A stretch of 35,229 nt of DNA from Candidatus Aenigmatarchaeota archaeon. Lineage in GTDB: Archaea > EX4484-52. Shown here in pieces: positions 1 to 35,229 of this stretch (position 1 is the stretch's first letter; the number at the start of each line of letters is the position of its first letter). The notes beneath the pieces were generated by a model, which saw only the letters and a list, made by a program, of their open reading frames with translations, was not told the DNA's origin and searched no databases. Location of the stretch: NCBI GenBank assembly GCA_023137195.1, contig JAGLPV010000032.1:1-35229 (forward strand). The letters are read 5' to 3'. Both the position numbers and the translations under genes were made by a program.

Positions 1-57
1 ATTGATGCATTCCCTTGCATATCTCACAAGCAATTTGCCCTGTTCAAGCGTAAGCAT
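1..57 (-). CDS. 5' end of AMMECR1-domain (TIGR00296-like) protein, truncated by window edge
   Basis: Manual translation from ATG at 57: MLTLEQGKLLVRYARECIN, resembling the N-terminus of archaeal AMMECR1 proteins; not in ORF track. Confidence 0.65.
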   Translation of the reverse strand, partial: MLTLEQGKLLVRYARECIN

Positions 58-131
58 AGATATAAATTGTTAAAAAAGATATAAAAGCATTTAAAGTTGT
101 CGAAAGAAAATATTTTATTCAATTCTATCGT

Positions 132-204
132 GGGTCGGTAGTCTAGGGGTTATGACGTCGCCCTTACAAGGCGAAGGTCGGGAGTTCAAATCTCCCTCGA
201 CCCA
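132..204 (+). tRNA. tRNA-Val(TAC)
   Basis: Cloverleaf: acceptor GGGTCGG/TCGACCC, anticodon arm TCGCC-CTTACAA-GGCGA, T arm GGGAG-TTCAAAT-CTCCC; no encoded CCA. Confidence 0.97.
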
Positions 205-285
205 TTAAAAAGGAGTGAACAATGAAAGTTTCCTTACGGTGAGACTACTTTCAATGTTATAACCAAAGTTTTAACGAAAAGTACA

Positions 286-484
286 CCTTTGTTTATAACA
301 AAGGAATTTGCCCGATAAGAGCAAATTCCGCAGTGAACCCTTTATACTATAGAAAAGCGCGGTAACTTCGTAATCCCAGCGATTTTCATGGTGTTTTTTC
401 TGCACATGATTTTATATGACTGTAGAAAAAAGTCGTAAGCGTAAAAACCGCAGTGAACCTTTCCTTAATCTTCACACGCTTACG
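286..484. repeat. Intergenic cluster of hairpins with a 12-bp direct repeat
   Basis: IRs 286-293/297-304, 303-311/321-329, 394-404/421-431 (one G-U), 434-442/476-484; CCGCAGTGAACC at 328-339 and 448-459. Confidence 0.6.
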
Positions 485-603
485 CTTTTACCCCAAACAC
501 AACTTTAAATTTCATCATCAACAACCAAATTACCCTATTTGTTTTTTTACTCGAACATCAATTAGAAATATTTAATAATCTATTTTTTATATAATATAAT
601 AAT

Positions 604-3600
604 ATGAAATCAAAAAAATATTTCCTGTCTTTTTTAATCATTTTAGTATTTGGATATTTTATATGGGCAAGCCCGACTATAATATTCGTCGACCCAACAC
701 CCTCGAATAATAATCATACATCCCACAACTGGGTATACATAAATATCACCTCTGGTGAAGACCTGAATCTGTCTTTGGTAGAATGGGGCAATTCTTCAGG
801 ATTTACTAATATTTCAATGAGTAATTCTTCAACAACAAACTGGTATGTAAATATAACCGATTTGTCAGATTATGCATATAATTACACTATTTTTGCTCAA
901 AATGCATCAGGGAGTTGGAATCAAAGTTATATAAGATACATCGCGGTTGATGCAGTTTCACCATATTATATAGATGGTTGTACAATCCTTAACAAATCCA
1001 ACTCAAAATATTATCTTACTACAGACATCATAAATGCAACAACTTCAAATTATGGTTGTCTTGATTTTGAAGATGGTTATAATATTACTCTTGACTGCCA
1101 GAACCATATTGTTGACGGCATCCAGGCAGATGGTACTGCTGGAATTTCTATAGTCCGTTTTGTTTCCGAGACTACAAACAACACTGTAAATAACTGTTAC
1201 TTATCTGATTGGAAAGATTATAATATTTATATATCCCTGTCTAATGGAAATAGTTTCAATAACATCACATCAACATCTGCAAGGATAGTTGGTATTATGA
1301 TGAGCGGATCGGATTACAACAACTTTACAAATGTAATTTCTTCATATACTGATATCCAAAGCGGTATTTATGTTGCATCTTCTGATTTCAACCGGTTCGT
1401 AAATGTTACAGCTAACTCAAATCCTGTAGGGGGTGTTCAATTAGGTGCTAGTGCAGTCTCAAATGTTTTCATAAACAGCACTTTCAACTCTAATGGTTAT
1501 CATGGCATATATCCATCTTATTCTGATTCAAATAATTTTACAGGCTGCACAGCGAACTATAATGTCCAATATGGTGCTTATTTATCTCGTGATTCAGACA
1601 ATAACATCATAAGAGATTCCACTTTCACAGGAAACCTACTTGGGGGTCTATATTTTGACGAGCTTAGCGGTGATGATCCTGAAAATAATCTGATATATAA
1701 CAATTTTTTCAATAATTCCGGAACCTATGGAAATATCCGTGTAGACAATAATATAATAAATGATAATTACATGAATACTACTAAAAAAATAGATGTCAAT
1801 ATATACAATTCTCTAAATCCGTATATCGGTGGAAATTATTATACAAATTCGACTGGTGATGATTTTTCAGATATTTGTGTTGATAGTGATTATGATGGTT
1901 TCTGTGATATAATCTATAATCACACTGTAGGATCTTCTGTTGTTATCGACTATCTTCCTTTGAGTGATGAATACATAGAAGGCTGGCCTTCTCCAACAAT
2001 AACAATCCAGTCCCCACTTAATCAAACATACAACACAAGCATAATCTGGTTCAACGTAACCCTAAACGAGCCAGGATCCTGGTGTGGTTATTCTTTGGAT
2101 GGTACCTCAAACAAGACAATGACAAATTCTTCCGGGAACTGGAACGCACAAAATAGTTCTATGACTAAAGGTTCCCATAATGTAATATTCTATTGCAATG
2201 ATACAGCAGGCAACATGAATAAGACAACATCCAGATACTTTGTAGTTAATGCAAGTGGACCTTTAATTTCAATAAATTCTCCAACTGCACAATCATATTC
2301 AACAAATATTATTAATTTGAACATTTCAATTACTGAACCCACTCTTGGATATACATGGTTCAACATAAATGATGGCTTCAATGATACACTATACAGATAT
2401 ATGTACCCTTTCTTTAGAGACAGTCATACAGAATCTGAAAATAATTGGTCTGAAGAATATGGAAATGGAGAAGTAATAATAAATCATATGGCAGATACGT
2501 CTGAAAGATGGTATGGAAATTCAAGCATAGCTTCCGGATTTATAGATAAGGGTGCTCATTCAGCTCCTTCTATATTTGAAAAAGATTCCATCTGGTATTG
2601 TATCACTGGTGATGCAGAGGGAAGAATTTTTGGTTATCAGTTAAATCAAACAAATTCTAAGTGGTATGAGAACGCAAGTATAGTTGCAGGACTTTCGGAT
2701 ATCGGAGATGACTCCACTCCTAATGTTTTTCAAAAGAACTCTACATGGTATTTAATTATGGGTGAAAAATGGGGTGCCCATTATGGCTATAACTGGACTG
2801 GCTCAACGTGGCAAAGTGATTCGTGTATAGTATCCGGATTAATAGATAAGGGTGGTTATTCGACACCAACAGTATATGAAAAAGATTCTAAATGGTATCT
2901 CATTTCAGGAGAGGTGGATGGTTTGTTTTATGGTTACCAATGGAATGAAACGAATTCAAGCTGGTATGAAAATACAAGTATAGTATCTGGACTTGTAGAT
3001 GTTGGCTCATTATCGTCACCAGTGGTATTTGAAAAAGACTCTGAATGGTATATGATTGCCGGTGAGAGTCATACAACATATAATGGTTACCAATGGAATG
3101 AAACGAATTCAAGCTGGTATGAAAATACAGGCATAATTTCAGGTATTGTCAGTAGTGGCTATTCAAAGCCCTCTGTTTATCTGAAAGATTCTATCCATTA
3201 TTTAATTCACGGAGTGATTTATGGTGGTCATTATGGTTTTCAATGGAATGTTCCAAATGATGAGATAACTCCTGTTGTGGGGGATTATTTTATAGGATTA
3301 AATAGAACCGGCTTAGGCACAATGGATTTAGTATATCACAAGTCTTATGATTTAAACTTAAATGCATCAAATTCAGAATTTATTGAATTTTGGTGGTATT
3401 CCACTGATGTTAGTGGGGATGATTATGGTGATGATTATATTTTACAAATATTCCTTTATACAACAAATAGTAGTAACTATTATAGAGAATCAAACAATAT
3501 AGGAGAAGATAACAATAATCCGAGAACTTGGAATCTTGCTCGTATAAACATATCTGCAATGACTACGACGGGAAGTCCATCTTTGGAAGATATAGATAGA

Positions 3601-4785
3601 ATTGACTTTAACATAAATCCCGAAATAGGTATGCTTACTGTTGGTTCTAAATTTGTTATAGATAATTTAAGATTTGTCGGAGTGCACAATCATTCTGAAT
3701 TTAATTTAAATCTAAGTCTTGCAGATGACACTTACAACATTTCAGTTTATTCTAATGATACATTAGGCAATATGAACTCGGAGTCTATAACATTTAAAGT
3801 TGATACAATAATGCATATAATATCAATCCTGTCTCCGACAAACCAAACCACTCTACCAGCAGGAACAACCCAAGCAACAATAAGCATAACAACAGATGAA
3901 AACGCCACATGCAGGTATTCTCCAAACGCATCTTTCAATTACTTAAATGGCACTAATTTTACGACAACAGGAGAGATGAATCATTCCTTTATCTATTCGG
4001 GATTATCTGATGGAAATTCCTATAATTTATATTACAAGTGCAATGACACTGCCGGAAATATAAACAACCACTCGACACATCATTATTTCGCTGTGGCTTC
4101 TGCCAGCAGCAGTTCCTCTTCTTCATCGAGTGGAGGAAGTTCTTCGTCTTCTTCATCAGGTGGTGTTGTAATTCCTCCAAAAGAATGTACTGTTGATAAC
4201 AATTGTTCATCAGACAAATATTGCCTGAAAGAGAAGTGTGTCCAAGTTAAATGCAAATGCGGAGTAATAGCAGCTCATAAATGTCTGGAATACGAATGTT
4301 GTTCAGATGATGATTGTGGAAACGAAGAAATATGCCAAGACAATATATGCACATCCGGTATTGAAAATGAAACAGCAAACGAGTCAATGACAAGTTCCGA
4401 TATAAAGGCGGAAGTATTGAACTTAATCGAAGAAACACAAGAAGCAATGAACGACGTAGAGAAATTATTAAACGATGTAGATGAAACAGGAAACATGACT
4501 CTTATAAAGGGAAAACTTGCAGAAGCGATTATATTGTACGAGAAAGAAAAATATGAAGAGTCAAAAGAAGTGCTATTTGAAGCAAGAGAGTTGATTAATA
4601 ATGCGCAGCTATTGGCGGAAAAAATGCAGAGAAACAGAATGGACTTCTATTTACTGTTTTGTAGTGCAAGTATTGCTTTTATTTTTATTATTATAATGAT
4701 TATCAAGAAAAAAATATCCGGTAAAAAATATAACGACGGTCTACTTGCCGACTTCTTTGGATTAAATAAACAAAATGAAGAATAG
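604..4785 (+). CDS. Large membrane-anchored surface glycoprotein (beta-helix/NosD-like, Ig-like modules, ~51-aa repeats, Ser linker, Cys-rich domain, helical stalk, C-terminal TM)
   Basis: Signal peptide; parallel beta-helix repeats; repeated P-x-I-x-I-x-SP...NDTxGN Ig modules; many NxS/T sequons; poly-Ser; C-terminal hydrophobic helix followed by KKK. Confidence 0.85.
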   Translation: MKSKKYFLSFLIILVFGYFIWASPTIIFVDPTPSNNNHTSHNWVYINITSGEDLNLSLVEWGNSSGFTNISMSNSSTTNWYVNITDLSDYAYNYTIFAQNASGSWNQSYIRYIAVDAVSPYYIDGCTILNKSNSKYYLTTDIINATTSNYGCLDFEDGYNITLDCQNHIVDGIQADGTAGISIVRFVSETTNNTVNNCYLSDWKDYNIYISLSNGNSFNNITSTSARIVGIMMSGSDYNNFTNVISSYTDIQSGIYVASSDFNRFVNVTANSNPVGGVQLGASAVSNVFINSTFNSNGYHGIYPSYSDSNNFTGCTANYNVQYGAYLSRDSDNNIIRDSTFTGNLLGGLYFDELSGDDPENNLIYNNFFNNSGTYGNIRVDNNIINDNYMNTTKKIDVNIYNSLNPYIGGNYYTNSTGDDFSDICVDSDYDGFCDIIYNHTVGSSVVIDYLPLSDEYIEGWPSPTITIQSPLNQTYNTSIIWFNVTLNEPGSWCGYSLDGTSNKTMTNSSGNWNAQNSSMTKGSHNVIFYCNDTAGNMNKTTSRYFVVNASGPLISINSPTAQSYSTNIINLNISITEPTLGYTWFNINDGFNDTLYRYMYPFFRDSHTESENNWSEEYGNGEVIINHMADTSERWYGNSSIASGFIDKGAHSAPSIFEKDSIWYCITGDAEGRIFGYQLNQTNSKWYENASIVAGLSDIGDDSTPNVFQKNSTWYLIMGEKWGAHYGYNWTGSTWQSDSCIVSGLIDKGGYSTPTVYEKDSKWYLISGEVDGLFYGYQWNETNSSWYENTSIVSGLVDVGSLSSPVVFEKDSEWYMIAGESHTTYNGYQWNETNSSWYENTGIISGIVSSGYSKPSVYLKDSIHYLIHGVIYGGHYGFQWNVPNDEITPVVGDYFIGLNRTGLGTMDLVYHKSYDLNLNASNSEFIEFWWYSTDVSGDDYGDDYILQIFLYTTNSSNYYRESNNIGEDNNNPRTWNLARINISAMTTTGSPSLEDIDRIDFNINPEIGMLTVGSKFVIDNLRFVGVHNHSEFNLNLSLADDTYNISVYSNDTLGNMNSESITFKVDTIMHIISILSPTNQTTLPAGTTQATISITTDENATCRYSPNASFNYLNGTNFTTTGEMNHSFIYSGLSDGNSYNLYYKCNDTAGNINNHSTHHYFAVASASSSSSSSSSGGSSSSSSSGGVVIPPKECTVDNNCSSDKYCLKEKCVQVKCKCGVIAAHKCLEYECCSDDDCGNEEICQDNICTSGIENETANESMTSSDIKAEVLNLIEETQEAMNDVEKLLNDVDETGNMTLIKGKLAEAIILYEKEKYEESKEVLFEARELINNAQLLAEKMQRNRMDFYLLFCSASIAFIFIIIMIIKKKISGKKYNDGLLADFFGLNKQNEE
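2930..3129 (+). repeat. 47-bp exact direct repeat (2930-2976, 3083-3129) within the intragenic ~51-aa repeat array
   Basis: ATGGTTACCAATGGAATGAAACGAATTCAAGCTGGTATGAAAATACA occurs twice, 153 bp apart. Confidence 0.9.
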
Positions 4786-4865
4786 AATTGAGATGTTTTT
4801 GACTTTTATAAAAGAAGAACAGATTAGTTTGCAATACTTTAAATAATTTTACTCGAAATCATAAC

Positions 4866-5384
4866 ATGCCCTTAGCAGTAACCCACGTAATATTAACAAT
4901 AATTATAGTTGACCTATATAGGGATTATTTTTTGAAAAACAAAGAACATTTCACTCTCCATACTGTTATGATTGCAGGCATAGGCGGTATTCTCCCGGAC
5001 ATAGACATTCCCCTTAGCAAACTCCTCGCCGTGTTTAATTACTTTCCCGGTTGGCTCCAGCATGGAGGCATAACCCACACAATTTTCTTCGGCATAATCT
5101 TCTTAATCCCTGCCCTTTACTTCTGGAAAAAACAAGACAAGACAAAAGCAACCTATTTTTTCGCAATAACATTCGGGATTCTGTTCCACATATTCCTTGA
5201 CTTCCTTTTGGGCGGCGGAAGATGGGAAGGAATAATGTTTTTCTGGCCAATCCTGGATCAGTCTTATAAAATCCATTTATTGCAGAATTTCGGCAGGGAT
5301 ATTTTCCTGTCTCTTGATGCAGTAATCCTTCTATTGTGGCTTTATCACGAGGAAGTGAAACATAAAATCAGTGATTTTATATAA
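4866..5384 (+). CDS. Membrane-bound metal-dependent hydrolase (YdjM-like)
   Basis: N-terminal TH, LPDID, HGGITHT and HIFLD motifs with TM helices. Confidence 0.85.
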   Translation: MPLAVTHVILTIIIVDLYRDYFLKNKEHFTLHTVMIAGIGGILPDIDIPLSKLLAVFNYFPGWLQHGGITHTIFFGIIFLIPALYFWKKQDKTKATYFFAITFGILFHIFLDFLLGGGRWEGIMFFWPILDQSYKIHLLQNFGRDIFLSLDAVILLLWLYHEEVKHKISDFI

Positions 5385-5415
5385 ATGTTTTTAAACAATT
5401 CCTCATTAACAGATT

Positions 5416-6348
5416 ATGGTAAAATGCTCTTTTTGTGACTCAAAGGCGATACTTGTGCGAAAATATGAAGGAATTGCCCTTTGCCAAAAACATTTCCTCC
5501 GTTCAGTTGAAAAAAAAATAAGAAAAACCATTCGCGTAAATAAACTGATAAAAAGAGGGGATGTGATTGCCCTTGGGCTGTCAGGCGGCAAGGATTCGAG
5601 TTTGCTTTGCTGGTTTTTGTCAACCATACGAAAAAGATACAGCATAAATATTGTTGCAATAACAGTAGACGAGGGTATTGGAAAATACAGAGAAAAAAAC
5701 ATAAAATGCGCAAAAGAACTCGCCAAAAAATATGGAATAGAACATCATGTTTTTTCTTTTAAAGAAGAGGTCGGGTTGAGACTTGAAGAGATAATGAAAA
5801 ATAAAGCAATAATTGAACAATGTATGAGTGCGTGTTCTGTCTGCTCTGTATTGCGGAGATATATATTAAATAAAAAAGCAAGAGAACTTGGGGCAAATAA
5901 GCTTGCAATTGCTCATAATCTGGATGATGAGAGCCAGAGTATTTTTATAAGCTATATCCGCGGAGATATACCTCGTGCTTTGCGCCTCGGACCGATTTCA
6001 CCTGAAAACGATAAATCAAAATTCATAAGAAGGATTAAGCCCCTTCTGGATATTCCTGAAAAAGAGACAGCTCTTTTTTCCATGCTAAAAAATTTTAAAC
6101 TGGTTTCCGGCGAGTGTCCGAATGCAAAATTTAGTTTCCGGTGGAAAGTCAGGGATATTATCCTGGGATTGGAACAGACTTCTCCGGGGACAAGATATTC
6201 GATAATAAAGAATTTTGAAAAAATAAGAGGGGTTTTGATTAAGGCACAGAAGAGCAAAACCAAACCATTGGTGTGCAAAATGTGCGGGGAGCCAACAAGC
6301 AAGGAGTATTGCAAATATTGCCAGATTATAAAATTAATAGGGAATTAA
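5416..6348 (+). CDS. ncsA: tRNA 2-thiolation protein, NcsA/Ctu1/TtuA family (TIGR00269)
   Basis: N-terminal CxxC...CxxH Zn finger, PP-loop SGGKDS, CxxC, AHNLDD, CP, C-terminal CxxC/CxxC. Confidence 0.9.
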   Translation: MVKCSFCDSKAILVRKYEGIALCQKHFLRSVEKKIRKTIRVNKLIKRGDVIALGLSGGKDSSLLCWFLSTIRKRYSINIVAITVDEGIGKYREKNIKCAKELAKKYGIEHHVFSFKEEVGLRLEEIMKNKAIIEQCMSACSVCSVLRRYILNKKARELGANKLAIAHNLDDESQSIFISYIRGDIPRALRLGPISPENDKSKFIRRIKPLLDIPEKETALFSMLKNFKLVSGECPNAKFSFRWKVRDIILGLEQTSPGTRYSIIKNFEKIRGVLIKAQKSKTKPLVCKMCGEPTSKEYCKYCQIIKLIGN

Positions 6349-6397
6349 CCATAGCTTTTTATAATTAATTAATAGGCAATAATTAAGCGATTTTATT

Positions 6398-6685
6398 ATG
6401 GCAGCAATAGAAACATACAAAAGAGGATATCATTCTACAGGGCGAGGACATCAGTCTACAGTAGTCTGTGGTTTCTGCGGAAAAATAGTTCCAAGATACA
6501 AATGTTTTATTGTATTTCGTGGATTCAGTATGGAAGCTGCAATAGTAAAAGAAATAGGCTCAAAAAATATCATCTCTAACAGGACAAAGGTTTATGTTTG
6601 TCCTGCATGTGCACGTAGTAGAGGAATAGTCCAGAAGAAAAATGAAGAAGGACTAAAGGTAAGCAAAAGGAGAAGGAGAAAATAA
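6398..6685 (+). CDS. rps26e: Ribosomal protein eS26
   Basis: GRGH...VxCxxCGKxVPRxK...YVCPACAxxRGIV pattern; basic 95-aa protein. Confidence 0.85.
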   Translation: MAAIETYKRGYHSTGRGHQSTVVCGFCGKIVPRYKCFIVFRGFSMEAAIVKEIGSKNIISNRTKVYVCPACARSRGIVQKKNEEGLKVSKRRRRK

Positions 6686-6740
6686 ACTTTTTTGTAGTAA
6701 TTATCCAAATCTATATATAAATTAACATATTATAGACTAT

Positions 6741-7679
6741 ATGAAATGCATATTTACTTTAATTATCATATTGATTTTATTTCCATCGTTTGTTTTTTCT
6801 TTAAATCAGACAAATGCGGATAATGAGACATTGAATCAATCTTTGACCATATCTCCCTTAGACATATCTCTGTCTGATTTGAAAATCGCTTATGAAAATG
6901 ATATTGTCATGATAACTATTTTTATTGAGAACGAGAACGAAGATTATGTTACAGTAAGCCCGGATATTGTATTTAAAAAAAAAAACTCTCTGTCTAATAT
7001 CCGCATGGAGGAGACTTATGAATACATTCTCGTGCCAAAAAAAACAACGCATGTTATTTTGAAATTCAAGAGCAATGTATTCTCGGACGGAATATATGAT
7101 GTTGAACTCAAATTAAAGGCAGAAGAAGAGATGATTACTGAAAAAGAATACATTCTGAGAGTCAACGGCACATACTTTATTTTGTCTGATAAAACAGATG
7201 ATGATGAGAAAAACACATCAACATCTGATTCTCTTTTTGCCAAAGCAGGATATTTTTTAGACAATTACGGGATTTATTTAATTGCAGTATTATTGATTGC
7301 TTTTGCCGGCAAATACATGAAGAGATTGAATTATGGCAGAGTTAAAAACATTATTCCAAAAAACATAAAAAGGACTAAAATGACATCTTTGCCTCAAAGA
7401 CAAGAGCCGGTTGATGTTATGCAAGAGCCGGTGCCAAAGAAAACCAGGACTGATTTTTCATCAAACAAGGCAAGGCGACAGATGCATGAACTGGATGAGT
7501 TGAAGTTAAAGGGATGGATTGATGAGAAAAAATACATTTCGCTGAGAAAGAAAATACTCTCTGTTGCAGATGTTAAAGGAACAATGCATGTGGGGGCAAA
7601 AAACAATGAAGAAACTCCCGGCAGGGAGAGTGGTGTTAAAATAGACAAACCATCCAACCCGGAGACATTAGGGCATTAA
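6741..7679 (+). CDS. Hypothetical single-pass membrane protein (extracellular beta-sandwich, cytoplasmic SHOCT-like motif)
   Basis: Signal peptide, beta-rich domain, TM YGIYLIAVLLIAFAG, LDELKLKGWIDEKKYISLRKKIL. Confidence 0.7.
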   Translation: MKCIFTLIIILILFPSFVFSLNQTNADNETLNQSLTISPLDISLSDLKIAYENDIVMITIFIENENEDYVTVSPDIVFKKKNSLSNIRMEETYEYILVPKKTTHVILKFKSNVFSDGIYDVELKLKAEEEMITEKEYILRVNGTYFILSDKTDDDEKNTSTSDSLFAKAGYFLDNYGIYLIAVLLIAFAGKYMKRLNYGRVKNIIPKNIKRTKMTSLPQRQEPVDVMQEPVPKKTRTDFSSNKARRQMHELDELKLKGWIDEKKYISLRKKILSVADVKGTMHVGAKNNEETPGRESGVKIDKPSNPETLGH

Positions 7680-7689
7680 AGAGACAATT

Positions 7690-9399
7690 ATGAAACTAAA
7701 TTTTTTAGATATGTTTAAGCCATATAAAAAAGATATAATAATATCTTTATTGCTTATTTTTTTGTTTGAAGCGATTAATTTGGTCAATCCTTTGATTTTC
7801 AAGGAGCTCATTGATTTGCTTATTTTGTTTGACAATACTAAATTAAACAAGATGATTCTGCTTGCAGGAGTAATGTTTGGAATACATGTGACGGCATCTA
7901 TTTTTTATTACTTTGAATCAAAATACATCTTTAAATCAATCTATAAGATTGAAAAGGAGATAAAGGAAAAAGTCCACAGGAAACTCCTGACGCTTCCTAT
8001 TTCTTATCATGAAAAGAGGAATATCGGCGGCGAGATATCAAAAATTCAAAGAGGGATGGACAGGATGATAGAGTTGTTCTATTCTATGCTTTTTGACTTT
8101 TTTCCTGTCTGTTTCAAGATAATTGTATCTACTATAATATTGTTGTCTGTCAATTTAAAGTTGGCAGCTATTTTTGTTTTTTTCATTCCCCTGTTTGTAT
8201 TTATCAGCTATCAGCATGACAGGAAATTGCAGCCCCTGCGGAAAAAAATCAATACAATGGATGAGGAGACTTATGCAAAAATGGGAGAGAATGTTGAAAA
8301 CATAAGGACTGTACAGTCGTTTTCACAGGAGAACAGGGAAATAGAAGAGTTTGAGATTATGCAGAGGTCCTTATTTGAGACAGCGAAATTTCGCATAAAT
8401 CTGTTCTTAAAGCACAATTTCTTCAGGAATATGATATTGAATTTCGGGAGGATTTTCTGTCTTGCTTATGGATTGTATTTGGCTCATCTTGGGCAAATCA
8501 GCCCTGGCAGTTTTGTGATGTTTTTGACAATTTCAGAGACCGTGTATTTGTCTTTGTACCATTTTTCCCGTTCAATCAACAACATCAGCGATAATGCAGA
8601 ATCAGTCCGGAGGATAAACGCGCTCCTGAAAGAAGATATGAAGATAAAGCAGATTGCCCGACCTATTAAAAGAAAATTGGATGGTATGGTGGATTTTAGG
8701 GATGTGTCTTTTTCTTATTCTTCCAAAAGTCCTGTTTTGAAAGACATTAGTTTTGTAGCTGAAAAGGGCAAGACTTTGGCGATTGTAGGTCCTTCGGGAG
8801 GGGGAAAATCAACAATAATCAAATTATTGTATCGTCATTTTGATGCAGGCAAAGGCAAAATTCTTGTTGACGGGATAGATATAACCTATTATAATCTTGT
8901 CAATTTCCGGTGGCAGATGGCAATTGTTCCACAGGAAGTAGAATTGTTTAATACAACAATAAAGAATAATATTTCTTATTCAAAGCCGATGGTAAGCGAT
9001 GAGCAAATCATAGATGCCGCAAAGATGAGTCATGTCCACGAATTTGTAAAAAACATGCCTAAAGGATATGACACTCTTGTGGGTGAAAAAGGGCTGAAAT
9101 TATCCGGCGGTCAGAGGCAGAGAATCGGCATTGCAAGAGCCCTGATAGTTGAGCCTGCGATACTTGTATTTGATGAGGCGACCAGTTCATTGGATAGTGT
9201 CTCTGAAAAAGCGATTCAAAGAGCAATAAAAGATATTTCCGGCAAATGCACAATGATAATTATAGCCCATCGCCTGAGCACAATAAAAAATGCAGATAAG
9301 ATAATTGTTATCGATGACGGGAGAATAGTTGAAGAAGGCAATCATAAAACACTGTCTGCAAAAAAAGACAGCCTTTACAATAAATTATATAAAGGGTAG
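7690..9399 (+). CDS. ABC exporter, fused permease/ATPase (MsbA-like)
   Basis: N-terminal TM domain, Walker A GPSGGGKST, LSGGQRQR, FDEATSSLD, IAHRLST. Confidence 0.95.
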   Translation: MKLNFLDMFKPYKKDIIISLLLIFLFEAINLVNPLIFKELIDLLILFDNTKLNKMILLAGVMFGIHVTASIFYYFESKYIFKSIYKIEKEIKEKVHRKLLTLPISYHEKRNIGGEISKIQRGMDRMIELFYSMLFDFFPVCFKIIVSTIILLSVNLKLAAIFVFFIPLFVFISYQHDRKLQPLRKKINTMDEETYAKMGENVENIRTVQSFSQENREIEEFEIMQRSLFETAKFRINLFLKHNFFRNMILNFGRIFCLAYGLYLAHLGQISPGSFVMFLTISETVYLSLYHFSRSINNISDNAESVRRINALLKEDMKIKQIARPIKRKLDGMVDFRDVSFSYSSKSPVLKDISFVAEKGKTLAIVGPSGGGKSTIIKLLYRHFDAGKGKILVDGIDITYYNLVNFRWQMAIVPQEVELFNTTIKNNISYSKPMVSDEQIIDAAKMSHVHEFVKNMPKGYDTLVGEKGLKLSGGQRQRIGIARALIVEPAILVFDEATSSLDSVSEKAIQRAIKDISGKCTMIIIAHRLSTIKNADKIIVIDDGRIVEEGNHKTLSAKKDSLYNKLYKG

Positions 9400-9423
9400 G
9401 AGCATAATTAATTTGGAGGGAAT

Positions 9424-9816
9424 ATGTATAAAATTAAATTAAATACAGGAGCAAAGCAGGAATTAATCAATGTAACGGAGAGGGTTGAGCGAATTGTCTC
9501 TTCGTCAGGCACGAAAGAGGGTTTGTGTTGCGTGTATGTCCCGCATACAACAGCAGGACTGATAATCAATGAAAGCGCAGACCCTTCTGTTGCAGAGGAC
9601 ATCCTGTATTGTCTGTCAAAACTCGTAAAGGAAGATTCTGCATTCCGTCACGCAGAAGGGAATTCAACTGCACATATTAAATCCACTCTTGTGGGACCAT
9701 CAAAACAGGTATTTGTCCGGGACAATAAACTGGTGCTGGGGACATGGCAGGGTATTTTTTTTGCAGAATTTGACGGTCCAAGGAATAGTAGGGAGATTTG
9801 GGTGGATGTGAGATAA
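9424..9816 (+). CDS. yjbQ: YjbQ/UPF0047 family protein
   Basis: HTTAGLIINE, HAEGNSTAHIKS, LGTWQGIFFAEFDGPR; GGAGG RBS upstream. Confidence 0.93.
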   Translation: MYKIKLNTGAKQELINVTERVERIVSSSGTKEGLCCVYVPHTTAGLIINESADPSVAEDILYCLSKLVKEDSAFRHAEGNSTAHIKSTLVGPSKQVFVRDNKLVLGTWQGIFFAEFDGPRNSREIWVDVR

Positions 9817-9874
9817 GTCTCACCAAAATAGAATTTATGTATTTGTTTAGCTAATGTATTGTAGCGAATAGTGA

Positions 9875-9979
9875 AAATCCACAGAACTGTTGAAATCCAC
9901 AAGATTCTTGGCGATAACACAAGATAACCCAGTTTGAATTTATCTTCAAATCTCGTCTAATCTGTGTTAATCTGTGGAT
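9875..9979. repeat. Degenerate palindromic element of CCACAGATTAACACAGATTA type between convergent genes
   Basis: TAATCTGTGTTAATCTGTGGAT at ~9958-9979 faces AAATCCACAG, AAATCCACAAGAT and AACACAAGAT copies upstream. Confidence 0.5.
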
Positions 9980-10044
9980 AAACTCAATTTCCTCTAAGTT
10001 CTATGAATTAATCGTGTGGTTTTCTAAACAAGTACGAATTTATC

Positions 10045-13000
10045 TTAATTTCTCAATATTTCTTTCACAGTATCCTCAAGAGCTATTATTTTAGGATAAT
10101 ATGTAGCTAAATCCAATTCTTTTGATTCCTGTCCACATAATGTTCCGACATTCACCAGGCAATATCTTTGCTCTGCTATCCATTGACCATTTACTGGGTC
10201 CGAGGTACATTCGACTTCATTAGCATCATGCTCTTCATCATTTTCTACGCCAATCCTGCCAGGGATAATTGTTTCATTTAATATCCTGTTTAGTTCGTAA
10301 ATTAGCTCTAGTTTTTCAAAATCTTCTATTGTTTTGTCTGTTTTTCTTAAGATTTCTTCTGCCTTCTGCTGTGCTGTCGAAATATCTGAAACAAGTGTGT
10401 TTATTTGAGAGATATTTTCTGACACATCATCAGTTGGTATTTCAACACAGAATCTTTTGGAATTAGGTGCATTTATATAATACTGAGTACAGTTGGTGTC
10501 TGTGTAATCCACCCAGTTAAGCCATTCAGCTCGTTTGCCGAGTGCATTTGTTGCAAGACCGTATTTATTCCCAATAAATATTATGTGTTCTGGTTTTGTT
10601 GCTTTTCCTGCGGGCACTATATTTACTATTATGTTTGTAGGTATAATATTGAATATGGTGTAGCTCTCTATTGTGGATAAATTTTCAACATCAAAACCAT
10701 CTTTATGTCCGCTGCTCCAATGGTCGCAGTCAAAAAGAGAGTATTTATAAGTTTTATTTGACAGAAAATAGGCGTGGTAGGTATATTCAACCATCCCTTC
10801 TACTTTTTCTTTTAAATCTCTTGTTGTTTCTAATGGTATATTTATAGTTTCTGTTTCGCTTTTCTTTAGTCTTGCGTATTGGTCTATGGCTGAAGAAATC
10901 AATGCAGCATCATCAAGGAATTCATTGTCTATGCCTGAAAGGGAGGCTGCATCTGTATCTGCACGGGAAGCAAGATATGTTGCGATAGTTCCAATTTGTT
11001 TTAATTTATCCATATCTATTTTCAAATCTGATTCGATTTCAGGTCCATCCAACCCGGAATTGTAATCAAAGCAGTGTTTTTTATCATCCCACCAGTCTAG
11101 GTCTTTTATCCAGTCCTTTGCATTTTTTATATAGCCTCCGTCGCAGAGATAATAATAATCTCTTTGCTTATCACAGCTAAGCAGTTCGTATTTGTCTTCG
11201 TATGTTACTGCCTGTGGACATTGTTTGAATTCCCTTGCATCGGCAGACATTGAATTTATTACACTGAACTGTGTTGTTGATTTAAGAGCATAGCTGTAGT
11301 CTATATGTGCTTTAAATGTATATTCTGCCAGGTCTATCACTTTGCTTACTGCCTCTGGCTTCAGTTGTATGGGACAGGAATAAACATTGCCTATTTCTGT
11401 CGAGAAACATCTCTGGCTTGTCCCGTGTAGTTCAACCCAGCATTTCTGGTAGTCCTCTTCTTGTTCGCAGTTTGAAAAAGAGCACCCCTGCTGACCTGTA
11501 GCATCATATGTAAATATATTGAAGTCTAATGGTATGTAAACAAGAAAATTATTCATCCTGACCGTTCCTGTATCTAAATTTAATGGGGTGATTACAAATG
11601 TAAATTTGTTGTCAGAAGATATTGGCATAGGGGTCATTGTTTTCATTGACACAGAGATTGGACCTGAAGCAGAAGTTGTTTCCATATTCTCTCTTTTTAA
11701 TTTTCCTTCTTTTATGAGTTCATCGTATTTGGCTTTACTTGCAAATTTCATAGTCCCCAGAGTATCCATGTGATAATCGTACACTGCTTTTGAAATTACG
11801 GTAAACCCTCCTGTGCAGGAAGCAGGAGTCCTTATATTGAACTCAATATTGACCGGTTGTTTTGGAGCAATTTTGTCTATTGTTGATGCCCCGGACAGGC
11901 TTACTCTTGCGATATTCATTGGATTGTACCATCCCTCTTCTTCACCGAAAATACCTGACCATAAGTCTTTTAGTCCAGGTATTCTATGTTTCTGGTTTGG
12001 AATATAAACAGATATTCTTACATTTTCCGCTGCCTTTTCTCCATCATTTTCCAGGATGATGGAGCCACCCCCGGAATCCCCGGAATAATAAGTTGTGAGG
12101 TATGTTTTCATCTCTTTTATTTTTAATGCCTTGGAAGAGACATCTTCTGACTTGTCTGTGCCTTCTTTAAAGAAATAATCCTGATACCATTTCATTGGAT
12201 CGGTTAATAAAAGCATTGTGCCGTTGAGTCCTTTTTTGATTGGATCTAAAAACGGCATTAATTCATTGGAACCCTGGTTTACTTTCATATCTGTGAGGAA
12301 TGTTATCTGAGAGAATATTGGGAAGATTACGAAAGCTATGGTTAAAAAGACGAAAATGTTTGAGAAAAAAGCCGCTACTCGTCTCCATATAACGCCCTTC
12401 TCATCAAAAAGAGAAGTTAAAATCGCTTGGGAAAATATTAGTGTGAAAACAAAAACAGTTACTGCAAAAAGAAACCATACTGGGTTAGTTAAAAATTGTA
12501 GACCTATAATTTTAATAAATATAAATGCGGTAATGGAAAAACTAATGCCTCCAGATGGTTTAGAAACAACCATTTTTGATATAATCCATCCTAAAACACC
12601 AAATCCAAGAGAGAGCATAAAAGACAATCTTGCAAACTGCCAGAAATAAATAGTATACATTAAAAAGAAAACTAATGGTATGGTATGGTCGTGTTCTACA
12701 ACAGAAGCTACTTTATTGCCCAATACTTCATGTTTTTGCATCAATACATTAATTTTATCTTCCTGTCTTTGAGCAAAACGTTTCAACTTGTTTTTCACGC
12801 CTGTCCTTGCGATATGTTTTTCTGCATATTCTTTGTGATTTTCTTCACTTTTAAGAATTTTATCGATAGCTGCTTGTTTTTCTTCATCACTAAGGTGAGA
12901 AGATTCAGATATTTTTTTGATTTTTTCTTTAATTTTTTTCGCTCCGATTGTTTTTTTACTATATATATTTACTTCCTTATTTTGGATTCTTCTTGCTTGT

Positions 13001-13215
13001 ATTTTTTTCTCATAAGCAATCTGAGGTACTGCTTTTTTCAGCATTTTTTTTAAAACAAGTAAGTCCTTTGGATCTGCATTCCTTACAGGCTCCCAGTCAT
13101 GGGCACGATAGCTTAATAATTGTTCATAGAGAGCAGACCATCTTTTGACCACATTATGCATTTCTTCCTCGTCTTTTTCCTTCTGTTCCTCTGCATTTCT
13201 TTGGTCATCGCCCAT
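10045..13215 (-). CDS. Large hypothetical membrane protein (charged N-terminus, ~6 TM, large Cys-containing extracellular region)
   Basis: 1056-aa ORF; hydrophobic block at about aa 178-305; beta-sandwich domains ending in YDY and IDYSY with a SGPISVS linker. Confidence 0.8.
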   Translation of the reverse strand: MGDDQRNAEEQKEKDEEEMHNVVKRWSALYEQLLSYRAHDWEPVRNADPKDLLVLKKMLKKAVPQIAYEKKIQARRIQNKEVNIYSKKTIGAKKIKEKIKKISESSHLSDEEKQAAIDKILKSEENHKEYAEKHIARTGVKNKLKRFAQRQEDKINVLMQKHEVLGNKVASVVEHDHTIPLVFFLMYTIYFWQFARLSFMLSLGFGVLGWIISKMVVSKPSGGISFSITAFIFIKIIGLQFLTNPVWFLFAVTVFVFTLIFSQAILTSLFDEKGVIWRRVAAFFSNIFVFLTIAFVIFPIFSQITFLTDMKVNQGSNELMPFLDPIKKGLNGTMLLLTDPMKWYQDYFFKEGTDKSEDVSSKALKIKEMKTYLTTYYSGDSGGGSIILENDGEKAAENVRISVYIPNQKHRIPGLKDLWSGIFGEEEGWYNPMNIARVSLSGASTIDKIAPKQPVNIEFNIRTPASCTGGFTVISKAVYDYHMDTLGTMKFASKAKYDELIKEGKLKRENMETTSASGPISVSMKTMTPMPISSDNKFTFVITPLNLDTGTVRMNNFLVYIPLDFNIFTYDATGQQGCSFSNCEQEEDYQKCWVELHGTSQRCFSTEIGNVYSCPIQLKPEAVSKVIDLAEYTFKAHIDYSYALKSTTQFSVINSMSADAREFKQCPQAVTYEDKYELLSCDKQRDYYYLCDGGYIKNAKDWIKDLDWWDDKKHCFDYNSGLDGPEIESDLKIDMDKLKQIGTIATYLASRADTDAASLSGIDNEFLDDAALISSAIDQYARLKKSETETINIPLETTRDLKEKVEGMVEYTYHAYFLSNKTYKYSLFDCDHWSSGHKDGFDVENLSTIESYTIFNIIPTNIIVNIVPAGKATKPEHIIFIGNKYGLATNALGKRAEWLNWVDYTDTNCTQYYINAPNSKRFCVEIPTDDVSENISQINTLVSDISTAQQKAEEILRKTDKTIEDFEKLELIYELNRILNETIIPGRIGVENDEEHDANEVECTSDPVNGQWIAEQRYCLVNVGTLCGQESKELDLATYYPKIIALEDTVKEILRN

Positions 13216-13290
13216 AGTTATAGAAATATTTGTTTATTACATTTATATAGTTTTCAAGAAATAAAATAATAAAATATTGATATTATACTA

Positions 13291-14565
13291 CTAAGAATTT
13301 GCATTGTTTCGACATAATTTTTTAAGTTGCTTTTTTTCTCTTTTCCTTTTTTCATTATTATCTATTTCTATTCTTTCTTTTTGTTTATATATTTCCTTCA
13401 AGCAAACTTCCTCTAAACCTTTTAGACACAAATAATCTTTGTCATGTAAATAAAAATCAATAGTTGTCTTAAACAATCCAATATAGATTTCGTCTTTATC
13501 TAAATTTAAACTTTTTAAATTCTGAATGACATTTTTCATGGTTTTTCTGTAAATAAGTATTCGTTGGCGCAATTTTCTTGTTTTAAGAAGTTGTGCTCCA
13601 TCATTTACCAGCCAGATAATTACAGGAATATATGCAATTGTATTTTCAACAACCCTTTCTTTTTTTCTATCCATCTCGATTTTATTTGTCAAAATCTCTT
13701 TCATTGTTTTATATGGCTCGAGTTCAAAAACACTGGCGATATTATTTATGACCATTGTTATTCTTTCTAAACCAAAGCCCCCTGCTATTGGCCTTGGATT
13801 CAAATGAAGTAAAAATTTATTGCCATTTAGTTTGTCTTCAAAATTTTTTTGTGGTAGATTTAATTTTAAAGCAACTGTTTTTTTGAAATAGTCTTCTTTT
13901 ACAAAAACACCAATTTCTATCTTCTTATTCTTTATTTTATAATAAGGTTCTGATCTTACACCGGAAAAATTCTCTCTTGCATTAAGCACAATGCTATCTA
14001 GTCCAGATGGATCTACTCTGTCTATTTCACCACATGCAATTAGCTGATTATTTTTTATCCCTTGTTTTTTCCATGCATTTTTTGCTTCTTCATCGGACGG
14101 TATATAAATGCCTTCTTTTTGCATTTTTTTAAATTCCATCCCCTGACATGCTTTAGTTACATCAGATTTTAAATTAATTCCTTTCCCATATACTTTTCCA
14201 CCTTTCCAATATGCAATTTGAAGTTTATTTAAATTCAAACCACATTCTTCAAAAAAAGCAAAATTGTCAGCAATGACTTTTTCTCTAGGATACATATTCC
14301 AAGTAAGGTCTAAAAGCATCCAAAAAAACGGAAGATGTGTTTTATCAGGAGTATCAAAATGCCTGAAACATCTTTGACACACAGCATGCCCTTCCTTGTT
14401 AAAAGGAGTTTTATTTAATTTTTCATTAAACCAGTTAACGCCTCCGCTAATAGTAAAACAATGAGGAAAAACCGAATCAACCAATTTGTCCGGTTGTCGA
14501 ATAGACCATCCTCTTTTTTTCATAAATTTCAAATATTTTTTCTTGACTTGAATTGTGTTTATCAT
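13291..14565 (-). CDS. Truncated, divergent alanyl-tRNA synthetase catalytic-domain paralog
   Basis: YLKFMKKRG, FTISG, CQRCFR...THLPFFWML (motif 2), IEIG, GFGLERITMV...SVFE (motif 3); no editing or C-Ala domain. Confidence 0.75.
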   Translation of the reverse strand: MINTIQVKKKYLKFMKKRGWSIRQPDKLVDSVFPHCFTISGGVNWFNEKLNKTPFNKEGHAVCQRCFRHFDTPDKTHLPFFWMLLDLTWNMYPREKVIADNFAFFEECGLNLNKLQIAYWKGGKVYGKGINLKSDVTKACQGMEFKKMQKEGIYIPSDEEAKNAWKKQGIKNNQLIACGEIDRVDPSGLDSIVLNARENFSGVRSEPYYKIKNKKIEIGVFVKEDYFKKTVALKLNLPQKNFEDKLNGNKFLLHLNPRPIAGGFGLERITMVINNIASVFELEPYKTMKEILTNKIEMDRKKERVVENTIAYIPVIIWLVNDGAQLLKTRKLRQRILIYRKTMKNVIQNLKSLNLDKDEIYIGLFKTTIDFYLHDKDYLCLKGLEEVCLKEIYKQKERIEIDNNEKRKREKKQLKKLCRNNANS

Positions 14566-14603
14566 ATTATTATCTTACAATTATTTAAGAGTAATTTCAT
14601 ACA

Positions 14604-14675
14604 TTATTTTTGTTTTCCGTAATGTTGCCTAAAATCTCTGCTTTTAATTTGCCTCTTTATATTTTCTTTTACCAT
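14604..14675 (-). CDS. Putative 23-aa micro-protein MVKENIKRQIKSRDFRQHYGKQK
   Basis: Manual translation; shares a motif and an upstream TTAACGCTTA with the 14798-14914 ORF. Confidence 0.35.
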   Translation of the reverse strand: MVKENIKRQIKSRDFRQHYGKQK

Positions 14676-14797
14676 GCTCCAGTAGTAACTTTATTATATA
14701 ATAAATAACAGAAAAACATATAAGCGTTAAATACAATGTATCTCCTAAAAAATTAAAAAATAACAAACCTTTTTATCCAAAAGTAGAAAACCGGATT

Positions 14798-14914
14798 TTA
14801 TTTCTTCGACACTTTGCCCATTTGCAGTTTTTTGTAATGCTTGATAAATTTGTCTGATTTTTTGATTATCTCTTCAATGAGTTTTTCATCTTTTTTCTTT
14901 TTGTTTTTAGGCAT
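14798..14914 (-). CDS. Putative 38-aa basic micro-protein MPKNKKKKDEKLIEEIIKKSDKFIKHYKKLQMGKVSKK
   Basis: Manual translation; TATA-like TTAAATA about 25 nt upstream of ATG; codon and amino-acid usage like neighbouring genes. Confidence 0.55.
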   Translation of the reverse strand: MPKNKKKKDEKLIEEIIKKSDKFIKHYKKLQMGKVSKK

Positions 14915-15016
14915 AGACAAATATATTGATTAAATATTTAAGCGTTAATCAACCTTTTCCACAGGAGCACATATTTTATTTAAATTCTTCATTTAAGAAA
15001 AAATAATTTAGTTTCC

Positions 15017-16708
15017 TTACCTGTGCCCAAAATAAGCGCAAATATATTCTCCTTTCTTAACTAGATTCACAAATCCAACCCGCTCAAACTGGACAACCCC
15101 TTTTTCTTTAACCGCATTTTTCTCCATCCATCCCGAAAAAAGAGTATTCTTCTCATCAAGAAAAGATATTGGCACTGAATCCTTTTCACAGAGCCAGTGT
15201 ATAATCTGCATGCCTTTTTCTATTTCCCTACCACAATAGGATGCACTAATTAAATCTTTCTCAATTGCCTTTATTTTGACATTAAATAGCCCCTTAAGTC
15301 TTATTGTAATATCTTTTTTTTTCGCATTTTCAAGCAATTTCAAATCATCTGAAGTCAAAGAAACAGTTTCATCAAAATTAAGAGTCCTGTCTCCTCTCTT
15401 TTGGTCTTCCGGGTGCAAAGGTATTTTCACTGTTTTTATTTTTGGTGCATCTGTAATCTTCATCTTAATTGGATTTTTCACAAAAAAATACCTGTTTTTC
15501 TCCTCAACATATTTCTTGTTCATCGCATAAAGAATATCCAAAGATACATTGATGTCGCTTCTCTTCATCCCGTTGCTCATCACAAAGTCCACAACAGAGC
15601 GGGAATCTATCCCTCTTTTTGCCAAAGACTTTATGCTGTATGTTCTGGGATCTTCCCACGATACAAGTTTTCCTTCACCAATCAATTCAGATATTTTAGA
15701 TGTACTCTTCACTCCTTCAATCAAAAACTTTCCGGTAACTATATTTTGAGGCAATTTCCAGCCAAGATAATCATGCAAAAATTTATGCTTTTCTTCCCTG
15801 CCTAAAAAATCTATGCCTCTTATAACCTGTGTGACCCCGTCAAGGTGGTCCTGTACGGGAGATGCAAAATCATACAATGGCCATACTCTTGTATCTTTTA
15901 AATATGGGTGATTATTGTCTTTTTCCTCTATTATTCGAAAAATGGGAAAATCCCTCATTGCAGGATTCTTGTGCTTTATGTCTGTCTTCAATACAAGCAC
16001 AGCCTCTCCGCTTTTGTAGCCGGAAAACATTTTATCCCATCTTTCCTTATGGATGGATGATGGTTTATCCCTGCACGGGCATGCGATTTTCTTGTTTTTC
16101 AGCTCCCTGAACTTATCCATACATGTGCACACATAAGCATGATTTTTTTCAATAAGTTTTCCTGCCAACTCATAATAAATGTCGAATTTTGTCGACTGCC
16201 TGTAAACAAGGTCCGGCTTTATTCCGAGGTAGCTGATGTCTCTTTTTATCCAGTCGTAAGCTTCTTTTAACGGCACTTTTATCCTAGGATCTGTGTCCTC
16301 GAAACGCAGAATGTATTTTCCCTTGTATTTCTTCACATAATGCCAGTTAAGAAGAGCAATACGGCAATGCCCTAATGACAGAGGACCGTTCGGGTTCGGG
16401 GCAAATCGCATAACTACTTTGCCTTCATGCGCATCTATTAAATCAGGAAATTCTTTTTTTTCTTTTACCTGTTTTTTTTCTATTCTCAGGTTTTTTTCTT
16501 CAGCCATTTTTTGCTGTTCTTCAAAAGACAGGTTATTGATATAATCTGCGCATTCGTTCGCTGTTTTGCTTGTGCCTTTAAAATCTTTCCTGCATTCAGG
16601 AATACTTGCCATTGCAGAATTTAATACGGCCTTGTTGTTTGCAGTTCCTTTAAATCTCAATGCATTTTCAAGAGCAATCAAAATGATTTTTTCTTTTAGA
16701 TTAGACAT
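15017..16708 (-). CDS. gltX: Glutamate--tRNA ligase, archaeal type
   Basis: ALENA N-domain, MRFAPNPNGPLSLGH, LRFEDTDP, WPLYDF, QFERVGF. Confidence 0.97.
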   Translation of the reverse strand: MSNLKEKIILIALENALRFKGTANNKAVLNSAMASIPECRKDFKGTSKTANECADYINNLSFEEQQKMAEEKNLRIEKKQVKEKKEFPDLIDAHEGKVVMRFAPNPNGPLSLGHCRIALLNWHYVKKYKGKYILRFEDTDPRIKVPLKEAYDWIKRDISYLGIKPDLVYRQSTKFDIYYELAGKLIEKNHAYVCTCMDKFRELKNKKIACPCRDKPSSIHKERWDKMFSGYKSGEAVLVLKTDIKHKNPAMRDFPIFRIIEEKDNNHPYLKDTRVWPLYDFASPVQDHLDGVTQVIRGIDFLGREEKHKFLHDYLGWKLPQNIVTGKFLIEGVKSTSKISELIGEGKLVSWEDPRTYSIKSLAKRGIDSRSVVDFVMSNGMKRSDINVSLDILYAMNKKYVEEKNRYFFVKNPIKMKITDAPKIKTVKIPLHPEDQKRGDRTLNFDETVSLTSDDLKLLENAKKKDITIRLKGLFNVKIKAIEKDLISASYCGREIEKGMQIIHWLCEKDSVPISFLDEKNTLFSGWMEKNAVKEKGVVQFERVGFVNLVKKGEYICAYFGHR

Positions 16709-16757
16709 AGTTGATTAAAAGAGAATTATATTTAAATATGTTGAGAATTATGTTTTT

Positions 16758-17252
16758 TTATCCAAACCAATCAACACAATCTTTTATTGATTTCAAAAAA
16801 CTTTTCTGGTTCCTGTCTAACTCTTCAATCAATTCTTCTTTAGAGAACCATTTTATTGCTTCAACTTCTTCCTTTTGAATTTTAAAATCTTCTATTTTTC
16901 TATCAATTGTTGCCGTGTACCATTGGCAAAAATAATTATACTTTGTCTTAACCCTTGCTTTGTGAGCTTTCTTAAATAGACGCTTCTTTAATCCGAGTTC
17001 TTCTTCAGCTTCTTTTTTTATATTAGAGTCGTATGTTTCTCCTTCCTCAACTGTTCCTGCAACGGCAGGTCCCCATTTCCCGGGACTGTGCTTTTTTGAA
17101 AAAGATCTTTGAGCTAAAAGACTTTCACCATTGGAATTTTTAATCCATAATGCAGAAACGCGGTAAATCTCTTCTCTGTTTAACTTGATTCTTTCCTTGC
17201 AGTTGATTATCCTGTCCTTCTCATCGACAATAATTATTTTTGCATCAACCAT
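16758..17252 (-). CDS. NUDIX hydrolase (YfcD/IDI1-like fold)
   Basis: LAQRSFSKKHSPGKW, Nudix box AGTVEEGETY...KEAEEELGL, QKEEV. Confidence 0.88.
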   Translation of the reverse strand: MVDAKIIIVDEKDRIINCKERIKLNREEIYRVSALWIKNSNGESLLAQRSFSKKHSPGKWGPAVAGTVEEGETYDSNIKKEAEEELGLKKRLFKKAHKARVKTKYNYFCQWYTATIDRKIEDFKIQKEEVEAIKWFSKEELIEELDRNQKSFLKSIKDCVDWFG

Positions 17253-17313
17253 AGGATTACTAAAATTTTAAAATTATAAATTTATGGAAGGAAAACGCAC
17301 CATGGGTCGTATA

Positions 17314-17348
17314 ACAAAAAGACTATTTTCTGGGAGTTGTCTTTTTGT
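17314..17348. other. 10-bp-stem hairpin in the divergent Nudix/coaDE intergenic region
   Basis: ACAAAAAGAC (17314-17323) / GTCTTTTTGT (17339-17348). Confidence 0.45.
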
Positions 17349-17463
17349 ATAATCTGTAAGCAAGAAGAGCAATTATTAAAACAGCAAATATCATTGCCGC
17401 CAAGAAAAAAATCGTTTAGAAAAACCAACCAAAACTTAATAATAATATTCCCTCCTTTGTTTC

Positions 17464-18507
17464 ATGAAGAAAAAATACTTTGCAGTCATACCGGGAAGCT
17501 TTTGCCCCCCTACAACAGGACACCTAAGCATCGTAAAAGAGGCAAGCGAAATATTTGACAAAGTAAATATTGTCTGTTCCAGAAACAGGTATAAAAAAGA
17601 TTACTGGTTCAGCCAGGAAGAATGCGCCGCAATGTGGCAGTCTATGGATTTGCCAAAGAATGCAAACGTATACACATTTGGGAAAATAAAAAAAATGTTT
17701 TCTCTCCCGTTCAAGGACTTTATTGTAATAAGAGGCATAAGAGACATAAAAAATATGCATGAAGAAAAAAGATCATTGCTGATAAGTCTGGAAGAATTCG
17801 GCGTCGATAAGTTTTTCTTTATCTTCGGAAAAGAGAAGCATAAAGACATATCTTCTGCTAAACTCCGGTACATGGCAGAATACATGGACTTAATTGGCAT
17901 GAAAGAGAAAACAAGCCCTCTTGTGATTTCATACCTGCTTGAAAAAGCTTTGAACATCAAAAAACTCTTTATCGTTTCCGGCAAGACGGGTTCGGGAAAA
18001 ACAAGGATTATAAATGAACTGTCAAAAAAACATCCGGTTGAATACATTGATGTAGATGAATTGGTAAGGGAATTGCATCCTATTGTCAAAGAACATTTCA
18101 ATGCAGATGATGTATTGTCTTTGGTAAAATCCAGACCGGATGAAGTAGCAGATTTTCTGGAGATTCCTTTGATTGAAAAAATACAGGAAAAACTAATAAA
18201 TTTGAAAAAATCAGGCCGACTGGACAAAGATACAATTTTGATGATAGAATGCGCCTATGGACTTAAATACAAAATATTCAAATACCTCGGCGGGAGGATT
18301 TTATACATAGACTCGTCCGAACTAAAGAAAAGAATAATTGAAAGAAAAACACCACAGCACATGGAATTTATCAACAAAATCCCGGGACTGAACAAGAGCA
18401 AAAAAATATGCTCCTCAAACAAACTTAATTTGATTGTCTTTAATAATGATGAGGAAATTGAAGAGGGAAAAATTGAAGAGCTTTATTTGGAATTAAAGGG
18501 ACAATAG
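17464..18507 (+). CDS. Fused bacterial-type phosphopantetheine adenylyltransferase (CoaD) and dephospho-CoA kinase-like P-loop kinase (CoaE)
   Basis: PGSFCPPTTGH, IRGIR, ISSAKLR in the N-half; SGKTGSGKT and IDVDELVRELH in the C-half. Confidence 0.8.
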   Translation: MKKKYFAVIPGSFCPPTTGHLSIVKEASEIFDKVNIVCSRNRYKKDYWFSQEECAAMWQSMDLPKNANVYTFGKIKKMFSLPFKDFIVIRGIRDIKNMHEEKRSLLISLEEFGVDKFFFIFGKEKHKDISSAKLRYMAEYMDLIGMKEKTSPLVISYLLEKALNIKKLFIVSGKTGSGKTRIINELSKKHPVEYIDVDELVRELHPIVKEHFNADDVLSLVKSRPDEVADFLEIPLIEKIQEKLINLKKSGRLDKDTILMIECAYGLKYKIFKYLGGRILYIDSSELKKRIIERKTPQHMEFINKIPGLNKSKKICSSNKLNLIVFNNDEEIEEGKIEELYLELKGQ

Positions 18508-19419
18508 ATTGCATGTCTTTTGCACATTGCCGCCGGTAAGATTCAAAATATCCTTTATATATTTTATAATCTCAACCACATTATACTGGAAAATGTCATC
18601 CCTGACTTCAAAATCATTTATCCATTCATCTGCTTTTTTATACAGCTTGTCTGCTTCAGCGCAGTCATTTTTTAAAAAAGCAAAAACAGCCGCCTTGTTG
18701 AAAGCAAAAATCTCATCAATCAAGGTTGCCTGCTTGTCAGCAAAAGGCTTTTTCAGCTCTGAAAGAAAGATGATTAAATCCCCGATTCTTTCTAATTTTT
18801 CGGCAGCCATCCTCAAATCCATATATCTTGTAAGGGATTCTTCTTCCTTCAAAAAATTCCAGTTTGAAAAATGCTTTCTTACATCCCTTATGAGAATAAA
18901 ATAAAAGGCAGACAACCGCTTGTCTGTCTCTTTTAATTCAGATTTTAATCTTTCTTTTTGCCGGGCATCAGAGGCGGAAAAAATCTCTTTTAATTTGTCA
19001 TACATGTTGCCTGTCAGGAAAAATATTCTCCTGAAGCATTTTTTCGGCGTGATTGTGTCGATGTCATAATTATTTACCTCTATGTGATGCTGGTCTTCCT
19101 CTATTATTTCCACGTTGATGAATTGCTCTAGGTAGTTGTGTATCTTTCTTGCCTGATTTTGGTTTTTTATCCGGATTGTAATAAAATCATATCCATATAG
19201 GTACAGCCTGAAAAAATCACGCTCGAATGATTCTTCATTGTAGAGGATTCCTTTTTGCGGGTGTTTTTTAGCGTGTTTTTGTCCTGAAAGCAAAAGCGTC
19301 CCGCTGGAGAGAACATCGTAATAAATCTTATCTCCCTTGCCTAGTTTGAATGTTTTTATCCATTCTATTGGTAGGGACACCAGATAAGAATTGCTTATTT
19401 TTTGTATTTTTCTTTCCAT
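18493..19419 (-). CDS. AbrB-PhoU family regulator (archaeal phosphate uptake regulator)
   Basis: RKIQKISNSYLVSLPIEW...KGD AbrB domain; YLYGYD; LERIGD PhoU motif. Confidence 0.88.
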   Translation of the reverse strand: MERKIQKISNSYLVSLPIEWIKTFKLGKGDKIYYDVLSSGTLLLSGQKHAKKHPQKGILYNEESFERDFFRLYLYGYDFITIRIKNQNQARKIHNYLEQFINVEIIEEDQHHIEVNNYDIDTITPKKCFRRIFFLTGNMYDKLKEIFSASDARQKERLKSELKETDKRLSAFYFILIRDVRKHFSNWNFLKEEESLTRYMDLRMAAEKLERIGDLIIFLSELKKPFADKQATLIDEIFAFNKAAVFAFLKNDCAEADKLYKKADEWINDFEVRDDIFQYNVVEIIKYIKDILNLTGGNVQKTCNLLSL

Positions 19420-19490
19420 ATTAACACATATTTAAACTAATTTAAACTATTTAAATATACTTTATATATGCCAAAAAAACATAATATCTT

Positions 19491-20333
19491 ATGGTCAAAA
19501 GCAATAAATTTGTCTCAATAGATGCAGGAGCAACAACCACCTGTTTTTACTCATCCTCTAAAATTATCACCAGAAGCACACGCAGTTTATTCGATATAAA
19601 AAAAAGGAAAATGAAAAACAACTGCCTTGAAATTTTTGAAGAATTAAAAACAAAAAAAATATACATGACGGGCGTCCTGAGCGATGTAATCGGGGAAAAT
19701 CAAACATTATTAAAAAAAATCAATGGAGAAGACATGAAGATACAATATGTCTCAGAAATAGATTCAATTGCAAAAGGCGCTTTATCATACATAAATAATC
19801 GCGCGGAAAATATAGAAACTGCCCTTATCGCCTCCTGCGGAACAGGACTGTGCCTTGTGTATTTTGATAAAGGAAAAATAACACATTTGGGCGGCAGTGC
19901 AATATGCGGCGGAACGCTCCTTGGCTCATTGCGGTTAATGCTAAGGCGAAAAATAAAAATTGAAGAACTGAAAAAATACACGCCGGAAAATTACAACCAT
20001 AGTATGGATTATGTTTTAAATGACTTTACGAAACAAACAATCGGCATGCTTCCGCCGGACACTACATTTTCAAATTTTGCAAATGTGAGCTATTATCCTA
20101 AAGAACAAAGCGAAGAGGAAATCATCTGCTCTGTGCTTAATCTTGTATCTGAAAATATAGTCTCAACAGCCAGTCTGGCAATCAAAAACACACCTGCAAA
20201 AAACATAATATTTACGGGAAATGTCATCAGATTTCCTTTTGTTGAAAGCGTGATAAAAAAATATTTGACTGATTTCAACCTGTACTTTGTAAAAGATTGT
20301 GCTGTCGTCGCAAGAGGATGCCTGATATCCTGA
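19491..20333 (+). CDS. Type II pantothenate kinase (CoaW/Fumble-like)
   Basis: ASKHA motif IDAGATTT, MTG, VSEIDSIAKG, SCGTG, HLGGSAICGGTLLG, MDYVLND, SNFA, IIFTG. Confidence 0.85.
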   Translation: MVKSNKFVSIDAGATTTCFYSSSKIITRSTRSLFDIKKRKMKNNCLEIFEELKTKKIYMTGVLSDVIGENQTLLKKINGEDMKIQYVSEIDSIAKGALSYINNRAENIETALIASCGTGLCLVYFDKGKITHLGGSAICGGTLLGSLRLMLRRKIKIEELKKYTPENYNHSMDYVLNDFTKQTIGMLPPDTTFSNFANVSYYPKEQSEEEIICSVLNLVSENIVSTASLAIKNTPAKNIIFTGNVIRFPFVESVIKKYLTDFNLYFVKDCAVVARGCLIS

Positions 20334-20334
20334 T

Positions 20335-20877
20335 TTAATTTTTTATATTATTCATGACAGCTGCTGCAAATTCTTTTATTGCATTCGGACCATTTCCTGT
20401 GATGAAATGCCTGTCAACAACAACATCCTTGTTTACAAAAATCGCCCCTTTTGAATTCAGATATTCTTTCCCTGCCTGGAAAACTGTTGCTCTCTTGCTT
20501 GTCAGGAGACCTGCTCCTGCAAGGATTTGCGGGGCAAGGCAAATAGCGCCTATGGTTTTATTAAAGGCATGAGCAACCTTTGCAAGCCCGAGATAATTTG
20601 CATCCTTGTATAATTTGTGTTTTTCAACACCTTTTCCGCCTACAAAGACAACAGCATTATACTGAGATAAATCAATATTCATTATATCTTTTTCAACTTC
20701 AATGCTTCCGCCAAGTGCTCCATTTATGATTCCTGTTGCAGAAGAGGTAACCATGGTTGCATATCCATTCTCTTCGAATATTTTCTTTGTCTCAAATAAT
20801 TCTTCATCTCTAAAGTCAGATGGTGCAATAACCATCAGTATATTTCCCTTTATTTCAATTTCCTCGTTTGTTTCCAT
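20335..20877 (-). CDS. DJ-1/PfpI family protein
   Basis: FRDEE, FVGGKG, nucleophile elbow GAICLAP, ITGNGP. Confidence 0.93.
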   Translation of the reverse strand: METNEEIEIKGNILMVIAPSDFRDEELFETKKIFEENGYATMVTSSATGIINGALGGSIEVEKDIMNIDLSQYNAVVFVGGKGVEKHKLYKDANYLGLAKVAHAFNKTIGAICLAPQILAGAGLLTSKRATVFQAGKEYLNSKGAIFVNKDVVVDRHFITGNGPNAIKEFAAAVMNNIKN

Positions 20878-21210
20878 AATATTATCCCTTTTTTATGCAT
20901 TTTGGGAATTACGAGTGTTTCTTGTTTTTTGCTCAGTAAACCTGCCCAATAATGCAATGCTTATCAAAAATAAGCGTATATATTTATTTTCACAGTAAAG
21001 CATATAAATATAACATATCAAGTAAAAATCTTTCAGATTGATTTCTATTTGTTTCAATAAAAGAGTCTTACAATTAATACTACTTTTAATGTTGTAAATA
21101 AACTTCTTGTGAGATTTTACTGCTTATTTACAATGTGAAAGATTTTTTCATGTTGATATCTAAAGTTCCTTATGAAATTATACACTTTATATACAATGAA
21201 CAAGTAGAAA

Positions 21211-21864
21211 TCATTCAACTGGTTTTGATTTATTCTTTTTGTTGTCCTTCAAAAACAAAAGAGGAAAAATTATATCGCTTGTACAACAGGGAACAATTAC
21301 TGCCAGGATTATGAAAATAAACACCGCCCCGATGTGATGCACCCATTCTGTCAGACCAAAAGAGATTAAATAAAGAATAGATGCCATGGAACTTATAAAT
21401 ACATGAGTAGAATGAGAAAAGATAGTGCTTTTTGTGGTTTTGGGAACAATCAAACCGGTAAAAATACCTACTGCCAAGAAAGGTAATATTATCTGGGGGT
21501 GTTCTAAAATACATATATGCAGATGCATTTTTACGCCAAGAAGAGTTCCTGCAATGAAAGGAATAACAATATCGCTTACTCCGCACACCACTACTGCGCC
21601 GAAAAACCCGATAACTACTGCTTTCAAAAGTTTTTTCTCGTGACGCCAGAACATTGCTGTGGTTGCTGTGGCACTAAAGAGCATATGCATGGGATGAAAG
21701 ACATGAAATAATAGACCTGCTCCTTTTGGAAAATTGTCGGCGTTCAATAAAACAGAAATGAAGCTAAGCAGTCCTAAAAGGATTATACCAAAAGCTACAC
21801 TAAAAATAGTATAAGGGAGATGCGCTTCCAACTCACTAATAATATGGTTGATTTGTTTTTTCAT
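21211..21864 (-). CDS. His/Cys-rich polytopic membrane protein of unknown function
   Basis: 6-7 hydrophobic segments; HVFHPMH, CGVSD, HLHICILEH, SHSTH, PCCTSD. Confidence 0.75.
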   Translation of the reverse strand: MKKQINHIISELEAHLPYTIFSVAFGIILLGLLSFISVLLNADNFPKGAGLLFHVFHPMHMLFSATATTAMFWRHEKKLLKAVVIGFFGAVVVCGVSDIVIPFIAGTLLGVKMHLHICILEHPQIILPFLAVGIFTGLIVPKTTKSTIFSHSTHVFISSMASILYLISFGLTEWVHHIGAVFIFIILAVIVPCCTSDIIFPLLFLKDNKKNKSKPVE

Positions 21865-21906
21865 GAGTATTTAAAGCAAATATGTTTTTTAAATTATGTC
21901 TTCTGG

Positions 21907-22824
21907 TTAAACCAGTTCCTTTGCAAGAATCATAGAAATATCCATGTTTGTATATTCCTGATTAATTGTGTTTGTAATATAAATCTTGTCGTATGCTTTC
22001 TTTATTCTCTCCAACCCCGTTCCAAGCACACCATGCGTTGCAAATGCAATTGTTTTTTTCGCTCCGGCGTCTTTTAGTTTTTGCGCAACCTGTGAAAGAG
22101 TCCCTCCGCTTTCAATCAGGTCATCGCATACACATATATTTTTTCCTGCCAGGTTTTTCAAATCAAGAGACCCGTCTTTCAATTCAATATTATATGAATC
22201 TATCCTTTTCTTGCCGAACCCATCCATATTAAGCCGTTTTTGCGCCCCAAAATCAGGAGCTATGAAAACAAACTTATCTGCATCATCGCCAAAATCTTTC
22301 TCTAGTTTTTCCCGGAATAAAGAGGTAATTGGGTTGATTATATTTTTTATTTTTCCTTCTGCCTTAATTTTTTTGAACCAGTCCTTATTTGAGCAATGGG
22401 CGTCAAAGACAGTTATTTTTTTCACGCTAAAATAATTGAGGTATTTTTCAATCATCTGCCTTGCGACATTTGCCTCTCCTGTTTTAAATTCATTGTCCTG
22501 CATTGCATAAGGCATGTATGTAAAAACCAGTTCAATGCTGTCTGCTGTGTTTTTTAAGATATAAAGCAATATTTCAAGCTCAAGAAGCGTATCATTTGTC
22601 TTGTTGTCTTTTGTCTGCCCGCTGAATACAACAGTTGTTGGATTGGCTTTAATGGAATCCATGTTCTCAAGGCGAAGATAACTCTCCCCGTCAGGGAAAA
22701 TGAATTTGCCTTCGTTATTGGGTAAAGGGTATGTAATATTATATTCAGAAGGACTTAAAATACCAGTTTGCTTTACTTTATCCAAAAGATGCTTTGCTGA
22801 ATTTGCAAAGATTATGTTTTTCAT
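21907..22824 (-). CDS. prs: Ribose-phosphate pyrophosphokinase (divergent)
   Basis: FPDGESY, YMPYAMQD, FDAH, APDFGA, DDLIESGGTL, ATHGV, TNTI. Confidence 0.88.
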   Translation of the reverse strand: MKNIIFANSAKHLLDKVKQTGILSPSEYNITYPLPNNEGKFIFPDGESYLRLENMDSIKANPTTVVFSGQTKDNKTNDTLLELEILLYILKNTADSIELVFTYMPYAMQDNEFKTGEANVARQMIEKYLNYFSVKKITVFDAHCSNKDWFKKIKAEGKIKNIINPITSLFREKLEKDFGDDADKFVFIAPDFGAQKRLNMDGFGKKRIDSYNIELKDGSLDLKNLAGKNICVCDDLIESGGTLSQVAQKLKDAGAKKTIAFATHGVLGTGLERIKKAYDKIYITNTINQEYTNMDISMILAKELV

Positions 22825-22859
22825 ATTTTTATTGACAGGAATATTTTATAAAAATATGG

Positions 22860-23291
22860 TCATCCAAAAACAAAAATCAAAAACAGATACCTAAATAGCT
22901 TCCCGACAAATACAAAAAAAGCAAATGCCTTCAAATCAGACTTTACAAGCCCTGCAAACAATGTCAAAGCATCCCCTATGAGAGGAACCCATGAAAAAAA
23001 CAAGATAGGATTCCCATACTTGTCAAAGAGTCTTTTTGCTTTTTTTAGTTTTTCATCATCTGTCTTGATTACCCTGTGAAATATTGTTTTTCTACCCAGA
23101 CGACCCACATAATAGTTTGTAAGAGAGCCGAAAAAATTCCCGAAAGTCGCAACCATGAGTAGTAAGAACAAGTCAAGTGTTTGCGTATGGGCATATCCTG
23201 CCACAAGTACTTCGGAGCCAAATGGAAGGATAGTAGATGCAAGGAAAGACACTACAAACACATTTAGGTAATGATAGAATGCAGACAGCAT
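22860..23291 (-). CDS. DedA/YqaA family membrane protein (copy 1)
   Basis: SFLASTILPFGSE, GNFFGSLTNYYVG, SWVPLIGD, GKLFRY. Confidence 0.92.
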   Translation of the reverse strand: MLSAFYHYLNVFVVSFLASTILPFGSEVLVAGYAHTQTLDLFLLLMVATFGNFFGSLTNYYVGRLGRKTIFHRVIKTDDEKLKKAKRLFDKYGNPILFFSWVPLIGDALTLFAGLVKSDLKAFAFFVFVGKLFRYLFLIFVFG

Positions 23292-23343
23292 TTATTTAAA
23301 TGATATTAAAACTTATAAATGATTATGCTTCCTACATTGATCT

Positions 23344-23775
23344 TTAGACTAAAGAATAAATCATGACAAAATAGACTACAAATTTGCCGACAAAAACAAA
23401 AAAAGCAAATGCCTTTATATCTGCCTTTACCAACCCAGCAACCAATGTAAGAGCATCTCCGAGGAAAGGAATAGTTGTAAGAAGTAATACAGGATTCCCG
23501 TATTTATCGAACACTTCTTTTGCTCTTTTCAATTTTTTCCTGTCTATTTTGATTATCCTTGAAAATATAGTTTTATGACCCAGGTAACCCACATAGTAGT
23601 TTGTAATAGAACCTAAAAAATTCCCTATTGTCGTGTTCATAAGCAGCAGGAATGGGTTCAGCTGTCCTGTATGTGCATATAATATCACAAGCGGTTCTGA
23701 ACCAAAGGGAAGAACTGTTGAAGCAAGAAAAGACATGATAAATACGTTGATGTGGAGATAAAATTCAGGAAACAT
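23344..23775 (-). CDS. DedA/YqaA family membrane protein (copy 2, tandem paralog)
   Basis: SFLASTVLPFGSE, GNFLGSITNYYVG, PFLGDAL; same 143-aa length as its neighbour. Confidence 0.9.
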   Translation of the reverse strand: MFPEFYLHINVFIMSFLASTVLPFGSEPLVILYAHTGQLNPFLLLMNTTIGNFLGSITNYYVGYLGHKTIFSRIIKIDRKKLKRAKEVFDKYGNPVLLLTTIPFLGDALTLVAGLVKADIKAFAFFVFVGKFVVYFVMIYSLV

Positions 23776-23832
23776 TCAATCACATGAGATAAATCCTGTT
23801 AAAACTTATAAAACTAATATTATATCAATATT

Positions 23833-24870
23833 ATGAGTGTTGTGAAAAAAATACAGCTTCCAAAGCAGGTGCTTGTAGGAAACGATATTTTGGAAAATAT
23901 AGGTTCTATTCTATCAGAACTAAATACCGGCAAAAATATTGCAATTGTCTGTGGGCAAAGAACCAGGGATATTGTAGAAGAAAAAATAATTCCCTATTTG
24001 AAAAAAAGCAATGTGAAATATGAAATTTTCATGTGTGGTGAAAGTTCTGTCGAGCAAATAGAGTATATAAAAAATCAGGTGCAAAACAAATATAATCTTG
24101 TTTTCGGTGTAGGGGGAGGGAAAAACATAGATGTCGCAAAAGTGACAGCTCACGAACTAAATATTGATTTTATTTCAATACCTACTGCACCCACCCATGA
24201 CGGCATTGCCTCTTCCTTTGCCACCATCAAAAAAAGACAAAAGAAGTATTCTATTAAAACAAGACCGCCTCTTGCAATAATCTGTGATGTGGAAATCATA
24301 CAAAAAGCAGACAGGAGATTTTTTGCAAGTGGATTCTGCGATGCTTATTCGAACTTTATTGCAACTGCTGACTGGAATCTGGCAAAAAAAGACAATGATG
24401 AATATTTTGGAAATTATGCTTATGAACTTTCAAAAGTCTCATCACTCTTGGTTGCAAAAAACATAGACTCTATTATTGATAGGACATCGGATGGAACAAG
24501 AACACTGCTTGAGGCATTGATTAGCGGCGGCATTGCTATGGAGATTGCCGGCTCATCCCGCCCATGCTCTGGTTCTGAACACCTGTTTGCGCATGCCATG
24601 GGGGCTGAAAATATCAATCTTCTTCACGGGGAAGCTGTTGGTGTCGGAATGTTGGTTTGTGCATACCTTCATAAATACAACTGGCAGAATGTCAAAAAAA
24701 ATCTTAAAAAAGTAAACATCCCTTTGGACTTATTAAAGGACACAGAACGGATGAAAAAAATATTTGCGACTGCAAAACAAATGGGGATTGACAGAGGTAG
24801 GTACACGATCCTTGACAAGACAAAGGAAGAGGAATTTGTAGAGTGCCTTAATAAGGTCTGCAAAGAATAA
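23833..24870 (+). CDS. egsA: sn-glycerol-1-phosphate dehydrogenase
   Basis: GVGGGKNIDVAK, PTAPTHDGIAS, GSSRPCSGSEHLFAHA, LHGEAVG, RYTIL. Confidence 0.95.
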   Translation: MSVVKKIQLPKQVLVGNDILENIGSILSELNTGKNIAIVCGQRTRDIVEEKIIPYLKKSNVKYEIFMCGESSVEQIEYIKNQVQNKYNLVFGVGGGKNIDVAKVTAHELNIDFISIPTAPTHDGIASSFATIKKRQKKYSIKTRPPLAIICDVEIIQKADRRFFASGFCDAYSNFIATADWNLAKKDNDEYFGNYAYELSKVSSLLVAKNIDSIIDRTSDGTRTLLEALISGGIAMEIAGSSRPCSGSEHLFAHAMGAENINLLHGEAVGVGMLVCAYLHKYNWQNVKKNLKKVNIPLDLLKDTERMKKIFATAKQMGIDRGRYTILDKTKEEEFVECLNKVCKE

Positions 24871-24877
24871 CTGCTTA

Positions 24878-25453
24878 TTACATCCCTACTTCATCTGCAA
24901 TGGATTTCATTGATTCAAGTGCAATTTCTATAAATTCAGCACGGGATAATCCTGTTTTTTCTATATCATTTATCAGAGTCCTGTCTACATTTGCGGCAAA
25001 TGTCTTGTCCTTGATTTTTTTTGTGATTGATTTGACTTTTACATCCTTTATCTTTTTGTCCGGTCTCATCAATACATAGGCATAAATCAGTCCGGTTATA
25101 TTCTCAGCAGCAGAAAGGGCAAAATCCAGTTTGCTTTTTCGCTCTATATTTAGATGCCCGAGATGCTCTGTATGCGTTTTAATAGCATAAAACATTTCAG
25201 GGATGTTGTATCCCTCTTCTTCTAATATCGCACATGTTCTCATACCGTGTTCTTTATAATCTCCCGAAATGACATCCATATCAAGATCATGCAAAAGACC
25301 GGTTATTCCCCAGAAATCCACGTCCTCTTCAAAATGCTTTGCAAGCCCTCTCATTATGACTTCTGTTTCCCTGCTGTGATTTTTCAGATAGTCCTGCGTA
25401 ATGTATTTTTCCAGCAAGTCTCGTGCTTCTTCTATTGTAATTTTTGATTTCAT
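24878..25453 (-). CDS. HDIG/HD-domain metal-dependent phosphohydrolase
   Basis: LKNHS, WGITGLLHDLD, HG, KDKTFAANVDR; start overlaps the serA stop (ATGA). Confidence 0.85.
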   Translation of the reverse strand: MKSKITIEEARDLLEKYITQDYLKNHSRETEVIMRGLAKHFEEDVDFWGITGLLHDLDMDVISGDYKEHGMRTCAILEEEGYNIPEMFYAIKTHTEHLGHLNIERKSKLDFALSAAENITGLIYAYVLMRPDKKIKDVKVKSITKKIKDKTFAANVDRTLINDIEKTGLSRAEFIEIALESMKSIADEVGM

Positions 25454-26775
25454 ATGTTGTTGAAGTCGCCGTCAAATTTTGTTGCTTTTATACTCCTGTC
25501 ATCAATATAATGGTAATTTCCTCCCCTGGGCTTATTGAATAGAACATAATGGTATTTGAATTCATGTTTGGCAAGCCATTTTTCTGTAATTTTCTTCATG
25601 TCATCTGTTCTTGATGTGAAAAAAGTAATGATATGGCCCTGTTCATACCATTTGTTGACCCTGTCTTTTGCTCCGGGGATTTCAGCAGCAGTTTTCATAC
25701 GATCCTGTTCTTCATTCGGGACATCTTCGCATAGAACTCCATCTATATCGATGACATAATTCTTCAGTCCTGCGCGCAGCTTGGGGCTTGCCAATTTACC
25801 GTCTGTTGTTTTTTCAAATAAATCCTGTGATTCAGTTTCATTGACAACATTTACCAGGATTCCTTTTTTAAGACCGTCGATTATCTCATGCGCAACATCA
25901 ATCGCTACATTTTCCTGCGCCTCTATCGTTGTCGCGCCAATATGAGGCGTTGCAAGAACTTCGTCCATATCCATCAGACGGCTTTCAACAAATGGCTCAT
26001 TTATCCATACATCTATTGCCGCACTGTTCACTTTTTTGCTTTTTATTGCATCGTAAAGTGCATCTTCATTAATAAGCCCTCCTCTGCCGGCATTTATAAT
26101 TCGTACACCATCTTTCATCATTGCAATCTGCTCTTTATCAATTATATTTTTTGTGCTTTCTATCAGGTGCACATGAAGCGATACAAAATCAGACTCTTTC
26201 AACAGTTCGTTTAATTCAACTTTTTTGACATTAAGATGCCTCATGTAGTCTGCTTCGATAAAAGGATCGCACGCAATTACATTCATGTGCAGTCCATTGC
26301 AGATTCCTGCCACGATTTTTCCGACTTTTCCAAGACCGATAATGCCAAGAGTTTTTCCTTTTAATTCAATTCCCATGAATCTTTTTTTGTCCCATTTTTT
26401 CTCATGCTTCATGAAAATGTCTGCTTTATGGATATTTCTGGATAAAGTAAGAATCATTGCAACTGTATGCTCTGCAGCGGAATTTACATTGCCAAAAGGT
26501 GTATTCATAACTGCTATGCCTTTTCTTGTTGCCGCATCAATATTGATATTGTCGTAGCCGACCCCGGCCCTTCCGATGAGTTTAAGCTTTGACGCCTTTT
26601 CAATGATATTTTTTGTGATTTTTGTACCTCTTACAATTATTGCGTCATACTGGTCTATTATTTTTATTATTTCTTTCTCGCTCAAATCCGTCTTCACATC
26701 CACACTCATATCTTCTTCTGCATTTATCATGTCAACAGCAGTATGAGATACCGTATCTAATATAATTACTTTCAT
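25450..26775 (-). CDS. serA: D-3-phosphoglycerate dehydrogenase fused to a C-terminal HAD-family phosphatase
   Basis: GRAGVGYDNI, GIIGLGKVG, INAGRGG, PHIGATTIEAQ; then DIDGVL...FFTSR...NKPRGG...YIDD. Confidence 0.9.
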   Translation of the reverse strand: MKVIILDTVSHTAVDMINAEEDMSVDVKTDLSEKEIIKIIDQYDAIIVRGTKITKNIIEKASKLKLIGRAGVGYDNINIDAATRKGIAVMNTPFGNVNSAAEHTVAMILTLSRNIHKADIFMKHEKKWDKKRFMGIELKGKTLGIIGLGKVGKIVAGICNGLHMNVIACDPFIEADYMRHLNVKKVELNELLKESDFVSLHVHLIESTKNIIDKEQIAMMKDGVRIINAGRGGLINEDALYDAIKSKKVNSAAIDVWINEPFVESRLMDMDEVLATPHIGATTIEAQENVAIDVAHEIIDGLKKGILVNVVNETESQDLFEKTTDGKLASPKLRAGLKNYVIDIDGVLCEDVPNEEQDRMKTAAEIPGAKDRVNKWYEQGHIITFFTSRTDDMKKITEKWLAKHEFKYHYVLFNKPRGGNYHYIDDRSIKATKFDGDFNNI

Positions 26776-26786
26776 TTTATTCCTCC

Positions 26787-27893
26787 TTAAATATAATTTT
26801 GAAGTTCATTTAGATAATTCGCTAAATCTTCTTCCTGGATGTCTCCCATATGAGCAATCCGGAATGTTGTCTGTTTGCCATCTTCGTTTAGTTTTTCATT
26901 TAATTTCCTATATCCTGTGTCGAACAAATACCCTTTGTTTCCTATTTTTTGCTTGACGGCTTTAAGGTCAATGTTTTTAGTGTTTATTATACACGATACA
27001 GTATCTGACTCATATCCTGCTTCAGGAAACATTTCCATACCTCTTTTTTTTGCCCATGTTCTTGTCATCATTGCCATTTGCCTGTGCCTATTAAACCTGT
27101 TTTCCAGTCCTTCTTCATTTAAGATGTAATCCGTCTGCCTGTCAAGAGCATATAGATGAGAGATTGAAGGGGTGTATGGAGTTTGGTTTTTGTCATAGCT
27201 TTTTTTTAGTTCCAGCAGATCAAAATAATACCCGCGTCCCTTTATTGTTTTTGCCTTGTCGTATGCTTTTTGGCTAACTGATGCCAGCGCAATACCAGAG
27301 GGCAGTGCCACTGCCTTTTGACCGGATGTAAGACAAATATCTATTCCTAGCTTGTCCACTTCAATTTTTGTCCCGCCAAGCGAACTGACGGCATCTACTA
27401 AAAACAATACATCTGGATATTTTTTCATGACTTCTGAGATTTCTTTAAGAGGATTTAAAAGCCCTGTTGAGGTTTCGCAATGGGTTATGCATACAGCATC
27501 ATATTCATTGCTGCTGAGTTTTTCATCTATCCTTTCCGGCTTTATTGCAGAACCCCATTCAACATCAATTTTTTCTGCTTCTTTTCCACAGGCAAGAGCA
27601 ATACTATGCCATTTTTTGCCAAATGCTCCGCAAACGCAATTGAGAACTTTTTTTGAAACGCAGTTTCTGATAGACGCTTCCATGAATCCTGAGCCAGAGG
27701 ATGTAGAAATTAGGCAATCGTTTTGGGTATAAAATAATTGTTGAAGCTTTGGCTTTATCCGACCAAATAGCTGACCAAATTCTTCTGTCCTGTGACCTAT
27801 CATTGGCTTTGACATTTCATCTAAAATTTCTGCCCGGACTTCTGTGGGTCCAGGGATAAAAAGTTTTTTGCCAGACATATAGATTTGTGACAT
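26787..27893 (-). CDS. Class V PLP aminotransferase (archaeal phosphoserine / serine-pyruvate aminotransferase type)
   Basis: FIPGPTEV, THCETSTG, VDAVSSLGG, SGQKA (PLP Lys), FRIAHMG; immediately upstream of serA. Confidence 0.9.
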   Translation of the reverse strand: MSQIYMSGKKLFIPGPTEVRAEILDEMSKPMIGHRTEEFGQLFGRIKPKLQQLFYTQNDCLISTSSGSGFMEASIRNCVSKKVLNCVCGAFGKKWHSIALACGKEAEKIDVEWGSAIKPERIDEKLSSNEYDAVCITHCETSTGLLNPLKEISEVMKKYPDVLFLVDAVSSLGGTKIEVDKLGIDICLTSGQKAVALPSGIALASVSQKAYDKAKTIKGRGYYFDLLELKKSYDKNQTPYTPSISHLYALDRQTDYILNEEGLENRFNRHRQMAMMTRTWAKKRGMEMFPEAGYESDTVSCIINTKNIDLKAVKQKIGNKGYLFDTGYRKLNEKLNEDGKQTTFRIAHMGDIQEEDLANYLNELQNYI

Positions 27894-28016
27894 GAAAGTT
27901 TATATATTTATAACAGGTGATAAACAAAGAAATGTATGCAATAAGAAATATAAACGAGTTTCCCACAAGCGCGCATAAAAGCCAAACTTATAAAAAAATA
28001 ACCTGATTCTAAGAAT

Positions 28017-28754
28017 ATGGTAAAAAATAATAGAACTGAAGTCTATATTACAGAGAAATTAAAGCAGGGAAAACCACTTCATTTTACTTTACTTGATCCG
28101 GAAACGCTTAACACAAAAGAAGAGATAAAAAAGTGCATTGATTTTAAGACAGATGCATTTATGCTGGGCGGTTCTTTGAAAATAAATGAGGAGTATGCAA
28201 AAAATATGGTAAAGGCAATCAAGTCAATTGACCGGAACCTTCCGGTAATTTCTTTTCCAGGCAATACAAATGGTGTTTTTGATTGCGTAGATGCTGTTTT
28301 TTTTATGTCTTTGCTTAATTCAACAAACCCATATTGGATAACCGGAGCCCAGGCAATAAGTGCTTTTGATATAAAAACAAAGAAAATAGAGACGCTTTCT
28401 ATGGCATATATTATAATTGAACCGGGAGAGACTGTTGCATTTATTGGTGATGCAAAACCAATCCCTAGAAAAAAGCCGGAAATCGCATGTGCTTATGCAC
28501 TTTCAGCTCAATACATGGGCTTTAGTCTGGTATATTTTGAGGCAGGTTCGGGGGCAGATGAATCTGTGCCTCCAAAAATGATTGCCATGGCAAAAAAAAC
28601 AATAGATGTTCCTTTGATTGTTGGTGGAGGGATAAGAACCCCCGAAGCTGCAAAAGAAAAAGTGCTTGCGGGAGCAGATATTATAGTTACGGGAAATATT
28701 GTTGAAGACAACATAAACAGGTTGAAAGACATAATTAGTGTGATAAAAGAATGA
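28017..28754 (+). CDS. Geranylgeranylglyceryl phosphate synthase (group II)
   Basis: HFTLLDP, MLGGS, FPG, MSLLNSTNPYWITGAQ, YFEAGSGA, VGGGIR, GADIIVTG. Confidence 0.95.
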   Translation: MVKNNRTEVYITEKLKQGKPLHFTLLDPETLNTKEEIKKCIDFKTDAFMLGGSLKINEEYAKNMVKAIKSIDRNLPVISFPGNTNGVFDCVDAVFFMSLLNSTNPYWITGAQAISAFDIKTKKIETLSMAYIIIEPGETVAFIGDAKPIPRKKPEIACAYALSAQYMGFSLVYFEAGSGADESVPPKMIAMAKKTIDVPLIVGGGIRTPEAAKEKVLAGADIIVTGNIVEDNINRLKDIISVIKE

Positions 28755-28889
28755 TTTCGTATTGGTATTTTATTTCCGACTAGTTTGGTAATTTTATTGA
28801 TTACTCTGTAGTTGATGAAACTTCTATCCGACCACATAAAAGCAAAAAAAGTATATGGTACAGCATTTCAAATGGTTATAAATTTAGCA

Positions 28890-30113
28890 TTATTGATATC
28901 TCAACGCATCAACAGGCTCTAAAGCTGCCGCCTGCTTTGCCGGCAAAACCCCTGAAACAACTCCTAAAATCGTAGAAAATGCAAGAGCACCGACAATCAA
29001 ATAAATATCATAATTCACGGTAAGCAAGTTCTGCTGCAAAACAACAACAGTTATATATTCTGCAGATTTGCTGATAGAATAGCCGATAATCACTCCCATC
29101 GCCCCACCAATAAACCCATATATTCCTGCCTCAAACAAAAAAACAGACAATATCTGGCTATCTTTTGCTCCTATTGCCTTCATTATACCGATATCTTTTG
29201 TACGCTCTATGATTGAAGTATACATAGTATTCATTATGCCCACTCCCCCTACTATCAGAGCAATAGATGCTATTGCAATCAACACAGCATTGACTACACT
29301 TAAAACCGAATCAACACTGCTCAACAACTGCTCTGTTGTCTGGACCTGAAAACTTTCCTCTCCTTCTTTCTCTCTTCTTTCACGCCTCAATTTCTTTTTC
29401 AGAATTTCAGCCAGAGCTGCAGGCTCTACATTCGGCTTGACTTTCACAAGAATTATATTATATTCGTCTTTTGTTCCGAATAATTCACTTGCTGCATCAA
29501 AAGTTATATAAACGCTTGAATCATCCTGGGAATTGCCGATTCTATCAACTATTCCGATGACAGTAAATGGTTTGTCCATTATATATATCTTGTCTCTTAA
29601 ATTTGGTCTTTTGTCAAAATAATCAGTATAGGCGATATCGTATCCAATCAATGTTTCCTTGTCATTTCCTGCTTTTAAATCACGACCTTTGAGTACCTCG
29701 AAAGATTCCATGTCTTTAAAAATCTCCTGCGTGTCATCTGTCGGAAGACCATTAACAAAACTGTATTTTGTTTTATCTTTATATTTTACAGCAACTGATT
29801 TAAAAGTCATCCCTCCTGCCAAATCGACCCCGCTTTGTTTTTTTATTATCTTTAGGTCATCTTCAGTCAATTTAGCTGCGGAAGTCATCATGTTCATCAT
29901 CCCGATGCCTCCTGCTCCCCCGGGCATAACCATAATCTTATCAGAACCCATTTTTTCAAACTCGTCATTGATGGCAGACCTCATACCATCTCCCAGAGAG
30001 ATTAAAGATACTACTGCCGCAATACCAATAAAAATGCCAATCATTGTCAGCCAGGAACGTATTTTCCTGTGTCTTATACTTTTGACTGCCAAACCGAAAA
30101 AATCAGCTATCAT
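28890..30113 (-). CDS. ABC transporter permease, MacB/FtsX family
   Basis: RSWLTMIGIFIGIAAVV, VGGVGIMNTM, ERTKDIGIMKAIGA, PVDALRY. Confidence 0.93.
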   Translation of the reverse strand: MIADFFGLAVKSIRHRKIRSWLTMIGIFIGIAAVVSLISLGDGMRSAINDEFEKMGSDKIMVMPGGAGGIGMMNMMTSAAKLTEDDLKIIKKQSGVDLAGGMTFKSVAVKYKDKTKYSFVNGLPTDDTQEIFKDMESFEVLKGRDLKAGNDKETLIGYDIAYTDYFDKRPNLRDKIYIMDKPFTVIGIVDRIGNSQDDSSVYITFDAASELFGTKDEYNIILVKVKPNVEPAALAEILKKKLRRERREKEGEESFQVQTTEQLLSSVDSVLSVVNAVLIAIASIALIVGGVGIMNTMYTSIIERTKDIGIMKAIGAKDSQILSVFLFEAGIYGFIGGAMGVIIGYSISKSAEYITVVVLQQNLLTVNYDIYLIVGALAFSTILGVVSGVLPAKQAAALEPVDALRYQ

Positions 30114-30472
30114 AGCTATTAAAAGAATATAAATTATATAAATATAGTTACCCGGCAGTATCTTTTTTCTTTATAGCAAAACACATAAATAATCATAAAA
30201 TTTTCCCCCACGCAAAATACTACTTTTAAGCTTATTTTCTGCTTATACTTTATTCACAGAAGAAAATAATACAAAGAGATAATATCTGTATTTAGATAGT
30301 ATTTATGTATTTTGCTAGTATATTCGACCGCAAAGAGCGGGTGAATATATTCGAAGACGCAAGTATAATTAGCAATATTGCGTCTGAGATTATATCACGT
30401 CACATTACTTGCATTACTTTTGTGTCGCGATATAATTAGAATTGTCGCTTTCAAATGACTGCGCAAAAAGTA

Positions 30473-30769
30473 TTATTCTATATTTCCAAAACCCTGTTTT
30501 TTTAAGAACGCAATTACTTTTGGTTTCTGGTTTCCCTGTAGTTCTATCCTGTCTTCTTTGATAGTACCGCCGCATGCAAGATGCGCCTTTAATTTTTTGC
30601 CCAGTTCCTTTATGTTCACATCTTTTGTATTTATCCCGTCAACTATTGTTGCAAACTTTCCGAACCTTTTTTTTAAAGTAAAAACCTTTATGTTCTGCTG
30701 CTCCTTAAAAAGAGTATTGCAAATGCACAATTCTTTTGGCAAACCGCATTTACTACAAATATCCCCCAT
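30473..30769 (-). CDS. Translation initiation factor SUI1 homolog (aIF1)
   Basis: CSKCGLPKELCIC, RFGK, LACGGT, IELQG. Confidence 0.95.
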   Translation of the reverse strand: MGDICSKCGLPKELCICNTLFKEQQNIKVFTLKKRFGKFATIVDGINTKDVNIKELGKKLKAHLACGGTIKEDRIELQGNQKPKVIAFLKKQGFGNIE

Positions 30770-30792
30770 CTTTTTAGTATCCTCTTATTTTA

Positions 30793-31002
30793 TTATACTC
30801 TTTTTATGTCATTGACATTTATATATGTTTTTATTCTTGCAATTGTTTTTCTGATTTGAGATATTCTTCCCGGGTTTTCAGGAGGACTCCCGATTTGTAT
30901 TTTTCCGCGCTCCTTTAATAACTCAAAATTAAGATCATATAGTATTTTATCAAGTTCTTCCCTTGATTTCTGCTTTATTTCTGAATTTTTTAGTATTGCC
31001 AT
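30793..31002 (-). CDS. rpl29: Ribosomal protein uL29
   Basis: ENPGRISQIRKTIARIKT; start set at ATG (MAILK). Confidence 0.93.
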   Translation of the reverse strand: MAILKNSEIKQKSREELDKILYDLNFELLKERGKIQIGSPPENPGRISQIRKTIARIKTYINVNDIKRV

Positions 31003-31011
31003 ATAATTCAC

Positions 31012-31917
31012 TTAAATATCCTTTTTTGTTGTTTCTTTTTTATCCTCTGCTTTTTTTACACCTGTGTCCTCTTCTTTTTCTTCTTTTTTCGCTTTTTCCT
31101 TAGGGACTTCCTGTTTTTCGCTTTTTACTTCTTCTTTTGTTTCTGTAGTTTTAGCAGGTTCTTTTTTTTCTTCTTCTTTTACCGGTGCCTCGGGCTTCTC
31201 TTTGGTCTCTTCTTCTTTCTCTTTTACCTGTGCTTCCGGTTTTGTTGCCTCTTTGGATTTTGCATCTTCTTCAGCTTTGCATTTTTTTTCATGCTCTGCC
31301 ATTTCTTTTTTCAACTGTGTTTCCAGCACATTAATGTTCCTTTCAAGCTGCATTACATCAGGCATGACTTTCATTATAATTACTTTTATGCCAATTGCAC
31401 CTTGTTTTAATACGGCCAAAACTTTTTTCTTTTCAACGCATGTTTTTGCAGGATCTCCGCATTTCTTAAGATATCCACGATAGAATTTGTCTCCACGGCT
31501 TCTTGAACCGCTTATTTTACCTGTGACATTTATCTCGACTCCGATTGCCCCGGAAGACATTATCTTGTCGATGATAAAAGAAACAACTCTCTTGTGTTTT
31601 TTGCCCTGCTCCAGGGATCTCGCTATAAAATTAGCCATTAAGCTTGCATCAAGGTATGGATTGTCTATGCCATATACATCCATTTTAAGGTTTTTTATTT
31701 TGAATTTCTCATTGATTGTCTCTTTCAACTGCATCAATTTCGAACCCTTAAAACCCACTACTCTTGATGGTCTCTGGGTGTATATTAGAATATGCGTATA
31801 TAATGGTGTTTTTTTAATCACGCACTGGCTTATCTGTCCTTCTCCCAATTCTTTGGTAATAAACCGGTTCATCTCTTCTCTTTGTATCCCGTCTTTAATA
31901 AAATTTAATTCAATCAT
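31012..31917 (-). CDS. rps3: Ribosomal protein uS3 with a long E/K-rich C-terminal tail
   Basis: KH domain RPSRVVGFKG, GAIGVEINVTGK, GYLKKCGDP; start set at MIELNF to avoid overlap with rpl22. Confidence 0.93.
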   Translation of the reverse strand: MIELNFIKDGIQREEMNRFITKELGEGQISQCVIKKTPLYTHILIYTQRPSRVVGFKGSKLMQLKETINEKFKIKNLKMDVYGIDNPYLDASLMANFIARSLEQGKKHKRVVSFIIDKIMSSGAIGVEINVTGKISGSRSRGDKFYRGYLKKCGDPAKTCVEKKKVLAVLKQGAIGIKVIIMKVMPDVMQLERNINVLETQLKKEMAEHEKKCKAEEDAKSKEATKPEAQVKEKEEETKEKPEAPVKEEEKKEPAKTTETKEEVKSEKQEVPKEKAKKEEKEEDTGVKKAEDKKETTKKDI

Positions 31918-31930
31918 AGTATCTGTTAAT

Positions 31931-32374
31931 TTATTTATAAATCTCCTCACACACAATTCCTATACTTGTATTTTTCCTTCTCTGTCCCCTTAAACTTACT
32001 TTTCTTCTCCTTGGGAACCTGAATCCTTTTGTAACAAATACATATTTAATCACCAGCTTATTTTCATCCAGTCCTTTGTCAATTGCATTTTTTTCCAAAG
32101 TATTGAGCAGGTTGTCAAAAGCAAGACATACTTCTTTTGGGTATTTTCCAACTACTCCTCCCTTTCTGTGTCCTGTGGATCTTCGGTATTTGGTAAATTC
32201 AATAGGCTCTTTCTGGGTAATAGCTCTTGTTAGTTTTTCTCTTGCCGGTTTTAATTTCATTCCTTTTATATTCCTTCCAACTTCAACAGAGTATTTTCCT
32301 GATAAAGCCAGGTTTTTTCCGTATACACGGCTGGTAGTCTTAGGGTCTGTTTCAATTGCATATGTTTTTGCCAT
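31931..32374 (-). CDS. rpl22: Ribosomal protein uL22
   Basis: GHRKG..GKYP, KNAIDKGLD; operon position between S19 and S3. Confidence 0.93.
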   Translation of the reverse strand: MAKTYAIETDPKTTSRVYGKNLALSGKYSVEVGRNIKGMKLKPAREKLTRAITQKEPIEFTKYRRSTGHRKGGVVGKYPKEVCLAFDNLLNTLEKNAIDKGLDENKLVIKYVFVTKGFRFPRRRKVSLRGQRRKNTSIGIVCEEIYK

Positions 32375-32391
32375 AATATAATTATAATAAC

Positions 32392-32778
32392 TTATTTCTT
32401 TGCCACATTCTTACTTCCTCTTGTAGCTCCAAGTCCTGCTGCAGAATGAACTGTTCTTTTTCTTGTCTGTGTAAGTTCTCCCAGTCTGTGTCCAAGCATT
32501 TCATTTTGTATTATAACAGAGGTGTATTCTTTCCCCTGGTAAATACCTATTTTTTTCCCGACAAAGCAAGGTAAAACAGGAATGTATCTCAAATGCGTCT
32601 TTACATAATCATTTGGTCCTGCCATTCTTACTTTTTCAATAAATTTTTTCTCGTTTTCTTTTAATCCTCTTTTTATCAATCGTCTCTGTCTTGACTTCAG
32701 CATATTTGAAAAGTCGCCGATTGACAGTTTGTTTAATTCGTCGGGCGTCTTGCCCCTGAAGTGAAATTCTCTTGCCAT
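32392..32778 (-). CDS. rps19: Ribosomal protein uS19
   Basis: FRGKT, KTHLR, EMLGHRLGE, GATRGS. Confidence 0.95.
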   Translation of the reverse strand: MAREFHFRGKTPDELNKLSIGDFSNMLKSRQRRLIKRGLKENEKKFIEKVRMAGPNDYVKTHLRYIPVLPCFVGKKIGIYQGKEYTSVIIQNEMLGHRLGELTQTRKRTVHSAAGLGATRGSKNVAKK

Positions 32779-32876
32779 ATTATTAATGTATATTATTCTC
32801 TCATGTTTTTATCGTCTTTGTTGTGTTTAGCTAAATAACATTGAAAACTTTTTAAATCTAATTACATACCATACTT

Positions 32877-33194
32877 ATGCAAATAGCAAGAATGAAATTG
32901 ACAAGCAATTCAATAGAGCCGTTAAATGAAACTACAGAGAAAATAATAAATCTTTCAAAAAAGTTCAATACAAAGATAAAAGGACCGATAATGTTGCCTA
33001 CAAGGAAGATGAAGATTGTTACAAGGAAAGCTGTTTCGGGTGACGGAACTTCCACGTACGAGAGATGGGAAATGAGAATTCATAAAAGATTGATAGATAT
33101 AAGCATGAATGAAAGAATTCTTAAGCACATTATGCGTCTGGAAATGTCTGATTCAGTAAATATTGAAATAAGATTGTTGGATAAAAAGATGTAA
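32877..33194 (+). CDS. rps10: Ribosomal protein uS10
   Basis: KGPIMLPT, RKAVSGDGTSTYERWEMRIHKRLID. Confidence 0.95.
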   Translation: MQIARMKLTSNSIEPLNETTEKIINLSKKFNTKIKGPIMLPTRKMKIVTRKAVSGDGTSTYERWEMRIHKRLIDISMNERILKHIMRLEMSDSVNIEIRLLDKKM

Positions 33195-33237
33195 GTGTAC
33201 TATTAGTACAATGACATACCTATTAATAGAGAGAACT

Positions 33238-33470
33238 CTCTTGTAGCTCAGTAGGTCGAGACGGAACCTTTTTGCGAAAAAGCTTCAGCAAAAAGCACAC
33301 AACCTCTGTAAGAGAGGTTGAATATCATAATCACAAGTAAAAAGCTCTTGTAGCTCAGTAGGTCGAGACGGAACCTTTTTGCGAAAAAGCTTCAGCAAAA
33401 AGCACACAACCTCTGTAAGAGAGGTTGAATATCATAATCACAAGTAAAAAGCTCTTGTAGCTCAGTAGGT
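33238..33470 (+). repeat. 107-bp tandem repeat (2 full units plus a third start that is the tRNA-Asn 5' end)
   Basis: CTCTTGTAGCTCAGTAGGT recurs at 33238, 33345 and 33452; intervening sequence identical. Confidence 0.95.
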
Positions 33471-33523
33471 AGAGCGCTTGGCTGTTAACCAAGTTGTCAC
33501 AGGTTCGAATCCTGTCAGGAGCG
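33451..33523 (+). tRNA. tRNA-Asn(GTT)
   Basis: Acceptor GCTCTTG/CAGGAGC, D arm GCTC/GAGC, anticodon arm CTTGG-CTGTTAA-CCAAG, T arm ACAGG-TTCGAAT-CCTGT. Confidence 0.97.
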
Positions 33524-33693
33524 TTTTAGCATATGCTTTAGAACCAAAAGTTGTGATAACATCTGATGTAATGGTAAATTCTGCAAAACATTACCATTAC
33601 TTACACTAAATATTTTTTGTGTTTTTATTAAATCCGCGGGATTTTTGCTTGAAGCAGAAAATAACCTTTTAAATCTTCCTTCAATCACATTTT

Positions 33694-34395
33694 ATGAAAA
33701 AAAATGATTTTATTGAAATTGACTACACAGCCAAGATAAAAAACACAGGTGAAGTTTTTGACCTTACCAGTGAAAAGAAAGCAAAGGAATTAAACATATA
33801 CAACAGCAAATATTCCTATCATCCGATAATCATAATTCTCGGTCAGGGATTTATATTGAAATCCCTTGAGGACAAAGTCTTCAAAATCGATGAAAAAGAC
33901 ATCGGAAAAGAGTTTACATTTGCATTTAAGCCGGAAGAGGCATTTGGTCCAAGAGAGCCAAAACTCATAAGGACATTTCCCTCTTCTTTTTTCAAGGCAA
34001 AGGACATGAATCCTGTTGTCGGACAGACAATTGATCTGGAAGATAAAAACGGCAAAAAAATGACAGGCAAAATAATGTCTGTTTCAGCAGGAAGGGTTCG
34101 TGTTGATTTTAATCATGTGCTTGCAGGAAAAGAAATAGAATATGATTTGACGGTAAACAAACTGTTCAAGACAAGAGAAAATAAAATAGATGCAGTGATT
34201 GAAATGTTTGTCCAGTCAAAATCAAAAGATGTAACAAAGCAGATAGACGGAAATGTTGTTACAATTAATCTCCCCTCAGAATTAGACAATGCAGTCATGA
34301 AACAATTGATTGCAAAATATTCAACAGAATTTATCGAAAAGATAGATGAAGTCAAATTTGTCGAAACATTTAAAAACGTGAAAGACAATAAATAA
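33694..34395 (+). CDS. slyD: FKBP-type peptidyl-prolyl isomerase, long archaeal SlyD type
   Basis: IDYT...GEVFDLT, PEEAFG, GRVRVDFNHVLAGK plus C-terminal extension. Confidence 0.92.
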   Translation: MKKNDFIEIDYTAKIKNTGEVFDLTSEKKAKELNIYNSKYSYHPIIIILGQGFILKSLEDKVFKIDEKDIGKEFTFAFKPEEAFGPREPKLIRTFPSSFFKAKDMNPVVGQTIDLEDKNGKKMTGKIMSVSAGRVRVDFNHVLAGKEIEYDLTVNKLFKTRENKIDAVIEMFVQSKSKDVTKQIDGNVVTINLPSELDNAVMKQLIAKYSTEFIEKIDEVKFVETFKNVKDNK

Positions 34396-34453
34396 TATTC
34401 AATACAATATCAATAACAATTATTGATTAGACAAGAAAGAAAAGAGGGGTAAA

Positions 34454-35229
34454 ATGGATTCTTTAATAGAAAATGTACTGGGAAAAGAAGAAGAAAGTGT
34501 AAACACACAGGAACAAAAAATACAGAATAGTATTTTGGAAGATAGTCCGAGAGAGATAATCGACTCATCTGTCCAGAAACAGCAGCAGGCAATTGACGAT
34601 GACCTGAGAACAATTTTAGAAAAAAGAAGGGCAAAAGTAAAAGTCATTGGCTGTGGAGGAGCAGGTAAGAACACACTAAACAGGCTTGCCGATGTGGGAA
34701 TCAAGGGCGCAGATACAATTGCAATCAATACAGATGCGCAGGATTTATTATACACACAGGCAAATGAAAAAATATTGATTGGTGTTGAGCTTACAAGTGG
34801 TCTTGGCGCAGGTTCAACTCCATCGGTTGGAGAAGCTTCTGCAAAAGAGTCAAGAGAAAGCATAAAAAGCGCAATCTCAAAAGCAGATATGACTTTCATT
34901 ACATGCGGTCTGGGTGGAGGAACAGGAACAGGATCCTCGCCAGTAGTTGCAGAGACAGCCAAAAAAAGCGGAGCATTGACAGTTGCTATTGTTACAGTGC
35001 CTTTCACAATGGAAGGAGCCCACAGGATAAACAACGCAAAAGAAGGTCTTGAAAAACTAGAAAGCAATGTAGATACTTTAATAGTAATACCAAACGACAA
35101 ATTACTGGAAATAGCACCGGATGTTTCAATAAACACAGCATTTAAGATAGCAGATGAAATTCTTGTAAATGCAGTAAAAGGAATTACTGAGATGGTAACA
35201 AAACCAGGTCTTATTAATCTTGACTTTGC
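34454..35229 (+). CDS. ftsZ: Cell division protein FtsZ (3' truncated by window)
   Basis: Manual translation: VIGCGGAGKN, AINTDAQDL, GLGAG, CGLGGGTGTG, IPNDKL, PGLINLDF; GAGGGGT RBS; absent from ORF track because there is no stop in the window. Confidence 0.96.
   Translation, partial: MDSLIENVLGKEEESVNTQEQKIQNSILEDSPREIIDSSVQKQQQAIDDDLRTILEKRRAKVKVIGCGGAGKNTLNRLADVGIKGADTIAINTDAQDLLYTQANEKILIGVELTSGLGAGSTPSVGEASAKESRESIKSAISKADMTFITCGLGGGTGTGSSPVVAETAKKSGALTVAIVTVPFTMEGAHRINNAKEGLEKLESNVDTLIVIPNDKLLEIAPDVSINTAFKIADEILVNAVKGITEMVTKPGLINLDF

Follow-up and report, generated by a model that had tools for sequence, protein, structure and literature searches.

A capless HAD domain joined to a SerA core in an Aenigmatarchaeota archaeon, a candidate phosphoserine phosphatase

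The locus and the fusion joint

The question raised by this locus is whether a small HAD domain, found at the end of a SerA-type protein, is the enzyme that takes the place of SerB in the phosphorylated serine pathway. The window (the whole stretch of 35,229 nucleotides that was analyzed) contains two minus-strand ORFs separated by 11 nt, one of 368 aa (26787-27893) and, following it, one of 441 aa (25450-26775). The features are the following.

26787..27893, minus strand: first gene of the operon, a serC-like class-V aminotransferase (368 aa; PF00266, 2.8e-26)
25831..26775, minus strand: SerA catalytic core (aa 1-315), with substrate- and NAD-binding domains and without ASB or ACT domains (TIGR01327, 397.8 bits)
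25765..25830, minus strand: linker (aa 316-337), equivalent to the N-terminal extension of the stand-alone members of the HAD family (conserved G-K-x-x-S-P-x-L)
25453..25764, minus strand: capless (C0) HAD phosphatase domain, candidate phosphoserine phosphatase (aa 338-441; PF24694, 41 bits; motifs; structural model)
25747-25749 (D343), 25741-25743 (D345), 25615-25617 (T387), 25531-25533 (K415) and 25501-25503 (D425), minus strand: predicted catalytic codons of the HAD domain
24878..25453, minus strand: gene for an HD-domain protein (191 aa; PF01966, 6.6e-07)

The ATG of the HD gene overlaps the stop of the fusion gene (ATGA), and the HD gene probably comes third in the operon. A promoter and terminator scan, of a type not suited to archaea, gave results at the level of shuffled sequence.

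We consider it likely (probability about 0.7), judging from sequence comparisons, that the 441-aa protein is bifunctional and catalyzes two steps of the phosphorylated serine pathway, its capless HAD domain being a new type of phosphoserine phosphatase that replaces SerB. The SerA core would oxidize 3-phosphoglycerate to 3-phosphohydroxypyruvate, the upstream aminotransferase would turn this into O-phospho-L-serine, and the C-terminal domain, with O-phospho-L-serine as its predicted substrate, would hydrolyze it to serine. By analogy with what is generally known of HAD enzymes, Asp343 would be the nucleophile and Asp345 the acid/base, Thr387 and Lys415 would hold the phosphoryl group and Asp425/426 would hold the Mg2+.

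The layout described in an earlier note on this DNA, i.e., a SerA core followed by a HAD domain with all four motifs, with no ACT domain and directly after a class-V aminotransferase gene, was confirmed in full. The core ends with ...LVNVVN near 25834-25851, and the Pfam search of the 441-aa protein gave 2-Hacid_dh_C (3.7e-57, aa 105-280), 2-Hacid_dh (3e-35, aa 3-312) and LNS2_PITM1-3 (PF24694, 2.2e-10, cut-off 27.7 bits, aa 341-415), and neither ACT nor ASB. The core is of the PGDH type, since TIGR01327 exceeds by far the next family, glyoxylate reductase (216 bits). This model aligns over profile positions 1-314 of 525, with the regulatory half (315-525) missing, and its whole-protein cut-off of 454 bits, which includes the ASB and ACT domains, is not reached by the 441-aa protein. 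The best solved relatives of the core are all PGDHs (6plf, 5e-68; the core-only archaeal 1wwk, 9e-66). The core-only (type III) archaeal PGDHs 1wwk and 2ekl match the SerA part over its full length and, unlike the fusion, stop where its linker and HAD domain start. The earlier note had inferred that the fusion would escape ACT control; the ACT domain is indeed absent, but this is not peculiar to the fusion, as its closest SerA homologs, from DPANN archaea, are core-only proteins too (309-324 aa).

In the sister species (G001) serC (373 aa), the serA core (315 aa) and the HAD gene are separate genes in the same order as in the source genome (G000), and the TGA stop of serA overlaps the ATG start of the HAD gene (ATGA). 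The junction alignment of both genomes shows a single-nucleotide indel near 25839, where one extra base in G000 merges the frames. With the two species differing by one base, a depth of about 6 and a junction check that rests on contigs, the single frame might be an assembly or sequencing artefact, through either one falsely inserted base or a chimeric joining of what are really two genes, as in the sister species. However, contigs from two samples cover 25300-26400 with no indel, one of them with two substitutions elsewhere, although both come from one study and one is possibly the source sample (the junction falls outside the coverage of two runs from other studies). The extra base lies outside any homopolymer, and the protein cluster of the fusion has seven member sequences. 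The join is real as far as the contigs show and an artefact is extremely improbable; were the genes split after all, neither the coupling within the operon nor any of the comparative evidence would be affected.

A large family of small capless HAD proteins

Using the C-terminal 126 aa as query, more than 7165 clusters were matched at E ≤ 0.001 (best 2e-54). They form a very large and highly conserved family whose stand-alone members are about 140 aa long, and the statement in the earlier note that the Bacteroidota members are often labeled 'phosphoheptose isomerase' proved right. The same label is carried by a cyanophage homolog (33% identity), the only one found among phage records. The Atlas search gave nothing beyond the family's own clusters, and in the literature searched (subscription journals and supplements were outside its scope) no paper assigned a function to the family.

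The motifs DIDG (D343, D345), FFTSR (T387), NKPRGG (K415) and IDD (D425, D426), plus PNEE, are all found in the fusion and vary little or not at all across 121 family sequences. Among these D28, D30 and G31 (family numbering) of motif I, which is D-I-D-G-V at aa 343-347, are invariant, as are T72 and K100 of motifs II/III (aa 387 and 415), and D110 of motif IV (aa 425) is kept in at least 90%. S15 and P16, in the part equivalent to the linker, are also invariant in the family alignment.

The model of the HAD domain (pLDDT 86.8) has a Rossmann-like fold and its top matches are all HAD phosphatases; its structural neighbors include AfhF (9iqw, Z 13.2), the Vibrio protein VC0232 (1xpj, Z 11.7), T4 Pnkp (Z 9.9) and the LNS2 domain of Nir2 (Z 8.7). 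It is capless (C0), as the whole domain has ~105 aa and aligns over 98 of 123 residues with the capless AfhF and over 96 of 124 with 1xpj. Classical SerB (HAD-IB with C1 cap; TIGR00338; M. jannaschii PSP, 1f5s/1l7m) shares with it the superfamily, the four motifs and the proposed reaction, and differs in its helical cap; a search with the C-terminal 126 aa at E ≤ 0.1 did not bring up TIGR00338 (cut-off 144.15 bits). The structure of M. jannaschii PSP ranked 48 in Foldseek and was not among the 50 VIA-align matches listed. With no cap and with the PSP fold distant, substrate recognition must therefore differ from that of SerB.

AfhF, VC0232 and TIGR01689 (EcbF-BcbF) share the minimal capless architecture and size, with 22-24% identity for AfhF and 1xpj, but, to judge from the HMMER alignments, lack the PNEE and KPRGGNYH signatures of the family, and the domain reaches 21.7 bits against the TIGR01689 cut-off of 162. 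AfhF is a phage D-arabinose 1,5-diphosphate phosphatase, i.e., its substrate is a sugar bisphosphate (PMC13326640). The only Pfam model above its cut-off for the HAD domain is that of the LNS2 domains of Nir2/PITPNM (PF24694), and this label is found on nearly all family members, yet only profile positions 2-72 of 124 are covered. In eukaryotes LNS2 and lipin domains bind or hydrolyze phosphatidic acid and are parts of large proteins.

The genomic contexts of the family are diverse and include GAPDH/PEPCK and PGI neighbors. In other proteins the domain is fused to PyrI, and elsewhere the DIDG motif is interrupted by an intein. A distant subgroup (38-53% identity) adjoins genes for dUTPase, ThyX and dCMP deaminase. 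The HD proteins encoded near the HAD in the window and at another locus (L020) show no relationship beyond the domain.

The expectation that homologs would be neighbors of serA or serC failed outside this archaeal genus. A serC-like gene was found in none of the flanks of 80 genome loci and 75 metagenome loci (0/155), and a SerA-like dehydrogenase (34% identity) in 2/80 and 0/75; these two weak matches were the only result of a search for linkage with serA, serC or serB that took in two further loci. Except in the flavobacterial array described below, clustering of conserved neighbors revealed no metabolic partner that recurs. Further SerA-HAD fusions were limited to the window's own cluster, with none among the best 150 matches from 1.84 billion representatives. 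Of the Rosetta-stone argument made in the earlier note, the fusion itself stands, backed by the serC-serA-HAD operon of the sister species, but it is a single-lineage event in a family that elsewhere is not found beside serA or serC.

These data bear on another possibility, that the domain is a housekeeping phosphatase for a different substrate (sugar bisphosphate, nucleotide or lipid phosphate), located beside serA by chance in a compact genome and joined to it by an indel of one base, while the SerB-like HAD-IB or HAD_2 proteins of G000 (see below) handle phosphoserine. The nearest solved structures point this way, being a sugar bisphosphate phosphatase, an uncharacterized Vibrio protein and polynucleotide 3'-phosphatases, with M. 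jannaschii PSP far down the ranking. So do the varied contexts, including the nucleotide-metabolism neighbors of the distant subgroup, the PyrI fusion and the intein, and the fact that ATGA overlaps are common in this operon, the HD gene included.

Either/or distribution of the HAD family and SerB

Against a different substrate stands the anti-correlation with classical serB, a check that the earlier note had proposed and that gave a strongly positive result. Within one flavobacterial family of 101 genomes we found the HAD gene in 42 and a SerB-like gene in another 42 (20 true SerB and 22 SerB-SerA fusions of ~630 aa), with 17 having neither and none having both. The exclusion gave a Fisher p of 1.1e-14, uncorrected and overstated by the kinship of the genomes. 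On an RpoB tree of 97 of them each trait changed at least 15 times, with the states interleaved along the tree. For 10 independent pairs on supported branches SerB changed in the direction opposite to HAD in ~6, in the same direction in 0 and stayed unchanged in ~4 (sign test, median p = 0.031).

The exchange takes place within one gene array. In all of the 10 true-SerB loci examined serB was part of the array amidase-MlaD-FeS-CCG-161aa-serB, and in HAD genomes the HAD gene has FeS on one side and CCG on the other in this array (43/80 and 41/80 loci), while a true SerB query matched none of the 80 HAD loci. A phosphatase of other substrate leaves unexplained both the absence of co-occurrence despite so many switches and the replacement inside one conserved array.

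A broader sample of 251 Bacteroidota genomes had 13 with HAD and 94 with SerB-like genes, again with none carrying both, and SerC was present in all 13 HAD genomes. The remaining 144 had neither, and other phosphoserine phosphatases must therefore exist. Among 39 further HAD genomes from other families none had SerB above the cut-off, and two (G721 and G736, one of them a 10.2-Mb assembly) also carry a SerB-SerA fusion; in a separate small check SerB was absent from 5/5 HAD genomes. Several Flavobacteriales genomes have been described as lacking SerB (PMC9603385), and many genomes are without any known PSP, with 450 gut genomes lacking every variant known (PMC9026213).

The same either/or pattern was found in the archaeon's own phylum, where 42 genomes were compared. 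Genus g6 has long SerA proteins (frames of 528-561 aa), a serC-like gene in 6/8 genomes, true SerB in 8/8 (254-268 bits) and HAD in 0/8. In genus g1 (G000 and G001) serC, core SerA and HAD are present and no SerB passes the cut-off, a contrast that a different substrate again leaves unaccounted for. In a second DPANN phylum HAD occurred in 3/301 genomes, too few to judge co-occurrence.

Some findings in these genomes favor the other side. G000 encodes a SerB-like HAD-IB protein and at least eight HAD_2 proteins, all potential sources of phosphoserine phosphatase activity, and therefore the gap in the pathway is not absolute. The divergence of the SerB-like protein counts for the HAD domain: it scores 125.9 bits (cut-off 144), its cap is without the conserved stretch of the g6 SerBs and its motif IV reads G-N-G-T-S-D in 3/3 g1 genomes. 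No His_Phos_1 protein was found in G000. In addition, no SerA or serC-like gene was detected in the HAD-bearing genomes G031 (83% complete), G007 (78%), G296 and G297, and in the HAD-bearing CPR genomes G299 and G300 the sole candidate is a generic 2-hydroxyacid dehydrogenase. Taken with the alternation described above, we regard a housekeeping phosphatase with another substrate as unlikely. The SerB activity that the earlier note proposed for the domain is supported by the anti-correlation, the operon of the sister species and the pattern within the phylum, which together suggest a phosphoserine phosphatase.

The aminotransferase, known systems and implications

Within class V, the upstream aminotransferase falls in the AGXT-like branch. 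Its best solved relative is 2dr1, a 'hypothetical serine aminotransferase' (1.7e-61), and it stays below the cut-offs of the curated serC models (serC_3, 84.5 bits against 401.65; serC_1, 26 bits). We call it a phosphoserine aminotransferase because its orthologs in the sister genus g6 (58-61% identity) co-occur with true SerB, and because of work on the Methanocaldococcus enzyme.

Its closeness to serine-glyoxylate and serine-pyruvate aminotransferases and its low serC_3 score fit another order of steps, in which the HAD domain would dephosphorylate 3-phosphohydroxypyruvate to hydroxypyruvate and the AGXT-family enzyme would convert the latter into serine, the unfavorable dehydrogenase reaction being pulled forward by joining consecutive steps. 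Fused enzymes often catalyze consecutive steps, and the complementarity with SerB would follow from this route as well. However, the g6 ortholog works beside true SerB, implying phosphoserine as its product, the HAD-type flavobacteria retain bacterial SerC, of the phosphoserine aminotransferase family, and in SerB-SerA fusions the steps joined are non-consecutive. We consider this route highly unlikely.

For a phosphoserine phosphatase, being fused to the enzyme of step 1 would not be new, since SerB-SerA fusions occur naturally. Those of Bacteroidota (22/101 and ~9/251 genomes) likewise combine a HAD phosphatase and a PGDH in one chain, but with an N-terminal capped IB HAD and an E. coli-type SerA with ACT (NF008759, 658 bits), whereas the archaeal protein has a C-terminal capless HAD and a core-only SerA. 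Non-orthologous displacement of SerB also has precedents in the histidine-phosphatase type of Hydrogenobacter, the Thermus TT_C1695 type, B. subtilis YsaA and 'SerB4' (bioRxiv 10.1101/2023.03.10.532031; PMC9026213). These have other folds or are capped HADs, unlike the capless domain, TT_C1695 being set apart by its description.

On balance we favor the view that the LNS2-like capless proteins of ~140 aa make up a phosphoserine phosphatase class of their own, widespread and substituted for SerB on many occasions, in Flavobacteriaceae through an exchange of genes within one array. It would explain why SerB is 'missing' from many Flavobacteriales, Saprospirales and some archaea, and the archaeal SerA-HAD protein would be the one fusion of this class known so far, allowing a complete serine pathway from two genes. 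When amino-acid biosynthesis is reconstructed, phosphoserine phosphatase is one of the steps most often missing without explanation, and a HAD candidate that alternates so clearly with SerB makes this gap testable. If this reading is true, annotations as 'phosphoheptose isomerase' or 'acid phosphatase' would be put right in thousands of entries, and auxotrophy predictions would improve for marine and freshwater Bacteroidota and small archaea. It would also give insight into how a HAD enzyme recognizes a small amino-acid phosphate with no cap, and would show that two analogous genes can take turns at a single locus.

A serine operon with a fused SerA-HAD gene

The source archaeal genome (1.42 Mb in 57 contigs, 85% complete) carries, on the minus strand of the window, three closely packed genes coding for an aminotransferase, the SerA-HAD protein and an HD-domain protein.

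Genes of the operon and its flanks
23833-24870, plus strand: glycerol-1-phosphate-dehydrogenase-like gene (Fe-ADH), flanking the operon
24878-25453, minus strand: HD-domain phosphohydrolase gene, 191 aa; start codon overlapping the SerA-HAD stop codon (ATGA)
25450-26775, minus strand: SerA-HAD ORF, 441 aa, 11 nt downstream of the aminotransferase gene
26787-27893, minus strand: class-V aminotransferase gene, 368 aa
28017-28754, plus strand: PcrB/GGGP-synthase gene, flanking the operon

Residues 1-315 of the SerA-HAD protein are a 3-phosphoglycerate dehydrogenase (PGDH) catalytic core (TIGR01327, 397.8 bits, profile positions 1-314 of 525), whose best solved relatives are PGDHs without exception. 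Residues 341-415 exceed the Pfam cut-off of PF24694 (LNS2-type HAD domain), and the four HAD motifs are all present, being invariant or nearly so across 121 aligned family members. Profile searches of the 441-aa protein found neither an ACT nor an ASB domain. The architecture described in the earlier note, a SerA core followed by a HAD domain with its four motifs in place of ACT, is thus borne out by both profiles and the alignment. Nor is the protein alone in lacking ACT: its nearest SerA relatives (53–68% identity), from DPANN archaea, are likewise core-only, as are archaeal PGDHs already solved structurally.

In the sister species G001, from the same genus (SerA 69% and aminotransferase 74% identical), the gene order is the same, serC (373 aa), serA core (315 aa) and HAD, but HAD is a gene of its own there, its ATG overlapping the TGA stop of serA. 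Aligning the junction DNA of both revealed a one-base indel directly past the ...VVN codons; the window has one base more, near 25839, and this merges the frames. Two samples of a single study yielded independently assembled contigs that cover 25300-26400 without indel, one with 0 differences to the window (it may be the source sample) and the other with 2 substitutions; this check is based on contigs rather than raw reads (depth ~6), and in two runs from other studies the junction lies outside their coverage. The protein cluster of the fusion has seven members. The fusion is taken as real; were it in fact split, a translationally coupled operon would still stand.

The ATGA overlap also couples the HD gene translationally to the SerA-HAD gene. 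An HD protein found near HAD in a Woesearchaeota locus (L020) was rejected as kin of the one in the window, the domain being all they have in common. The flanking genes code for the first two enzymes of archaeal lipid backbone synthesis, an arrangement that might point to a connection of serine supply with lipids bearing serine headgroups. The minus strand also carries, at 22860-23291 and 23344-23775, a tandem pair of paralogous ORFs, both of 143 aa, for hydrophobic, membrane-protein-like products.

Fold and distribution of the HAD family

The structure model of the HAD domain (built on 121 sequences, pLDDT 86.8) had as nearest solved fold the capless phage phosphatase AfhF (Z 13.2, rmsd 2.1, 98 residues), with further matches to Vibrio VC0232 (Z 11.7), the T4 Pnkp 3'-phosphatase (Z 9.9) and the Nir2 LNS2 (Z 8.7), while classical phosphoserine phosphatase (PSP) came only at rank 48 (Foldseek). 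By its predicted fold the domain is a minimal C0 HAD, not SerB.

With the C-terminal 126 aa as query, 7165 of 7166 candidates, stand-alone proteins of 120–150 aa, matched at E<=0.001 (identity 57–69%), coming from DPANN and other archaea, Patescibacteria, Bacteroidota and others, and labelled, where labelled at all, 'phosphoheptose isomerase', 'HAD family acid phosphatase' or 'hypothetical'. Proteins of 242–772 aa containing the domain formed only six clusters.

Clusters of longer HAD proteins
The SerA-HAD fusion of the window
P0003 (285 aa): HAD, then PyrI (aspartate carbamoyltransferase regulatory chain)
Two clusters with other N-terminal extensions, among them P0004 (320 aa), with ~190 aa without Pfam label
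P0006 (488 aa, metagenome): LAGLIDADG intein directly after the catalytic D-I-D-G-V-V
A partial protein labelled tRNA ligase

No further SerA-HAD protein was found among the 120 nearest SerA relatives or, in a search of 1.84 billion representatives, among the top 150.

HAD and SerB as alternatives in Bacteroidota

Among 251 Bacteroidota genomes, HAD was present in 13, all of them with SerC, and a SerB-like match in 94 (74 above cut-off). No genome had both, and 144 had neither, so that further phosphoserine phosphatases must exist. In one flavobacterial family, where both were counted in the same sample of 101 genomes, HAD was found in 42, SerB-like proteins in another 42, both in none and neither in 17 (Fisher p = 1.1e-14, uncorrected). 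The anti-correlation with classical serB that the earlier note had proposed to look for is therefore present in both samples. The 42 SerB-like matches comprise 20 true SerB and 22 SerB-SerA fusions of about 630 aa. In these Bacteroidota fusions an N-terminal HAD-IB domain is joined to a complete E. coli-type PGDH with ACT.

SerB-SerA fusions at two loci
L120, 460-2367, plus strand
L121, 332-2215, minus strand

Because genomes of one family are kin, an RpoB tree was built (RpoB fetched from 99 of the 101 genomes, G621 and G686 having no match; FastTree on the 97 full-length rows, leaving out the partial rows G684 and G685). Each trait, HAD and SerB, changed at least 15 times along it, and the three states (HAD, SerB-like, neither) were finely interleaved (36 runs). 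Supported branches gave 10 independent pairs; in about six of them SerB changed in the opposite direction to HAD, in none in the same direction and in about four not at all (sign test, median p = 0.031, range 0.016–0.06).

Outside this family, SerB above cut-off was absent from all 39 further HAD genomes, and SerB from the five HAD genomes of a separate check. A SerB-SerA fusion was found in two of the 39, G721 (L058) and G736 (L092), the only HAD-bearing genomes to have one; the G721 assembly, of 10.2 Mb, may be a mixed bin.

Both genes belong to the same chromosomal surroundings. In all ten true-SerB loci examined, genes of an array coding for an amidase, MlaD, an FeS protein, a CCG protein and a 161-aa protein are found no more than 6 kb from serB. 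The serB gene is directly downstream of the 161-aa gene in eight (at L302 its ORF begins 4 nt past that gene) and between the 161-aa and CCG genes in one, and in one the range took in no more of the array than the amidase and MlaD genes and a portion of FeS. FeS and CCG are there 23–383 nt apart (measured in six of the ten). In HAD genomes, HAD is found between the FeS and CCG genes of that array (43 and 41 of 80 loci), and a true SerB query gave no match in the 80 loci. The six SerB-SerA fusion loci lie outside the array. In Flavobacteriaceae, serB at the end of the array (L302-L311) and HAD between FeS and CCG (L018-L097) seem to be two alternatives for a single locus, perhaps swapped through recombination.

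A candidate phosphoserine phosphatase

Several observations spoke at first against a serine role. Among the refuting outcomes named by the earlier note were homologs never linked to serA or serC; within 4–6 kb of 155 stand-alone homologs there was no serC-like or SerB-like gene and only two SerA-like dehydrogenases (34% identity), the neighbours being diverse. The source genome itself encodes a SerB-like HAD-IB protein (125.9 bits against a cut-off of 144.15) and at least eight HAD_2 proteins. In its phylum (42 genomes, one order) HAD was found in four genomes, in two of which (G031, G007) no SerA or serC-like gene was seen. A plausible SerA core together with a serC-like gene was present in only one of five other non-Bacteroidota HAD genomes, and in some tiny genomes with HAD, neither SerA nor SerC was found. 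A distant subgroup (metagenome loci L175-L195; 38–53% identity, matching residues 25-117 only) adjoins genes for dUTPase, ThyX, dCMP deaminase and Dam methylase, in contexts that look viral. Judging from this subgroup and from the HAD-only tiny genomes, the family need not be functionally uniform.

Within the phylum, the sister genus g6 has a long SerA, a serC-like gene in 6/8 genomes, true SerB in 8/8 and HAD in 0/8. In g1, the genus of the window, a core SerA is accompanied by serC and HAD, and the only HAD-IB protein stays below cut-off. The latter aligns end to end with the M. jannaschii PSP (2e-24), but lacks the conserved cap stretch common to the g6 SerBs, and in all three g1 genomes Asn replaces the first Asp of motif IV; the functional roles of these residues are presumed here. 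In the source genome (locus L001, contig C7) its gene overlaps by 4 nt another ORF, an arrangement kept in the three g1 genomes.

Genes at L001
836-1510, plus strand: ORF of 224 aa consisting of a GlmS N-terminal glutamine amidotransferase domain alone (profile positions 1-216 of 601, 272 bits)
1507-2190, plus strand: divergent, SerB-like HAD-IB protein with a Cys-rich insert

Since HAD and SerB share no genome, switch often among close relatives and do so within one array, functional equivalence is the best explanation. Adding the archaeal serC-serA-HAD operon and fusion, the most economical reading is that the capless HAD would hydrolyse phosphoserine, as the earlier note had proposed, and from comparative genomics we give this a probability of roughly 0.7. 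By general HAD chemistry, catalysis would proceed through an aspartyl-phosphate intermediate on Asp343, with participation of Asp345, Thr387, Lys415, Asp425/426 and Mg2+. Arg389, the K-P-R-G-G-N-Y-H loop and the P-N-E-E loop, which is acidic and invariant, may serve to bind the amino and carboxylate groups.

Three PSP types have been described, the classical HAD, a histidine-phosphatase type and a Thermus HAD-like type (bioRxiv 10.1101/2023.03.10.532031). YsaA of B. subtilis and a predicted 'SerB4' come in addition, and 450 genomes were counted as having no known PSP variant (PMC9026213). Several Flavobacteriales genomes are described as lacking SerB, with HisB proposed as substitute (PMC9603385), and unfilled SerB gaps are listed in PMC5764234 and PMC7311316. 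A PGDH-PSAT fusion is described for oomycetes (PMC2705460). Outside subscription journals and supplements, we found no published function for the capless HAD family. Besides the new fusion architecture, this would be a new family for an already known reaction.
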